A DNA stretch of 64,000 nucleotides, taken from positions 5,408,001 through 5,472,000 of the forward strand of contig OY762209.1 of the NCBI GenBank assembly GCA_963665295.1, given 5' to 3'. The position numbers were made by a program, and so were the translations under genes. Shown here piece after piece: positions 1 to 64,000 of the stretch. This DNA comes from Syntrophorhabdaceae bacterium (GTDB taxonomy: Bacteria > Desulfobacterota > Syntrophorhabdia > Syntrophorhabdales > Syntrophorhabdaceae). Each line of letters starts with the position of its first letter. Position 1 is the stretch's first letter. Under the pieces are notes generated by a model. That model did no database searches, was not told the DNA's origin, and worked only from the letters and a program-made list of their open reading frames with translations.

Positions 1-236
1 CGCGTCGCTTCGAAACCGTCCATTCCCGGCATATTGATGTCCATAGTGATCACGTCGGGCCGTTGCCGCCCCATCATCTCCATGGCGTCCCTGCCGCCCG
101 CGGCAACGCCCGTCACCTGGATCTCCGGGTCGGAGCCGAGGATGTGGGAAAGGAGCTGCCTGGCCACAGGAGAATCGTCGACTACGAGAACTTTGATCTG
201 AGGGAAATCACCCGCAACGGGCATAGTTCCGGTCAT
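1..236 (-). CDS. cheB: Chemotaxis methylesterase CheB, N-terminal REC part (runs off window)
   Basis: Manual translation from ATG 236 (overlaps cheA stop): IKVLVVDDSPVARQLL...PDVITMDINMPGMDGFEATR, a typical CheB receiver domain; position after cheA. Confidence 0.9.
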   Translation of the reverse strand, partial: MTGTMPVAGDFPQIKVLVVDDSPVARQLLSHILGSDPEIQVTGVAAGGRDAMEMMGRQRPDVITMDINMPGMDGFEAT

Positions 237-2404
237 ACCAGCCTTTTCACGACCTCCAGCAGGTTGCTCTGATCAAAGCTGCTCTTTACGATATACGCAT
301 TGGCGCCCGCGTCTACCCCCCGTTCCCTGTCTTCCATCGATTCAAGGGCAGTGACGAGCACGATGGGAAGGTCCGAGAGCCTTCTGTCCGCCCGTACCTT
401 TGCGGTAAGGTCGAATCCGTTCATCCTGGGCATATCCACGTCCGACACGAGGAGATCATAGCCGCCTTTGGCGAGGACGGAAAAGGCGTCCATTCCGTCA
501 ACGGCGACGGCCACATCGTAGCCCGCCGTTTCAAGGATGCCCTTGAGGAGGGTCCTTGCGGTAATCGAGTCCTCCGCAACGAGAATGCGGACCTTCTTTT
601 CCGTCAAAGCGATATCCGAGCCTCCATAGGAGGGGGAAGCCTTCACCGCGGATTTCGTGAGATCGGCTACATTAAGGATCGGGATAACCTTGCCGCTCCC
701 GAGCACGGTGGCTCCTGAAACATTCCGCACCCTGGAAAGCTGTTTTCCGAGGGGCTTCACCAGCACTTCCTGTTCGTGAAGGACCTCGTCTACCTGGAAG
801 ACCATGCGGTGCGGAGCGGACCCGAGCACTACCACCTGGATAAAAGGGTCTGATGGGTCTTCACGCCCTATCCCCGGCTTCATCTCCAACACATCGGCAA
901 GTCTCACAAGAGAGGCCGCCTGGCCGTCCAGTACCACAGTCTCACGGTTTTCCACAGTCCTCACCGCGTCTTTCCTCACCCGTGTAACCCTTTGCACACT
1001 CGTCGACGGAAGGATGAATTGCTGCCCGTCCACCCTCACCAGGACTCCACGGAACGTGGCCAGTGTAAGGGGGACCAGGAGTCTTATGGTGGAACCCTCG
1101 TCGGGCTGCGATTCTATCTCCACGCCGCCCCCGAGCTTTTCCACTTTTTCTCTGACGATGGCGAGCCCGAGCCCCCGGCCCGAAATATCGGTGACAATGG
1201 GGCTCGTGGTGACTCCCGACCTGAAAACCAGGAGCAGTGCCTCCTTTTCCCCCAGCTTTACCCCTTCCTCACAGGATATGACCCCGTCCTTCTCCGCCGC
1301 AGCCCGGACCCTGGCGGCATTGATGCCCGCCCCGTCGTCGGACACGGCGATCTCAATTCTGCTGTCCCGGGAGGAGATGATGATCTTTATGCTTCCAAAG
1401 CGGGGCTTCCCCTTCCTCTCCCGGTCATGGGGCATTTCCACGCCGTGGTCTATACAGTTTCTCACGAGGTGGATAAGGGGGTCCTTCACTTCCTCCAGCA
1501 CCCTCCGGTCTATCTCAATCTCCCCTCCCCGGATGGTCAGTTCCACTTCTTTCCCCGCTTCTCGGGAAAGGTTCCTCACGAACCCCGGAAACCCCTCGAG
1601 GAGAGATGAAAAAGGCAGCATCAACGTCTTCTTCATGTCGGCAAGAAGGGAATCCACCAGGGTCCCCATGGACCGACGGTCGAGTTCGGCGGCGTGCGTG
1701 AGTTTCGTGAGTATGGGTTCGACAGACTGGGCGAGGTCATCGGACGGACGGCGATGGGAACGGGCCCCCTTCTTCCACTGGTTGAAGACCTCCTTCAGTT
1801 CCTTCAGTTCCTCGACGCGCTCCCCGAAGGCGAGCTTGGCTGAAAGCATCTCTTCCGCCTTGAAGAGGAGGGAGTCAAGTTTTGAAACAGAGATCCGGAT
1901 GGTCCCTGCCTGGGTGACTCCGGGCGCGGGCGGGACCGCAGATTCGGGGGTGGGCCTTCTTGTCTCTTCCGCCTTCCCCTTTTGGGGTCCGGACTTTCCT
2001 CCCCGGGCCACCGCACGGTCAAGCTCGACGATGAGATCCCTGCCGCCCGGCATGCCGGAAGGAGCCTGCTCTCCCCGGAGGGCGAGGGCGCGAGTGAAAT
2101 CGACAGCCCGGTGGAGCAGGTCCAATGTGTCGGGAGAAGGGTCCGCGCCTTTGCGTTTGAACGCGGAAAAGACGTTCTCCATGGCCTGGCAGACGGACAC
2201 GATTTCCCCGAGGTTCACGGACCGGGCCGCTCCTTTCAGGCTGTGGGATTCGCGGAACACGTTTTCCACCACCTCGGCCTGCCTCTTCGGGTCGCCTTTC
2301 TCGATCTCCAGGAGACCTTCAGCGATCGCGGTAAGGTGCTCCTCCGCTTCGATCTTGAAAGTGGAAAGGAGCCTCTTCAGAAACTCCTCGTCCCTCACGT
2401 CCAT
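233..2404 (-). CDS. cheA: Hybrid CheA-REC histidine kinase (WspE/FrzE-like)
   Basis: Hpt motif FRESHSLKGAA, HLVRNCIDHG, DDGAG, SGRGLGL, CheW domain, C-terminal REC (SDVDMP). Confidence 0.95.
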   Translation of the reverse strand: MDVRDEEFLKRLLSTFKIEAEEHLTAIAEGLLEIEKGDPKRQAEVVENVFRESHSLKGAARSVNLGEIVSVCQAMENVFSAFKRKGADPSPDTLDLLHRAVDFTRALALRGEQAPSGMPGGRDLIVELDRAVARGGKSGPQKGKAEETRRPTPESAVPPAPGVTQAGTIRISVSKLDSLLFKAEEMLSAKLAFGERVEELKELKEVFNQWKKGARSHRRPSDDLAQSVEPILTKLTHAAELDRRSMGTLVDSLLADMKKTLMLPFSSLLEGFPGFVRNLSREAGKEVELTIRGGEIEIDRRVLEEVKDPLIHLVRNCIDHGVEMPHDRERKGKPRFGSIKIIISSRDSRIEIAVSDDGAGINAARVRAAAEKDGVISCEEGVKLGEKEALLLVFRSGVTTSPIVTDISGRGLGLAIVREKVEKLGGGVEIESQPDEGSTIRLLVPLTLATFRGVLVRVDGQQFILPSTSVQRVTRVRKDAVRTVENRETVVLDGQAASLVRLADVLEMKPGIGREDPSDPFIQVVVLGSAPHRMVFQVDEVLHEQEVLVKPLGKQLSRVRNVSGATVLGSGKVIPILNVADLTKSAVKASPSYGGSDIALTEKKVRILVAEDSITARTLLKGILETAGYDVAVAVDGMDAFSVLAKGGYDLLVSDVDMPRMNGFDLTAKVRADRRLSDLPIVLVTALESMEDRERGVDAGANAYIVKSSFDQSNLLEVVKRLV

Positions 2405-2450
2405 TCCCGTCCCTCAATATGCACCCTATGGTCGCCTGGCCGTCCTGCCT

Positions 2451-4127
2451 TCATACTTCGTACCGTTCCACCATCTTCTTCAGTTTCTGTCCCAGTTCGT
2501 TCAAGTCGTGGGCCGCTCTTTCAGCCTGTCTCGTGCCCGACACGTTCTGCTGGGCCGCCGTCTTGATATTCTCCATGGCCAATGCGATCTGGTCCATGCC
2601 GGCAAACTGCTGCTGGCTTGACGCCGCGATCTGGGTGGCTGCCCGCGCCGATTCCGCGATGCTCTCCGCAAGCCTCCTTATGGATTCCCCGGACTCAGCC
2701 GCCTGCTTCACGCTCCCGTCTACCGCCTTGCTCACCTGTTCCGCCGCGAGCACGGACGCGCTGGTCGCCCGCTGTATATCGCCCAGGATGGCTCTCACCT
2801 GGGCCGTCGCCTGCTTCGACTGGTCCGCGAGGCTCCTGATCTCCTGGGCCACCACGGAGAAGCCTTTTCCCTGTTCCCCGGCCTTCGCCGCTTCTATGGC
2901 GGCGTTCACGGACAACAGGTTCGACTGCTGCGCGAGGTCGTTCACCACCGAGATGATCTCCCCGATGGCCTGTGTCTGCTCGCTCAGCCTCACGATGCTC
3001 TCCCCCACGGTTTCCATCAGTTCCCTGATATGGCCTGTTCCTTCCACGGTCTTTGCCACCGCCTCATTGCCCTGCTGGGCGACGGAAGCGGCCTTCTGAG
3101 CGCCCTCGGAGACGCTCCTCGACTTCTCCGCCGAAAGCTGGGCAGTCTGTTTGACTTCCTCCACCGTCGTCGTGGTCTCACTCACCGATGCGGCCGTTTC
3201 CGATGACACGGTAGCCAACTCGGTGGTAAGGGCGAGGATTTCCGCCACGGAAGACGCAAGCATGGTCGCCGCATCCTGCACCTGCTGGTTCAATGCCCGG
3301 AGGTTCTCCTCAGCCTGTTTGCGCTCCGTAATATCCCGGGCCGCGGCAAAGACACCCAGGATATTCCCCTCCGCGTCCTTGTATACCGATGCATTGTAAA
3401 GGACATGGGTCAGCTTTCCGGTCGAATGCCTGATGGTGAGAGGGTAATCGGTGACGAAGCCCCGCTCGAAGACCTGCCTGTATCCGTCGCTCGCCTTCTC
3501 CGGCTCGGTGAAGTAGTTTGAAAAATCCGTGCCTATGAGCCTCTCCCGGGCGACGCCGGTAACCCGTATGGTCGCCTCGTTGACGTCGGTGATCTTTCCC
3601 TCTGCACTGATGGTCACGAGGGGGTCAAGACTCGCTTCGATCAGGCTCCGGGCGTACTGGGAGGCCCGTCTCTGTTCGGTCACATCCCGGGCCGCGGCAA
3701 AGACACCCAGGATATTCCCCTCCGCGTCCTTGTATACCGATGCATTGTAAAGGACATGGGTCAGCTTTCCGGTCGCATGCCTGATGGTGAGAGGGTAATC
3801 GGTGACGAAGCCCCGCTCGAAGACCTGCCTGTATCCGTCGCTCGCCTTCTCCGGCTCGGTGAAGTAGTTTGAAAAATCCGTGCCTATGAGCCTCTCCCGG
3901 GCGACGCCGGTAACCCGTATGGTCGCCTCGTTGACGTCGGTGATCTTTCCCTCTGCACTGATGGTCACGAGGGGGTCAAGACTCGCTTCGATCAGGCTCC
4001 GGGCGTACTGGGAGGCCCGCCGGAGTTCCTCCTCCAGTTTGCCCGCGCTCATTCCCTGCGAGTTGGTGGTGGGTGAAGAAGCCTGTCCGGTCTTTTCCGG
4101 CGCCAGGAGATCTCGAAACAGTTTCAT
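2451..4127 (-). CDS. Cytoplasmic methyl-accepting chemotaxis protein with two PAS domains
   Basis: Two PAS-PAC repeats, MCP signalling motif NLLSVNAAIEAAKAGEQGKGFSVVAQEIR, no TM segment. Confidence 0.93.
   Translation of the reverse strand: MKLFRDLLAPEKTGQASSPTTNSQGMSAGKLEEELRRASQYARSLIEASLDPLVTISAEGKITDVNEATIRVTGVARERLIGTDFSNYFTEPEKASDGYRQVFERGFVTDYPLTIRHATGKLTHVLYNASVYKDAEGNILGVFAAARDVTEQRRASQYARSLIEASLDPLVTISAEGKITDVNEATIRVTGVARERLIGTDFSNYFTEPEKASDGYRQVFERGFVTDYPLTIRHSTGKLTHVLYNASVYKDAEGNILGVFAAARDITERKQAEENLRALNQQVQDAATMLASSVAEILALTTELATVSSETAASVSETTTTVEEVKQTAQLSAEKSRSVSEGAQKAASVAQQGNEAVAKTVEGTGHIRELMETVGESIVRLSEQTQAIGEIISVVNDLAQQSNLLSVNAAIEAAKAGEQGKGFSVVAQEIRSLADQSKQATAQVRAILGDIQRATSASVLAAEQVSKAVDGSVKQAAESGESIRRLAESIAESARAATQIAASSQQQFAGMDQIALAMENIKTAAQQNVSGTRQAERAAHDLNELGQKLKKMVERYEV
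3333..4019. repeat. Tandem intragenic duplication, 336-bp units (3333-3668 and 3684-4019), period 351 bp
   Basis: Direct comparison; the only mismatch seen is 3425 A vs 3776 C. Confidence 0.93.
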
Positions 4128-4145
4128 TGTGCAGCCTCCTTATAA

Positions 4146-4747
4146 TCATACATCCTCGTGGATAATGAGATTCTTGTCCGCCAGGAGCTTCCTTGCGTCC
4201 AGAACCGCCGTCCGCCCCGTCGTGACTCCAAAGAGAAATTCCTCGCGAATCCCCACGAGCGTGGGGAGGGGGGGCTGAATCTCCCTGAGAGGGATGGCGC
4301 GCACATGGAGTATGGAATCGGCGAGGATGCCGAATTCCATCGTGCCGTCATGGATGACAATCACCTTGTTGAGGTCGGTAATGCCCTGACCGGGCATGTC
4401 GAAAAATTTCCTGATATCGATGACGGATATGATCTGTCCTCTCAGGTTTACGAGGCCCAGGACAAAAGGGGGGGCGTGCACGGCACCGGTGTGTAATCCC
4501 TGATGGGATACACCTCGCGGACGTAGCTTGTCTCTATGCCGTATTGTTCCCCGCCAAGAAGAAACTCGACCACTTCAATACAGTCTTCCACTTTTGTCTC
4601 TTCGGGCTCCCTCGCGAGCCTTTCCGCCCGTGCCCTGAGGACCGCTTCCCGATCCAACCTCGCCGGCGAGTCTCCCTTTTCTATCCCTTCCCCGACTCGT
4701 TCCAAATGCTCACGGATCGCCTTCCAATCGATCTTCTCCGTGCTCAT
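4146..4747 (-). pseudogene. cheW: CheW protein split by a frameshift at a C7 homopolymer
   Basis: ORF 4448..4747 (EVVEFLLGGEQYGIE...PVPCTPP) continues in another frame as 4146..4481 (PPFVLGLVNLRGQIISVID); junction at G7 4468-4474. Confidence 0.85.
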
Positions 4748-6252
4748 GAATTACGTCTTCCCCCTGTCCGTCTTATTGTCTCGATTATCTCCGCGAGTCT
4801 CCCCGCGCTGATGCCTTCAGATTCGGGCAAAGTATCCGCCTCCCCGTAGGACTTGAGGAGGAGGGTTGCGTTCTCGAAGCACTTTTCCGCTTCTTCAGGC
4901 TTGCCCTGCCGGCACATCAGAGATCCGAGGGCGAAATGGGCAAGGACGAAGTCGCGGTCCACATAGATGGCCCGTCTGAAGGACGCGGCGGCTTCGGTGG
5001 TTCTGCCGATCTCGTTAAGGATAGTCCCTTTAAGAAAGTACAGGGACCGGCTGAGCTTGTTCCTGTCGATCGCCTTTTGACACAACTCCAGCGCCTCCGG
5101 CAGCCGGCCCCGGTCCGCAGCCGACCTTGCCTCAAAGGCGAGATCGGAAAGAGCGCCTTGGGGCTCAGGAGTCGCAACTTTGGTGACAGGCCTCGCAAAA
5201 ACGACAGTTTCAACCGGGTCGGCCGAGGTTGCCGCCATGCTGCCCGCGGGTGTGTCGCCCACGGTCTTCGTCTTATGGGGCCGGATATCCTTCAACGGGT
5301 CCATCTTCCCCGGTTCGTCTTCTTCCGCGGGAGCGACCGCTTCCTTCGCCCCTGTCTTCCTGTAAAGGGTGGCCTGCGGAAACCTCACGCCTTTGAAGGG
5401 CGACAATATCCCCTGAGACCCCTCGATGGGATTGATGACGAGCCATCCGTCGTCCACGAGGGACATGGAAAATTGCCGGGCGACCCTCTTCGCCCGCTCG
5501 CGTGAGAAATACATGAGCACGTTGCGGCAAAAGATGATATCCATGGCGCTTGTATTGTTCACAAGGGAGGGATACGGGTCGTGGGCGAGGTTGTGGTAGG
5601 AGAAGGTAACCATCTTCTTGATGCGGCGGACGATCTCGAAACCCTTCTTCGTCTTTGTGAAGTAGCCTTCCCGCACCCACTCCGGCGTATCGCGAAAAGA
5701 CCACGGGCTGTATATGCCTTTCGCCGCCTTCTCGAGCGATCGGGGGTTGATGTCCGTCGCGAGGAGGGTGACGTGCCGGCCCGCAGGTTCCGGAAGAATT
5801 TTGTCGAGCAATATGGCGATGGAGTAAGGTTCCTCTCCGGTGGAACAGCCTGCGCTCCAGATCCTTATCCTCCTGTCTTCCTTTTTCCTCAAGCGGATAA
5901 TCTCGGGGACTATTGCCTCCGCCACGGTATCGAGGCTCCCCGCGTCCCTGAAGAAATACGTCTCCCCCACGGTGATGTTGGCGGCGAGGGCTTCAATCCC
6001 GGTTTGAGATGAGGGTGACGACAGGAGTCGCCCTACATATGATGCGGTATCGTCATATCCGGCCTCCCGGGCGGTATCACGTACATGTCTTTCCAGATCT
6101 GCGTGTCGTTCCCCGGGAAAAGCAAGGCCCATTTTTTCTTCGATGAACCGGCTGAGACGGAGGAGGAGTGCGGGGGGAAGCTTGTGGGACCCTTCTTCCG
6201 GAGAGGGGTTTTCACCGTTCCTTCCGGATTCTCTTTGCAGCCTATGCGTCAT
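4744..6252 (-). CDS. cheR: CheR methyltransferase with C-terminal TPR (WspC/FrzF-like)
   Basis: ETYFFRD, IWSAGCSTGEEPYS, DIIFCRNVLMYF, TPR-like C-terminus; ATG 6252 chosen because it overlaps the end of the upstream cheW. Confidence 0.93.
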   Translation of the reverse strand: MTHRLQRESGRNGENPSPEEGSHKLPPALLLRLSRFIEEKMGLAFPGERHADLERHVRDTAREAGYDDTASYVGRLLSSPSSQTGIEALAANITVGETYFFRDAGSLDTVAEAIVPEIIRLRKKEDRRIRIWSAGCSTGEEPYSIAILLDKILPEPAGRHVTLLATDINPRSLEKAAKGIYSPWSFRDTPEWVREGYFTKTKKGFEIVRRIKKMVTFSYHNLAHDPYPSLVNNTSAMDIIFCRNVLMYFSRERAKRVARQFSMSLVDDGWLVINPIEGSQGILSPFKGVRFPQATLYRKTGAKEAVAPAEEDEPGKMDPLKDIRPHKTKTVGDTPAGSMAATSADPVETVVFARPVTKVATPEPQGALSDLAFEARSAADRGRLPEALELCQKAIDRNKLSRSLYFLKGTILNEIGRTTEAAASFRRAIYVDRDFVLAHFALGSLMCRQGKPEEAEKCFENATLLLKSYGEADTLPESEGISAGRLAEIIETIRRTGGRRNS

Positions 6253-6733
6253 GACCGCCTGCGTCGGGTTGCCCGGGATAAAGGACGAGGAGCCGGTCCA
6301 TGGCCGCTTCCTCGTCAAGAGACAGAAACTTGTCGAGGTCGTAAATATACACGATACCGCCTTTCAATTTCACCACGCCTTCGAGGCACTCTATCCCCGG
6401 GAAAAGTTCTTCCGACGGGGTCATGTCTCCGTCCTCCAATCCGGCTACTCCTTCGGCGTCGTCCACGAGAATCGCGACACGACGTCTTGACGTGCGGGCA
6501 ATGAGCATCTGGTCGTCAAGGCCCATCTCCGCCTCGGGAAGCCCCAGGAGCCTGCGGACGCTGAGCACAGGGACCGCCTGGCCGCACACGTTGATAAGGC
6601 CCATCACAATGGAAGGTGCTTTCGGCAACGGCGATATTTCGACGGCCCGGACTACTCTCTCAACCCTTGAAAGAGGCAGGGCGCAACGCTGCCGGGAAAG
6701 AGTGAAGACAAGCAATCGGTCGATTCCGTTCAT
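6242..6733 (-). CDS. cheW: CheW coupling protein
   Basis: PLPKAPSIVMGLINVCGQAVPV and ILVDDAEGV motifs; first gene of the che operon. Confidence 0.9.
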   Translation of the reverse strand: MNGIDRLLVFTLSRQRCALPLSRVERVVRAVEISPLPKAPSIVMGLINVCGQAVPVLSVRRLLGLPEAEMGLDDQMLIARTSRRRVAILVDDAEGVAGLEDGDMTPSEELFPGIECLEGVVKLKGGIVYIYDLDKFLSLDEEAAMDRLLVLYPGQPDAGGHDA

Positions 6734-6795
6734 ATCTCCTCTTCATGAATATACCACACCTGCGAGAGATGCGCACGCCCGGGAGCCTGTCTCTG

Positions 6796-9225
6796 CTAGC
6801 TTTCTTCGCGAGCCTTGGACACGAGGTCCTCGCCTTCTTTTTCCTTCTTCTTTTCCAGGGCCTCCGAAATCTCCGTAAGTCTTTTCATTACAAGGTAATT
6901 GACCGTTCCCTCCGGATAAGTCCCGTCTTCCTGCAACTCTCCCGCGCTCATACCTGTAAGTATCTCCAGGCCCTCCTCCATCTTGTCGATAGTGTATATG
7001 GAGAATTGGCCCGCCTTTACCGCTTCCATGATGTCTTCCCGGAGCATCAGATTCTTCCGGTTCCGCTTCGGTATGATCACCCCGTTGCTGCCGTCGAGGC
7101 CCCTGATCCTGCACAGGTCGAAGAACCCTTCTATCTTCTGGTTTACCCCGCCTATAGGCTGAACATCGCCGTTCTGGTCCATGGAGCCGGTCACCGCGAA
7201 GCTCTGCTTCAAAGGTACGCCGGAAATGCTGGAGAGAAGGGCATAGAGTTCCGCGCACGTGGCGCTGTCGCCCTCGATCATTTCGTAGAGCTGTTCGAAG
7301 GTGATGAACGCGGAGAGGCTTATGGGACTCTTCACCGCATATTTGGCCCCGAGGTAGCTCGATATGATGAAGATCGCCTTTTCGTGGATCTTCCCGCTCA
7401 TTTTGGTCTCCCGCTCGATGTTGACGATACCGGCCCTTCCCGTATAGGTCCTCGCCGTTATCCTCGATGGTTTCCCGAAAGCGTAATCCCCGAGGTCAAG
7501 GACAGCGAGACCATTGATCTGGCCGACCTTCTCCTTTACCGTATCGATGATAAGGGTATCTTCGAGGGTCATTTCCCTGATCCTCTCCTCGACCCGGTTC
7601 ACACGGTACACCTTCTCGGTCACTGCGGTGGTCACGTGCTCCGCCTTTATTACGTCGCTCTTCGCCTTCTTCGCCCAGTAATGGGCTTCACGGATCAGGT
7701 CGTGCACATCGCTGAACCTTGTGGAAAGCTTGTCCTGGCTGTCCGCGAATCGGGAGCTGTATTCTATGATCCTGGCCACCCCGGTCCTGTCGACGGGGAG
7801 GAGGTTCTCCTTCTTCTGGCACTCAGCCACAAAACCTGCGTACTTTTGCATGTTTTCGGCGGTGCGCTCCATCCTGCTGTCGAAATCGGCCTTCACCTTG
7901 AACAACTCCCTCGATTCCGCGTCAACGCTGTAAAGGAGATAGTAGATGTAAGGGCTGCCGGTGAGAATCACCTTGGTGTTAAGGGGGATGGACTCGGGCT
8001 TCAGCGATGCGGTGCTGATCAGCCGGTATTGTTCGAGCACGTCTTCTATCTTGATCTCCCTGTTCTTCATGGCCCTTTTCAGGGCGTCGTAAGAAAAGGC
8101 GTTCTTGAAAAGCTCCATGCTGTCTATAACCAGGTACCCGCCGTTTGCCCTGTGCATGGACCCCGCTTTTATGAGGGTGAAATCGGTGGAAGCCATACCG
8201 TAGGTAACCTTGTATTCTATCTTTCCGAAGAGGTTCAGGTACGTGGGGTTACTCTCGAAGACCACGGGGGCCCCTTTTATATCACCGTTATTCACAATCA
8301 CGTTGACCGCATATTTCAGGAAGGATGTCTCCTGTTTGGGCATCTTCAGGAAGGGCATGGGGGAAGGCTGCTCCTCGGTAGTCTTGAATTCATCAAGATG
8401 AGAGAGTATCTCCTCTTTTGCGTTGTCGAGGTAGGCGACAATCTTTTCCCTGTCCCCGTACTTGCCCTTCAGCGTTTCAATGAAGGGGCCGACGAGATCG
8501 AGACCCATCATCCTCTCAAGTTTGGTAAGCATATCCCTGACGAGCTTTTCCGCTTCCCTCAGTATCCTCACCACATCATTGAGCTTCTCCTGGAGCATCT
8601 TGCCTGTTTCTTCCATCTTCCTTCGCGCCTTCTCGTCCATGGCGTCGAACTCTTCCTTCGAAAGGATCTCGCCGTTCTCCTTCAGGGGCACGATAAGGAC
8701 GCCGCCCGGGCCCCTCTTGACGCTGAAGCCTTTCTCTTTGGCCTCTTCGTCGAGCCTGGACAGGTATTCGGTCTGCTTCTGCTGGAATTCATCGATGATT
8801 TTGCTTCTCTGCATCTCATATTCTTTTGTTTCAAAGGCCTTGGGGATCTCGATCCTCAGGGTGTTGATGAGGTCCTGCATCTCTTTCTGGAAAACCACGC
8901 CCTGACCGGGATCGAGGGATACGGCGATGGCCATGTCGGGGTCTTTGAAATTATAGACGTAACACCAGTCTTCCGGCGTCTTTTCCTCGGCTGCCTTTTC
9001 GTTGAGAAGGGTGGTGACGGTGGTCATCTTGCCTGTTCCGCTCTCCCCGAGGGCAAAGATGTTGAATCCGTCGCTATCTATGCTGAGACCGAAATCGAGG
9101 GCCTTCAATGCCTTTTCCTGGCCGATGGTCCCTCCGAAGTCTCCAATCTCCTGGGTTGTATTGAATTTGAACATTTCAGGATCGCATTTCTTGTATACAT
9201 CTTCCGGCTGTAATTTCGTGATCAT
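6796..9225 (-). CDS. Lon-family protease (AAA-like domain plus Lon_C)
   Basis: GESGTGK, ANGGYLVI, catalytic Ser in IEGDSA and Lys in IGGVNQKIEGFF. Confidence 0.92.
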   Translation of the reverse strand: MITKLQPEDVYKKCDPEMFKFNTTQEIGDFGGTIGQEKALKALDFGLSIDSDGFNIFALGESGTGKMTTVTTLLNEKAAEEKTPEDWCYVYNFKDPDMAIAVSLDPGQGVVFQKEMQDLINTLRIEIPKAFETKEYEMQRSKIIDEFQQKQTEYLSRLDEEAKEKGFSVKRGPGGVLIVPLKENGEILSKEEFDAMDEKARRKMEETGKMLQEKLNDVVRILREAEKLVRDMLTKLERMMGLDLVGPFIETLKGKYGDREKIVAYLDNAKEEILSHLDEFKTTEEQPSPMPFLKMPKQETSFLKYAVNVIVNNGDIKGAPVVFESNPTYLNLFGKIEYKVTYGMASTDFTLIKAGSMHRANGGYLVIDSMELFKNAFSYDALKRAMKNREIKIEDVLEQYRLISTASLKPESIPLNTKVILTGSPYIYYLLYSVDAESRELFKVKADFDSRMERTAENMQKYAGFVAECQKKENLLPVDRTGVARIIEYSSRFADSQDKLSTRFSDVHDLIREAHYWAKKAKSDVIKAEHVTTAVTEKVYRVNRVEERIREMTLEDTLIIDTVKEKVGQINGLAVLDLGDYAFGKPSRITARTYTGRAGIVNIERETKMSGKIHEKAIFIISSYLGAKYAVKSPISLSAFITFEQLYEMIEGDSATCAELYALLSSISGVPLKQSFAVTGSMDQNGDVQPIGGVNQKIEGFFDLCRIRGLDGSNGVIIPKRNRKNLMLREDIMEAVKAGQFSIYTIDKMEEGLEILTGMSAGELQEDGTYPEGTVNYLVMKRLTEISEALEKKKEKEGEDLVSKAREES

Positions 9226-9361
9226 CTATGCCTCCTCCTTTCTTATCCCCCTGCGGGCCTGTTCCTGGATGTAAGCACCACCCGGTTCCACCTCCTATTT
9301 AATCTAATACGTCTCCGGGTGAACCACCACATGTTTCCGCCGATATATTCTTTTTTTGTAA

Positions 9362-10123
9362 TCACCTCATCCAACTCCCGCCGGTCACGCATATGGTCTG
9401 GCCGGTCACATACTCCCCTTCGTCGGAGACGAGAAAGACAACCGTATTCGCCACGTCCTCCGGGGTGCCCTTGCGGGGGTAAGGTATATTCTCATACATG
9501 CGCTCTATCTCTTCTTCAGGGTAAAGATGGGGAATGAACTCGTTGTAGATGAAACTCGGGGCTATCGTGTTGGCCGTGATAAAGTGAGGGGCGGCTTCCA
9601 TGGCAAGGCACCTCGTGAAGGCCATCACTCCTGCCTTGGCCGCGGCATAATGGGCGTGCCCTGCCTTGAGTCCCATAAAACCGGCCACCGATGTGATGCT
9701 CACTATACGTCCCGAGTTCTGTTTCATCATGGAAGGCAGTACGGCCCTGCAGCAGTAGAAGGTCCCCCGGAGGGACGTGTTGATTACGATGTCCCACATT
9801 TCATCCGTCATGTCAACTACCTGGGAGGGCCGGTTCGTGCCTGCGTTGTTTATGAGAATGTCGATACGCCCGAACCTTTCCCCCACGGCGAGGACCATCT
9901 TCTCCACGTCGCCCCTGTCCGTTACATCGCACTTGAGACCAAGGGTCTTTACCCCGAATTCGCTCCCGATCGCCTCCGCCACTCCGGCGGACCTTTCCTC
10001 GTGAGCGTCGGTAATGACCACGTGGGCCCCTTCCCTCGCAAGCGCCCTGGCAGTACCCTGCCCGATGCCCGCGCCCGCCGCCGCGGTGACTATTGCTACT
10101 TTATCCTTCAGCCTCATGCTCAT
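9362..10123 (-). CDS. Short-chain dehydrogenase/reductase (FabG-like)
   Basis: TAAAGAGIG, NNAG, YAAAK, YVTGQTICVTGG. Confidence 0.93.
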   Translation of the reverse strand: MSMRLKDKVAIVTAAAGAGIGQGTARALAREGAHVVITDAHEERSAGVAEAIGSEFGVKTLGLKCDVTDRGDVEKMVLAVGERFGRIDILINNAGTNRPSQVVDMTDEMWDIVINTSLRGTFYCCRAVLPSMMKQNSGRIVSITSVAGFMGLKAGHAHYAAAKAGVMAFTRCLAMEAAPHFITANTIAPSFIYNEFIPHLYPEEEIERMYENIPYPRKGTPEDVANTVVFLVSDEGEYVTGQTICVTGGSWMR

Positions 10124-10280
10124 TTCCTCCCTTTCATTTTAATCATACAAAAACCTCCCGGGCGACTCAAGAAGAAAACGTGCCCCGGTCCTTCCCGGGA
10201 GCCGGGCCGTCGCAAAGCATGAGACAGATGTAAGGTCCCGGGAGGCATTTCGATCCGGCATTTCAAAATGGAGGGAATGG

Positions 10281-10320
10281 AAAAGGATGTCCCCCGGAAA
10301 ACTCCGGGGGATATCCTTTT
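10281..10320. terminator. Intrinsic terminator downstream of the phosphoesterase gene (symmetric)
   Basis: AAAAGGATGTCCCCCGGA-AAAC-TCCGGGGGATATCCTTTT inverted repeat. Confidence 0.75.
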
Positions 10321-10344
10321 AACGCCTGGGTAAAGATTTGACTA

Positions 10345-12249
10345 TCAGGGTTTCTTCTTCTGATTGACGGTAAACGTGGTCCCCCCGATTTTCAGGGTGC
10401 CTGTGCGGCCGGCGTCATATTCCGGTATGGTAAGGACCACGGACCCCTTGTTGTCCACAAAAGGTGTGGCGGTAGAGGTGATCCATTCCGCTTTGTCCGT
10501 TATTTCGGGCGCATTGCAGTAACCATAGTTCTTTGCCGTCACCCGCACGGTGATCTCTGCCCCCTTGTAACCCACGGTTTTCGTGGCGGGCGAAAGGTTG
10601 TAGACGCACGAGCCTGTCTCGAAAATGGCTCCTACTTCCTGATCGTCGCGGGGTCGCATGTTCAGCGAGCACTTACCGTGGCCTGAGCACGCCCCGGTCC
10701 AACCCGTAAAGACGGAGCCCTTATCCGGAACAGGGGTGAGGTTCACCTTGGCATTCTTCTTATAGTTCGCCGAGCACGTGAGGCCGCAGTTTATGAGGCC
10801 GTCGGACGACTTGACGGTGCCCGAGCTGAGTCCGGATGTCGTCACGGTGAGGGTCGAGAGGGTGGAGGAGAGAGGGAATGAGACCGTATCGGCAATCACC
10901 GCCAGATCATAGAGTATCACATCCGTCGAGTCACCCGTTTCAACGTAACCGATGAATATCTGCTGTGCCGTGGCAGTGTTGTTCGCCGGGTCCACCGTGA
11001 CCTTGAGGTATCCGAGTTGCTTCGTCTCCCCGTACTGGTACCATTTCGCGCGGGGCTTGCCCGGATCGATGCTGTTGAACACGCCGCCGCCGGTGCCGAC
11101 GATGAAATAGGGGATGCCCTGTACAGAATACCTCTGGTAATTATGGACGTGGCCCGCAAAATTCGCGCTGATAGGGTATTTGTGATACAGGGTCTCCCAC
11201 GGCTGAAGGTGGGGGTTGGCCACTTTGCTGCCGTAACTCCATATCGGATGGTGATGGATGGTGAAGGTTCCGAGCATATTGTTATTCAGTTGTTCCTCGA
11301 GCCATGGCACCTGGCTCTTGGCAAGGGCCAGGGACGTCTGCGGGTCATCGCCGTTGCAGACGTTACGGTCGGGGGAATCGAGGGCGACGAACCTGACGCC
11401 CGCGCAGTCGAAGGAATGGTACAGGGGATCTCCCTGGGTTATGTCGAAGGTCCGGTGGTAATGGTAGGCTTCGGTAGGGGGTCCATTAGGGTGCTCGTGA
11501 TTATGGTACTCGTGGTTTCCTATGACGTTCATGAGGGGAAACTTCGCGAGCATCCCGTCCGCGTACTGGAAATAGATGGACCAGAACTGCGTGTAGTCCC
11601 AGCTTGCGTAGTCTCCGCCGTCGAGGATGAAGAGCGGCTCCGTCTCATGTTGGGCGATGAAGTCCGCCACGTACTGGAACCGGGTCTCCTGGGCATGGGA
11701 ATCGCTGATCACGAGAAAGGTGAAGGGACCGCTCTCCGGCATGGTCCGGAACTTGCGGACAGTGAACTGGTCCGGGCTGTCCGACGGAGTCACCTTGTAC
11801 ACATATGAGGTATTCGGCGCAAGGCCCGAGATCGGCACGTGTTGATAGGCCGACGGTACCGTTGAGACCGCCGTGGCCTGAAAGGTTTTGTTCTCCTCGT
11901 AATAGGCCGCCGTTGCGTAATCCACCGAACCGGTCGCATCCTCGGCCCCGTGCCAGTTGATTGTCGCTGAGGTTGTCGCAAGTTTCGTTACATAGGGTGC
12001 CCAGTAATCCACCACCTGGGCGTTCGCAATGGCCGGGACAAGCGAGAAGAAGCAGAGGAGCATAAAGGCGGCGAAATAGCCCCACCCCTGTCGCGACAAG
12101 CGTATAGACCGGAGAAGGGGGGAAGGGAGCGGGCGGCGCACGTTGCGGCCCGGCGGTGCGTTCTTGCCGGGAATTCCTGTTGAGCGCATTTCTGTGACAG
12201 ACATGACAAACCTCCTGGAGTCGTTAGTGATAAAATCAGAACATGACAA
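10345..12249 (-). CDS. Secreted purple-acid-phosphatase-like metallophosphoesterase with C-terminal beta-rich repeat domains; start uncertain
   Basis: Signal-like hydrophobic segment, FN3-like N-domain, motifs SDSH, GGD, GNHE, HHP, GHVH. Confidence 0.88.
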   Translation of the reverse strand: MSCSDFITNDSRRFVMSVTEMRSTGIPGKNAPPGRNVRRPLPSPLLRSIRLSRQGWGYFAAFMLLCFFSLVPAIANAQVVDYWAPYVTKLATTSATINWHGAEDATGSVDYATAAYYEENKTFQATAVSTVPSAYQHVPISGLAPNTSYVYKVTPSDSPDQFTVRKFRTMPESGPFTFLVISDSHAQETRFQYVADFIAQHETEPLFILDGGDYASWDYTQFWSIYFQYADGMLAKFPLMNVIGNHEYHNHEHPNGPPTEAYHYHRTFDITQGDPLYHSFDCAGVRFVALDSPDRNVCNGDDPQTSLALAKSQVPWLEEQLNNNMLGTFTIHHHPIWSYGSKVANPHLQPWETLYHKYPISANFAGHVHNYQRYSVQGIPYFIVGTGGGVFNSIDPGKPRAKWYQYGETKQLGYLKVTVDPANNTATAQQIFIGYVETGDSTDVILYDLAVIADTVSFPLSSTLSTLTVTTSGLSSGTVKSSDGLINCGLTCSANYKKNAKVNLTPVPDKGSVFTGWTGACSGHGKCSLNMRPRDDQEVGAIFETGSCVYNLSPATKTVGYKGAEITVRVTAKNYGYCNAPEITDKAEWITSTATPFVDNKGSVVLTIPEYDAGRTGTLKIGGTTFTVNQKKKP

Positions 12250-12618
12250 CTTTCGTATCTATGTATATCGCGACAAATTGAAATTACTTAATAAGAATTG
12301 TCTCATTGAAGGAGCGGAAAGAGAAACGTCGGTTACAAGCTGCTTCAAACCGGAACGCCCAAGTCGCTGATGAGTAAGCCTGTCGCTTCAATATGGGATA
12401 TGATCTCCGGATATGGTCCTATTTTCCCGGCACCCTTAGTTTGAAATAATCAAATGTGCCGCCTACCCGACCATATTACACATGCCAAACCTGCCTCACG
12501 AAGATGCCGACTATCACGACTTTTCCCCTCGCTGCACTTCGCCCCGACAACCACATCCCTGCACCCTGCCCGCCCGCTCTCGCCTGCGGCTCTTTTTATG
12601 ACTGCTGCACGAGAATAT

Positions 12619-12647
12619 TTGACTTTTTCGTTTCTTACCGTTAAGAT
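12619..12647 (+). promoter_or_regulatory. Candidate sigma70 promoter for the ftsB-LPS operon
   Basis: TTGACT-N17-TAAGAT just upstream of start codon 12654. Confidence 0.5.
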
Positions 12648-12653
12648 TAATAC

Positions 12654-12932
12654 ATGCTTGAAGATGCCATACGGAGATATGGCCTGATTATCCTTTTGTC
12701 AGCCGCGCTCTTCCAGATGGTTTTCTTAGAAGGGGGCATCCTGGGGTCTCTGAAGCTGTGGAAAGAGATCAGATCGACTAATGCGTCCATCGCGGCAGTC
12801 GAAAAGGAAAACAAACTCCTTCAAGGCGAGATCGAGAGACTTCGGAAAGACGACAAGTATCTCGAAAACATGGTAAGAGTAAAATACGGCTTTGTAAGAG
12901 AAGGCGAAAGGGTTTACAGGACTGAAAAATGA
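12654..12932 (+). CDS. ftsB: Septum formation initiator FtsB/DivIC
   Basis: TM segment, coiled coil, YLENMVRVKYGFVREGE motif. Confidence 0.8.
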   Translation: MLEDAIRRYGLIILLSAALFQMVFLEGGILGSLKLWKEIRSTNASIAAVEKENKLLQGEIERLRKDDKYLENMVRVKYGFVREGERVYRTEK

Positions 12933-13804
12933 AGTATGAAGGATCGATTTACAGGCCGCCGAGCGAGGCGGATAGTCTTATATTGCAGGTAGCCATCGGC
13001 TGCTCCCACAACAAATGCACCTTCTGCGGGTCTTTCAAGGACAAGAAGTTCCGGGTAAGGTCTTTCGAAGAGGTGAAAGAGGATGTGGAAGAGGCGAAGC
13101 AATACGCGCGATATGTAAGAAAGGTGTTCATCGCCGACGGCGATGCCCTCATCATACCGCAAAAAATGCTCGTCCCCATCGTGGAGCTTGTGCGGGACGC
13201 CTTTCCGAAGCTTGAGAGAATAGGCGTATACGGCAACACGAAGAGCATTCTGAAAAAATCCGTGGAAGAGTTGAAGGCCCTCAAAGACCTCGGCGTCGGG
13301 ATCATTTACTTGGGCGTCGAATCGGGAGACCAGGTCATCCTGGACAGGGTGTGCAAAGGCACGGTCCTCGACAAAACCGCGGAAGCGGCAAAACGAGTCA
13401 AAGACGCGGGTATTATCCTCTCCGTGACCGTGCTCCTCGGACTGGGCGGCGTGGAGAGAAGCGCCATCCATGCGGCCGAAACGGGCAAGTTCCTGAGCAG
13501 GATCGATCCCGACTATGCGGGGGCGTTAAGCGTGATCCTGGTCCCCGGCACTCCCCTTGCGGAAGATGCAAAGAAAGGTGTCTTCAAGGTTCCCGATCCC
13601 TACCAGCTCCTTGAGGAACTCTATATAATGATCGAAAATACCAATGTGACCCACATGTTCTTCGCCTCGAACCACGCGTCGAACTACCTTCCTGTGAAGG
13701 CGTGGCTCCCTGAAGAGAAGGAAAGAGTGCTGAAGGCCATCAAGGGTGTCCTCGACAAGAAAGACCCGTCCGTCTTAAGACCGGAGTACCTGAGGGCCCT
13801 CTGA
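12929..13804 (+). CDS. Radical SAM protein
   Basis: YRPPSEA N-terminus, CSHNKCTFC motif, NHASNY. Confidence 0.9.
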   Translation: MKYEGSIYRPPSEADSLILQVAIGCSHNKCTFCGSFKDKKFRVRSFEEVKEDVEEAKQYARYVRKVFIADGDALIIPQKMLVPIVELVRDAFPKLERIGVYGNTKSILKKSVEELKALKDLGVGIIYLGVESGDQVILDRVCKGTVLDKTAEAAKRVKDAGIILSVTVLLGLGGVERSAIHAAETGKFLSRIDPDYAGALSVILVPGTPLAEDAKKGVFKVPDPYQLLEELYIMIENTNVTHMFFASNHASNYLPVKAWLPEEKERVLKAIKGVLDKKDPSVLRPEYLRAL

Positions 13805-13805
13805 G

Positions 13806-14246
13806 ATGAACATGCCTGCGAGATCTTCGGCAACCAGCGAGGTGGCTTTCGTCGACGTACCGATACGGGTACGGTATGCGGATACGGACAAGATGGGGGT
13901 GGTCTATTACGGCAATTACCCCATATTCTTCGAGGTCGCCCGAAGCGAGTACATGAGGGAGAAGGGATTCCCCTACCGGAAATTCGAAGACATGGGATAT
14001 TACCTCATGGTCGTGAACCTCGATGCGAAATATTACCGCAATGCAAACTACGATGACCTCATCGTTGTCAAGACAAGTATGCCCGAGTTGAGGTCGCGGA
14101 GTCTGACCTTCCATTACGCAGCTTACAAAGACGGGGTGCTCCTCGTCGAAGGGAGCACAAAGCATATCTGCGTGAACGAAGACAGGAAGGCCGTGGCGAT
14201 CCCTTCCCACCTCTATGATATCCTGAAAGATGCCCGGGCCACGTAG
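13806..14246 (+). CDS. YbgC/FadM-family acyl-CoA thioesterase
   Basis: RVRYADTDKMGVVYYGNY motif. Confidence 0.9.
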   Translation: MNMPARSSATSEVAFVDVPIRVRYADTDKMGVVYYGNYPIFFEVARSEYMREKGFPYRKFEDMGYYLMVVNLDAKYYRNANYDDLIVVKTSMPELRSRSLTFHYAAYKDGVLLVEGSTKHICVNEDRKAVAIPSHLYDILKDARAT

Positions 14247-15297
14247 CGTTCTGGTCATAAGGCTAAGCTCCCTCGGCGATGTGCTCATGAGTATGCCTGC
14301 GGTAAAAGCCCTGAAAGACAAATTTCCCGACACCCGTATTTCGTGGCTCGTCGAAGGCTCGGTCGGCGAATTGCTCACCCACCAGCCCTTTATCGACAAG
14401 GTGATACGTTTCCCGAGAAGCGCGGCCACAGGGGCCCTGAAAAGGGGAAGACTTCTTCGTGCAAAAAGGGAGATGGGACGCTTTCTCAGGGGCCTGAGGG
14501 AAGACAGGTACGACACTATCATCGATTTTCACGGCATAATGAAGAGCACCTTCTTTTCTCTCTATGCAAAGGGGCGGAAGAGGATCGGCTTCGGGAAAAT
14601 GTACGCCAAGGAGAAGAGCCACCTTTTCTACCACGAGAAAGTGGAAGGCGTTGACAGGCGGCTCCACAAGGTAGAGCGGAATATGCTCCTCCCCCGTCAT
14701 ATCGGAACGAACGGGGTGATCCCCGAGATCGTGCTCGTGGCGCCCGGGGAAGCCGGTGCGTATATAGACCGCTTTTTCGAAAAAGAAGGGATATCGTCGC
14801 CCGTGTTCGCGGTCAATCCCTTTTCAAGCAAAGGGAGCGCCTTCAAGCGATGGGATTTGGACCGGTACGGGCAGCTTATCGGGCGGATAAGGGAAAAAGG
14901 GAACGCCCGGGTCATCATCCTCTGGGGGCCGGGAGAAAAAGAGGAGGCCGAGGCCTTGCGGAAGACAACAGGTGAAGGGGTTTATCTCGCCTGCCCCACC
15001 GATGTGCCCCAGCTTCTGGCACTGCTGAAGAAGGTGGACATGTACATAGGGGGTGACACGGGGGTCATGCACCTCGCCGCCTTCGCGGGCACGCCGGTGG
15101 TCGCCGTCTTCGGCCCTACGGATGTGCTCATCAACGGACCCTACGGCGCGCGTTGCACGGTGGTCCGGAAGGACCTTCCCTGCAGCCCGTGCAAAAACAA
15201 GAAATGTGAAAAAAGGATCTGTCTTAAGGAGATATCGGTGAACGAAGTCTACGAAGCGGTGGTTGACATGAACGAAAGAACGGGAAGAGGCTGCTAA
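14230..15297 (+). CDS. GT9 LPS heptosyltransferase (WaaC-like)
   Basis: IRLSSLGDV, GDTGVMHLAA, FGPT motifs. Confidence 0.9.
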   Translation: MPGPRSVLVIRLSSLGDVLMSMPAVKALKDKFPDTRISWLVEGSVGELLTHQPFIDKVIRFPRSAATGALKRGRLLRAKREMGRFLRGLREDRYDTIIDFHGIMKSTFFSLYAKGRKRIGFGKMYAKEKSHLFYHEKVEGVDRRLHKVERNMLLPRHIGTNGVIPEIVLVAPGEAGAYIDRFFEKEGISSPVFAVNPFSSKGSAFKRWDLDRYGQLIGRIREKGNARVIILWGPGEKEEAEALRKTTGEGVYLACPTDVPQLLALLKKVDMYIGGDTGVMHLAAFAGTPVVAVFGPTDVLINGPYGARCTVVRKDLPCSPCKNKKCEKRICLKEISVNEVYEAVVDMNERTGRGC

Positions 15298-16799
15298 TGC
15301 GCGTACTTTTTATCTATCCGAACCTGAATGCCCAGATAGGATTCAATTACGGGATCGCGTACATCTCGGGCGTTTTGAAGGCCCACGGCCACGAAACCTT
15401 CCTCCTCAATATAAACGATCAGACCGGCTACCCCCTTGACCTCGAAAGGATCAAGGGCGACATACTGGCCATAAAACCCGATATGATCGGCTTCTCCGTA
15501 CTCACGACCCAAAACAAGTATGCCCTTGAGATTGCGCGGAGCATCAAGACCTACTACGACGTCCCCATCATCTTCGGGGGCATCCACCCCACCATGGACC
15601 CCATGGGGACCATGGCCGAGGAAGCGGTCGATTATATCTGCGTGGGAGAAGGGGAGGACGCCTTTCTCGAAGTGGTGGAAAAGGGCAGCCCCGAAGGCAT
15701 AAGGAACATGGGATACAGGAAGGATGGCCGCGTAATAATGGAACCCCTCCGCCCGTTCAAGGATATTGCCGGTATGCCTTTCAAGGATTACGAAATCTTT
15801 GACTTTCAGCGGATGATCGACGCAAAGGACGGATGGGTGGGCCTCACCGCATCCAGGGGATGCCCCTTCAGGTGCACCTACTGCCTCAACCATAAGATCA
15901 TGGCCCTCTACAAGAAGGACGGTCACCTGCCGAAAACCTACCTGAGACGCCATACCGTTGACGAGGTGATCGGAGAGATTGAATATCTCCTTGCCCATTA
16001 CACGGGGATAAAGATGTTTATCTTCGACGACGATATCTTCACCTTCGACAAGGAGTGGCTCCATGAGTTTTCCAGGCGGTACAGGGCGATCACCGATATA
16101 GGGTTCGTCTGCAATGCCCACGCCCGCGTATTCGACAGGGAGATGGCGAAGGATCTCAAGGACGGCGGGTGCAGGATCGTAAAGTTCGGCCTCGAAAGCG
16201 GCAGCAACCGGATACGGCGGGATGTACTCAACCGTTACATGACCAACGACCATATCGCCGACGCCTTCAAGATCGCTCACGAGTTCGGCCTTCACACCTC
16301 CGCCTTCGTTATGGTAGGATTACCCCATGAAAAGGAAGAAGATATGCTGGAGACGGTGAATCTTCTCGCCCGGATACAGCCGGGACGGTTCCGCTGGACC
16401 CTTTTCTTCCCCTTCGTGGGCACCAAGGCCTATGATATCGCCGGCAAAGCCGGCATGATAGACTTCAAGAGAATCGAAGCCCTCGACAACTTCACCGACG
16501 AGACATGTATGATACTCGGAGACCGGGCGGACCTTGCCGCGGATAAGCTGAAAACACTCTTCTGTCTCTTTGTGAACGGCTATGCCGATATGGACGGAGA
16601 AGGGAAGTACCTGGGCCTTGCGAAAAGGGTGCTCGCTATGAGCAAGGATGAGTGGCGGAAAGACAAACCGAAGGTCATGGCCTCCCTCAAGGCCCTCGAT
16701 TCGGAGATGGAAAAGGCAGGAAGACCGTTTTACGGCGTAAAATACAATGCATTTATGGGTGTAAGAAGTGACTGGACGGACGATAGTTTATCTGCCTAA
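15297..16799 (+). CDS. Cobalamin-binding (class B) radical SAM protein
   Basis: B12-binding N-domain (GGIHPT, VGEGE), SRGCPFRCTYC, GLESGS. Confidence 0.9.
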   Translation: MRVLFIYPNLNAQIGFNYGIAYISGVLKAHGHETFLLNINDQTGYPLDLERIKGDILAIKPDMIGFSVLTTQNKYALEIARSIKTYYDVPIIFGGIHPTMDPMGTMAEEAVDYICVGEGEDAFLEVVEKGSPEGIRNMGYRKDGRVIMEPLRPFKDIAGMPFKDYEIFDFQRMIDAKDGWVGLTASRGCPFRCTYCLNHKIMALYKKDGHLPKTYLRRHTVDEVIGEIEYLLAHYTGIKMFIFDDDIFTFDKEWLHEFSRRYRAITDIGFVCNAHARVFDREMAKDLKDGGCRIVKFGLESGSNRIRRDVLNRYMTNDHIADAFKIAHEFGLHTSAFVMVGLPHEKEEDMLETVNLLARIQPGRFRWTLFFPFVGTKAYDIAGKAGMIDFKRIEALDNFTDETCMILGDRADLAADKLKTLFCLFVNGYADMDGEGKYLGLAKRVLAMSKDEWRKDKPKVMASLKALDSEMEKAGRPFYGVKYNAFMGVRSDWTDDSLSA

Positions 16800-17763
16800 C
16801 TGGATAGGCGACATGGTGATGGCGGTGCCTTTCCTCCGCTCCCTGAGGGCGTCCCTCAAAGGCGAGATATGGGGCATCGGCAAGGCCGGGGCCATGCATA
16901 TCTATAACGGCCTCGATCTCTTTGACCGGTTCACACCGTTTGACCGCAAAGGATTTCTTCCCTTTCTCGACACGGTGAATTCCCTGAGGGACACCCACTT
17001 CAACCTTGGCGTGGCGCTGCCCCACTCGTTTCGCGCCGCTCTGCTCCTATACAGCGCCCACGTGGAGGAGCGGATAGGCTATATGCGGAACAAACGGGGT
17101 TTCATGCTCACCCACGGTGTTCCGGAAGGACCCGCGCCCGAGCCGACGGTGGAGCATTACCTCAGGATAATAGATACCCTCGGAGGCTCACGGGTCCTCG
17201 ACGCGCCCGTTCTTGCAGTAACGCCCGACGAAGAAGACAGGTTCGACCGCAAGCACATAGATATCAGCGGGCCATACGCGGCTTTCATCGCGGGGGCACA
17301 GTACGGGCCTTCAAAACGCTGGCCCGACGAGCATTTCTCCCGCCTGGCGGATATGATCGTGAAAAACCTCGACCTGAATGTCTACATCCTGCCGGGAAAG
17401 GGCGAGGAGAAGCTCGCCAGGGTCATCCGGGAAGGGGCAAAGCAGAAGGACCGGATACAGGTGAAATCCCTCGACCTCAGGGACCTCAAGGTATGTCTGT
17501 CCCGGGCGTCGGTTGTGGTGAGCAACGACACGGGACCGAGGCATATCTCCTCCGCCCTCGACATACCCACGGTCGTGCTCCTGGGCCCCATGGACGAACG
17601 ATACACCAGGTATCCGAGTCCGCGCACGTGCCAGGCCATAAAAGACATTTCCTGCAGGCCGTGCAACAAGAAGAAATGCGACAGAGACCACGAATGTCTG
17701 AAGGGCATAACCCCGTCGGACGTCTTCGTGAAAGTGGAGAATATCCTCAATGACCGCAACTGA
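16768..17763 (+). CDS. waaF: LPS heptosyltransferase II (GT9)
   Basis: PNWIGDMVMA, GAQYGPSKRWP, SNDTGPRH. Confidence 0.85.
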   Translation: MTGRTIVYLPNWIGDMVMAVPFLRSLRASLKGEIWGIGKAGAMHIYNGLDLFDRFTPFDRKGFLPFLDTVNSLRDTHFNLGVALPHSFRAALLLYSAHVEERIGYMRNKRGFMLTHGVPEGPAPEPTVEHYLRIIDTLGGSRVLDAPVLAVTPDEEDRFDRKHIDISGPYAAFIAGAQYGPSKRWPDEHFSRLADMIVKNLDLNVYILPGKGEEKLARVIREGAKQKDRIQVKSLDLRDLKVCLSRASVVVSNDTGPRHISSALDIPTVVLLGPMDERYTRYPSPRTCQAIKDISCRPCNKKKCDRDHECLKGITPSDVFVKVENILNDRN

Positions 17764-18745
17764 AGGACCGGATAAGACCGCATACCGGCTGCTCGACGGG
17801 TTCGCGGGGAAAAAGATCTGCGTGGTAGGCGATATTATTGCCGACATATATATCTTCGGCAAGCCCTACAGGCTTTCGCGGGAAGCGCCCGTGGTGGTGG
17901 TGAAACACGAGGAAGAGCGTATATACCCGGGGTCCGCGGGAAACACGATAAACAACCTCCTGGCCCTCGGCGCCCACGTGTTCCCCGTAGGGTTCATAGG
18001 CAACGATAACGCAGGCGACAGGCTTATGCAGTGTTTTTCCACATGCGGAAACCTGGATACGGAAGGGTTCATCCGCCACAATGGAGAAACGGTGACAAAG
18101 ACGCGGATACTCGCGGGAGACACCAATACGTCCAAACAACAGGTCATAAGGATCGACAAGGATTCCAACAGGCCGGTGACAAGAAAGGAACGGGCCCTCC
18201 TCATGGAAAGACTCGAGGACCTGGCGCCCAGAGTAGATGCGTTTATCGTGTCCGATTACGGCCATGGAGTGATTGACCGGAAGGTGGTCCGCTTCATGAG
18301 CGAGGTGGCCGGACGGAAGGTGGTGGTGGTAGGCGATTCAAGGTACAACCTGAAGAGCTTTAAGGGGTTCACCCTTATCACCCCCAACGAGTCGGAAGCC
18401 ATGAGCCTTGCCTCCCTTAACGACGGACACGACATCGAGGCAATAGGCGCGAAGATAATGGACCAGATGGCCGTGACCGCCCTCCTTATCACGAGGGGCA
18501 ACAGGGGCATGAGCCTTTTCCTGAGAGACGGCCGCATACACCACATACCCATTTCCGGATCGGATGACGTGACGGATGTGACCGGTGCGGGAGATACGGT
18601 ATGCGCTACCGTAACCCTCTGCCTTGCGAGCGGCGGTGATTTTTACGACGCGTCGCGGATCGCCAATTTCGCCGCGGGCATAGTAGTGATGAAACGGGGG
18701 ACGGCGACGGTAACCGTCGAGGAACTGAGAAAGGTGATCAGATAA
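17750..18745 (+). CDS. Heptose-7-phosphate kinase (RfaE domain I, PfkB family)
   Basis: RLSREAPV, SDYGHG, TPNESE, DVTGAGDTV. Confidence 0.92.
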   Translation: MTATEGPDKTAYRLLDGFAGKKICVVGDIIADIYIFGKPYRLSREAPVVVVKHEEERIYPGSAGNTINNLLALGAHVFPVGFIGNDNAGDRLMQCFSTCGNLDTEGFIRHNGETVTKTRILAGDTNTSKQQVIRIDKDSNRPVTRKERALLMERLEDLAPRVDAFIVSDYGHGVIDRKVVRFMSEVAGRKVVVVGDSRYNLKSFKGFTLITPNESEAMSLASLNDGHDIEAIGAKIMDQMAVTALLITRGNRGMSLFLRDGRIHHIPISGSDDVTDVTGAGDTVCATVTLCLASGGDFYDASRIANFAAGIVVMKRGTATVTVEELRKVIR

Positions 18746-19227
18746 TGGGAACAATCGTCGCGGACATAGAGAAGCTTAAGGAAATCATCGAGAAGAAGCG
18801 GAAGGAAGGAAAACGGATCGTCTTTGGAAACGGCTGTTTCGATATCCTCCACGTAGGACATGTACGATACCTCCAGGGGGCAAAGGCCCTGGGTGATCTC
18901 CTCGTGGTTGGAGTAAACGATGATTCCTCCGTGACCGGTCTCGGCAAAAGGAAGAAGGTGGTGACACCCGCCGCCGAAAGGGCGGAAATCATCTCCGCCA
19001 TCGATTGCGTCGATTATGTAACGGTTTTCGCCGATCCTACCGTAGAAAGGCTCCTCCTCACCCTGAAGCCCGACATACATGCCAAGGGCACGGATTACAC
19101 CGTGGATAACGTGCCGGAAAAGGACATTGTCCTCTCTTACGGGGGAAGAGTGGCCATAGTGGGCGACCCCAAGGACCACTCCACACGGGACATCATAAAA
19201 GTAATCAAAGGCATCGACACAAAATAG
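18745..19227 (+). CDS. Heptose-1-phosphate adenylyltransferase (RfaE domain II)
   Basis: NGCFDILHVGHVRYL, KGTDY, HSTRDII. Confidence 0.93.
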   Translation: MGTIVADIEKLKEIIEKKRKEGKRIVFGNGCFDILHVGHVRYLQGAKALGDLLVVGVNDDSSVTGLGKRKKVVTPAAERAEIISAIDCVDYVTVFADPTVERLLLTLKPDIHAKGTDYTVDNVPEKDIVLSYGGRVAIVGDPKDHSTRDIIKVIKGIDTK

Positions 19228-19233
19228 CCCGTA

Positions 19234-20313
19234 TCAGAAGGCGAATCCGTCTTCCCTGAACAACGAAAGGCACGCATCCACCGCTTGGGGATCGTAGAGG
19301 ACGCCTTTGTTCTCCTCAATCTCCTGGAGAGCAACATCTATGCCGAAAGCGGGACGGTAGGGGCGGTGCGACGCAATGGCCTCCACCACATCGGCCACGG
19401 CGATGACCTTTGCCTCGAGGAGGATGTCATCTTCCCGGAGCCCCATGGGGTAACCTGTGCCGTCCAGCCGCTCGTGATGCTGGAGGACTGCTTCCGCGAT
19501 GGGATAAGGCAGTTCCGCCTTGTTCAATATGTCATATCCCGACTGGGGGTGGACCTCGATGAGGGCCATCTCGATATCCATGAGGGCTGAAGGCTTCGTC
19601 AATATCTCAGTAGGCACGGACATCTTCCCGATATCATGGATCGTGCCCGCCATGCGGATATTTTCAACAGTATCCTTCGGTAACTTCATTTTCTGACCTA
19701 TGGACCGCGCAAGGCTCGATACCCTCTTCTGATGGCCCGCCGTGTAGGCGTCCCTCGTTCCCATGGTGAGGGCTATGAGGTTGATGGTGTTGATGAAGCT
19801 CCTTCTCAGCTTCTTCACGGTGGCCCTGAGTTCTTTTTCGTTCCGGGTGCTCTTGGTGATATCCCTCGCAATGGCGCAAATGCCCACCACGGCCCTTGCC
19901 GTATTCAGGATGGGGGAAACCGAGAGGGACAGGCGGACGAGGACGCCGTCCTTTCTTTTCCCCGTGGTGACGAAGTGTTCGCGGTGGTGGCCCGCTACTA
20001 TCTCCTTGACGACCTTGAGGGCCTCGGCCCTGTTGCCGGCAGGCAAAAGGGTGGATATGTTGCCCCCCGCCATCTCGTCGGAGGTATACCCGTAGATTCT
20101 TTCCGCTCCCTTGTTCCAGCTTATGACAGTCCCGTTTGTGGTGGTGCTGAAGATCGCGTCATCGGAGAATTTGATGATGTTGGTCAACAGGGAATCCCGC
20201 TGAAGGAGGCTCTGTTTTTGGAGGAGCTGTTCCTCCAACCGGACAATCCTCTCCTGTTGGCGTTTGATTGCCTGGAGTAACTCCCCTTTCGTCGCCTTAG
20301 AATTATACTCCAC
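19234..20313 (-). CDS. PAS-HD-GYP cyclic dinucleotide phosphodiesterase
   Basis: PAS (SWNKGAERIYGY), HDIGK, HHERLDGTGYP. Confidence 0.92.
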   Translation of the reverse strand: MEYNSKATKGELLQAIKRQQERIVRLEEQLLQKQSLLQRDSLLTNIIKFSDDAIFSTTTNGTVISWNKGAERIYGYTSDEMAGGNISTLLPAGNRAEALKVVKEIVAGHHREHFVTTGKRKDGVLVRLSLSVSPILNTARAVVGICAIARDITKSTRNEKELRATVKKLRRSFINTINLIALTMGTRDAYTAGHQKRVSSLARSIGQKMKLPKDTVENIRMAGTIHDIGKMSVPTEILTKPSALMDIEMALIEVHPQSGYDILNKAELPYPIAEAVLQHHERLDGTGYPMGLREDDILLEAKVIAVADVVEAIASHRPYRPAFGIDVALQEIEENKGVLYDPQAVDACLSLFREDGFAF

Positions 20314-20347
20314 TCAATCAACCTGGTTTTTTTGTGCAACTATTCTC

Positions 20348-20375
20348 AATTATAGCCCCGGTCCCATGAATTGCA
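20348..20375 (-). promoter_or_regulatory. Candidate sigma70 promoter for the HD-GYP gene
   Basis: Minus strand reads TTGCAA-N16-TATAAT. Confidence 0.55.
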
Positions 20376-20484
20376 ACAAGGAATCACCCCTCATGCCCTT
20401 TTTTTCACTTTTTGCACTGTCCCTTTTTCCTTACTCATTCACTTGAACGGACTCCGGCAGGAAACGCCGGGCGGAATAACTGGA

Positions 20485-20685
20485 AGATAAGGAAGTTGCA
20501 TAGGGGTTGGGGGTTAAAGATTTGCGCGGGATGAGGTGGGATTAAGCGGGATATTCCGGGATGTTACGATATAAACGGGGATGATAGAAATGCAATTATA
20601 CAGCGAGGTTGAGTTTTAGATTTTGGCGCAAGAAATTGCATTTGAGTGATAGAAAGACGAACAGCAAAATCACCATGGAATTGCA
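20485..20685 (+). repeat. Putative left-end transposase-binding sites
   Basis: AGATAAGGAAGTTGCA (20485), TGATAGAAATGCAA (20582), TTGCATTTGAGTGATAG (20636); inverted counterparts at 58398-58465. Confidence 0.65.
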
Positions 20686-20806
20686 CTTTTCCGTTAAACT
20701 TGTATATCTGGAAGTTTAAGATTATAATGGAAGAAGACCCGCTCCTTCCATGGCCCTATTGATTTTGCCCCTATCTTAAATAGTGCGTAATATGGCAAAC
20801 AAGAGG

Positions 20807-20835
20807 TTGCAAAGTCAATCAATATCCGCTATCAT
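20807..20835 (+). promoter_or_regulatory. Candidate sigma70 promoter for the accessory HEPN-like gene
   Basis: TTGCAA-N17-TATCAT ending 10 nt before the ORF. Confidence 0.55.
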
Positions 20836-20845
20836 GTGAAAAATT

Positions 20846-21757
20846 GTGAGTGATCAAATGGAACCAGTATGGGAACGCTATTGGCATCAGTTTCTAAATT
20901 TTGAGTTGGTGCTCAACCAGACTAAGCTTTGGTTTGCCATTGAAAAGGAACTGGCCAAGGATTTTCCGAAGCATATACCGCAGGCGCTTCTAACGAAGCT
21001 TGATCTTACTTTTGACATTCTTTCAAATGCAATAGAAGTCTATCGTAAGTCCCCTCTCTCTCCAGAGGGAAAGACCTTTCGGAAAGAGGGGATTAAACTT
21101 CCCACCGGACCGAATATCTTTATGGAATACATAAGTTGTAAGGGTGCAGCACTGAAATTAGATGATATCGATAAGAGCACGAATTTTGAAATGCTGATCT
21201 TTCAGAGAAACATCATCACGGCGTTTGCCCATGTCGATGCTTTTCTCTCGGATTCGGTACGAGCCGCGTGTGAAGCACGTCCAGAAATAATGAAGAGTAG
21301 CAAAAAAATCGAATGGGAAACAGTACTATCTTGCGGTCAATGGAACACCTTAATGCATTTCTTGATCGAGGAATATGCCAACAAGTTTAGCTGGAGGACA
21401 CTTACAGAAAGGGTCGCCTACCTAAGAGAACAATTGGGTCTTGATATGGGAATTCCGGAATGGGCTCTCTCATACTTGGACGAGGCAGAGAACGTGCGGC
21501 ACATCATGGTTCATAATGGCGGAAATGTAAGCCAGACGTATTTAGAACGCACAGGGCGAACCGATTTGGCGATAGGTCAACCTTACCCCATAACGACCTC
21601 GTATTTGGGCAGAAGAATCGAATTAATTCATCATCTGGGGGCTGCAGCATATAGAGCCGTGGCGGCGAAGTTCTTCAATAAGACAGATGAAGAATGCCCG
21701 AAAACTAAGGAATTTGGTGAACTTCCAGAACAGGACCCTTCGTTGAAGAAAGTGTAG
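20846..21757 (+). CDS. Accessory protein with HEPN-type Rx4H motif (putative RNase)
   Basis: Helical 303-aa ORF containing ENVRHIMVHNGG; AT-richer than phage core. Confidence 0.6.
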   Translation: MSDQMEPVWERYWHQFLNFELVLNQTKLWFAIEKELAKDFPKHIPQALLTKLDLTFDILSNAIEVYRKSPLSPEGKTFRKEGIKLPTGPNIFMEYISCKGAALKLDDIDKSTNFEMLIFQRNIITAFAHVDAFLSDSVRAACEARPEIMKSSKKIEWETVLSCGQWNTLMHFLIEEYANKFSWRTLTERVAYLREQLGLDMGIPEWALSYLDEAENVRHIMVHNGGNVSQTYLERTGRTDLAIGQPYPITTSYLGRRIELIHHLGAAAYRAVAAKFFNKTDEECPKTKEFGELPEQDPSLKKV

Positions 21758-21855
21758 AAGTTGCCACGAAGTAATTGGAACCTATGTTCTATTAGCAGCA
21801 TAGTGCTGCACCTGGAACGACTTCATAAACGTTCCGGCGCAAAAAAACAAACCCT

Positions 21856-22869
21856 TCACAACTTTTCCAAAGGTTTTGCCAACAGCTCGATAATAGACCT
21901 AGATCCTTGAATTTGGCTTCCATCATTTCCTGCATATCCGGTTGTTTGAGGAGAATAAATACAAGCGGCCGCATGAATAAGTACGGCATCTTGGTTCATC
22001 TTATCGGCGGCTTCTACGATCGCCTTATATGTCATTAGTGCATTCTGTCGATGGCGATTGACGATTGAGTTATGCTTGTGTGACAAAAAGTTTTTCGCAC
22101 ACAAGTATAGCATGAAGGCCAAGACAGAAAATATCATTACTTTGCTTGCTGTCAATTGCACTGTTTGATAGACATTTTCAGGTGATATCCAAGGTATCTT
22201 ATGAATAAGAATGCTCAAAGCGGCATAAATGCCGACGGCCCATGCCATATTCCTCGTCCACTTGCGCCACTTCTCTGATTCAACGTCGTGTTGGTCCGCC
22301 TCTTGTTTAAAGTATATAGCTTGTTGAGTAACCCCCTGTTCGGCAGCTACCGTTCTAATCTCTTCAAGAACCTTAATTGCAGACTCTTTGGATACTTCTA
22401 AATCAGCCTTCAGTCCATCAGATTCATCCTTGATTCTTTGCAAAGTAGCCCGCGCTTCGCCTTCAAGCCGTTCGAAATCTGTCGTTTTTGCCACAGAATA
22501 TGAAATGAAAGGATGCAGGGCATTGAAAACTGACTGATACAGGTTAGTTGTGGTGGTAATTAGAGATTGGTATTGTTGGGAACTGTCTTGTGAGAGCGGA
22601 TTAAATGTAAGAATTTGGCCAAAATGATTGAAGACGGAATCCGCCTGATTCCTGACTGCGAGTAGCTGCGACGATGGCAAATCTTCAAGAACTGAAATGG
22701 GGAGCCTTCTAAATAACGCCGAGAGGCGACGAGCAGGCTCCAACACCGCGGAAAAAGTGAAACTTTGACCCAATCGGTCTTCTTGGGGTAATGTAGAAAT
22801 GTCAAACTCTCGAATTCTTTCGAGCGACTGAATGGTCGCCATTCTGAGTTGTGTTTCCTCGGCTGTCAT
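21856..22869 (-). CDS. Accessory coiled-coil protein with two C-terminal TM helices
   Basis: 337 aa; coiled-coil middle; hydrophobic AWAVGIYAALSILI and VMIFSVLAFMLYLC segments. Confidence 0.75.
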   Translation of the reverse strand: MTAEETQLRMATIQSLERIREFDISTLPQEDRLGQSFTFSAVLEPARRLSALFRRLPISVLEDLPSSQLLAVRNQADSVFNHFGQILTFNPLSQDSSQQYQSLITTTTNLYQSVFNALHPFISYSVAKTTDFERLEGEARATLQRIKDESDGLKADLEVSKESAIKVLEEIRTVAAEQGVTQQAIYFKQEADQHDVESEKWRKWTRNMAWAVGIYAALSILIHKIPWISPENVYQTVQLTASKVMIFSVLAFMLYLCAKNFLSHKHNSIVNRHRQNALMTYKAIVEAADKMNQDAVLIHAAACIYSPQTTGYAGNDGSQIQGSRSIIELLAKPLEKL

Positions 22870-23056
22870 AGAACCTCCCTATCTAGTTTTCTAAGGTTGC
22901 ATCGCTTCGAAGTCTGTTCCACGAAAACCCCCCTCGATTCATATAATCCTCCGTATTTATCAACGCAGCCATTTAAATGACCGCCCTCTATAGGGTTCCC
23001 TTCGTCGATATGACACGCAGGGCGAAATGCCTCTCTAACGTGAAGTACGCCCGCCG

Positions 23057-23683
23057 TCATGAATTATTATCCCTCTTTTCAATTGCTTCCCGGATGCCTT
23101 CAGGCAAAGTTGAATATAACGCTTCGATTTCCTTTGGTTTAGTGATGCGATCATCCACGATAAGGTTTATTAGCCTAAATAATGTCTGTGCAATCTCAGG
23201 GGTATCACTAAGGTCCATTTCCCCCGGGTGCACGGCGTTATTTCCCACCACGCGGCAAATGTCCAGTGACTTCTGTATCATCAAAGGGAGACCCGCTTTC
23301 ACCAGCTCTCCTATATCATTATTTATGTTCTTCCCCTTTTGACCGAGATGGGGCATGAGTTTTTGAATACATAGCCTCAACAGAGCCGCCGCCCCGCGTG
23401 GAGATAGGTTTATAATCTCACGTGCTTCGAAATAGTCAATTTTGCATTCTTCAGGCATATCAGGATTAGGGAGTTCCACTGAGCCTGAAGATGGTATAAT
23501 CAGCTTCTGGCCGTACCAGTATGCGACCTTAGCGCAGTGGACGCACCGAGATATATAGATCGGAACCAGGATAGGCGCACCCTGCAAAATATGGCGGCAC
23601 TGTGACCACTCCTGCATTGCATAGACCCCGCACAAAGGGCAGTGAAATTGCGTTGCCTGAAATATGGGTGGGTAGTATTCCAT
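23057..23683 (-). CDS. DUF4145 (HEPN-superfamily) protein with N-terminal Zn ribbon
   Basis: CPLC...[31 protein letters not shown]. Confidence 0.85.
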
Positions 23684-23708
23684 AGTCTACACCTCTTTGT
23701 CCCGAAGC

Positions 23709-24158
23709 TTATTTGCTCTGGGCGGGATGCTGCGCGGGATTTTGTGGGGCGGGAAGTTTGACGCCCGGCGACGCTCCCTGAGACACGCCTGGGCACACGG
23801 TATCTTTCTGAAGGATATACCCGGGCTGGATAGTAGAATCCATCAGCTTTTGAGGCTCTATGTACCATCTATTCGTATCCAGCCGCGTGAGGCGAAAAGA
23901 CGTCCCGCTTCCCGCCTCACCGGTATCAAACCGGTAGTACAAATACACATAATACGAGTTGGGAACAGACGGGTCCTTGGTCTTGCCTGCGTATACCCAT
24001 CCCGTTGAAGAAGTACCCATGGAGCATGTGCCCCAGGCGACTATAAGGTCCTCCGGGGGAAACTTGCTGCTTATGTAATCGTCGGCGTGGGCAACGGTGC
24101 CCCCGACTGTCAACATCAATGCAATAGCAATAATACCGGTAATAAATGATTTCTTCAT
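23709..24158 (-). CDS. Exported hypothetical protein downstream of the repressor
   Basis: Signal peptide MKKSFITGIIAIALMLTVGGTVAHA; purine-rich RBS before ATG 24158. Confidence 0.7.
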   Translation of the reverse strand: MKKSFITGIIAIALMLTVGGTVAHADDYISSKFPPEDLIVAWGTCSMGTSSTGWVYAGKTKDPSVPNSYYVYLYYRFDTGEAGSGTSFRLTRLDTNRWYIEPQKLMDSTIQPGYILQKDTVCPGVSQGASPGVKLPAPQNPAQHPAQSK

Positions 24159-24342
24159 GATATCCCCCTTCATTCCTTGTGCTCCGAAAGCATGAATGCG
24201 CTCATAGGCCAACTATAGAACAACTCATAACCAGCGGTAATGAGGGTAAAATCCCTTGGATATGCGAGCGATTGAATGTACATCCACCGCTCGTTCGTGT
24301 AGATCGTGACGCAGTCATCCTGTGTTGAATTACCCCCTTCTA

Positions 24343-24921
24343 TTATTTCCCATCTTCCCCGCCCGCTTGTTTCTTCGCCCCTTTCGCTTCCTGTGTTTTA
24401 AAGTCGTCTTCGCGGGGTTCAAGGAGTCGCCTCCTGATGGCATCCATATCCGCTTCGAGCTGGGCAACTTTCCGCTTCAGCGCGTCAACCTCTTCTTTAT
24501 ATCGGACCCTCCCTTGAAACGCATAAACGTTTTGCAGTAGAGCAAGTTTCGCATCATCGTCCGTGCTCGTCAGGACCTCGGCGGCCGCATCGAGCGCCGG
24601 CTGAAGGTCCTGAATATCCTTCCCGTGAGAAATTGGGGGCATTTGAATACCGGCGTCATAGAATACCCCGCCGTCCCTTATTCCAGAGGGCTGATTGAGT
24701 TTTATCTCCGGTGCTTTCCTCAGTTCCATCGAGCCTTCGCCAGTCATTATCCAATTGAGATTAAACCCGAGCGCTGCGAGAGATTCAAGGACCTCAAATC
24801 CAGGCTTATGTATCCCCCGCTCATATCCTTGCCACCCTTTAGGCGAGATGCGCAGGAGGTGCGCCATCGCCTCTTGGCTCTTTCCTAAGGATAATCTTAT
24901 GCCCTTCAGACGCTCATTCAT
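24343..24921 (-). CDS. Prophage repressor (XRE/CI-type HTH)
   Basis: ERLKGIRLSLGKSQEAMA...YERGIHKP...NLNWIMTGEGSM; divergent from the early operon. Confidence 0.88.
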   Translation of the reverse strand: MNERLKGIRLSLGKSQEAMAHLLRISPKGWQGYERGIHKPGFEVLESLAALGFNLNWIMTGEGSMELRKAPEIKLNQPSGIRDGGVFYDAGIQMPPISHGKDIQDLQPALDAAAEVLTSTDDDAKLALLQNVYAFQGRVRYKEEVDALKRKVAQLEADMDAIRRRLLEPREDDFKTQEAKGAKKQAGGEDGK

Positions 24922-24935
24922 GGATACTATTTTGC

Positions 24936-25110
24936 GTCAGTACTTTTAACCAAAGTACTGACCTGAGTTCTGACCGAATCAGAAAGTTCTGACGCGGATA
25001 AAATCCGCAATTATTTACGATACTTGGCAATATACCTATTAACTTAGCCAAAACAAGAGTACTGACGCCTATTATTTTACTTGACAGGGATAGTTTAATA
25101 GGTCTAAACT
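24936..25110. promoter_or_regulatory. Immunity/operator region with early promoter
   Basis: Five AGTWCTGAC copies (24936 inverted, 24954, 24966, 24985, 25058), three CCTATTA copies, TTGACA-N18-TAAACT at 25081-25110. Confidence 0.75.
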
Positions 25111-25118
25111 CTCTCATT

Positions 25119-25343
25119 ATGGATATCAAGTTAACCCCACCGGCAAAAATAAAAGGCCTTATGAGCGACCGCAAAACTTCGGCGGCGGCTATCGCCCGAG
25201 AACTCAACGTCTCGCGTGTTTTTGTCCATCTCACCATCGTGGGCAAGAAAAAGGGAACCCGTGTCCGGGAGATTCTTTCCGCGAGACTTGACCTCCCCTC
25301 GGACTTCTGGTCGGAGATGGATCGATGGAGGAAAGCTGCATGA
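25119..25343 (+). CDS. Ner/Cro-like HTH regulator
   Basis: 74 aa, SAAAIARELNVSRVFV HTH, first early gene. Confidence 0.8.
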   Translation: MDIKLTPPAKIKGLMSDRKTSAAAIARELNVSRVFVHLTIVGKKKGTRVREILSARLDLPSDFWSEMDRWRKAA

Positions 25344-25382
25344 AATTGTCTGCCGGTCATCAATCGGATTTGTGCACTCATT

Positions 25383-25904
25383 ATGAAAACAGTCTACACG
25401 GAAAGGAGAATACCGTCAATGTCAAAACGAAAGCTGATAATTGACAAAAACCAGATGGGGCTATTCGAGTATCTCAAGCCCCAGGCCCCTCCCGCCCCGG
25501 GCAGCGTAAACGTCAGCCTCCGCATCCGTCAGGCGGTGTCACAGGCTATTAAGCGGTCGGGGAGAGACCGCATAGACATATGCGCGGAACTCTACAAGCT
25601 CACCGGCACGGAAGTATCAAAGGCCAGTCTCGACAAGTGGTCTGCCGAGTCAGGGGACATATCATCCGACCACATCGACAACAATGGAAATAAAAGGTGG
25701 GGAATCCCGGGAGAGATCGTCCCGGCATTCTGTCTCGTAACAAACGATTATGAGGTGCTCTACATAATCACGGAAGCAGGAAACCACAAGGCCCTGAGAG
25801 GAAAGGACGTGGTCCGCGCCAGAGCGGGTCTCCTCAAAGAAGAGATTACGAAGAAGCAACACGAACTCAAGGAGCTAGAAAAAGCATTATTGGAGGGAAA
25901 ATGA
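25383..25904 (+). CDS. Phage early hypothetical protein (regulatory-type); alternative start 25419
   Basis: ORF in early operon; AAGGAG before 25419. Confidence 0.7.
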   Translation: MKTVYTERRIPSMSKRKLIIDKNQMGLFEYLKPQAPPAPGSVNVSLRIRQAVSQAIKRSGRDRIDICAELYKLTGTEVSKASLDKWSAESGDISSDHIDNNGNKRWGIPGEIVPAFCLVTNDYEVLYIITEAGNHKALRGKDVVRARAGLLKEEITKKQHELKELEKALLEGK

Positions 25905-26110
25905 ACCGGGAACTAGAGATTCTTGCAGACCGATGGGAAAAAAGAGCGCGCCGGAAATGGCGCGATGCTGAGCGGGAGCAAAACCCGATGGGAAAACGGC
26001 TGATTGAACACGGGGCCACCTGTTATCAAAATTGTGCCCGCGAACTTAGGGAAGCCCTAAAGTCTGTTTCGCCTCAGTCTTTAACCATTGAAGAAGGAGA
26101 TCAAAAGTGA
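25901..26110 (+). CDS. Phage hypothetical protein
   Basis: GGAGG RBS and start overlapping upstream stop. Confidence 0.6.
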   Translation: MNRELEILADRWEKRARRKWRDAEREQNPMGKRLIEHGATCYQNCARELREALKSVSPQSLTIEEGDQK

Positions 26111-26414
26111 AAGATGCTGCTGGTTTCAGTACTGATTGTCTTGCCTTGTTCCAGACGGACTCGTCTTTTGCTGCGTCGAGGAACTCGTGGCCTTGCCAAG
26201 TGAGATTTCCGGGGTCCCAATCAAATCCGTCAGGTCCCATGCTCGAAACGTCCTCCGCTTCGATCAGGCCAGCCTCGCATAATAACTTGATGTGATATGA
26301 CACCTGACTGCTGCTATAGCCATCTATTTCCGGGCTGTCATGAAGACCCCAAGGGTCCTCACATTCTTCTATTTTCTTCAGTATTGAACGAGCAAGGTCA
26401 AGATCGCGCTTCAT
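26046..26414 (-). CDS. DUF2513-like protein, antisense to the early operon
   Basis: MKRDLDLARSILKKIEE...YHIKLL...LTWQGHEFLDAA. Confidence 0.85.
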   Translation of the reverse strand: MKRDLDLARSILKKIEECEDPWGLHDSPEIDGYSSSQVSYHIKLLCEAGLIEAEDVSSMGPDGFDWDPGNLTWQGHEFLDAAKDESVWNKARQSVLKPAASFTFDLLLQWLKTEAKQTLGLP

Positions 26415-26466
26415 GCTGGGCCTTAGTCATTATATCACAAGGCGTTTTAGAAGGGGAAACAAAATT

Positions 26467-28692
26467 ATGAACGAGTGGTTGACAGCAAAGGAACTGGCGG
26501 GACTCACCATGATGCCCAAAACGGAAAGCGGGGTAATAAGGAAAGCTCTCGCCGAACAATGGTCCTTCCGTGACGTTCCAGGCAAAGGGGGTCCTCGCGG
26601 GATGCGCCGCCAATACCACATATCCGCCCTCCCCGAAGAGACCCGCGTGGCGATCCTCACCGCCGCCGCGTGCCCGGCTCCGGCCCCCGATGCCGAGCCC
26701 GCCCCTGAAACCACCCCGGAGGCCCTTGAGGCTTATCTTTCCACGCGCCGCATTACCCTTTCCCCCGCGCAACTCGCGGACCCCGCGTTACAGCGCAAGC
26801 TCGCGGTCGCCCGCGCCGTCAACGCCTGCCCCGCCTATTCCGGCCGGGAAAAGCTTATCAGCTCCCTCGCCTCCGAGCACGGCGTAACCCCGATCACCAT
26901 CAGACGTTGGGTTGACTATGTGGAAACCCTTCCCGCGCGCACCTCGAAGCCCCGCGTGAAATTGGGCGACGAGCGCATAGATATCCCCGAGACCCACGCC
27001 TTCACCCCCGAGGCCCTCGCGTGCGGCCTTATGAGTTATGCAAATGACATGAAGGCCGGGTTGAAATCCGCCTACCGCGCCATGCAGTCACAGGCCCCCT
27101 CCCGGGAATGGCGGATGGGCGATTATGTCTCATTCACCCGCCTCGTGAAAAAGCTCCCGGACGCCCTCTGGCTGCGCATCCGCAAAGGGGCGATAGGGTT
27201 CGAGCTGCACGGCCTCCCGAAGATTATCAAGCAATGGACCGCAATTCCCGTGCAGAGCGTCCTTTGTGGCGACCAGAAGATTTTTGACTATACAATCTAC
27301 GATCCTAAAATGGACGAACTGATCAACCCGAACGGGTACCTCTGGATGGATTGCTCGTCACGCATGATCAACGGCGCATCGATCGAGTTCGGCCATTATA
27401 ACAGCTACACAGTGGCCAACGCCCTGCGGCACGCGCTCAGCTTCGGCAATCCCGATGAACTTTACACGGACTGGGGCAAACCGGAGGGAAGCAAACACAT
27501 CGCGGGCATCAGAGCCGCCCTCAACGGGCATTCGCTTTCCGGCGATTTCCAACAGATGGAGGACAAATACGGCCTATTCGATGAGGACGTGAAGGAGCGC
27601 AAATCGCGGCCCGGCGTACCCTGGGTAAAGCCCATTGAAAATATCAATAACTTGATCGAGCAGCGCCTTACCTCGAAGGGCCTTCCCGGGTACCGCAAGC
27701 GCAAAGGGGATGCATGGGAGAACAAGGAGGTCCAGGAACTCCTCAAAAAACAGGCGAAAAAGGGTATGCTCATGACGCCCGAACGGTTTGTTACCGAGGT
27801 GTACACCGTGATCGATGAGCATAACCGGGCGCAAAAGGTCCTGAAAGAGGGCCGGACCATCATCCCCCTCGACTTTTTCCACACCGGCCTCATGACACAG
27901 CGCAGAGATGTTTTTGATAGTACCACGCTCAATTACATATGCCTTCCCCGCGTAGCCCGCCAGCCGCTTCAGTGCGTGGTGAGCGTCATGGTGCGCCGTG
28001 AAAAGAGGGGCTACTACAGCCCCAAATTGTCGGGATGGAGAAAGGGCAAGGTGTGGGTCGCCTATGACCCCTATGACCGGTACGCTCCCGCGGTAATAAG
28101 CGATGAGCGCGGAGACATAATCGACATCGCGGGCCCGTGGCACGTGCAAAACCCCTACGATAAGGAAGGGGTTTCCGAAAAACGCCACCGCCAAGCCGAG
28201 CTTATGAAATGGGTAAACGAACACGCCCGCCGTCTGAAAGAAGGCTTTGACCTCTACAAACCGGAGGTCATGGAGAAGGCCCCCATCAAATTGACGAGTG
28301 TCACCGGCCCGGCCGCGGAGGCCGAAAAGGGCGTAAAAATCTACCACCTCCGCAAACAGGAGGAAAGACAGGAAACAAAGCGGATCGCCCAGGAAGCAGC
28401 GCGGGGTCAAAAAGAGCTTGAGGCCGAATTTGCTGCGGTAGCCTCCAATGGACCCGCCGAGATCGACGGATGGTCCCTTGGCGAGGGGAGGGATAGATAT
28501 ATTTTCTGGCTCACCCTCTCATACCGGGTGACCCTCGATCAGGCCCTTACCGAAAAAGAGCAGTATTTCTACACCCAATATCCCAACACAGGGGATTACC
28601 GGTCGTGTCGCACCCTACATGAGGATTTTGGAGAAAAATACATAGGAGGAGATGAATGCCGGAGCAAACCAAGGTTGGAAAGGGTACAATAG
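26467..28692 (+). CDS. Mu-like DDE transposase (MuA) with N-terminal Mu-type HTH
   Basis: EWLTAKELAGL...YHISALP N-terminal HTH; core residues CGD, YTDWG, KPIE; followed by AAA ATPase. Confidence 0.9.
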   Translation: MNEWLTAKELAGLTMMPKTESGVIRKALAEQWSFRDVPGKGGPRGMRRQYHISALPEETRVAILTAAACPAPAPDAEPAPETTPEALEAYLSTRRITLSPAQLADPALQRKLAVARAVNACPAYSGREKLISSLASEHGVTPITIRRWVDYVETLPARTSKPRVKLGDERIDIPETHAFTPEALACGLMSYANDMKAGLKSAYRAMQSQAPSREWRMGDYVSFTRLVKKLPDALWLRIRKGAIGFELHGLPKIIKQWTAIPVQSVLCGDQKIFDYTIYDPKMDELINPNGYLWMDCSSRMINGASIEFGHYNSYTVANALRHALSFGNPDELYTDWGKPEGSKHIAGIRAALNGHSLSGDFQQMEDKYGLFDEDVKERKSRPGVPWVKPIENINNLIEQRLTSKGLPGYRKRKGDAWENKEVQELLKKQAKKGMLMTPERFVTEVYTVIDEHNRAQKVLKEGRTIIPLDFFHTGLMTQRRDVFDSTTLNYICLPRVARQPLQCVVSVMVRREKRGYYSPKLSGWRKGKVWVAYDPYDRYAPAVISDERGDIIDIAGPWHVQNPYDKEGVSEKRHRQAELMKWVNEHARRLKEGFDLYKPEVMEKAPIKLTSVTGPAAEAEKGVKIYHLRKQEERQETKRIAQEAARGQKELEAEFAAVASNGPAEIDGWSLGEGRDRYIFWLTLSYRVTLDQALTEKEQYFYTQYPNTGDYRSCRTLHEDFGEKYIGGDECRSKPRLERVQ

Positions 28693-29420
28693 CGCCCCTC
28701 AAGAATGTCGCCCTCGCCTTGAAGGCGATGGACGGGGCCTTTGAGCGCATGGCTCAGCGCGAGGACGGAGAGCCGGGAATGGTCTGTCTCTACGGCCCCG
28801 CAGGAATAGGCAAGTCTCACGCGGCAACGTACACGATGATCAAACACAGGGCCTATTATGTCCAGGTGAGAAGTACGTGGACCAAGAAAGACATTCTTTC
28901 GGCGATTGTGGAAGACATGGGCATTCCGAAAGAGCGCACCATGTCGGGCCTCACGGGCCAGATCGGGCGTCAGCTCATTGAGACCGGCCGACCACTCATC
29001 GTTGACGAAATGGACCATGTGGTAAAGAGGGACGCGGTAGACATCATCAGGGACCTCTATGACATTGCCCACGTGCCTATCATGCTCGTAGGGGAGGAGA
29101 AGCTCCCCGACAACCTCAAGAAACAGGAGCGTTTTCATCGCCGCGTCTTCGACTGGGTGCCCGCCCAGCCCGCAGACGCCCGGGACGCCAAAATTTTAGC
29201 GCCCTTCTATGCCCGGCGTATCGAGATATCCGACGACCTCCTTGCCGAAGTGGCCTCTCATGCAAAAGGGTCGCTCTCCCGCATATCGGTCAACTTATCG
29301 AGGATCGAGCGCGAGAGCCTTGAAGTAGGGAAAACCATAATGGACCTCATAACCTGGGTAGGCATGAAAAAGGGTTTCTGGACCGGGGAAGGCGTGGTCA
29401 GGGGGGAATACGTACCGTGA
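28656..29420 (+). CDS. Transposition ATPase (MuB-like)
   Basis: Walker A GPAGIGKS, Walker B LIVDEMD. Confidence 0.9.
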   Translation: MPEQTKVGKGTIAPLKNVALALKAMDGAFERMAQREDGEPGMVCLYGPAGIGKSHAATYTMIKHRAYYVQVRSTWTKKDILSAIVEDMGIPKERTMSGLTGQIGRQLIETGRPLIVDEMDHVVKRDAVDIIRDLYDIAHVPIMLVGEEKLPDNLKKQERFHRRVFDWVPAQPADARDAKILAPFYARRIEISDDLLAEVASHAKGSLSRISVNLSRIERESLEVGKTIMDLITWVGMKKGFWTGEGVVRGEYVP

Positions 29421-29998
29421 CCCATCAACGTAACCACGACAATCTGTGGCAAAGGGTGAGAAAGCTCAAAAAGGTCGCCCCGGAGGAGATCATAGAACTC
29501 GCCTTCTCAGTGAGGGCAAGCGCCGCGTCGGTAACCCTTAACCTCGACAAATGGACGCTCTCCGGCCACCTCGAAAAGACGGACGCCGGGTACCGCCTTG
29601 TGAAGGACTCACGAGAGGCCCCCATAGTCCGGGCGGATGGCACGGTAATGGTCCGGGACAGCGGCCAACAGCGCATGTGGAGAATCCTCCAGGTCAGGGG
29701 ACGGGCAACGATCAGCGAACTCATCATGTACGGGAGCCTCGAAAACAACCCGGTCTCCCGGGATGGAGCGGTGACGTTCGCGAAATACCTGGAATACGCC
29801 GGGTATCTCCGGAGGGCCGCAAGGACCCCCAAGGGGGCGCGCTTCGCCTTCGAGCGGGCGACGTTTATCCTCATTAAAAACACCGGCCCCGTGGCCCCGC
29901 AGATCACCAGGGCAAAAGAAGGGAGAGGAAAAGAAGTGTATGACCGGAACCTGAGGAAAACGGTCTGGACAACGGAAAAAGGGATGGTGGAGGCATGA
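29417..29998 (+). CDS. Phage hypothetical protein typical of the locus after MuB (winged-helix-like)
   Basis: GTGA coupling; QQRMWRIL, NTGPVAPQI...VYDRN. Confidence 0.7.
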   Translation: MTHQRNHDNLWQRVRKLKKVAPEEIIELAFSVRASAASVTLNLDKWTLSGHLEKTDAGYRLVKDSREAPIVRADGTVMVRDSGQQRMWRILQVRGRATISELIMYGSLENNPVSRDGAVTFAKYLEYAGYLRRAARTPKGARFAFERATFILIKNTGPVAPQITRAKEGRGKEVYDRNLRKTVWTTEKGMVEA

Positions 29999-30306
29999 CG
30001 ACAGAGGACCTGCAACGGATCGTTGAAAAAGAGGGGCTCCAGGCCGTGGCTGACAGGATCGGCAAAAGCAAGACCGCAGTATGCCACGTCGTGAGGGGAA
30101 CTTATAAGGGCAAGCCGGACAGAGTTCTCGACGCGGCGGAAGAGGCATATTCGCAACGGATCATTGAATGCCCCGTGAAAGGGGAAATCAGTTATGCGGA
30201 GTGCGTAGAAAATTCGCGCCTGCCCTTTTCCAGCGTAAACCCTATAAGGGTCAGACTCGCAAGGACGTGTCCGAGATGCGGGCACAAGACGGGGAGGGAT
30301 ATGTAA
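29995..30306 (+). CDS. HTH protein with Cys-rich C-terminus
   Basis: AVADRIGKSKTAVCHVVRGTYKG; CPVKG..C..CPRC. Confidence 0.75.
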   Translation: MTTEDLQRIVEKEGLQAVADRIGKSKTAVCHVVRGTYKGKPDRVLDAAEEAYSQRIIECPVKGEISYAECVENSRLPFSSVNPIRVRLARTCPRCGHKTGRDM

Positions 30307-30569
30307 TGGCAAAAAGCAGGAACAAAAGCGCGAACATTACTGCTCAGATTTATGACGGCGCGGTAGATATCTCTTACGACTGTACCGCTTCCGGGCGGTG
30401 TGCCTACACGCTGTGCGAGGTGATGCCCCCTCCGGAGGGTGACGAGTGTGCATTCAAGCAATACGGATCGTGCCGGGCGCGAGCCCCGCAGGAGGAGTCG
30501 CTCAAATCCCTGAGAAACGCGATCACTGCCGAGCTGAAGAGGCTCGAAGAAGAGGAGGAAAACGCATGA
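30306..30569 (+). CDS. Phage hypothetical protein (Cys-rich)
   Basis: GGAGG RBS, TAATG coupling. Confidence 0.6.
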   Translation: MAKSRNKSANITAQIYDGAVDISYDCTASGRCAYTLCEVMPPPEGDECAFKQYGSCRARAPQEESLKSLRNAITAELKRLEEEEENA

Positions 30570-30826
30570 TTAAGGACCATCCATGGATAGGTAAACAGGT
30601 GCGGTACGGTAATGAAAAGGAGAAAGAGGGCGGTGTCATCACGGGCGTTCGCACGATGCGAGGAGCGATGTTCGACGAGAAAACAAAGACCCTGCGGGTC
30701 GGGTATGAACTCCGCATTAAACCGGACACGGGCGGACCTACCTTTTGGATTAGCAACGTGTTCGAGCCTCAAGGAAAAGAGGAGGACGTGAAGCCCATAA
30801 GAGAGGAGGTGCAAAGTGGAACATAG
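30566..30826 (+). CDS. Phage hypothetical protein
   Basis: GAGGAGG RBS, ATGA coupling. Confidence 0.6.
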   Translation: MIKDHPWIGKQVRYGNEKEKEGGVITGVRTMRGAMFDEKTKTLRVGYELRIKPDTGGPTFWISNVFEPQGKEEDVKPIREEVQSGT

Positions 30827-31283
30827 GCAGATCGTGAGGCAATCGGCACCCGCTCCGGAGGCCCCTAACCCGTGGCAAGGGGAGGAGCTTAAACACTTTT
30901 GGGCGCTGGCGAACAGCGTTTTCGGGCCTAAGCAGGCTACCGGGCGCGTATATGACGTGATCTCGATCCGTTACAAAAAAGGCAAATTGCACGAACTCGA
31001 CCGGTCCGAATTTGCTGGCCTCCTCGCGGAGCTGCACATTCGCGCCCAGGGCAATCTTGATGCACAGTTCCGGGGTACGCCCATGGCGGGGCCATGGCGC
31101 AAAATACGTTGGCTCCAAAGGGAACTCGACTGGTCGGATCAGAAACTAATCAACTACATTCTCTGGCATGGTCGCAAAACCGGTCGGGCCGTGGACTCCA
31201 TCAACTGGCTCACGGTGGACAAGTCACGGGCCATCATCACGGGCATGCACAAAATGCGCGCCCGCTCAAGGGTGGGAAAATGA
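30816..31283 (+). CDS. GemA/gp16 (DUF1018)-like protein
   Basis: KIRWLQRELDW...INWLTVDKSRAIITGMHKM resembles the family C-terminus; GGAGG RBS. Confidence 0.55.
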   Translation: MEHRQIVRQSAPAPEAPNPWQGEELKHFWALANSVFGPKQATGRVYDVISIRYKKGKLHELDRSEFAGLLAELHIRAQGNLDAQFRGTPMAGPWRKIRWLQRELDWSDQKLINYILWHGRKTGRAVDSINWLTVDKSRAIITGMHKMRARSRVGK

Positions 31284-31411
31284 AGACGGCTGCGGTAATC
31301 GTGGCAACAACAATATTGCTTGTCCCGGCCGTAATAGCCGGGACTCTCGCGGCGATCGTGGGAGCGATCACGAGCGGGGAAAACTGCTTCAGGGGAGGTG
31401 GACTCAAATGA
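31280..31411 (+). CDS. Small membrane protein (43 aa)
   Basis: MKTAAVIVATTILLVPAVIAGTLAAIVGAI; coupled to neighbours on both sides. Confidence 0.5.
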   Translation: MKTAAVIVATTILLVPAVIAGTLAAIVGAITSGENCFRGGGLK

Positions 31412-31617
31412 ATGATTTGAATACCGAAGGACAGAGAACAGTGCATCTCGCAAGGCTCATCAACAGGCAAGGAGAGATATCGCCTCTCTGCGCGGTGTCG
31501 CCCAGAGCATTGAACCTCAAAAAGGAATCATGGACCACCCAGGTGAGATACGTCACGTGTCTCAGGTGTCAGGCCAAAATCAGGGGCAGGGTCCAGAAAT
31601 CAAGGGGTGCGGAATGA
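31408..31617 (+). CDS. Phage hypothetical protein (Zn-binding-like)
   Basis: GGAGG RBS; H..PLC..VTCLRC. Confidence 0.6.
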   Translation: MNDLNTEGQRTVHLARLINRQGEISPLCAVSPRALNLKKESWTTQVRYVTCLRCQAKIRGRVQKSRGAE

Positions 31618-31892
31618 GGGTGCCTGTCAAGGTATCAAAGCTCACCAAGGCTGAAACGAGAGAACTCCGCGAGCCTATCAGCAAACAACTGAACGTATCT
31701 CTCTATTCCGGGGAAGGTGGTATGCCGGTCCTTGTCTTTGATGACGACATGAATCAGGCGTACACAATCCGGGTTGCAGACTACATCGAGGGGGTTATGA
31801 CGGCCGCGATGAAGGCCAGGAAAGAGAAGGAGGCCCATGAAAAGGAAAGGAGGAGGAAGACACGCGGCAAGAAGACAGGGGTAAAGCGATGA
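31614..31892 (+). CDS. Phage hypothetical protein
   Basis: ATGA-coupled ORF. Confidence 0.55.
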   Translation: MRVPVKVSKLTKAETRELREPISKQLNVSLYSGEGGMPVLVFDDDMNQAYTIRVADYIEGVMTAAMKARKEKEAHEKERRRKTRGKKTGVKR

Positions 31893-32167
31893 GGGCATCG
31901 GTGGTAGTAAGAAAACTGCCTCCCAACACGCGGTGGGACGGGTCCCACATGCCCGTGGACCGTCTGATCGAGGGTCACAAAATCACGCTTCTCGGCCCCT
32001 CTCCGCTTGCAAAAACGCCGGGATTTATTGGGGTGATGGTGGATGACGAAAAATACGTCATCACGCTCAAAGCCGCGATGGAAGGACTCATGATGGCCGT
32101 AACGAGCAAGATAATCAAGGACGAAATCAAGGAAAAGAGGAGGAAAGCGCATGGCAACACTAGGTGA
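31889..32167 (+). CDS. Phage hypothetical protein
   Basis: ATGA-coupled ORF. Confidence 0.55.
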   Translation: MRASVVVRKLPPNTRWDGSHMPVDRLIEGHKITLLGPSPLAKTPGFIGVMVDDEKYVITLKAAMEGLMMAVTSKIIKDEIKEKRRKAHGNTR

Positions 32168-32684
32168 AATCGAGGAGCTTGCAAAACAGTACAGCGACGC
32201 GGCGGAAAGCCTCGCAAATACCGTGCAGAAACTTGAAGATGCAGTTGAATCATTGAAAAGACAGTATCTCCCTGCGATCAAAAGGCAGGTGGGGATAGCA
32301 GCCGCGAAGAAGGCAAATTTGCGCTGCGCCCTGGAAGACGCCCGGGAACTCTTCAAACGCCCGAAAACATTGATTATCCACGGTTATAAGGTAGGGTACG
32401 AAAAGAGCAAGGAGAAGGTGTTTATAGAGGATGAAGAGCTTACCGTGCGCCTCATCGAGGAAAAATACCCGGACATGAAAGACATGTACGTCAAGACGAA
32501 AAAGACTGTCAAAAAGCGCGCGGTCCGGAGCCTGTCGGAAATCGAATGCCGTCTCGTGGGCGTAGAAGTGAAGAGGACCGAGGACGTGGCGATCATTGAA
32601 TCCACCGCGTCCGAAATCACCAAATACATTGACAAGCTCCTCCGCGAAAAGGAAGAAGACGCGGCGGAAGAGGTGGCGGCATGA
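32151..32684 (+). CDS. gam: Mu Gam-like host-nuclease inhibitor
   Basis: Coiled-coil N-half; LFKRPKTLIIHGYKVGYEKSK; position in early operon. Confidence 0.75.
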   Translation: MATLGEIEELAKQYSDAAESLANTVQKLEDAVESLKRQYLPAIKRQVGIAAAKKANLRCALEDARELFKRPKTLIIHGYKVGYEKSKEKVFIEDEELTVRLIEEKYPDMKDMYVKTKKTVKKRAVRSLSEIECRLVGVEVKRTEDVAIIESTASEITKYIDKLLREKEEDAAEEVAA

Positions 32685-32986
32685 GCGATATACAGGGCAC
32701 CATCATCATGGGTCCGGGGCGGCTTTCCAGCCACATCCTGGACACGCGGGTCACTATCATCACCCAGGCCGGTTTGGTCCTGGCCCTTGCCGGGGCGCTG
32801 GTGATCGCGCTCCGGGACCCGAGAAACGCCGGGGAGATCGCCGAGACCCACAAGGCTTTACTTGAGTCCCTCGGGGTGATTCTCATCAAGGGCGAGGTCA
32901 TAACGGTAGAAGATTTCGAGACCTTCAAACGGGGCGACCCTGAATGGGATGTATGCGAGGACGAGAGCAGGGGGGTGACGTCATGA
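32681..32986 (+). CDS. Phage hypothetical protein
   Basis: GAGG RBS, ATGA coupling. Confidence 0.55.
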   Translation: MSDIQGTIIMGPGRLSSHILDTRVTIITQAGLVLALAGALVIALRDPRNAGEIAETHKALLESLGVILIKGEVITVEDFETFKRGDPEWDVCEDESRGVTS

Positions 32987-33234
32987 GCAGACGGAAGAAA
33001 TGCATGATGTGCGGCAAAACGGAGATCATAGTCCGGGACGGCATGTGCTTTGTATGCGCCACGCGGGACGTCCAAGATCGCGCCGAAATAGAGAACCTCA
33101 TAAAACGGGGCCACACGGAACATTGCGCCAAGGCGCAGGTGTGGGGTCCCATGGAATGCGAGTGCGAAAAGCAGGGCCTCGTGCCCGGCCTTGTCTCTGC
33201 ACTCATCGTCAACGCCATGGAGGGAGGGGTATGA
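32983..33234 (+). CDS. Small Zn-finger-like protein
   Basis: CMMC...CFVC; coupled. Confidence 0.55.
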   Translation: MSRRKKCMMCGKTEIIVRDGMCFVCATRDVQDRAEIENLIKRGHTEHCAKAQVWGPMECECEKQGLVPGLVSALIVNAMEGGV

Positions 33235-33419
33235 AACCAATAACTGTCGCGATTATGTGCCCAGGATGCCGAGTCAAATCGACGGTGGAACTGGACGAAG
33301 AAGCGAGGCTCCATCGGGACCTCATCGCCATGTACGAGGGGGAACTCATCCCGATGCTATGCAATGCCTGTGCGAAAAAGGCGGGCATATGCCCCGAGAA
33401 GAAGGAGATAATATCATGA
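33231..33419 (+). CDS. Small Zn-finger-like protein
   Basis: CPGC...CNAC; coupled. Confidence 0.55.
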   Translation: MKPITVAIMCPGCRVKSTVELDEEARLHRDLIAMYEGELIPMLCNACAKKAGICPEKKEIIS

Positions 33420-33574
33420 AATGTCCGAAATGCGGCAAGAAGCTTGAGGCATTCGACGTAGACATCGATCTCGACTGGTCCGACGATAGCATCATTATAA
33501 ACATCGATTGCTCCAAGTGCGGGTACGTGGATGATGCCTCGATAGACGCAGGGGATTTTGGGGGAGTGGATTAA
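33416..33574 (+). CDS. Small acidic Zn-ribbon protein
   Basis: MKCPKC...CSKC; AAGGAG RBS. Confidence 0.6.
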   Translation: MKCPKCGKKLEAFDVDIDLDWSDDSIIINIDCSKCGYVDDASIDAGDFGGVD

Positions 33575-33694
33575 AGGTCGAAACCATTTTCGTGACTACA
33601 CGAAAATGGTCTGTCCGTAATGCGGGCGCTGAAGATGGCCGGGAATATTTTTTGGAATAATTTTACCCGAGATTTTACAAAAACAGGAGGATGA

Positions 33695-34756
33695 ATGGAC
33701 GGAGTATCGAAGGACATGCAGGCAAGCGGGGCACAGGCGATATATCGCCCAAGAGAGACTGTGTTGAAGGGCGGTGACACGCAGTACGAAATAAGGGAAA
33801 AATCAGAACGCGGCGAGTGGGTGCTCTACGGGGCATATCCCACCAAAGAGAACCGGGCAACGGCGTGGCTCGAACTCGCGAAGGATGAAACGAACGTGAT
33901 GGAGTGGTTTGGCCCGGAGAACCCCCAAGAGGCTGCCCAGGGCGCGGTGACGCCGGTCCCCAGCGGCGCTCAGGATGCGCGAATATGGCAGATGGAGGAA
34001 CAGCATAAATATGAGGTCTACGCCGTGGAAATGGCCGCGAAAGTCCAGGGTGCGGCCATGAGAGAGTCCATGGAGAGACTCCTCAAGGCGATGTTTCTCC
34101 GGCAGACCAAGGAACAACTCAAGGCCGACGGAAAGTGGTCAAAATGGTGTGCGGATCACGACATAGACGTCAAGCACGCAGACTATGAAATCGAGAAACT
34201 CCCGGACTGGAAAGACGAGGTGCTCCTAAAATTTGGAGCCCACACAAGATACGACATTAATAAAATCAAGTATTTAACGAATGGCAACTCCGAAAAATTA
34301 GGAGTCACCGTCGAAAACGGACAGGTCATGGTCAAGGGCGAGCCCATACCCCTCACCCCCGAGGACGTCGGACACGTGGTCGCTACCCTCCAGGAGGAGG
34401 CGCAGAAAAGGGAGGAGAAAGCGGAGGCGGATCGGACCAAAGAAGAGAAGGCCCACGGGGAGACAAAAAAGGCACTCAAAAAAGCGGAAGGGGAGCTAAA
34501 GAAGATCAGGCGCGAGGCGGCGAGAAAAGGGATGACCGCCGAAGAGGAAGGTTTCCTTCGGGAGCTTGAAGGAATGCGGACTGAGTTCGACAAGCTGTTC
34601 TCAACCCTCTCCGCCGAGGATATTGTTATCTTCGCGCAGGATGATCAGGTAGGGACGCCACGGGTGATAACCGCATACGGAACCATGCTCGACTATATGA
34701 GCGCCCAGATAGACCACGCCCGGGCCGCTACGGCTAAGCTCCAGGGGGGTAAGTGA
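33695..34756 (+). CDS. Phage coiled-coil protein, DUF3102-like central region
   Basis: AGGAGG RBS; GKWSKWCADHDI segment followed by a coiled coil. Confidence 0.65.
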   Translation: MDGVSKDMQASGAQAIYRPRETVLKGGDTQYEIREKSERGEWVLYGAYPTKENRATAWLELAKDETNVMEWFGPENPQEAAQGAVTPVPSGAQDARIWQMEEQHKYEVYAVEMAAKVQGAAMRESMERLLKAMFLRQTKEQLKADGKWSKWCADHDIDVKHADYEIEKLPDWKDEVLLKFGAHTRYDINKIKYLTNGNSEKLGVTVENGQVMVKGEPIPLTPEDVGHVVATLQEEAQKREEKAEADRTKEEKAHGETKKALKKAEGELKKIRREAARKGMTAEEEGFLRELEGMRTEFDKLFSTLSAEDIVIFAQDDQVGTPRVITAYGTMLDYMSAQIDHARAATAKLQGGK

Positions 34757-35019
34757 TGGGATCACCGACACTCAAAGCCAAAGTCGAGCATAATTACAAG
34801 AAATACCCCGCCAACAGCGAACGGCTCTGCCTCACGTGCAATCACTATGTGGCCGATGCTTTTTCCGCATACAAAGACGGCGTCAGGGTGCGACATGAAG
34901 CCCGGTGCACGGTGTTCAGACTCAAATCCGGCCGCGCATACAGGGTTCTCTGGGATCACGGCTGCGACGCCCACGATAACAGCGAGTACATGGCAAAATG
35001 CGAAAGAGGCACCCGATAA
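34753..35019 (+). CDS. Phage hypothetical protein (Cys-rich)
   Basis: CLTC..C..CDAH; coupled. Confidence 0.55.
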   Translation: MMGSPTLKAKVEHNYKKYPANSERLCLTCNHYVADAFSAYKDGVRVRHEARCTVFRLKSGRAYRVLWDHGCDAHDNSEYMAKCERGTR

Positions 35020-35399
35020 TGGCGATCCTCAATTTTCAACAGCAGTTCGCAGACGACGTTGAAAGCGGGTCCAAACGACAGACGATCCGAGCCGAGCGAA
35101 AACGCCCTGTCCGGGTAGAGGAGAGATTGCACCTCTATACCGGACTCAGGACAAAAAGAGCACGGCTTCTTAAGCGAGCGCTATGCATGGAGGTGTGGGG
35201 GATCGCCATCCGATCAACCGGAAATGTAACGGTCTATGAGACGCACCACGGTGCCACAGGCCGGACACTCACGGACACGGAAAAGGAAGGACTCGCCCGC
35301 CTGGATGGCTTTAAAGGCCCGGACGCATTCGGCGAGATGCTCGCATTCTTCCGGGAAACGCACGGCTTGCCCTTTTTCGGGCAGCTCATAAAATGGTGA
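35019..35399 (+). CDS. ASCH-domain protein
   Basis: LNFQQQFADDVESGSKRQTIR, LYTGLRTK, ARLDGF. Confidence 0.8.
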   Translation: MAILNFQQQFADDVESGSKRQTIRAERKRPVRVEERLHLYTGLRTKRARLLKRALCMEVWGIAIRSTGNVTVYETHHGATGRTLTDTEKEGLARLDGFKGPDAFGEMLAFFRETHGLPFFGQLIKW

Positions 35400-35409
35400 G
35401 GTGGTATAG

Positions 35410-35592
35410 ATGACACTAAGCGAAGCGCATGAAAAGAGCCGGCCGGGGGACCGACTGAAACACACGGAAACGCAACTCGTCCTCATCCGCAAGGAAATGT
35501 TTCTCGACACCATCGCGGGCCTGAACTTTTTGTGGATGGCGAGGGTAGGAGGGGCGGGCTGGACCGTCCTTCCCAGGGGAAGGGGGGTATGA
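35410..35592 (+). CDS. Phage hypothetical protein
   Basis: GAGG RBS; fills the operon. Confidence 0.45.
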   Translation: MTLSEAHEKSRPGDRLKHTETQLVLIRKEMFLDTIAGLNFLWMARVGGAGWTVLPRGRGV

Positions 35593-35756
35593 TGGACAAA
35601 ATACCCTGTTGGAACTGCCCGCCCGAGGCGGGAAACGTAATGAAACGCTACGGAGAAGACTCGTTTTACTCGTATTACGAGTGTCCCACGTGCCGCATGA
35701 AAAAGGCGCAGATGAAGGAGAAAGAAGACGGCCGAAAGACAGGAGATGACGAGTGA
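35589..35756 (+). CDS. Small Zn-finger-like protein
   Basis: CWNC...CPTC; coupled. Confidence 0.5.
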   Translation: MMDKIPCWNCPPEAGNVMKRYGEDSFYSYYECPTCRMKKAQMKEKEDGRKTGDDE

Positions 35757-36004
35757 GCAACGAGCCGTGGCCGGTGGCCAAGAAGCAGCGGCGGATCATC
35801 GTGCAGTATGCTGTTAACATTAAGTGGGACGTGGGCTTTGATGCATGGCTCCTTTCCCGTCACCGGCGCACCTCGATAGAGCGCATAGCCGACTGGAGCG
35901 AGGCTCAACGGGTGATCAACGGCCTCCGGGGCCTTTGCATGGCACAGCATAAATGCAGGGCGTGCGACGCGCCCTGCAAGGCGTGGATGAGGAGGTATCA
36001 ATAA
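35753..36004 (+). CDS. Short GemA/DUF1018-like protein
   Basis: QRRII...W...EAQRVINGLRGL; lies immediately before mor as in Mu. Confidence 0.5.
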   Translation: MSNEPWPVAKKQRRIIVQYAVNIKWDVGFDAWLLSRHRRTSIERIADWSEAQRVINGLRGLCMAQHKCRACDAPCKAWMRRYQ

Positions 36005-36006
36005 CC

Positions 36007-36312
36007 ATGGACCCGTGGGTATATACGATCATGCGCACCATATCCGTTGATGATCTCCCGGAGGGATATAGACAGGTCGCCTCCATCGTGGGCGTTGAAA
36101 ATGCCCTGAAACTCTCCGAGCACCTGGGCGGCCTCCCTTACTATTTTCCCCAGCTTGACGGCCTGCTAAGGAAAAAACGCGACGAGGCGATCAGGCATGA
36201 ATTCACCGGCTCCAATTACCGGGACCTCGCGAAAAAATACCGCTTGACCGAGCGGTGGATTCGCGAGATAGTAGATAACAGCCCCACCCATAATCAATCC
36301 CCCCTTTTCTGA
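36007..36312 (+). CDS. mor: Mor/C-family transcription activator
   Basis: GGLPYYFP...RDEAIRHEFTGSNYRDLAKKYRLTERWIREI. Confidence 0.9.
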   Translation: MDPWVYTIMRTISVDDLPEGYRQVASIVGVENALKLSEHLGGLPYYFPQLDGLLRKKRDEAIRHEFTGSNYRDLAKKYRLTERWIREIVDNSPTHNQSPLF

Positions 36313-36328
36313 TTCTCTGAACAAAAAC

Positions 36329-36390
36329 CCTGAAGTACACTTGTGAAGTGCTTCGGGGGACTCCCAAGAGCCCCCCGTGTTTTAATCTCT
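36329..36390 (+). promoter_or_regulatory. Putative activator-dependent late promoter
   Basis: TGAAGT repeated, dyad GAAGTGCTTC, -10-like TTTAAT without a -35; between mor and lysis genes. Confidence 0.45.
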
Positions 36391-36637
36391 CATGACGCAA
36401 AACCCCCCTTTAATACCCGGGAGCATGGAAGCCGTCCGACCCGGCCCCATGTTCCCACCTAACATGAAAAACCCACACACGCGGATAGAGCATAGGGTGC
36501 GGGGAGCGGCAGAAACGCCGCCCCCGACCCCTTAAACGGAGCCCGGCGTACCGGGCATAACGGGAGTTTCCGGGGCCTCCCCGGGGCGCGCAAAGCTGCC
36601 CCGCTAACCCCCGGCGTAACAAAGAAAGGAGGAACGC

Positions 36638-37111
36638 ATGAAAGACAATTTTGAACCCACGGTCCTTTTTATCCTCAACGAGGAGCGGGGCTTTGTAGTG
36701 GATCACGCAGGGGCCACGAAGATGGGCCTCACCATAGGGCTTATGAAGGCGCTGAAGCTCGATCTCAACCGGGACGGCGTGGTGGACGTGAAAGACGTCC
36801 ACATGGTGGACGCCGAACTCGTGCGGAAGGTGTTCCGGACTGAATTCTGGGACCGGATTCACGGGGACGATTTGCCTGCGGGCGTGGACCTTGTGACGGC
36901 TGATTTTTGTTACAATGCCGGTCCCCGGGCGGCGCTCACCATCGCCACCTACAACGATATCGAGGTCTGTACCCTCCGCCGTCAGATGTATTACTGGACC
37001 CTCCGGCAGAATAACCCGGGGAAATACAAGGATGATTTCGACGGGTGGATAGGGCGCTCCCTCCGTTGCTGGCAACGCGCTCTGGAACTTCAGGCAGGAT
37101 ACAAAAAATAG
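36638..37111 (+). CDS. Endolysin, glycoside hydrolase family 108
   Basis: NEERGFV..GATKMGLT, FWDRIHGDDLPAG, DFCYNAG, GWIGR. Confidence 0.85.
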   Translation: MKDNFEPTVLFILNEERGFVVDHAGATKMGLTIGLMKALKLDLNRDGVVDVKDVHMVDAELVRKVFRTEFWDRIHGDDLPAGVDLVTADFCYNAGPRAALTIATYNDIEVCTLRRQMYYWTLRQNNPGKYKDDFDGWIGRSLRCWQRALELQAGYKK

Positions 37112-37123
37112 AGGAGGCACGAT

Positions 37124-37552
37124 ATGAAACACCTTGTACGGAAACACGCGTTGGACTTCGTGATTGTTTTGACTCTTTTTGCCATTGTGGCGTTTGGCCT
37201 GTTTAGCGGGTGCGCACCCACGGGTACCGGCATAAACAACCGGACTTGGGAGCAAACAGCAACCGACGCCTATCAGGCGACCGGGCTTGTGCTCTCAACG
37301 AGCAAGGCGACCCTCGACGCCCTGGCCGCTTCGGGCACCGTCGCCCCGGATAAAGCGGCCCAGTGCGAGGAAATCTACAAAATCGCCTATGACGCCTATA
37401 TTGCGTGCGGCGATCTCCTCGCCACCGCGATCGAAACCACGGATACGGCCGAACGCGAGAATGCGATTGCCGCATATCAGGCCGCTCTTGCGAAGCTCCC
37501 GGGCCTCGTTGCCCAGGTGACGAAAGTTGTAGCGGAGGTTGAAAACAGATGA
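37124..37552 (+). CDS. Lipoprotein in lysis module (possible spanin component)
   Basis: Hydrophobic signal and lipobox FSGC. Confidence 0.65.
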   Translation: MKHLVRKHALDFVIVLTLFAIVAFGLFSGCAPTGTGINNRTWEQTATDAYQATGLVLSTSKATLDALAASGTVAPDKAAQCEEIYKIAYDAYIACGDLLATAIETTDTAERENAIAAYQAALAKLPGLVAQVTKVVAEVENR

Positions 37553-37767
37553 GTCTCGCGGCCGCAGTAGAACTGCTCGGATTGCTCCTTGCTCTCGCCA
37601 CGCAGCTCCCCCAGGCGGTGGACGCGGTAGGACAGGTGATAAAACACATCGAGGCGCTGCTCGACGGCACCGAAATGCCCATCGAGGACCGCTCTGTATT
37701 ACTCGCCAAGATCAGGACCGCCCAGGCCATGCTGCCGAAGCCCGCAAGCACGGGAGGCGCCGCATGA
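37549..37767 (+). CDS. Small hypothetical protein
   Basis: GGAGG RBS, ATGA coupling on both sides. Confidence 0.6.
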   Translation: MSLAAAVELLGLLLALATQLPQAVDAVGQVIKHIEALLDGTEMPIEDRSVLLAKIRTAQAMLPKPASTGGAA

Positions 37768-38273
37768 ATAACCTTGACCGTTACGAGGCGTTGAAAGGCC
37801 AGCTCGAAACCGGGGACTTGCTTCTCTGGAAGTCCCATAGCGCCCTGGGGAGCGTCATTCGCCTTTTCTCCGGCGCGAACGTAAATCACGCGTCCCTCGT
37901 GTTCCGCATTGCTCCGTACGAGGGGTCGGAACACAGACGGTTTACTTCCGAGTCCCTGGAGCACGGGGTTGTGTTGAACCTCCTTTCCAAGCGTCTCGCC
38001 GAATTCGACGGCGAGGTCTGGTGGTATCGCCTGAACGCCGATATGGCGGCACAGCGCGTCGCCATAGGTGAGCGCGCCCTCCAGTATCTCGGCACGCCCT
38101 ATGACTATGAGGCCCTTTTTCAGCAGGCCGTTGAACGCGTGCAGGCCGATCCGTCGCGGCTCTTTTGCTCGGAGTATTGCTTTATCTGCTACGGACTCGA
38201 AGGGATAGCGCCCAGGCCGGGCGACATGCCGGCCCTGGGACTCTTCCAGGAACCTATAAAACTCGTGGGGTGA
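37764..38273 (+). CDS. Permuted papain-like NlpC/P60 (YiiX/YebB-type) enzyme
   Basis: TGDLLLW, NHASLV (His) preceding GTPYDY and LFCSEY (Cys). Confidence 0.8.
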   Translation: MNNLDRYEALKGQLETGDLLLWKSHSALGSVIRLFSGANVNHASLVFRIAPYEGSEHRRFTSESLEHGVVLNLLSKRLAEFDGEVWWYRLNADMAAQRVAIGERALQYLGTPYDYEALFQQAVERVQADPSRLFCSEYCFICYGLEGIAPRPGDMPALGLFQEPIKLVG

Positions 38274-38277
38274 GACC

Positions 38278-38457
38278 ATGAAAAAGAACTGGAGAACCAC
38301 ACTCGCGGGCTGCATCATAGGGGCTCTTTACGCGGGCCTGACCGCCTTGCAGCAGGGGACCGTAAGCCTCCGGGACGTGGCTATCGCGGCCGGGTTCGGC
38401 GCGATAGGTGCCCTCGCGAAAGATTGGAAAGTCACGGGCGGGCAGGTGCAGCAGTGA
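38278..38457 (+). CDS. Holin-like small membrane protein (59 aa; absent from ORF track)
   Basis: Manual translation MKKNWRTTLAGCIIGALYAGLTALQQGTVSLRDVAIAAGFGAIGALAKDWKVTGGQVQQ; two hydrophobic segments. Confidence 0.6.
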   Translation: MKKNWRTTLAGCIIGALYAGLTALQQGTVSLRDVAIAAGFGAIGALAKDWKVTGGQVQQ

Positions 38458-38792
38458 ACGAACACTGGCAGATCGTCGTCACGCTCGTCACGATAATGGC
38501 CGTCCTGGACGGCGCGTCTATCTGGGCAACCCGGTTCATCGTCGCCCGGTCATTTGCCGGGCAGCGGGATCAATATCGCGACCAGCTCGCGGAAGCAGCG
38601 CGGAAATGCGAGGAGCTTACCACTCAGCTCAACAACATCCAGGCCGTCGAAAAACAGGTCCTGGAACTGAAGGCAACGCTCCCCCTCGATTATGTCCGCA
38701 AGGAAGATTTCATCAGGCACGAAGTGGTGATAAACGCCAAGCTTGACAGAATATTTGACAGACTACAAGGAGGAAACCTGTGCAGCAAATGA
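38454..38792 (+). CDS. TM plus coiled-coil protein (Mu gp25-like position)
   Basis: GTGA coupling; LPLDYVRKEDFIR...KLDRI. Confidence 0.65.
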   Translation: MNEHWQIVVTLVTIMAVLDGASIWATRFIVARSFAGQRDQYRDQLAEAARKCEELTTQLNNIQAVEKQVLELKATLPLDYVRKEDFIRHEVVINAKLDRIFDRLQGGNLCSK

Positions 38793-39094
38793 CGATTGAC
38801 ATTCAGAAAGCGCGGCGTGAAGAGTTGCGCTGGCTCATTCTACTCGCTCTCAATGCCGCGCGGCCCATGGGCACCTCTGAGGCGGTGATCAAGAACGCCA
38901 TAGAGCCGGTAATACTCGACATTACGCAACACGAGGTGCGGAGCGAACTTGATTACCTTGAAGAGAGGAAGCTCGTCGCCACCTCCGACCGTGACGGTCT
39001 CGTTTGGCACGCGAAGATAAGCCGCTACGGCATCGATGTGGTCGAATACACCGTAACCTGCGATCCCGGCATAAAGCGCCCGAGGCAGTGCTGA
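38780..39094 (+). CDS. Mu gp26-like winged-helix protein
   Basis: RWLILLAL...ELDYLEERKLV...GIDVVE..PGIKRP. Confidence 0.7.
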   Translation: MQQMTIDIQKARREELRWLILLALNAARPMGTSEAVIKNAIEPVILDITQHEVRSELDYLEERKLVATSDRDGLVWHAKISRYGIDVVEYTVTCDPGIKRPRQC

Positions 39095-39095
39095 T

Positions 39096-39617
39096 ATGGC
39101 TCAACGCTCCAAAGTACTGAGCCTCCCGGACCCGGTAAAAAACGAGCTTGACAAGCGTCTCGTGCGCGGAGGGTTTTGCGATTACACGGCCCTGTCGGAG
39201 TGGCTCTGCGAACAGGGATACGAGATCAGCAAAAGCGCCATACACCGCTATGGACAGGCATTTGACGAGCGCTTATCCGCGATAAGGGTGGCTACTGAGC
39301 AGGCCAGGGCGGTCACCGAAGCGGCGGGGGATGACCGGGGGGACCTGGGCGATGCTCTTACTATGCTCGTGCAGGAAAAAACATTCCAGGCCCTCGTCGA
39401 AATGCAGAGTCTCAATCCCGAAAAGATCGACCTCACCAAGCTGGGCCGCATGGTCGCAGAACTCAACCGGGCGAGCGTGCAGCAAAAAAAGTGGATCGCC
39501 GAAGCCCGGGAAAAGACGAAAGCGACCGCCGAAGAAGTGGTCAAAGTCGCCAAGAAAGAGGGCCTTACGGAAGAGAAAGCACAGCAGATACGCCGCATGA
39601 TACTGGGGATTGTGTAA
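39096..39617 (+). CDS. DUF3486 / Mu gp27-like terminase small subunit
   Basis: RSKVLSLP...GYEISKSAIHRYG; precedes the large terminase. Confidence 0.85.
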   Translation: MAQRSKVLSLPDPVKNELDKRLVRGGFCDYTALSEWLCEQGYEISKSAIHRYGQAFDERLSAIRVATEQARAVTEAAGDDRGDLGDALTMLVQEKTFQALVEMQSLNPEKIDLTKLGRMVAELNRASVQQKKWIAEAREKTKATAEEVVKVAKKEGLTEEKAQQIRRMILGIV

Positions 39618-39620
39618 CGC

Positions 39621-41177
39621 ATGGAAGAAACGTCACTCAGGAAAGAAATCTTACCCCGAACGGAACCGGCCCCCGGGCTGCTCCTTGGATATCAGGCGTG
39701 CTGGGCCGCGGACCAAGCCTCTGTTAAGGTTTGCGAAAAATCGCGCCGGGTTGGCCTCTCCTGGGGAGAAGCGGCAGATTCGACCCTCTATGCCTCCGAG
39801 AAGGGAAACGGCGAAAAGAGGGACGTATGGTACATCGGATATAACAAGGACATGGCCCAGGAATTTATTAATGACTGCGCCAAATGGGCGCGGGCATACG
39901 ATAAAGCCGCCACGGCCATGGAGGTGGAAGAATATCAGGAAATAGACCGCGTGGAAAATGCCTCCGGGGAAGTGGTGGAGGAAAGAAACATTCTTGCCTA
40001 CAGGATAACCCTCGCGTCCGGCTGGAGGATAACCGCCCTTTCGTCCCGCCCCTCGAACTTAAGAGGCAAGCAGGGCAGGATCATCATTGACGAGGCCGCG
40101 TTCCATGAGGACCTCGCGGGCCTTATCAAAGCGGCGCTCGCCATGCTTATCTGGGGCGGGCAGGTTCATATCATCAGCACCCATTTCGGGGACTCGAACC
40201 CCTTCAATACCCTTGTCCAGGACATAAGGGCGGGCAAGAAGGCTAAATACAGCCTTCACCGTATAACCTTTGACGACGCCGTTGCAGACGGCCTTTACAG
40301 GCGGGTGTGCGAGGTCCTTCGCAAAGAGTGGACCGAGGCCGGGGAAAGCGAATGGAAACAGGAAATCATCGAGAGTTATGGCGACGATGCGGATGAAGAA
40401 CTGTTCTGCATCCCAAGTCAGGGTAGCGGTGTATGGCTCACCAGGGCGGTTATCGAAAAGTGCATGTCCGATGAGATACCCGTGGTCCGCTACGAGCAAC
40501 CGAAATCATTCGCGGAGATCGCGGACCATCTGCGCTTCGCAGAGGTGGCGGACTGGTGCAAGGGAACCCTTTTGCCTCTCCTCACAGAACTTGACCCGAA
40601 CAGGAATTCGTTCTTCGGTGAGGACTTCGGCCGTACAGGGGACCTGACGGATATCGTGCCCCTTCAGGAACAGCAGAATACGACGTTCAGGGCCCCCTTT
40701 GTTTTGGAACTGAGGAATATCCCCTTCACCCAGCAAGAGCAGATCCTTTTTTACGTTGTTGACCGCCTGCCGCGTTTCCGGCACGGTGCTCTCGACGCCC
40801 GGGGAAACGGTCAGTTCCTCGCAGAAAGGGCAATGCAGAGATATGGCTCCTCCCGGATCTCCGAGGTGATGATATCCGAGAGCTGGTACAGGGAGGCAAT
40901 GCCACGCTATAAGTCGGCCTTAGAGGACAAAGTCATTATGCTCCCCAAGGATTCGGACATCATGGAAGACCACCGGTTTATCAAGGTGGTCAAGGGCGTG
41001 GCAAAAGTCCCGGAAGGAAGAACCGCTGGCCAGGACAAAAAACAGCGCCACGGGGACGCGGCGATCGCGGGGGCAATGGCATGGTTCGCCACCTATCAGG
41101 AATCATGCGGGCCGATCGAATTCGAGTCGACCGGCAGGATCCGGGAATCCTTCAGAATGGAGGGCTATCTCTCATGA
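39621..41177 (+). CDS. Terminase large subunit (Mu gp28-like)
   Basis: EKSRRVGLSW, IIDEAAFH, GEDFGRTGD, RHGDAAIA. Confidence 0.93.
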   Translation: MEETSLRKEILPRTEPAPGLLLGYQACWAADQASVKVCEKSRRVGLSWGEAADSTLYASEKGNGEKRDVWYIGYNKDMAQEFINDCAKWARAYDKAATAMEVEEYQEIDRVENASGEVVEERNILAYRITLASGWRITALSSRPSNLRGKQGRIIIDEAAFHEDLAGLIKAALAMLIWGGQVHIISTHFGDSNPFNTLVQDIRAGKKAKYSLHRITFDDAVADGLYRRVCEVLRKEWTEAGESEWKQEIIESYGDDADEELFCIPSQGSGVWLTRAVIEKCMSDEIPVVRYEQPKSFAEIADHLRFAEVADWCKGTLLPLLTELDPNRNSFFGEDFGRTGDLTDIVPLQEQQNTTFRAPFVLELRNIPFTQQEQILFYVVDRLPRFRHGALDARGNGQFLAERAMQRYGSSRISEVMISESWYREAMPRYKSALEDKVIMLPKDSDIMEDHRFIKVVKGVAKVPEGRTAGQDKKQRHGDAAIAGAMAWFATYQESCGPIEFESTGRIRESFRMEGYLS

Positions 41178-41309
41178 AACGAAATATCAAAATATCGCCC
41201 ACGGGCCGTACAACAGGCTCCGTGAGGGTAAACATACGGGTCAAGCCTGTATCGTGCGATGTGGGGGAGTTTCAACGGGGTTTCAACGGTACTACAGGGG
41301 AGAGGGCAA

Positions 41310-42812
41310 ATGGCAGATAAGCTAAAACCGGTCCTTGACGAGATCGCCACTGTGGAAAAGGATATCTACCAGGACTACATTGGGAAGGTCCAGACCAACC
41401 CGGATAAGATATTGCGTTCCGAAGGACGCGGCAAGGGTATCGAGCTTTATGAGGATTTGCTCCGCGATGACCAAGTGGGATCGAACCTTAACACACGGAA
41501 ACTCGCCGTAGTTGGCAAAGAATGGGAAGTCGTTCCCGCCTCCGAGAAAAGAGCGGATCAGAAGATCGCCGATTTCGTCAAGGAAGTGCTCCTTGCGTGC
41601 AACTATGACGATGCGAGAAAGGCGCTCCTTTCCGGAATCGTCCTCGGCTTCAAACCCGCCGAGGTCATGTGGGAGTATTCCGAAGGGCAGGTATGGATAA
41701 AAGAAATCATCGGCAAGGCTTCCCGGAGGTTTGTATTCGACCTCACCCGTAGTCTTCGTCTCCTCACCCTTCAGAACATGATCGAAGGGGAGGAAGTCCC
41801 GGAATGTAAGTTCCTATGCTACACAAACGTATCTGACAACGGGAGCCCCTACGGGGACGCGCTTGGAAGGCTCCTCTACTGGCCCGTGTGGTTCAAGAAG
41901 AACGCGATCAAGTTCTGGATGGTCTTTGCCGACAAGTTCGGGAGTCCTACTGCAATAGGGAAGTATCCCCCCGGCACGCCCCAGGCCCAACAGGACGCCC
42001 TTCTATCGGCGATCGACGCCATACAGCAGGAAGCGGCCATCAAGATACCCGATAACGTGGACATATCCCTCCTGGAGGCAACGCGGGGAGGATCGATAAG
42101 CTGCTATGACGGCCTCTGCGCGTTCATGAACGCGTCCATTTCCAAGGTCCTCCTTGGGCAAACCTTGACCACGGAGATAGGCGGTACAGGCAGCTATGCG
42201 GCGAGCCAGACCCATGAAACAGTCCGGGAGGACTATATCAAGGCGGACGCGGACTCCCTGTCGGCCGCGCTCAACCGCCAACTGGTGCGCTGGATCGTGG
42301 ACTATAATTTCCCCGGCGTGACCCGGTACCCAAAGGTCTGGATCAGGACCGAGGGAGAGAAGGACCTCAAGCCACTCGCGGACCGTGACAAGCTTATCAT
42401 CGTAGACATGGGCGTGCCCGTAACCGCCGATTACATCTATAACACCTATGGGATTCCGAAGCCCGAGGACGGTGAGAAGCTTATAAATGCTCCTGCAAAG
42501 GAGCCTGTAAGCCCACAACCGGATCAGCCAAACCCACAAAATGATAAGTCCGCAAATTTTGGAGAGCAGACCTCCGGGATCGCCGCGCTTATCGAGGCGC
42601 AACGGAACATAGACGCTCTCACGGGTAATGCCGTGAAACAGGGTGAAATTGATCTCTCGGACCTGGAGAGAATTGTCGAGTCGGCGACGTCTTATGAGGA
42701 TTTGCAGTCAAGGCTTGCAGAGGCGTACCGGTCTATCGGTCTGGCGGAATTTCAACAGACCCTTGAACGGGCGCTGTTCATGGCGGGCCTGAAAGGCAGG
42801 GCTCTCCCATGA
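41310..42812 (+). CDS. Portal protein (DUF935 / Mu gp29-like)
   Basis: FADKFGSPTAIGKYP, ISKVLLGQTLT, GSYAASQTH. Confidence 0.92.
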   Translation: MADKLKPVLDEIATVEKDIYQDYIGKVQTNPDKILRSEGRGKGIELYEDLLRDDQVGSNLNTRKLAVVGKEWEVVPASEKRADQKIADFVKEVLLACNYDDARKALLSGIVLGFKPAEVMWEYSEGQVWIKEIIGKASRRFVFDLTRSLRLLTLQNMIEGEEVPECKFLCYTNVSDNGSPYGDALGRLLYWPVWFKKNAIKFWMVFADKFGSPTAIGKYPPGTPQAQQDALLSAIDAIQQEAAIKIPDNVDISLLEATRGGSISCYDGLCAFMNASISKVLLGQTLTTEIGGTGSYAASQTHETVREDYIKADADSLSAALNRQLVRWIVDYNFPGVTRYPKVWIRTEGEKDLKPLADRDKLIIVDMGVPVTADYIYNTYGIPKPEDGEKLINAPAKEPVSPQPDQPNPQNDKSANFGEQTSGIAALIEAQRNIDALTGNAVKQGEIDLSDLERIVESATSYEDLQSRLAEAYRSIGLAEFQQTLERALFMAGLKGRALP

Positions 42813-43954
42813 TCGAGTTCACCCCTCTTCCGTTTGATGAAGCAATCCGGTTTTTCGGGGATAAGGTAACCCTCGCTCCGGACAAATACAGAGCCCTCAC
42901 CGCAGAGGCCAGGGCGAAGGCGTTCACGGTGGCGGGCGTGGCGAAGATGGACGTGTTGACGGACCTCTACACGGGGATCGACAAGGCTATTTCGGAGGGG
43001 ACCACTTTCGCGGATTTTCAAAAGTCGGTGACGGGCATAATGGAGAAGCGGGGATGGACGGGGATGACGCCGTATCGTCTGGATAATGTCTTTCGCACCA
43101 ACATACAACAGGCGTATCAGGCCGGGCACTTTCAGAAACAGATGGGGCTCGCCGACCGCCGTCCGTATTGGCAGTACGTGGCGGTGATGGATTCCCGCAC
43201 CCGGCCCGCCCATGCGCGGATGAACGGTAAAGTGATGCGGTATGACGATCCATTCTGGGAAACGTCCTATCCGCCGAATGGTTTTAGATGTCGCTGCGCG
43301 GTGCGGGACTTGTCGGAGAGCGAGTTCGGGAGAGAAAAGTTGAACCTCACCGAAAATCAGGACTCCGTTGCCGACCCGGGGTTCGATACAAATCCGGGAG
43401 AAGCATACCGAGTGGACCTCGTCGCATGGGAAAAAGCGGAGAAAGCCCCTCGTCCGTTACAGGAAGCCTTCATGGACGCCATGGCAAAAGGGTCTCCCCG
43501 CAGGGCTGCCTTTGCAGATTGGGTTGACGAGATTGCCAAAGACAGAAAGGCGCGAGGAAAGACGAGTGTAATTGGATGGATGGACTCAGACACAATGAAT
43601 TACCTGACTCGGAATGACGTGCACCTGTCATCACCGGTAATTACCGCTAATGACAAGAGAATACTCCATACGATGCGAGAGGCAAAGGAGGCGAGAGGTA
43701 GCACTCTCTCCATCGAGGAGACAAAGGGCATCCCCGATGTTATCGCCGGATATGACGCGGTGCTGTGGGACACCGAAGACCCCGCCCTCGTGTATGTGTC
43801 GGCAGGGCGGGAACGCGACATCAAGATTGTCGTCAGAGTAAATTACAGGCTGAAAGGAGAACGGGAACCTGTCAATCTCCTTACGACCGCGGGGAAGGTT
43901 CAGAGAAAAAACCTCACAACGAAAAGATACCAGCTTATAAGAGGAGAATTATGA
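42809..43954 (+). CDS. MuF minor head protein with C-terminal extension resembling phage BECR-fold nucleases
   Basis: MuF motifs AFTVAG, RTNIQQAY, DSRTRPAH, PPNGFRCRC; extra ~140 aa with ILHTMREAKEARG...AVLWDT...LVYV...KIVVRVNY. Confidence 0.85.
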   Translation: MIEFTPLPFDEAIRFFGDKVTLAPDKYRALTAEARAKAFTVAGVAKMDVLTDLYTGIDKAISEGTTFADFQKSVTGIMEKRGWTGMTPYRLDNVFRTNIQQAYQAGHFQKQMGLADRRPYWQYVAVMDSRTRPAHARMNGKVMRYDDPFWETSYPPNGFRCRCAVRDLSESEFGREKLNLTENQDSVADPGFDTNPGEAYRVDLVAWEKAEKAPRPLQEAFMDAMAKGSPRRAAFADWVDEIAKDRKARGKTSVIGWMDSDTMNYLTRNDVHLSSPVITANDKRILHTMREAKEARGSTLSIEETKGIPDVIAGYDAVLWDTEDPALVYVSAGRERDIKIVVRVNYRLKGEREPVNLLTTAGKVQRKNLTTKRYQLIRGEL

Positions 43955-44060
43955 TGGGGCTGGAGGGGCGCCACATCCCTCATAGGGCGGTCAGCCTCGA
44001 CGAAATCAAGGCCTCATGTCCAACTGGCCACGGCGACTTTCCAGTTGTCAGCCCCATCAT
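43951..44060 (-). ncRNA. Putative ~110-nt structured antisense RNA (four-way junction)
   Basis: 12-bp terminal stem, three internal hairpins, G-U pairs favouring the minus strand, directly behind a consensus promoter. Confidence 0.7.
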
Positions 44061-44067
44061 TAGTCAA

Positions 44068-44095
44068 ATTATAACACAGCAAAAGGACGTGTCAA
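44068..44095 (-). promoter_or_regulatory. Perfect-consensus sigma70 promoter, antisense to the late operon
   Basis: Minus strand TTGACA-CGTCCTTTTGCTGTGT-TATAAT (16-nt spacer, extended -10 TG). Confidence 0.85.
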
Positions 44096-44530
44096 GTGGC
44101 CGATAGCTGGATAAGAGTTGAGATCAAAGACGAGGGGCTAAAAGACCTTCTCAAAAGCCTAAAGGAAAGAGTCGAGAACCCAGCCGAGGCGATGAAAGAA
44201 GTGGGTGCGATCGTCAGAAGCTCCATAATCAAGAATTTCCAGGAAAGCGGTCGCCCGGAGAAGTGGAAGCCGAAGAGAAAGCCCCGGCAAGGCAAAGTTC
44301 TCATCGACACCGCCCGGCTTCAGAACTCCATAAATTACAAAGCCTACGCGAACAGGGTGGAAATAGGTCCGGATGCAGTAGTCTATGCCGCCATTCATCA
44401 GTTCGGAGGCAAAGCAGGCAGAGGCCATAAAGTCACGATTCCCGCCCGACCTTATCTCGCGGTTCAGGATGAGGATTGGTCGGAGATCAAGAGGGTAATC
44501 GAGAACTATCTCACGAGGAGGAACGCATAA
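44096..44530 (+). CDS. Virion morphogenesis protein (Mu gpG-like)
   Basis: LIDTARLQNSI, YAAIHQFGG, IPARPYL. Confidence 0.92.
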   Translation: MADSWIRVEIKDEGLKDLLKSLKERVENPAEAMKEVGAIVRSSIIKNFQESGRPEKWKPKRKPRQGKVLIDTARLQNSINYKAYANRVEIGPDAVVYAAIHQFGGKAGRGHKVTIPARPYLAVQDEDWSEIKRVIENYLTRRNA

Positions 44531-45603
44531 TGCCAGACTACATCGAGCGCCGGTTCCCCGTCTTTAAGGCGGGCACGCATAAGGATTCGGATGGCAAGGA
44601 ACGGACCTGGACCCCGGCCGATCTGGACCATATGGTTTCGACCTACGATCCCACCCAGCATGAAGCTCCCGTGGTGATAGGTCACCCCAAAGACAATTCA
44701 CCGGCGTTCGGGTGGGTCAAAAATCTATCCCGGGAAGGCGACGTGCTCCACGCTCACGCGGAAATCTTCCCGGAGCTGGACGGCATGATACAGAAGGGGC
44801 TTTTCAAAAAGCGCTCCATTTCCCTCTATGAAGACGGGACGCTCAGGCACATAGGCTTTTTGGGGGCGAAGCCCCCTGCGGTTAAAGGACTCCCTGACAT
44901 TCAGTTTGGGGAAGGAGTTGAAACCACCATCGAGTTTACAGACTCGAACACCAAAGAAGGAGGTAACCGGATGAAGTTTTTTGACTGGATCAGACAGACA
45001 GCAGGAAAAGAGGGGGTGACCCTCGAAGATTTACCCACGGCGGGGGGAACCTTTTCGGAAGAGGAACTGAAGCGAAGGATCGATGCGGCCCGCAAAGAGG
45101 AACGAGACAAAGCGACAGCGGAATTCTCGGAGGCGCAGAAAAAGACGTCCGATGATCTGAAAGCTCGTGAGGAACGGATACGCACACAGGAGCTGGAAAC
45201 ACGCAAAACCCTGACAGCCTCATTCTGCGAGGCCCTCCAGAAAGAGGGAAGGCTGACACCCGCAATGATGAAGGTCGGCATGGGCATGACGAACTTTCTT
45301 GAGCAGATCGGCGCGATCGAGGCCACGATCGAATTCAACGAAGGAGAGAAGAAGCTCGCACAGACACCCCTTGAGTTCATGCAGGCGTTTCTCCGGGGGC
45401 TCCCGAAGGCGATAGAATTTGGGGAAGTTGCGACGGATGACAAGGATACTGGGCCGAAAGGTCAGGCGGCAGAAAAACTTGATCGTCTGACCAAGGCAAA
45501 AATGGGGAGCGACAAGGCTTTATCCTACGGAGCCGCATTCACCGAAGTGCAGAGCGAAAACCCCGATCTTGCCCGCGATTATGCGGAAGAGATCGGCAGA
45601 TAA
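44530..45603 (+). CDS. Prohead protease/scaffold (Mu gpI/Z-like), with internal start at 44971
   Basis: APVVIGHP, AFGWV, KKRSISLY, LRHIGFLGAKPPAVKGL; AAGGAGGT before in-frame ATG 44971. Confidence 0.88.
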   Translation: MPDYIERRFPVFKAGTHKDSDGKERTWTPADLDHMVSTYDPTQHEAPVVIGHPKDNSPAFGWVKNLSREGDVLHAHAEIFPELDGMIQKGLFKKRSISLYEDGTLRHIGFLGAKPPAVKGLPDIQFGEGVETTIEFTDSNTKEGGNRMKFFDWIRQTAGKEGVTLEDLPTAGGTFSEEELKRRIDAARKEERDKATAEFSEAQKKTSDDLKAREERIRTQELETRKTLTASFCEALQKEGRLTPAMMKVGMGMTNFLEQIGAIEATIEFNEGEKKLAQTPLEFMQAFLRGLPKAIEFGEVATDDKDTGPKGQAAEKLDRLTKAKMGSDKALSYGAAFTEVQSENPDLARDYAEEIGR

Positions 45604-45613
45604 GGAGGGACCG

Positions 45614-46375
45614 ATGAGCACGGAAAAGGCATTATGGGTGGAGTCCTACAAAGCAATCGAGGATTTGAGTAACGACAAGTACCGCTTCGTGGTCCTCACC
45701 GCGACAGGCGTGAGACGGCCGGACAATGAAACGGAAATATGCCTCGGCATACTTCAGAACGCGCCCGCCATCAACGAGGCGGCTGTAGTCATGCTTGCGG
45801 GACGAAGCAAGCTCGAAATGAATGACGCCCTGGGCCTGGGCGCGTTCGTAAAAGCGGAATACGTCTCGGCAACGGACGCAGGCAAAGGAAAGACCGCGGC
45901 GGCTGACCTCTCTCACGCAAGGGGGTATGTCGTCGAGGCCAGCGGAGCGGAGGATGACCTGGGCTCCGTGATTCTGTTGGGGCCGGTCCCCGCGATCACG
46001 CAGGACGCATGGCAGCGAACCACGGTCACGACGGACGCGACAGCGGGGGCGAAAACCTACACGGCGGCTGAACTTGTCGGAGGTCTCATACTCCGGGATC
46101 CAGCGGGAGGCAACAGAAACGACGTCTCGCCTGCGGCCGCTGATATCGTTGCGGCTATCCAGGGCGCGGTGGTCAAAAGTTCATTTGAATTCACCATCCG
46201 CAACACAGCGGATGCGGCCGAAACCATTACCCTCACAGCAGGGGCAAGCGTCACGCTATCGGGCACCATGACCATTGCGCAAAACAACAGCAAAAGATTT
46301 TTGGCCGTCGCGACCGATGTGGGCGCGGGAACGGAAGCCGTGACGATTTACAGTCTCGGCACAATCGTACATTAA
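45614..46375 (+). CDS. Head decoration/cement protein, two-domain
   Basis: AAGGAGG RBS; between scaffold and capsid genes; Ala/Gly/Thr-rich beta content. Confidence 0.65.
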   Translation: MSTEKALWVESYKAIEDLSNDKYRFVVLTATGVRRPDNETEICLGILQNAPAINEAAVVMLAGRSKLEMNDALGLGAFVKAEYVSATDAGKGKTAAADLSHARGYVVEASGAEDDLGSVILLGPVPAITQDAWQRTTVTTDATAGAKTYTAAELVGGLILRDPAGGNRNDVSPAAADIVAAIQGAVVKSSFEFTIRNTADAAETITLTAGASVTLSGTMTIAQNNSKRFLAVATDVGAGTEAVTIYSLGTIVH

Positions 46376-46389
46376 GAGGAGGATAGGAT

Positions 46390-47379
46390 ATGGGTGGACC
46401 GAATGCAAAAGAGTTGATCGTAGCGGGGCCTCTCCAAAACGTGAGTCTCGCGTACCGCAACAAGTCGTATATAGGCGACAAGGTATTTCGTATCCTGGAC
46501 AAGGTAGACCCGAGGGCAAAAATCGCCCGTTATCTCAAGGGATCGTGGTTCAGGGACGAAGCAGCTATAAGGGGAGCGGGCGGGGAAGCCCCTCGCGGAA
46601 CGTATGAGGTGGACTTGCTGTCCCTGGCGACAAAAGAGTATGCGTTCGCAAAGGAAGTGACCGATGAAGACAGACGGTTTGCGAAATCGCAGATGGCGCC
46701 ACCTCTTAAACCAGACCAGGACGCCATTGAATTCACCGCGGACAAAATAGACCTTTCAAAAGAGCGCAGAGTGGCGAATCTGGTGAAGACTTCATCGTGG
46801 ATAGACGGAAACGGGGCGGGCGGAGAGGACGCAGAGGGTCTGTGGTCGCCCGTGGGCGCGACAAACACCTTTCTCGCGGATATCAAAAAAGGCAAAAAGG
46901 CCGTTCAGAGCGGGACGGGAGTGACGCCCAATGCGCTCATTCTTGATTACGCGACCTATATAGGCCTGACAGAGGTGGAGTCCATCCTGGACAAGATCAA
47001 ATATACCCAGCGCGGCGTTTTAACGAGGGACCTCCTTGCCTCGCTTCTTGAACTGGAAGAGGTGCTCGTGGGTGAGGCCATAGTAAATACGGCGAAGGAG
47101 ACCAAAGCAGGGACGGAATTCACCGCCTCCTACGTTTGGGAAGTGAATGCAGGCAAGGGCATGGGTTTTCTCTTCTATCGTCCGCCCGCCCCGGGGCTCA
47201 AGGTTCCTGCCGCAGGGTATCAGGCCCGCGTCGCCTACGAAGACGGTCAGTCGAGACGCACCACAACCTGGAGGGAGGCAAGTCGTCACCAGGATGTATA
47301 TGAGGTCGCGGAAGAGACGGACATCGTGCAGACCGGTGCCGACCTGGGCTACCTGTTCAAAGATACGTTCGCAACGTAG
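46390..47379 (+). CDS. Major capsid protein (lambda gpE-like type)
   Basis: 329 aa; LQNVSLAYRN...ERRVANL...PNALIL; synteny. Confidence 0.85.
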   Translation: MGGPNAKELIVAGPLQNVSLAYRNKSYIGDKVFRILDKVDPRAKIARYLKGSWFRDEAAIRGAGGEAPRGTYEVDLLSLATKEYAFAKEVTDEDRRFAKSQMAPPLKPDQDAIEFTADKIDLSKERRVANLVKTSSWIDGNGAGGEDAEGLWSPVGATNTFLADIKKGKKAVQSGTGVTPNALILDYATYIGLTEVESILDKIKYTQRGVLTRDLLASLLELEEVLVGEAIVNTAKETKAGTEFTASYVWEVNAGKGMGFLFYRPPAPGLKVPAAGYQARVAYEDGQSRRTTTWREASRHQDVYEVAEETDIVQTGADLGYLFKDTFAT

Positions 47380-47386
47380 GAATGAG

Positions 47387-47406
47387 GGGCCGGGAAACCC
47401 CGGCCC
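47387..47406 (+). terminator. GC hairpin after the capsid gene (terminator or mRNA stabiliser)
   Basis: GGGCCGGG-AAA-CCCGGCCC; no U-tract. Confidence 0.4.
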
Positions 47407-47430
47407 ACCCTATGATGAATCGAGGAGATT

Positions 47431-47862
47431 ATGTATTGTACGATAGATGACATCAAGAAGCTCCTCCCGGAGGAGCTTCTGATTCAACTCACGGACGACG
47501 AGGGATTGAACCGGGTTAACGACGCCCGGGTCGATGAGGCGATCGCGCAGGCGGGCGCGGAGATAGACTCGTACTGCGCGACAAAATATGCCGTTCCCTT
47601 CGCTACGGTCCCGCCGATCGTCAAGAAATGTTCCGTGGACATGGCGATTTACAACCTCTATTCCCGGCGCGTGGAAAAGACACCTGAAACGCGGGTGGAC
47701 AGGTATAACAACGCGGTCAAGTTATTGAGCAATATCGCAAAAGGAGTGGTGTCGATCGGCGCGGACCCGGCCCCCACGGAGCAAGCCACAGGAGATCAAA
47801 TATCGGGAACGAAAGAAGCGAGTGACCGCGTTGTCACGCGATCGAAAATGAGGGGGTATTAA
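47431..47862 (+). CDS. Mu gp36-like (DUF1320) head-tail adaptor
   Basis: MYCTIDD...LIQLTD...EIDSY...DMAIYNL...RYNNAVKLL. Confidence 0.88.
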   Translation: MYCTIDDIKKLLPEELLIQLTDDEGLNRVNDARVDEAIAQAGAEIDSYCATKYAVPFATVPPIVKKCSVDMAIYNLYSRRVEKTPETRVDRYNNAVKLLSNIAKGVVSIGADPAPTEQATGDQISGTKEASDRVVTRSKMRGY

Positions 47863-48366
47863 ATGCCAGACACAATGGACCCGGGGTGGGGGAGAGACGA
47901 GTTCGGGGCGCAACCCTACGGCCAGTTTCTGGAAACCCTGCTTGCCATCGAGGAAGGGATCAAGGACGGAATAAGAGCCGCCATGCCCTATCTCAAGAAG
48001 GTCGAGACCTACGCGGGGCAACTCGAAGGCGAGATCGAAGAACTTACGATACTCTTTCCCGCGGTGTTCGTGAGCTATGGGGGGTCGGACTTTGAATGGA
48101 TCGACGGACAGAGTTTTCAGAATGACCCGGTTTTCAAGGTTATTGTAGTGGCAAAGGACCTTAGAGGCCAGACCGGCATGCGCGGAGGCGAATACGGGTG
48201 CTACAGGATGATTATCGACACTCTGAATGCGATCGCGAATTGCACTTTCGGGAAAGAGATACAACCCCTGAAGCCCGTAAAAGTCACGCCCCTCTTCATC
48301 AGCAAAGCGTTTGCCGCTTACGGCATAGATTTTCAAACGCAGTTTGATACAGCATACCCGCAATAA
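47863..48366 (+). CDS. Mu gp37-like (DUF1834) neck/tail completion protein
   Basis: VETYAGQL, FPAVFVSYGG; synteny. Confidence 0.75.
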   Translation: MPDTMDPGWGRDEFGAQPYGQFLETLLAIEEGIKDGIRAAMPYLKKVETYAGQLEGEIEELTILFPAVFVSYGGSDFEWIDGQSFQNDPVFKVIVVAKDLRGQTGMRGGEYGCYRMIIDTLNAIANCTFGKEIQPLKPVKVTPLFISKAFAAYGIDFQTQFDTAYPQ

Positions 48367-48386
48367 CGGTAAGGGAGGTACGGCAT

Positions 48387-48575
48387 ATGGCCATGATAAG
48401 AGTAACGGCAAAGGTCGACGGAATCCACGCGACGAGCGGAAAGACCCTCGTAGCGGGCGAAGAATGCGATATCGATGAGGGCGAGTTCGGCGACGAGGTC
48501 TTTGAGCGCGCGCCCGGGCCCGGTAAGACCCTGGGCAAGACGGGCATTACGACATCACAGGAGGATAAAACATGA
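48387..48575 (+). CDS. Small phage protein
   Basis: GGAGG RBS; coupled to the tail tube gene. Confidence 0.6.
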   Translation: MAMIRVTAKVDGIHATSGKTLVAGEECDIDEGEFGDEVFERAPGPGKTLGKTGITTSQEDKT

Positions 48576-49630
48576 GCGGACTATCTGGCGCGGAAATAAA
48601 GGCCGCGCTGAAAAAAGCGGCTACATGGGGAACGGCGGTCGCCGCAGGAGCGGGTGACGGGATACTCATACTCCCGTCGAGCTTCAAAAAGGACGTGGGT
48701 GCCGAAGTTGACGACAGCATGGGTACCTATTTCGCAAAAGACGGGCTTTTGGGCGCAATTAAAGTGGAGGGCGATCTCCCGGCATATCTCAGGTATGACA
48801 GCCTGGACGTCTTGATCGCCCAGGTCATGGGCACGGCGGGCGCGCCGACACAGCAGGGGAGCACCACGGCCTATGCCTATACATATAAGCCTGCCACGAA
48901 CGTGGATGGCAAGTTCTCAACATTCGCGAAGCACATGAAGGCGTATATCGAGGAGCATAGCAGCCTCAAGGTGATAGGCTTCACCATCAAAGGCGAAGTG
49001 GGCAAGGCCTTGCAGATCACTTTCAAGACGATATCCATTAATAAAGTGGTCGACAGCACCACAAACACTACCACCACATTTAACAACGTCACTTTCACGG
49101 AAGTGGCGAACCGAGTGATGTATTCCCATGGGGTAATCCGGATGAACGCGGCCTCCGGTGCCGCCCTTGCCGCTGGGGACAAAATCTATCCGAGTTCCTT
49201 TGAATTTTCCTTTCAAAGAAAACTCAAGGGGGAGCACACGGGCCAGTATAGGTATACATCCGGGAGCAATAGCCAGGACCTCATAGACGAGCCGTGCAAT
49301 GACGGCGCTCCGGAGATTACCCTAAAACTGGAGTTCGCGAGACACACCAGCACCACGTATCTTGCCGTTCTGGGCGGGGATACAAGGCAGAAGCTCGACA
49401 TGACGTTCACGGGCGCGACCATAAGTGGCGCATACGCCCGGCAGTTCATGCTCCAGTTTCCGCACCTTCAGCTCATCAACGATGACCCCGCCGATGCGGA
49501 GGGGAACATCAAAGAACCCCTTGAGTTCCGGGTTTACGGAGCTGCGACAGCCCCCACGGGCATGACGGGGATCACCGATCCCTTTTGGGTCACCGGCATC
49601 AACCAGCGGTCTACGGACCCGCTGACATAG
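48572..49630 (+). CDS. Major tail (tube) protein, non-contractile type
   Basis: 352 aa, Thr/Gly-rich; precedes chaperones and tape measure; no sheath gene present. Confidence 0.75.
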   Translation: MSGLSGAEIKAALKKAATWGTAVAAGAGDGILILPSSFKKDVGAEVDDSMGTYFAKDGLLGAIKVEGDLPAYLRYDSLDVLIAQVMGTAGAPTQQGSTTAYAYTYKPATNVDGKFSTFAKHMKAYIEEHSSLKVIGFTIKGEVGKALQITFKTISINKVVDSTTNTTTTFNNVTFTEVANRVMYSHGVIRMNAASGAALAAGDKIYPSSFEFSFQRKLKGEHTGQYRYTSGSNSQDLIDEPCNDGAPEITLKLEFARHTSTTYLAVLGGDTRQKLDMTFTGATISGAYARQFMLQFPHLQLINDDPADAEGNIKEPLEFRVYGAATAPTGMTGITDPFWVTGINQRSTDPLT

Positions 49631-49644
49631 CGAGAGGAGGAAAC

Positions 49645-50025
49645 ATGGAATTATCAGGATTGAAAAACGACACTTTACAGGCGTGGGTGCCCTTTGATGA
49701 TGATACGGAGGTGCTCATCGCCTACGTGTCGCGGGAGGATTTGAGGGAGCTGAGAAAGCAGGCAACATCCTTGAAGTTTCTCAAGCATCAGAAATCCGAG
49801 GAAACGGATGCGAAAGAGGCGGACAGGCTGTTGGGAAGAAAGGGCGTGAAGAACTGGCGCGCCCTGCCGGGCAGGCCGGGTTTTACCATGGGAGGTGAAG
49901 TCTTCGGGTACTCGCCTGAAAATTGTGACTTCCTTATGGAGAGGTTCAACGAGTTTGCAAATTTCGTGAATGAGGCGGCCATCGACTTCTCGAAGTTCGT
50001 GGAAGAGGCGAAAGAGCAGGACTGA
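49645..50025 (+). CDS. Tail assembly chaperone (gpG-like)
   Basis: GAGGAGG RBS; position before tape measure. Confidence 0.7.
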   Translation: MELSGLKNDTLQAWVPFDDDTEVLIAYVSREDLRELRKQATSLKFLKHQKSEETDAKEADRLLGRKGVKNWRALPGRPGFTMGGEVFGYSPENCDFLMERFNEFANFVNEAAIDFSKFVEEAKEQD

Positions 50026-50336
50026 ATAACCTCCTCGCGCACATCAGGTCCAGGCTCGACTTCCCTGGCGTGTCATGTGAGGAGTGCGAGGCGGCGCGGC
50101 GGATAGATGGAGATATACCCGCCTGTGAAACGGAAAAGGGTTGCATCATTCCTCCCTTGGGAGAGACCGGGGCGCGGATCATGGCGATCCGGGAGAAGCT
50201 TGTGACGCTCAAGAACCTCGTTGATCCGGGAACGATCCTCGTGGCTTATGGGGTAACGAGGGACGATTTGGAAATGTTGGCCAAAGTGGAACAGGTAATG
50301 AACGCACTCAAACCAAAAGGCACGGGAAATGTCTGA
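50022..50336 (+). CDS. Second tail chaperone ORF (gpT-like), -1 frame; start uncertain
   Basis: Frame open from 49974; reads LNNLLAHIRSRLDFPGVSCEEC from 50022. Confidence 0.55.
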   Translation: MNNLLAHIRSRLDFPGVSCEECEAARRIDGDIPACETEKGCIIPPLGETGARIMAIREKLVTLKNLVDPGTILVAYGVTRDDLEMLAKVEQVMNALKPKGTGNV

Positions 50337-53300
50337 GATAAGAATCGCGGTGGTAGTAGACGACAATACCCGCCCGGGACTTAGCGCAGTCGAAAGCGGC
50401 GCTAAGTCCGCGTTCGCCTCCCTGGAAAGCTCAAGCAAGCAGGCGTCCATGCAGGTGTCGAGCGCCTTTGACGGTATGGCTTCCAGGTCCGTCGCGGCAG
50501 CGGAAGGGCAACGGGCGGCGCACCAGAGCGCCGCAGGCGCGTTAAAAGAGAATTGGCTTGCGGTCACTGCGGCTATCGCGGCGGCAGTGGCAACAGTTAT
50601 CGGCATTATCAAAAGCCTCATCGACCAGGCGGCTCTTGCTGCGAGAGTGGAAACTCTCGCCGTGGTGGTAAACGTGGTGGGTCGGAATGCGGGCTATAGC
50701 GCGGTACAGATCAAAGGCTACGTGGATCAGGTCAAGGCCATGGGCATTACTACCCAAGCCTCTTTGACCTCGGTGACCAGAATGGCCCAGGCACACATCG
50801 ACCTTGGAAAAGCATCTGCCCTGGCGAGGATCGCCCAGGACGCGGCGGTCATCGGCAATATCAACAGCTCCCAGGCGCTGGAGACGCTGGTTCACGGCAT
50901 CCAGGCGGGAGAAGTCGAGGTGCTCAGAACCATAGGTATTAATGTGAATTTTGAGCAGTCCTATCAAAAGCTCGCTCAGACGCTCGGAAAGTCGACCGAC
51001 GCCCTAAGCGAGAACGAAAAAATGACCGCCCGAACGAACGCCGTGCTTGCCCAAGGGAAGAACATTTCCGGAGCCTATGCCGCCTCCATGGACACGGTGG
51101 GCAAACAGGCGCTCAGCCTGTCCCGTTATTCGGAAGAGGCTCAACTCAAGCTGGGCGAGTTGTTCAAACCCGCATATGCGGCCCTTATAAATATGGCCAC
51201 CAATGCACTCCAGGGCATGAACGATAAATTGAGCGAATTGAACCGGGAGGGGAGTCTCGCAAAGTGGGGCGAGGCGGGAGCTTCGGCCCTGCTGTTTATA
51301 GGCAATAACGCGGTGCCCATCGCGCTTGGCGGGTTGACGATGATGGTGGCCACTGTAGCGAAGCTCGTCGGCCAGTTCGAGATTCTCAATGCGGTTTCAA
51401 AGGCAAATCTCGCGATCATGGCCCTCACTGCCGCCGCTGTTGTGGGTAACGAGATCGGACAATATCTCGCGTCAAAGAAACCGGAGAATCAGGCTCTTGA
51501 CGCGGCTAATTCATGGGTGGACGAAAACAGAACATTCGTGAAGGACCGATGGAACAAGATTCAAAAGGACTTGGACGCCTCAAATATTAAAGGCATCCAA
51601 TCTGCGCAGGCCCTCGCCAAGGCAATTGAATCAAAGGAGATTGCCCGGTATACCGACGCATCCGGACAGACCCGATATAAAGACCTCCGAGTCGAACTGC
51701 AAATGACGAAGGAGATGATCGACAAGACCACCAAGGGATTCGCCGAGATGGGGTCCATGGTCGACAAGGTGGGTGGCATGAATCTCAAGTTCGCGGGTAA
51801 CGATCTTTCCGAGCAGATCAAGGCGGACGTGCTTGATATGCGGGCGCTTACCTTAGAATATCAGTCCTTATCGGACACCGTGAAGGTGGGATTCGACATC
51901 GACAAACAGGTTGCCCAGATCGACCGGATAGCGACGGCATATAGCTCCTATGGGCTAGTCATTGACGACGTAAGCAGTAACCAGATTCAATGGCAAAAAG
52001 CCATTCTGGAAGAGATGAAATTGTACGAAACGAAACAATCAGCGATAGGAAAACAGACGGTCGCTGTTACGGAAGCTGAAATAAAGGGCCTTGAAGGCAA
52101 ACTCGGAAATTACCGGGCCTACTATGAGGATTTGAAGAAGCTCCAGAAAACATTCTATGACGGGATGGCGAAATCCATCCAGGACATTACTAAACTCGAC
52201 AAAGATATGCTCGCGTCCCGGAAAACGACCGCCGCCCTTCTTCTCGATGTGCAGAACAAGGGCAATCCGGCCACAAACGAAGTTGAAGAGTATAACCGCA
52301 AGGCCTCGCAGCTCGACGCACAGTATACGGAAGCTATGTCTATGTCTGGAGAGGAGAGGATCAAGGCCCTCCAGGATTATCAGCGGGCATGGGCGGAAAT
52401 GGTCAAGGAGGTCAAATACACGGACGTTTCCCGGCAGCTCGTGTCTTCCGGGAGCGGTTTTAACATGTCGAGCGATTTTCAGGACGTGGCAGTCACAAAG
52501 ACATACCGAAGTCTCGCGGAGTCGGCGAACGAAGCGGCGATCCGCATCTCTCAGGCGGGGGCGCTGATCGACGAGACACAACAAAAAATGCGCGCCGACG
52601 CGGAGGCGAACCTAACCAAGCAGAAAGAGGCCTATGACACAGTCACCGAGAGCATCAAAACCATGGAAGCGGGCATAAAGGCCGTCGAGTCGGAGTTGCG
52701 TATCCTCGATGCGCAGCTCGAAAAACAGCGCACACTTACCATAGATGTATCCGGAGCCTTGGCGAACCTTAAGGCCCTGGTAGACCTGCAAAACCAGATC
52801 GGGAGCGGCATCGGGCAGAGTGCGGCCGTACCTCAGACGTCAGGCACAAGCTCGTACTCGATCACCTATGATAATGAGCCCCTTGCATCGTATGCAAGCG
52901 GCACACCCTATGCCCCTCAAACGGGCATCTACCAGCTTCACCAGGGAGAGGCCGTCAAGACTGCGGAAGAGAACCGGTCCTCCCGGTCTTCGTCGTCCCC
53001 CGGGCAGGTCGACAATTTGCTTGGTGCGCTCGCAAGCCTTGCCGAGGCAAGAAATGCAATTCAAGTCATATACGGCATGTCCGGACAGGGTATGGCGACC
53101 TCTCCGGTTACGTCAGGACAAAGCACGAGCAACTACCCGTATGACATAGGCTCCAATTATGCGCCCGTACTCGATTCCTATGCCTCCGGAACCGATTACG
53201 TTCCGCAAACGGGCCTGTATGAGCTGCACATTGGAGAGCGAGTGGTAAAGGCAAGTGATAATGCCCGGACAGACTCAGGGAGACCGGATAACCCGATCCC

Positions 53301-53433
53301 GGCCGGCCCGTCCATTACCTTCTCTGCGGGTGCCATTGTCATCAATGGTGCCGATAAATCTCCCGAGGAGCTTGCCCGCCTCATCGTAAAGCCCCTCGAC
53401 AGGGAACTCAAAAGACTGGGGTATAGATCATGA
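50329..53433 (+). CDS. Tail tape measure protein
   Basis: 1034 aa, Ala-rich helical, central hydrophobic segments, C-terminal YASGT..LH.GE motifs. Confidence 0.9.
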   Translation: MSEIRIAVVVDDNTRPGLSAVESGAKSAFASLESSSKQASMQVSSAFDGMASRSVAAAEGQRAAHQSAAGALKENWLAVTAAIAAAVATVIGIIKSLIDQAALAARVETLAVVVNVVGRNAGYSAVQIKGYVDQVKAMGITTQASLTSVTRMAQAHIDLGKASALARIAQDAAVIGNINSSQALETLVHGIQAGEVEVLRTIGINVNFEQSYQKLAQTLGKSTDALSENEKMTARTNAVLAQGKNISGAYAASMDTVGKQALSLSRYSEEAQLKLGELFKPAYAALINMATNALQGMNDKLSELNREGSLAKWGEAGASALLFIGNNAVPIALGGLTMMVATVAKLVGQFEILNAVSKANLAIMALTAAAVVGNEIGQYLASKKPENQALDAANSWVDENRTFVKDRWNKIQKDLDASNIKGIQSAQALAKAIESKEIARYTDASGQTRYKDLRVELQMTKEMIDKTTKGFAEMGSMVDKVGGMNLKFAGNDLSEQIKADVLDMRALTLEYQSLSDTVKVGFDIDKQVAQIDRIATAYSSYGLVIDDVSSNQIQWQKAILEEMKLYETKQSAIGKQTVAVTEAEIKGLEGKLGNYRAYYEDLKKLQKTFYDGMAKSIQDITKLDKDMLASRKTTAALLLDVQNKGNPATNEVEEYNRKASQLDAQYTEAMSMSGEERIKALQDYQRAWAEMVKEVKYTDVSRQLVSSGSGFNMSSDFQDVAVTKTYRSLAESANEAAIRISQAGALIDETQQKMRADAEANLTKQKEAYDTVTESIKTMEAGIKAVESELRILDAQLEKQRTLTIDVSGALANLKALVDLQNQIGSGIGQSAAVPQTSGTSSYSITYDNEPLASYASGTPYAPQTGIYQLHQGEAVKTAEENRSSRSSSSPGQVDNLLGALASLAEARNAIQVIYGMSGQGMATSPVTSGQSTSNYPYDIGSNYAPVLDSYASGTDYVPQTGLYELHIGERVVKASDNARTDSGRPDNPIPAGPSITFSAGAIVINGADKSPEELARLIVKPLDRELKRLGYRS

Positions 53434-55604
53434 AGACCTTTCCTGCAAATTTCACCACGGAGAAGAGCAAGAAGACGGGCGCGGCCCCCGTATGGTTACT
53501 CAAGTGCCCCTTCGCGACCGGGACCCTTTACTTAAGCGACGTGGTCTTTTCCGTCGCCTCCTGGAACGGGGGGATCGCCACGAAGTCATGGGTAAAGGAG
53601 TGGGGCGCGATCGATGAAGACATATCCGGGGATTTGAGCCTTACCAAGGTCTCGGATTTCTCGCTTCAGGTGATTATCGATCCGGGCGCGTCTCCCGACA
53701 TCGAGACGATTATCAACGATCCTTTGAACGCCATAGAGACCACGGATATCGAACTCTATCTATGGTTCAGGGGCCTCGATCCTTCGACGGACCCGCCCCA
53801 ACTCATGTGGGTAGGGAACATCACGGAGTACACGAAGCTCGACGAACTGGTTTATCAGCTCGATCTTGTGGATCAGTCGGTAAAGCTCAACAAGTATGTG
53901 GGCACCCTTCTCAACCAGGACCTTTTCCCGAGGATGGACCCCGCCGATGTGGGCAAAATGGCCAACATTATGATGGGCTCGGTAAAAGGGGTTCCCTGTC
54001 ATGCCATTATTGCGGGGGGCGTGAGCACCCTCACTCAGGCCATGACAGCCACCGCTACCGGTTCACGGACCGTAGCGGACGGATCGCGGTTTCCCGACAC
54101 GGGCACCTTCTGGGTAAAGATCGGGGACGAGATCATAAAGTGTACCGGCGCGAGTCCCACGTACATCTATGTCGCGGCCAGGGGCGAATACGATACCACG
54201 CCCGCCGCCCACGCGGTAGACGAAGCGGTGGTCGAGTATGCCGCGTCCGGTTTCACCTACCTCGTGGCCGATCATCAGGTGGTGGAGATCGAGAACGTCT
54301 ATGTGGACGGGGAACTGGTGACAGACGGCGTAACCAAATACCCCGGGGGGCACGGCGCGTGGACCACGAAGGCGCAGGTGCTTTTGATACACGGCCCCTA
54401 TGACCCGAGTCCGGAGTTTCTGAACCCTGCAAGTACAGCAGGCAATGCAAAGGACCTCTCCAATTCCATCGACGGAGACGAATCCACTAGAACGGAGTTT
54501 GGCTCTAGCGCCGTTGCTCTCCAGGTCAATTTTTCTGCGTCCCCGAGAAAGGATGCGGTGATTAAACAGGAAGTGGAAGTGGTCCTTGAGGTGCCGAATA
54601 ACCGGACCCTTAACGTAACAACGGGCTGGGCACCATCGAGCGTGACGAACACAGGCGGTATAAAACGGGTGACCTTTACAAAGACAGGCGGCGCGAGGAC
54701 GGATACTATCACATTTACGGGAACGGTGCAGCCCCCTACTGCGTATGTCTATGAGGTAAAACCCAAAAAGGTCTACGCCTACAAAATCAACGCCGGGGCT
54801 GAGACGGCCGCGAAAATCAACGTAGGGAGCGTCGTCACGGTGGATGTGCTTGCCACCGGCAACGCCTATCATTACCCCGATATAATCATCAAAAACTTCC
54901 TCGTCACTTACGCGGGATGGTCGACTGACAACTTTATCACAGATGCGGCCACTGTTTTCACCGAGTCGCCCATATACCACTTCTCGGTGCTCCTCAACGA
55001 GTATAAGACCCTCAAGGAGTGGCTCTCGAAAATGGCCTTTCAATGCAGGTGCTATTTCCGTTTCGCCCACGGGAAAGCCTATCTCCTCTATCGTCCGGAC
55101 ACAATTACGAGCGACAAAACAATCACGGACGCCGTGGTGCGCATGGAGGATAATTTCAAGACCACGGTGAAAGTGGAGCGGTCCCGCCTCGATGAAGTGA
55201 TCAATAAGATCAACCTGAGATTTTGCAGGGACTGGGCAAGATCGGGCAATGCCGCCTATAAGTATCTCTGCCGGGGGGACGCGACCCACACGGGCGGATA
55301 CGATGCGGCAAGCGTGGCCCGCTACGGGGAAAAAGAGAGGGCGGACCTCTTTAATTTCGACTTTGTGATCCTATCCGCCATGGCCGTCGATCTCCAGGCC
55401 TTTTATCTCGCCCGCTACAAAGACAGAAAGCGGATCGCGACGATGGAGATATTCCTCGATAATTCAGAACTCGAATTCGCGGACGGTGTTACTTTCGCGC
55501 CCCTCGGGAATATGCTTGCCGAGGTCCAAAAGGTTAACATCACGCCCGGGAGCGGAAGAGACATGACAAACGACAAAATACAACTGGTAATAAAGGAGTA
55601 TTGA
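53430..55604 (+). CDS. Tail tip/hub protein
   Basis: 724 aa directly after tape measure; ASVARYG motif near C-terminus. Confidence 0.65.
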   Translation: MKTFPANFTTEKSKKTGAAPVWLLKCPFATGTLYLSDVVFSVASWNGGIATKSWVKEWGAIDEDISGDLSLTKVSDFSLQVIIDPGASPDIETIINDPLNAIETTDIELYLWFRGLDPSTDPPQLMWVGNITEYTKLDELVYQLDLVDQSVKLNKYVGTLLNQDLFPRMDPADVGKMANIMMGSVKGVPCHAIIAGGVSTLTQAMTATATGSRTVADGSRFPDTGTFWVKIGDEIIKCTGASPTYIYVAARGEYDTTPAAHAVDEAVVEYAASGFTYLVADHQVVEIENVYVDGELVTDGVTKYPGGHGAWTTKAQVLLIHGPYDPSPEFLNPASTAGNAKDLSNSIDGDESTRTEFGSSAVALQVNFSASPRKDAVIKQEVEVVLEVPNNRTLNVTTGWAPSSVTNTGGIKRVTFTKTGGARTDTITFTGTVQPPTAYVYEVKPKKVYAYKINAGAETAAKINVGSVVTVDVLATGNAYHYPDIIIKNFLVTYAGWSTDNFITDAATVFTESPIYHFSVLLNEYKTLKEWLSKMAFQCRCYFRFAHGKAYLLYRPDTITSDKTITDAVVRMEDNFKTTVKVERSRLDEVINKINLRFCRDWARSGNAAYKYLCRGDATHTGGYDAASVARYGEKERADLFNFDFVILSAMAVDLQAFYLARYKDRKRIATMEIFLDNSELEFADGVTFAPLGNMLAEVQKVNITPGSGRDMTNDKIQLVIKEY

Positions 55605-56038
55605 TGGCATTACCGGCAGATTCGGATTGGGGTGAAAGCGCCTGGGGAGGTTTCCTGTACGGAGCGGGGGGCCGTGGGATATTCGGTTACCCCTCCGACG
55701 ATCCCACGGTGACGGTTGCGGTAAGGGTGCTCAGGGCGTACCATGACCCCGTGAAAAAGAAGCAACCCGTGGATTACTCGAACGGGGGCGATCCCTATAT
55801 CTACGTCAAGGGATTGACTGAATATTCCTTCGGGGTGCCCCTCAAGCTTTCCAGGGCGGATAAGGCGGCGCTGAAAGCGTTCTACGATACCTCGGCAGAC
55901 GGCAAGGCCAACCAGGTCTATTACGCCGATCCGGAGGGGAACGAGCATATAGTGCGCATCATGAACGATGAATTTGACTTCCCGGAAGAGGCATATGACA
56001 AATTCACGGGAACTCTCAACCTACGCAAGGAGGGATAA
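55604..56038 (+). CDS. Distal-tail-like protein
   Basis: ~145 aa; LKAFY...GKANQVYYADPEG pattern; AAGGAG RBS. Confidence 0.55.
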   Translation: MALPADSDWGESAWGGFLYGAGGRGIFGYPSDDPTVTVAVRVLRAYHDPVKKKQPVDYSNGGDPYIYVKGLTEYSFGVPLKLSRADKAALKAFYDTSADGKANQVYYADPEGNEHIVRIMNDEFDFPEEAYDKFTGTLNLRKEG

Positions 56039-57805
56039 ATGGGATACGATGAAACAACAAATTTGAAGCTCAAGAAGCCCACGGTGGGCACGGTGAAGAC
56101 CGAGTGGCCGGGCTACATCAACGGGAACTTCGACACTTTGGACGCGGAAGTCCAGGCACGGCACAAAACGGGGGAGGTTTTTCCGGAGAACATAACTCCC
56201 GACGCCGATAACACCCGCTCCATAGGCTCGGCGATCAGGAGGTTTCTCGGCGGCTTCTTCAACGAGATTACCCTGGGCGGCGTGACGCGTTCGACTTGGC
56301 CGTCTCCCGGATCAGGATCACAGAGCATGGACGATACGTACAATAACGGGAGTCAGGTGGATGTGGACAACACGGACGAAGTGCGCCGCCTGGGGGCGGG
56401 CAAGAAGTTCAAGCTCGCAAACGCAGACGGGTCGATCACCTACATGGAAGCGGAGGGAGGGGTCGGGATTATGCTCACCCCTCACAATGACGTGACCCAT
56501 GCCAACGAGATCGCCGGTGCGCGATTCGGCGAGTGGAGTCAGGGAACCCTCGAAAACGTGGGGGCCGATCTGGCCTCGAACGGGGGATTCACGGCCGATA
56601 CAACGGGCTGGACCCCGGACCTTGCCACCCTTGCAAGCGTAGCCGGGGGGCAAAGCGGGAACTGCCTTGAAATGACCCGGTCAAGCTGGAGTATTCAGAC
56701 GGCAAGGGCAGCGCTGACAGGGCTCACCATAGGGAAGCTGTACCGGATGACCGTGTATGTCAAGAGCGGTACCTCCGGCAATGAACCGTTCAATATATCC
56801 GTCCTCGACGCATTGGGCGCAACACGATATGGCCTCACATCCGGAGTATCATCCGGGTCCTGGGTGTCATATTCAGTGATCATTACCGCCCCCGCGACAA
56901 GCGTCATGTTATCCCTGGAGAAGAACACCGCCACCGCCGGAACCATGCTGTTTGACTCCGTCACCTTCTACGAAGTGACGCCGGGCTGCGTGGGTGCGGA
57001 TTCAAAGGGGCCCGACGGGTGGACGAAGGACGCCGGAATAAGCCTATATAGGGAATCTATTGCGCCTGGAGGCAGCATCTATTCGCTCAAGGCCATAGGG
57101 GTGGCTGCGCTGGGATATATATATCAGCATATACCATCCTTTCAGGGATTTGCCGGCAGGACATGCGCCTACGGCATGTGGGTCACGACCTCGGCTGCAA
57201 ATAAAGCCCGTCTGGGGATATATGACGGAATCACATGGAGTTGGTCTCCCTACCACACGGGAAGCGGTGATCGTGAGTGGCTGGAATGTCCCCTGGCAGT
57301 ATCTGCCGCCAATACACAGCTCGTCGTGGCGATGACTCCCGGAACAGACAACACCGCCTGTTTCTCCCAGCCCATGTTGATCCTCGGCGCAGTGATCGGG
57401 GCAGGCAACTATGGCTCCCGCCCGGGAGAAACCATATGGCTCGACGCGCCGGTGGGGCTTTCGACCCTTCATAACAAGGCAGGCCTCAGCACCACGGCCG
57501 CCACCGCCATCAGCCTGGAACCGGACGCGGGCGGGTTGATCGGGAAGGGCGTGAAGGCGGTCTACTTGAGTATGGAGGCAAACGACAGCGCGAGCGCGGG
57601 AGGGGACTGTAGCGCCAACCTCGGTCCGGCAAGCGGCAATCAGCCCTTTTGTTGTTCACCCGCAGGACTCGCCGACAGCAGGGCGGCGCGGGCTCAAGGA
57701 TGGGTGCCCCTGGCTGCGGACGGAAGCCTGACCTATGCCCTCACCGCCACGGGCTCGGCCACCCTGGCCGTCACAAAGGCCGGGATTGTCGCAGTACAGT
57801 ATTAA
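56039..57805 (+). CDS. Tail fibre / receptor-binding protein with carbohydrate-binding-like domain(s)
   Basis: TTNLKLKKP...INGNFDTLD fibre N-terminus; NGGFTADTTGW...FDSVTFYEV CBM4/9-like module. Confidence 0.75.
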   Translation: MGYDETTNLKLKKPTVGTVKTEWPGYINGNFDTLDAEVQARHKTGEVFPENITPDADNTRSIGSAIRRFLGGFFNEITLGGVTRSTWPSPGSGSQSMDDTYNNGSQVDVDNTDEVRRLGAGKKFKLANADGSITYMEAEGGVGIMLTPHNDVTHANEIAGARFGEWSQGTLENVGADLASNGGFTADTTGWTPDLATLASVAGGQSGNCLEMTRSSWSIQTARAALTGLTIGKLYRMTVYVKSGTSGNEPFNISVLDALGATRYGLTSGVSSGSWVSYSVIITAPATSVMLSLEKNTATAGTMLFDSVTFYEVTPGCVGADSKGPDGWTKDAGISLYRESIAPGGSIYSLKAIGVAALGYIYQHIPSFQGFAGRTCAYGMWVTTSAANKARLGIYDGITWSWSPYHTGSGDREWLECPLAVSAANTQLVVAMTPGTDNTACFSQPMLILGAVIGAGNYGSRPGETIWLDAPVGLSTLHNKAGLSTTAATAISLEPDAGGLIGKGVKAVYLSMEANDSASAGGDCSANLGPASGNQPFCCSPAGLADSRAARAQGWVPLAADGSLTYALTATGSATLAVTKAGIVAVQY

Positions 57806-57816
57806 GAGGAGGATAC

Positions 57817-58215
57817 ATGGATATTACAATCACCCCGAATGGCTTGAGACCCATAGACGATGCAAATCAGGTCACCTATTTTACCCTCGCGGCGGGCGGC
57901 ACGGTCTATAAATGGCATGGGAACACCCCGAGGCTGGAGGGGCAGGCCCTTGCGGACTACCTCACGGCCCACGCCGGGGAATACCTGTGCGGCATCCACC
58001 GGAAGATGTACGTGGAGGCGGCGATCTTACCCCGTACCGGCGAGTCGGAAGCCGAGGCCTGGACCCGGTGGATTGCGGAAGGGTGCAGGAATACCCGGGA
58101 GATCGAGGTGATGGCGGACGGCGAGCGGACGAGCCGGCTCCTTGAAGAGGTGGTCCCGTTGAAACCCTGGAAGGACACCCACCCGATGAGCGAAAACCCG
58201 GTGACGTGGACGTAG
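57817..58215 (+). CDS. Phage hypothetical protein after the tail fibre
   Basis: GAGGAGG RBS. Confidence 0.65.
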   Translation: MDITITPNGLRPIDDANQVTYFTLAAGGTVYKWHGNTPRLEGQALADYLTAHAGEYLCGIHRKMYVEAAILPRTGESEAEAWTRWIAEGCRNTREIEVMADGERTSRLLEEVVPLKPWKDTHPMSENPVTWT

Positions 58216-58221
58216 GATAAA

Positions 58222-58302
58222 GCGGACAGCAGTTCAAGGGAGCTACGCTCCCTCAAAACCATGCGCTACCAACGCATGACGGGCAAGCCCGCTACCATCC
58301 GC
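58222..58302 (+). ncRNA. Structured leader (multi-hairpin) formerly upstream of a DNA adenine methylase
   Basis: Closing stem GCGGA/TCCGC with three hairpins; GCTAC repeated three times. Confidence 0.5.
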
Positions 58303-58311
58303 ACCCCGGCC

Positions 58312-58365
58312 GGGGCGGATAGAAAGAAAAAAGTCACCGAGCTACTGATCACGAATTTCAAGTAA
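58312..58365 (+). pseudogene. C-terminal remnant of a D12-class DNA adenine methyltransferase
   Basis: Reads GADRKKKVTELLITNFK*, like the ELLI.N[YF] terminus of Dam-family enzymes; usual terminal position in Mu-like phages. Confidence 0.65.
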
Positions 58366-58397
58366 AGCAGGTCTCAAAAAGGATACGATCCGGGGGA

Positions 58398-58465
58398 TTG
58401 CAATTTCTATCATCGATTTGCAATTCCCTATCACCCAAATGCAAACATTTTGGATGTTACTATCA
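58398..58465 (-). repeat. Putative right-end transposase-binding sites
   Basis: TTGCAATTTCTATCA (58398), TTGCAATTCCCTATCA (58418), CTATCACCCAAATGCAA; inverted relative to left-end sites. Confidence 0.7.
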
Positions 58466-58643
58466 AATGGCGCGCAATTTACTTAGATGCCGGGAGGCAC
58501 TACCAGAGGGCATTTAGGTCCATTCTTGGTTTCCGATCTGAATTGGCCTGTCTATGGAAGTGTCTGAATTTATACGGGGAACGGTATAATGTTTGCCCCC
58601 GGCGACCTTTGTTCTTTTCTACAAATTAATTGGAGCCGCGGAA

Positions 58644-58782
58644 TAGGCGGCCGCACGGGACGGACACTTCAGATGGGTCAGGCTGTGAAGGGAGGCTGGG
58701 CGTCGTCGTACTCAAGTACGACAGAGCACGCCTCCCTTTGCAGAGTGGCCTATATGGAGCGTCCGTTCCGTGCGGCCGCCTA
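58644..58782 (+). repeat. 139-bp imperfect palindrome with TA termini (ERIC/MITE-like or ncRNA)
   Basis: TAGGCGGCCGCACGGGACGGAC...GTCCGTTCCGTGCGGCCGCCTA; pairing continues to the apical GTCGTAC-TCAA-GTACGAC. Confidence 0.8.
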
Positions 58783-58950
58783 AGGACTTGCATTACGGAA
58801 GCAACTTGCCCCATTTCAGCACCCAACCCACATTGCGCTCTTTTCCCGCTTTTCCGCTTTTCCCGCTTCTCCCCTTGCATTCGCAGAGGGATGAAGTAGA
58901 ATATCATCAGGCTCTGAAGATCCATACGAACTCAACGCAAGGAGGATCAT

Positions 58951-60210
58951 ATGACCGTACGAAAGATCAACCCGGCTGACATGGCCATGCGACAGATCGA
59001 ACTCGCGGCACAGCACCTCGACATCGACCACGGGGTGCTCGAAAAGATCAAGTACACGGAGCGGGACATTATCGTTCACTTTCCCGTAAAGATGGACGAT
59101 GGCGTCGTGCAGGTCTTTACAGGCTATCGCATCCAGCACAACGACACCCGGGGACCTTTCAAGGGGGGACTCCGCTACCATCCCGACGTGGACCTCGACG
59201 AAGTGCGCGCCCTTGCCATGTGGATGACCTGGAAGTCCGCCGTGGTAAACATCCCCTTCGGCGGCGCAAAAGGCGGCGTGGCGTGCAATCCGAAATCCCT
59301 CTCCCCGGGCGAACTCGAAAGGATCACGCGGCGCTTTACCTGGGAAATATCCTCCTTCATCGGTCCCGAGCGGGATATCCCCGCTCCCGACGTATACACG
59401 AACCCCCAGGTCATGGCGTGGATCATGGATACCTACAGCATCCGCAAGGGCTATGCCGTCCCCGGCGTGGTCACGGGCAAGCCTATCTGCCTGGGCGGCT
59501 CCCTGGGACGCTTCGAAGCCACTGCCAAGGGGGTCTTCGTAACGGCCTCGGAGGCTGCAAAGCACCTCAATATCCCCATGGAGTCGGCGAGGGTCGCCAT
59601 CCAGGGGGCAGGCAACGTGGGAGGCGTGGCCGCCAGATTCTTCGAGCAGGCGGGGGCCAAAGTCATCGCCATCAGCGATTCCAAGAACGGGTCCTATAAC
59701 CCCCGGGGCCTCAACGTGAGCAGGGCCCTCGACTGCAAGGACCGCTACAGTTGCTTCATCGAGGAGGAAATAGGGGAAGCGGAGACCATCACGAACGAGG
59801 AACTGCTGGAACTGGAGTGCGACATACTCGTGCCCTGCGCCCTGGAGGGCCAGATCACCGGTGAGAACGCGCCGAACCTCAAGTGCAAGCTCGTGGTGGA
59901 AGGCGCCAACGGACCCACCACCCCCGACGCGGACGAAATCCTCTGTGATCGCGGGATATTTGTCGTGCCCGACATACTCGCCAACGCGGGAGGGGTGACG
60001 GTGTCTTACTTCGAGTGGGTCCAGAATCTGCAGGAACTATTGTGGAATGAAGAAGAGGTTTCCCAGCGCCTCACCAACATCATGTCCCGGAGCTTCTTCG
60101 AGGTACTCAGGATCAGTGAGGAGAAGAAGGTCAACATGAGAATAGCCGCCCTCATCCTGGGGATCGGAAGGGTGGCCGAGGCAGTGCAACTGAGGGGCAT
60201 CTTCCCGTGA
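58951..60210 (+). CDS. gdhA: Glutamate dehydrogenase (Glu/Leu/Phe/Val family)
   Basis: GPFKGGLRYHP, MTWK, GGAKGG, DIPAPD, EGANGP, NAGGVTVSYFEWVQN. Confidence 0.95.
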   Translation: MTVRKINPADMAMRQIELAAQHLDIDHGVLEKIKYTERDIIVHFPVKMDDGVVQVFTGYRIQHNDTRGPFKGGLRYHPDVDLDEVRALAMWMTWKSAVVNIPFGGAKGGVACNPKSLSPGELERITRRFTWEISSFIGPERDIPAPDVYTNPQVMAWIMDTYSIRKGYAVPGVVTGKPICLGGSLGRFEATAKGVFVTASEAAKHLNIPMESARVAIQGAGNVGGVAARFFEQAGAKVIAISDSKNGSYNPRGLNVSRALDCKDRYSCFIEEEIGEAETITNEELLELECDILVPCALEGQITGENAPNLKCKLVVEGANGPTTPDADEILCDRGIFVVPDILANAGGVTVSYFEWVQNLQELLWNEEEVSQRLTNIMSRSFFEVLRISEEKKVNMRIAALILGIGRVAEAVQLRGIFP

Positions 60211-60292
60211 TCACGGTTATGATAGTCATGGGCATCTGAATCCCTTCCCGGCCGTCACAAGGGGGGGGGATCATGGAAAAGGGCGGACCGCG

Positions 60293-61483
60293 TCAGGACT
60301 GCCCTTCCTCGCCCGACGGCCCCTTTCCCCCCGCCTTTGCCAGGGTCTCCTCGATCTCCTTCTTAATGTCGATCATAAGTATGTGACTCTCGGGCGTGTA
60401 GGCGGCGGTCTTTATCTCCGCGGCCCGCTTCAGGGCCCCGATGACGATTTCCGTTTTTTCCGCCTGCTCTTTCACCGCCTTGAGGGAGGCGAGCCTTACC
60501 TCTTCGGAGTCGGCACGTTCGCTTCGCCTCACCATCCCGCCGATTATGGCGTTCGCGTTGAGGAGGTAGTGAGACAGGGTGACCATGAGCTGATGGAGCG
60601 TTTCCAGGGCAATGGTCTTTCTCTCGTTTTCGAGTTCCGCCACCCGGAGGCGCTGTCTTTCGACCTCCATCCTCGCCGTGATATCCCGGCAGATGCCCGC
60701 TGTCGCAGTTTCTCCTTCATAGGTGATGAGTTTCACCTTGTTCTCCGTATAGAGCCGGGACCCGTCCTTGAAGAGCCGGAGATAGACGTACTGGTCCCGT
60801 GTTTCCTCCATGGACATCCTCGCCTCGTACAGTTTCCTCAGTTCGGCCCTGGACTCGGGCGCCACGAAAGAAAAGAAGGGTTTGCCGACCACTTCTTCAA
60901 GGGCGTAGCCGTGCATGTCGCAAAAAGCCTTGTTGGCAAAAACTATCACACCTTTCTGGTGGACAAAATATCCGTCGTTGATCTCTTCCACCAGGACACG
61001 GTACTTTGCCTCCGATTCGGCCAGCTCCCTGGTCCTCTCCCCGATCTCGCATTCCAGGGCCTCGGCGCGTTTCCTGATTTCCCTTTCGTGGAGAGACTGG
61101 AAATAATCACTGAACTTCCTGATAGCGTAACTCATGCCGTCGTTGACCTTTTCGAGCGCCTCAAAGAGGGGCGGGCCCTCGAATTCCTTCATGAGGATCG
61201 GCAGGAGTACGGGCCTGTACAGCTCAAAAGCCATCTGCACTTCGGAGAGGGAAAAATCCCCTTCGAGTCTCAGCTTCGCGATCCTCTCGATAAGGGCGTC
61301 CATCTTCGAATGGTCTGCCTGGGTCAGGGTTGCGAAGAATGCATCGATCGCTTCCGAGATCGTGCTGACAAGCTCTTCGAGAGGCCGGCTTGAATAGCGT
61401 TCGCCCGCTTCCGTATGGAGACGCCGGGCCCATTCCTCCATAATCCCGCCCTTGTGCTTTTCAAGTATTTGCGCGAGGTCCAT
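60293..61483 (-). CDS. Sensor protein: globin-like/RsbRD-type N-domain, PAS, HisKA-like helix; no ATPase domain
   Basis: PAS (FANKAFCDMHGY...CRDIT), H-box-like LSHYLLNAN; ends ~70 aa later. Confidence 0.75.
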   Translation of the reverse strand: MDLAQILEKHKGGIMEEWARRLHTEAGERYSSRPLEELVSTISEAIDAFFATLTQADHSKMDALIERIAKLRLEGDFSLSEVQMAFELYRPVLLPILMKEFEGPPLFEALEKVNDGMSYAIRKFSDYFQSLHEREIRKRAEALECEIGERTRELAESEAKYRVLVEEINDGYFVHQKGVIVFANKAFCDMHGYALEEVVGKPFFSFVAPESRAELRKLYEARMSMEETRDQYVYLRLFKDGSRLYTENKVKLITYEGETATAGICRDITARMEVERQRLRVAELENERKTIALETLHQLMVTLSHYLLNANAIIGGMVRRSERADSEEVRLASLKAVKEQAEKTEIVIGALKRAAEIKTAAYTPESHILMIDIKKEIEETLAKAGGKGPSGEEGQS

Positions 61484-61606
61484 TCAAGTATCCTACGACG
61501 GAAAGGGCAGTCAGTCAAGGAGGAACGCGGGCGGGCGCCTGGCGCTTACCCTTGAAATAAGCGGTCACCGTGCATAAAATGAAGCAGAATCAGGGAGGTT
61601 GTTCAC

Positions 61607-62089
61607 GTGTCGCGTCAAACCCTCTGTCGGCTCACGGTAATCGTCATCCTCTGTGTCCTCGGGGCACATCCTGTATGCCCCGTCTCTCACGCAGTTGCGG
61701 GAAACCCGGCGGACAAGGAAGGGGAAACCATGGGCCGGGCCGGATACGAGAGGCTCCTTTTAAAAACTCAGAATGAGGGAACAGTGCGGGTCATCGTGCG
61801 CCTTGGCGTGCCCTTCTCTGCTGAGGCCGCCCCCTCCGCCCGCGACGCAACAGACCGGCGTTCCGCCATCACGAAGGCACAGGACAGGGTGTTGAGGGAA
61901 CTGGCCGCCAGAGGACTGAAACCTGCTGCCTTACACAAGTACAGGTACACCCCCTATATGGCCATGACAGTCGGCGCCGAGGCCCTCGAAGCCCTGGCAG
62001 CGTCTCCGGACGTGGCGGGCATCGAAGAGGATGTCCCGGCCAGGCCGTCCTCGTATCTTCAGTTTGATTTCACGTACTTTTTAGTGTAA
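61607..62089 (+). CDS. Exported protein resembling a subtilase I9 prodomain, without catalytic domain
   Basis: Signal peptide; GTVRVIVRL...AQDRVL...YTPYMAMTV...LAASPDVAGIEED then stop. Confidence 0.6.
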   Translation: MSRQTLCRLTVIVILCVLGAHPVCPVSHAVAGNPADKEGETMGRAGYERLLLKTQNEGTVRVIVRLGVPFSAEAAPSARDATDRRSAITKAQDRVLRELAARGLKPAALHKYRYTPYMAMTVGAEALEALAASPDVAGIEEDVPARPSSYLQFDFTYFLV

Positions 62090-62132
62090 ATTTACCAAAA
62101 CACGGGGTCCTTCCAGTGCAGGAAGGCGACCC

Positions 62133-62969
62133 GTGCATGGCGGAAAACACGTGACCAAGCGAGATAACATGGAATCCCCGGAACAGTTGACAGGCACCCA
62201 GCGCCCTACGCTGCCTTTGTCCGTATACATGATCACCCTCAATAACGGCAAGACCATCGAAAGAGCCCTTCAGAGCGCGGCAGGGTGGGCAAACGAGGTG
62301 GTGGTAGTCGACTCCCACAGCTCCGACGGCTCGCCCGAGATCATGAAACGCTATACAGACAGGGTCATTCAATACGAAAACAACAACTTCAGAGAAAAAT
62401 ACCAGTACGCACAGGACTGCTGCCGGAATCCGTGGGTCCTTTTTATCGACGCGGATGAGTGGCTCACAGAAGGCATCAAGGAAGAGATAGGCAGGGTAAT
62501 CACGTCGGACACGGCATACTCCGGCTTCGTGGTGTCCCGGAGAAACATATATCTCGGAAGAGAGATAAAATACGGCGGGTGGTATCCCGACGAGGAAATA
62601 AGGCTCTACAGGAAAGATAAGGGATACTGGAAAGGCGACCTCCACGCGAAGGTCACCATTGCCGATAAAGTGGGGCGGCTGAAGAGTCATTACATGCACA
62701 CCCCCTATTCCGATACGTCGGACCAGATAAAGACCATAGACCGTTATTCGGCCACCTATGCCCATGACCTCCGCGCCCGGGGGCGAACCTTCCACCTGAT
62801 CAACCTCCTTTTCAGGCCCCCTTATCGCTTCTTCAGGGATTACATCATGAAAAGGGGGTTCCTTGACGGATTGCCCGGCATCATCATCATCGCATGCACC
62901 ATGTTCTACGTCTTCATGAAACACGCGAAGCTCTGGGAGATCGAGAGGGAAGACAAGACCCGCGATTGA
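62133..62969 (+). CDS. GT2 glycosyltransferase (LPS beta-glucosyltransferase-like); start may be 62169
   Basis: VVVDSHSSDGS, WVLFIDADE, GWYPD, GFLDG. Confidence 0.9.
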   Translation: MHGGKHVTKRDNMESPEQLTGTQRPTLPLSVYMITLNNGKTIERALQSAAGWANEVVVVDSHSSDGSPEIMKRYTDRVIQYENNNFREKYQYAQDCCRNPWVLFIDADEWLTEGIKEEIGRVITSDTAYSGFVVSRRNIYLGREIKYGGWYPDEEIRLYRKDKGYWKGDLHAKVTIADKVGRLKSHYMHTPYSDTSDQIKTIDRYSATYAHDLRARGRTFHLINLLFRPPYRFFRDYIMKRGFLDGLPGIIIIACTMFYVFMKHAKLWEIEREDKTRD

Positions 62970-63022
62970 CAACATCCCCTCTGTATTGTTATAAGGAATA
63001 AAATCAAACCCGGAGGCTGCAA

Positions 63023-63391
63023 TTGGCGTATTTCATCAAGTTCAAGACCAACTCGGACAGCAGGGGCCATTTGACGGTAATCGAAAAAGAGATACCCTTC
63101 GACATAAAACGGGTCTATTACATCTATGGTGTGGCGCCCGGGTCAATAAGGGGCCAACACCGCCACCACAGGACCGTCCACGCCCTGGTCTGCCTTAAGG
63201 GCAGTTGCGACCTCTACATAAACGACGGCAAAAAGAAGGAAAGGATAACCTTGAGCGGCCCGGACCAGGGCCTCATACTCCCGCCGGAAGACTGGCATTC
63301 AATGTATAATTTTTCTGAGGACGCGATCCTAATGGTGCTTGCCTCGGAGTACTATGACCCTGATGAGTACATCGCGGAGGAATACCTGTGA
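63023..63391 (+). CDS. dTDP-4-keto-6-deoxyhexose 3,4-isomerase (FdtA/QdtA cupin)
   Basis: [36 protein letters not shown]. Confidence 0.9.
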
Positions 63392-64000
63392 TCGAGTACG
63401 AGAACCTGGAGAGGGTCAACCGGATCTTTTTTGACGACTTTGTCGAAAGTTTCAAGGATACCCTGAAGAGGGGATGGTTTGTACTGGGCAGAAACGTGGA
63501 GGCCTTCGAGAAGGAATTCGCCCGGTATCTCGGGTGCCGCGCGTGCGTGGGGGTCGCCTCAGGACTGGACGCCCTTACCCTCTCTTTAAGTGCCCTTGAC
63601 CTGAAACGCACCGGGGAAGTCATCGTCCCGTCGAACACCTACATCGCCACGATCCTCGCGGTGGTCCACGCAGGCTTGAAGCCCATCCTCGTGGAGCCCG
63701 ATATCCGCACATACAACATAGACCCTTCGAAGATCGAAGAGAAGATAACCTCCCGCACCAGGGCGATCCTCGTGACCCACCTCTACGGCAAGTCGTGTGA
63801 TATGGACCCCATCATGGAAATCGCAGCTAAATTCGGCCTGAAGGTGGTCGAAGACTGTGCCCAGGCCCACGGCGCCGCGTACCGGGGGAAGATGGTCGGG
63901 GCTTTCGGGGATTTCGGTGCCTTCAGTTTTTACCCGACAAAGAACCTGGGGGCCCTGGGAGACGGCGGCGCGGTCACCACGGCAAACGAAGCAAACGCGG
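63388..64000 (+). CDS. DegT/DnrJ/EryC1/StrS aminotransferase (FdtB-like), partial
   Basis: Manual translation from GTG 63388: [43 protein letters not shown]. Confidence 0.92.

Follow-up and report, generated by a model that had tools for sequence, protein, structure and literature searches.

We found that a Mu-like prophage carries a putative small-RNA gene of its own between muF and gpG, predicted from its sequence to be transcribed against the late operon. Genes of this family appear to travel with the MuF-C/PBECR domain at the C-terminus of MuF, mostly with the conserved histidine of that domain. The new part is the association between the RNA gene and the domain; the domain itself has been published. 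We suggest that the RNA is the cognate partner of this RNase-like domain, most likely a tRNA mimic that keeps the domain inactive as a pseudo-substrate (probability roughly 0.4).

The window is the whole stretch of DNA that was analysed (64,000 nt), and positions refer to it. The features of the locus are:

42809..43954, plus strand: muF, minor head protein, 381 aa (ORF list, translation, Pfam PF04233, E 1.7e-25)
MuF residues 57-165: Phage_Mu_F domain (Pfam)
MuF residues 225-381 (43481..43951, plus strand): C-terminal domain, MuF-C/PBECR-like, predicted BECR fold, RNase-like
43951..44060, minus strand: predicted tRNA-like sRNA, ~110 nt (fold, covariance-model matches, covariation)
44060-44049 / 43962-43951, minus strand: sRNA closing stem
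44047-44021, minus strand: sRNA hairpin 1
44013-43993, minus strand: sRNA hairpin 2, hypervariable
43981-43963, minus strand: sRNA hairpin 3
43951..44106, plus strand: 51-codon ORF behind AGGAG, judged a non-gene
44068..44095, minus strand: predicted sigma-70 promoter (-35 TTGACA, 44095-44090; TG, 44076-44075; -10 TATAAT, 44073-44068)
44096..44530, plus strand: gpG, virion morphogenesis, PF05069; its start codon adjoins the -35 of the antisense promoter

Promoter, fold and family of the small RNA

An earlier note on this DNA had pointed to a perfect minus-strand promoter with an extended -10 TG, and we found it at 44095-44068. TTGACA and TATAAT, separated by 16 nt, match sigma-70 at 12 of 12 positions. 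This is the sole 12/12 site in positions 40000-48000, a region with 4 promoter-like sites against 3.6 expected. The Shine-Dalgarno sequence of gpG lies, on the other strand, inside the 16-nt spacer. Transcription is predicted to start at about 44061, next to position 44060, where the closing stem begins, much as the note had placed it. TTGACA, a spacing of 16 or 17 nt and TGn-TAnnnT are retained in 10/10 distinct close copies, and the promoter is kept even where no gene start lies behind it (loci L075-L077) or where another gene does (L026). Among the divergent copies, promoter-like sites (9-10 of 12 positions) lie 4-11 nt upstream in 5 of 9. A scan of viral contigs with the promoter-block pattern gave 0 matches.

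The minimum free energy structure of the minus strand at 43951-44060 is a four-way junction in which a 12-bp closing stem encloses hairpins of 7, 9 and 5 bp, exactly the cloverleaf that had been proposed. The folding energy alone is only modestly better than chance (dG -49.8, z -3.3; 4 of 200 shuffles folded equally well). The proposed complementarity of loop 1 (CGCCGU) and loop 3 (GUGGCG) is also present. By analogy with tRNA, the closing stem would be acceptor-like, with hairpin 3 stacked on it like a T arm, and hairpin 1 would stand at the place of the D arm, its loop pairing with loop 3 as in the tRNA elbow. Hairpin 2, at the anticodon-arm position, varies freely. Hairpin 2 and several closing-stem pairs depend on G-U pairs of the minus strand; the plus strand adopts another fold, without hairpin 2 (dG -47.7, z -2.9), which bears out the earlier use of G-U pairs as an argument for the minus strand. 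The counts of G-U and A-C (15 vs 9) favour that strand mildly.

No known Rfam family matches the RNA. A search of 43700-44300 against Rfam 15 (E<=10) gave four matches, none at its gathering score; three lie outside the sRNA, and the fourth, ncS16 (13.1 bits, threshold 48; 43903-43976, minus strand), overlaps its 3' end only. For the window RNA, ARAGORN made no tRNA call and the Rfam tRNA model (RF00005) gave no match at E<=10. Like tRNA and the viral and bacterial tRNA-like structures, the RNA would have a four-way junction, an acceptor-like stem, a T-arm-like stacked hairpin and an elbow-type loop contact. Unlike tRNA, it has a closing stem of 10-12 bp and neither a T-loop motif nor an anticodon loop.

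Covariance models detect 10 distinct close copies of the RNA and more divergent ones in 8 viral contigs; Pseudomonas phage B3 also has it (49 bits). At the window locus the match scores 124 bits on the minus strand and 17 bits on the plus strand. We looked for covariation among homologues in an alignment of 15 distinct sequences (A5). In this alignment 93.3% of cells are paired, and double changes occur in 22 of the 27 pairs; both counts are biased toward the model because the alignment was fitted to it. The covariation score is 0.54, compared with 0.17 for shuffled alignments (0 of 500 as high) and at most 0.13 for slid ones. Pairing in the loop-loop helix reaches 90.8%, and it has 2 double changes. 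These comparisons argue that the RNA represents a gene family and not a chance product.

A blastn search of the phages collection with the locus as query returned only a 70-nt gpG match, and a 16-mer pattern found 38 loci, mostly chance. Three loci from the metagenome scan (L074, L079 and L083) were false matches. Behind other extended MuFs (L007, L008, L013, L016, L017 and G002), the gaps had no significant folding energy (z -2.2 to +2.2). Model R2 gave marginal matches in the gaps of L006, L013, L017 and L110 (E 0.003-0.43), for which we claim no homology. Among RNA sequencing runs, none was listed as containing the locus. Three wastewater runs labelled RNA-Seq contained contigs of 151-167 nt that cover relatives of the element only; one run is flagged as probably DNA, and the contigs are not evidence on expression.

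The RNA gene and the C-terminal domain of MuF

MuF scores above the gathering score for Phage_Mu_F (PF04233; 90.4 bits, cut-off 29.6). The earlier note had counted ~140 extra residues after the PPNGFRCRC core and had suggested a BECR-type nuclease. The extension is actually ~215 residues; its final 157 make up a single, confidently predicted domain, and the suggestion is supported: structure predictions and relatives identify the tail as the known MuF-C/PBECR domain, with a predicted BECR fold and RNase-like character. The AF2 model has a pLDDT of 86.6. D58, H63, K69 and T136 (domain numbering) are invariant, H63 (in helix 58-64) and T136 in 8/8 aligned sequences. A BFVD structure search gave 16 matches (E<=0.001, TM 0.5-0.78), with names that include "Phage MuF C-terminal domain-containing", "PolyVal" and "Nuclease". 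In a PDB-wide VIA search, BrnT, RelE, colicin D tRNase and CdiA-CT toxins came out on top, at a Z of only 4-5. Foldseek of the domain against the PDB gave nothing at E<=0.001, and a sequence profile against the PDB gave one irrelevant match, FtsZ. When tested with the profiles PF18819 and PF18812, the window domain matched PBECR3 with 16.5 bits (E 0.008, cut-off 30), a relative (L106) reached 28.7 bits for MuF_C (cut-off 27.6) and another (L098) fell just under with 27.3.

We fetched 30 viral loci by the MuF-C/PBECR protein domain alone, and 27 of them have an RNA candidate directly 3' of muF on the opposite strand. At 12 loci there is a model match (E<0.05) right behind muF on the minus strand, and at 15 a tRNA or an anticodon-less tRNA look-alike. 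Among the latter, ARAGORN called the one in L108 a tRNA-Val and that in L110 an odd tRNA, and the Rfam tRNA model matched L106 above threshold (35.6 bits); the remaining ones were recognised by eye. Cloverleaf covariation was found in 8 of the 15. The tRNA and T-loop calls among the relatives fall on the minus strand only, relatives at the same spot bear the T-loop motif, and most members have no anticodon loop. From their place, strand, architecture and common YAUGA junction we infer that the window type and the T-loop type are homologous.

Short MuFs directly adjoin gpG with no gap (5/5). Among MuFs that have this domain, those of Mu, JBD18 and L109/L111 are gapless and lack the conserved histidine, which is retained in 27 of 28 RNA-bearing rows. 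Throughout the co-occurrence counts, many rows come from close relatives and are not independent. There is a counter-example: the Ralstonia phages RS138 and YO088_1 keep the D/H/K motif and have no gap. In RS138 no tRNA or model match was found anywhere in the record. A literature search that covered few subscription journals turned up no account of an RNA gene behind muF.

The earlier note had asked whether the RNA occurs only with an extended MuF. Candidates follow muF in 27 of 30 domain loci and in 0 of 5 short MuFs, but the RNA also occurs away from muF, so it is not confined to that place. One copy lies beside mor (L026) and one in an unrelated context (L076); in both, where the sequence is free of coding constraint, a run of U comes after the stem. 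Promoter-bearing copies persist where muF is gone: one sits in a 496-bp phage fragment that separates the two final repeats of the host's CRISPR array. A prophage without muF still retains a copy, and yet another lies in a repeat-flanked fragment in a metagenome contig. Rfam searches of L081 and L021 are uninformative, since they failed to return a CRISPR-repeat family for the true array as well.

Possible functions of the RNA

In the reading we prefer, the tRNA-mimic RNA would bind the MuF-C domain as a pseudo-substrate and so hold it inactive in cells that produce phage, in lysogens and, on infection, shortly after transcription of the incoming genome. The RNA would fill the place of the downstream immunity protein behind other MuF-toxin fusions. 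That a virion protein of a lysing cell should need an antidote is an argument, not a result. A decoy had also been considered; an anticodon decoy is unlikely because hairpin 2, at the anticodon-arm position, is hypervariable. A fuller version is a toxin-immunity pair in which a virion-delivered BECR RNase (MuF-C) would be checked by a tRNA-derived RNA from an immediate, constitutive phage promoter, with orphan RNA copies captured by hosts or rival elements as protection. Candidate orphans are the CRISPR-array fragment, the repeat-flanked fragment and the copy in the muF-less prophage. We hold this version only tentatively and think it somewhat doubtful.

The same co-occurrence of the RNA with the domain and its histidine might also indicate that the RNA is a ribonucleoprotein cargo or cofactor, bound and perhaps cut by MuF-C, then packaged and injected as part of an anti-defence effector and not as an inhibitor. 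One study suggests that the inactive Mu domain binds RNA and that MuF-PBECR proteins are packaged and injected (PMC5512222), a phage anti-CRISPR complex of protein and tRNA fragment is described in another (PMC11662646), and the complementary loops could pair between molecules. However, a cargo would leave unexplained the promoter-bearing copies where muF was lost, and if binding sufficed, the domains without the histidine should keep the RNA, which they do not; we think it unlikely. Or the RNA may be an autonomous phage tRNA-like sRNA (a moron) that acts on the host, possibly as a decoy or substitute toward tRNA-targeting defences of the host or enzymes that bind tRNA, the site behind muF being merely permissive. 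The gpG region is a known accessory-gene site in Pseudomonas Mu-like phages. The self-contained unit with promoter and U-run, the copies in L026 and L076, and a tRNA-Val in L108 that looks usable are all consistent with a moron. The presence of the RNA at exactly this place and strand in 27 of 30 domain-chosen loci, its absence from the short MuFs and the His-less MuF-C phages, and the missing anticodon loop of most members argue against it, and we give it little credence.

In the late mRNA, the stretch between muF and gpG is a perfect complement of the RNA, whose promoter also overlaps the ribosome-binding site and start codon of gpG. The RNA could therefore be a cis-antisense or C4-like regulator, pairing with the F-G junction or interfering, through its promoter, with late transcription and gpG initiation, and so tuning or silencing late genes in lysogens. 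However, sequence and structure are kept where the flanks differ (L026, L075-L077), and both the covariation in the stems and the tRNA-like relatives suggest an RNA that folds and acts in trans. Sites complementary to the loops were no commoner than in shuffles (4 vs 1.9 expected; 9 vs 8.1; this window only), which gives the C4/CI-like alternative raised earlier no support in this window. We think a regulator of either kind improbable. The functional element might instead be a small protein or a plus-strand mRNA structure or terminator. The earlier note saw no immunity-sized ORF in the gap, yet there is one of 51 codons (43951-44106), with an ATG and an upstream AGGAG, and annotators of B3 and CAM-P21 called tiny ORFs at the equivalent place. 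Its sequence is not conserved as that of a protein: conserved bases are read in different frames among copies because hairpin 2 changes in length by steps other than whole codons, L031 lacks an ATG for the ORF, the C-terminus is frameshifted in L021, and a Pfam search found no match. The plus strand also folds, but the G-U pairs, the tRNA and T-loop calls and the covariance-model scores all favour the minus strand. We consider either possibility very remote.

Relation to known systems and significance

In type III toxin-antitoxin systems such as ToxIN, an RNA binds an endoRNase as a pseudo-substrate and thereby neutralises it, and the RNA here would act alike. Unlike in ToxIN, where it lies upstream of the toxin gene, it would be tRNA-shaped, convergently transcribed, antisense and downstream, and the RNase-like part is a domain of a virion protein. 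No tandem repeats, a feature of ToxIN-type antitoxins, were found in 43800-44250. The pRNA of phi29, a phage RNA of ~120 nt, has two loops that are complementary to each other and is linked to proteins of head assembly. Ours is of a similar kind, with complementary loops and a tie to a head protein, but there is no sequence or family match, and its tRNA-like relatives argue for intramolecular loop pairing.

MuF-PBECR/MuF-C fusions were described among the polyvalent proteins and predicted to be packaged and injected, with an inactive version in Mu gp30 (Iyer et al. 2017, PMC5512222). The passages of that paper on PBECR, MuF-C and immunity name no RNA partner, whereas here a conserved antisense tRNA-like gene follows. 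In the relevant part of a preprint, other MuF-BECR fusions (MuF-DUF6883/BECR-Tox3 with DUF4926) are followed by a protein taken as immunity (bioRxiv 10.64898/2026.08.28.747851). Those MuF polymorphic toxins, as described there, share with our locus the MuF N-terminus, a BECR toxin-like C-terminus and a small conserved gene downstream; unlike theirs, the downstream gene here is a predicted opposite-strand non-coding RNA with its own promoter.

MuF-type proteins whose tails resemble toxins are widespread in phages, and their control is largely unknown. Phage B3 of Pseudomonas aeruginosa PAO1 has the RNA and its relative JBD18 has neither RNA nor histidine; they form a matched pair, and the question is therefore directly testable. 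If our proposal is correct, the RNA would be a new family absent from Rfam, and tiny "hypothetical protein" ORFs such as B3 ORF34 and one in CAM-P21 would be probable mis-annotations. It would also make the function of the MuF C-terminal domain, open since the 2017 prediction, accessible to experiment, and a conserved tRNA-mimic RNA where an immunity gene would be expected would represent a new mode of control for a protein RNase.

A conserved RNA gene with its own promoter

The window contains a Mu-like late region in the order portal, muF, a 141-nt gap, and gpG. The RNA lies between muF and gpG, as follows.

41259-42812, portal gene (PF06074)
42809-43954, muF, 381 aa (PF04233 at residues 57-165)
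44096-44530, gpG (PF05069), after the gap
44095-44068, minus strand, sigma-70 promoter TTGACA-N16-TATAAT with extended -10 TG, 12/12 match
44060-43951, minus strand, the RNA, 110 nt, starting seven bases past the -10

We found that the minus-strand promoter described in the earlier note is present and is the only 12/12 sigma-70 site in 40000-48000. The cloverleaf drawn there is the minimum-energy fold of 44060-43951, with a 12-bp closing stem enclosing hairpins of 7, 9, and 5 bp (dG -49.8, z -3.3). By itself this fold is just modestly unusual. The case that the RNA is functional comes from comparison with its relatives.

Copies of the RNA were retrieved from three collections using DNA patterns taken from it. 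Loci fetched from sequence collections carry L-numbers.

Copies of the RNA, by source
Viral contigs: L025, L026, L029, L031
Species genomes: a Ca. Magnetominusculus contig (sequence identical to L031); a Syntrophorhabdus MAG (L072)
Metagenomes: L075, L076, L077, L080, L084
Another site in the window's genome: L021

There were ten distinct full-length sequences, including that of the window; in addition, L029 is truncated by the end of its contig. Across the close copies, no change was seen in hairpins 1 and 3, in their loops, or at the junctions. Hairpin 2 was wholly different in sequence and length, but a hairpin formed nonetheless. All ten distinct copies retained the promoter: TTGACA, a 16-nt spacer (17 in L031), TGn, and a TAnnnT -10. 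It was retained in L075-L077 despite a spacer without a Shine-Dalgarno sequence and no gene start after it, and in L026, where another gene follows. The minus-strand downstream flank is non-coding in L026 and L076, and both have a U-run immediately after the closing stem.

An unlikely alternative is that the functional element is an ORF or a plus-strand structure. The gap had been described as lacking an immunity-sized ORF, which overlooked a 51-codon ORF with AGGAG at 43951-44106. We considered this ORF as the conserved unit and rejected it: the length differences in hairpin 2 are not multiples of three, so the reading frame of the invariant bases changes from copy to copy, the L031 copy has no ATG, and the ORF in L021 has a frameshifted C-terminus. 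The plus strand of the region folds differently from the minus strand, in keeping with the earlier claim that the G-U pairs work only on the latter, but the counts (15 G-U versus 9 A-C) indicate only a mild preference. We assign the RNA to the minus strand because of the promoter and the minus-strand tRNA-like relatives at the same spot.

We built a covariance model (R1) from nine of the distinct copies and ran it, filters off, on 30 viral loci for which the MuF C-terminal domain had been the sole criterion of retrieval. Twelve of the 30 had a minus-strand match (E<0.05) starting right after the domain (L088, L089, L090, L091 [partial], L092, L093, L094, L096, L097, L104, L112, and L114); L103 gave E 0.58. 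The model alignment, A5 (16 rows, 15 distinct), had 93.3% of cells paired and both-sided changes in 22 of 27 pairs. Its covariation score was 0.54, compared to 0.17 for shuffled alignments (0/500 reached the observed score) and ≤0.13 with partners slid; the alignment was fitted to the model and so favors the structure, but the changes can be seen directly in the raw sequences. The covariation that the earlier note proposed to look for among homologues is present. Pairing of loop 1 with loop 3, also proposed there, is suggestive: the helix shows two double changes and 90.8% pairing, and one more compensatory change was read by eye in L092. Together, these comparisons indicate that the RNA is a conserved gene family with its own promoter.

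tRNA-like relatives and linkage to the MuF C-terminal domain

Loci that were negative with R1 had tRNA-type genes at the same position and on the same strand. ARAGORN called L108 a tRNA-Val(UAC) and L110 an odd tRNA. The Rfam tRNA model gave 35.6 bits for L106 and 27.9 bits for L108 (threshold 29), L110 had a tRNA-Sec-like match (32 bits), and L098 and L101 had T-arm fragment matches. By eye, a single design is common to L095, L100, L102, L103, L105, L113, L115, L116, and Pasteurella phage AFS-2018a: an acceptor stem of 6-8 bp, a short D-like arm, a variable hairpin that is tetraloop-closed in many and has no anticodon loop, a YAUKAU junction (AUGAU or AUUAU), and a T arm with a loop of the GGUUCGAAUCC type. 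A cloverleaf consensus from eight members (six viral loci, L108, and AFS-2018a) had double changes in 11 of 23 pairs. A YAUGA junction ahead of hairpin 3 is common to this T-loop type and to the window type, which has a long closing stem and no T-loop; the two may share common descent. A second covariance model, R2, matched Pseudomonas phage B3 (49 bits, E 6.6e-13) and, more weakly, Campylobacter phage CAM-P21 (E 0.013). The B3 match underlies the annotated 32-aa ORF34 (L120 1775-1873) on the opposite strand, and the CAM-P21 match is opposite a 30-aa "hypothetical protein" (L123 1171-1263); both ORFs are probably mis-annotations. The architecture of the RNA family is tRNA-like.

The protein side of the finding is already known. 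Residues 225-381 of the window MuF have a confident predicted fold (pLDDT 86.6). Pfam gave weak PBECR3 matches (E 0.008), and the relative L106 reached the MuF_C threshold (28.7 bits). The nuclease-like fold proposed for this extension found support in BFVD (MuF-C-domain and polyvalent proteins, 16 matches with E≤0.001) and in a PDB-wide VIA search, where toxins of the BECR RNase kind (BrnT, RelE, colicin D, CdiA-CT, and colicin E5) made up nearly all the leading rows, at just Z 4-4.9, but Foldseek against the PDB returned nothing significant. D58, H63 (in a helix), K69, and T136 are conserved, and H63 and T136 fit the His and Thr/Ser signature of PBECR domains. Iyer et al. 2017 (PMC5512222) give this signature, describe MuF-PBECR as the simplest architecture, and describe an inactive PBECR copy in Mu gp30.

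We found that the RNA is linked to the MuF-C domain. Among the 30 protein-fetched loci, which include many close relatives and are not 30 independent events, 12 had the window-type RNA, 15 a tRNA or tRNA-like gene (L095, L098-L103, L105-L108, L110, L113, L115, and L116), and three none: L109 and L111 had no gap and no RNA, and none was seen in L117 within its 258 nt after the stop. The His was retained in 27 of 28 RNA-bearing rows, and the alignment of L113 is doubtful. MuF-C bearers that are gapless lack the His (phage Mu, in which F and G overlap; L109/L111; JBD18). In B3, which belongs to JBD18's genus, the His and the RNA are both present. A counter-example comes from the Ralstonia phages RS138 and YO088_1, with the motif retained and no gap; the whole RS138 record contained no tRNA and no model match.

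PBECR2-type MuFs (80 bits in G002, another genome, and 76 bits in L007) are likewise followed by a gap of ~110 nt before gpG (L022 1420-1530 in G002; L007/L008 about 3718-3830), with a minus-strand promoter-like site. The G002 gap ends in the window's promoter block, but the gap sequence behind these MuFs differs and is not tRNA-like, and its folding energy was not significant. Long MuFs with another C-terminal extension (L002-L004, about 3964-4230, downstream of muF) are followed by sequence that, by eye, resembles the end of a minus-strand protein gene and not an RNA-sized gap.

Copies in a CRISPR array and other decayed contexts

In the genome from which the window comes, a segment of 496 nt lies between the last two of 26 CRISPR repeats and is 81% identical to window 43715-44199.

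G000:C1:2446076-2446571 (L021 about 1487-1982), outside the window, leader-distal "spacer"

Within it are the 3' end of muF, in which two deletions break the frame, the complete RNA together with its intact promoter, and ~100 nt from the start of gpG. The cas2 end and leader are on the opposite side of the array, and the other 24 spacers are 34-35 nt (27-nt repeat definition). The junction is not an assembly artefact, as it recurs in a run that belongs to a different study. Separately, spacer 17 (G000:C1:2445587-2445621) matches its own chromosome at 34/34 positions (2487341-2487374), spacer 24 at 30/32 (about 2.513 Mb), and spacer 13 at 28/32 (about 2.4927 Mb), a possible self-targeting of another resident element.

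In L081 (1308-1620), whose sequence here recurs in L077, L078, and L073, a muF 3' remnant, the RNA, and the promoter make up a fragment of ~250 bp. It lies between two direct repeats of 32 nt, which match each other at 91% and are 281 nt apart, start to start; no additional copy of the repeat was seen in the 3 kb of L081. In the second Mu-like prophage of the window's genome (G000:C1:1748385-1748676, L023), muF is reduced to a 55-codon C-terminal remnant of PBECR2 type and the 5' part of gpG is lost. This prophage retains the promoter block and the gap sequence that G002 has behind an intact PBECR2-type muF; between the two, CGCGC/GCGCG is changed to CGUGC/GCACG, a compensatory change read by eye. 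An "orphan immunity" gene would be expected to look like this, with the RNA gene and its promoter kept in three decayed contexts, but this is not proof.

Two multi-copy sequences were also seen in the window. Window 58485-58836, at the edge of the prophage region, is a short repeat with >20 other matches in the genome (72-91% identity), some of them arranged in tandem near 0.617 Mb. Window 19226-19833 belongs to a multi-copy gene family, with about a dozen paralogous matches at other sites in the genome (65-74% identity).

Possible roles of the RNA

We suggest that the RNA would mimic a tRNA and use its conserved acceptor, elbow, and junction parts to bind the RNase-like domain. It would hold the domain inactive during late protein synthesis, in the lysogenic state, and after transcription of an incoming genome. 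Mimicry of an anticodon seems disfavored because hairpin 2 is variable. A recent preprint (bioRxiv 10.64898/2026.08.28.747851) describes other MuF-BECR fusions whose downstream protein is interpreted as immunity, and an RNA in that place would be a natural analogue.

Alternatively, the RNA might control the F-G junction as a cis-acting antisense RNA, be an autonomous tRNA-like sRNA directed against host systems, or serve as an RNP cargo or cofactor.

The earlier note asked whether the RNA occurs only with extended MuFs. All five short MuFs (L005, L011, L012, L015, and L018) do adjoin gpG directly with no gap, but two copies lie away from muF. In L026 the RNA has a gemA-like gene on one side and mor on the other, in an early or middle region of Mu-like type (this contig, only 20% complete, contains no muF), and in L076 the genes beside it have no Pfam match. 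The RNA is thus not positionally tied to muF.

We found no description of this RNA in Rfam 15 or in a search of mainly open-access literature. It relates to known kinds, the tRNA-like RNAs of phages and the RNA antidotes of RNases, and is attached to a known protein architecture.
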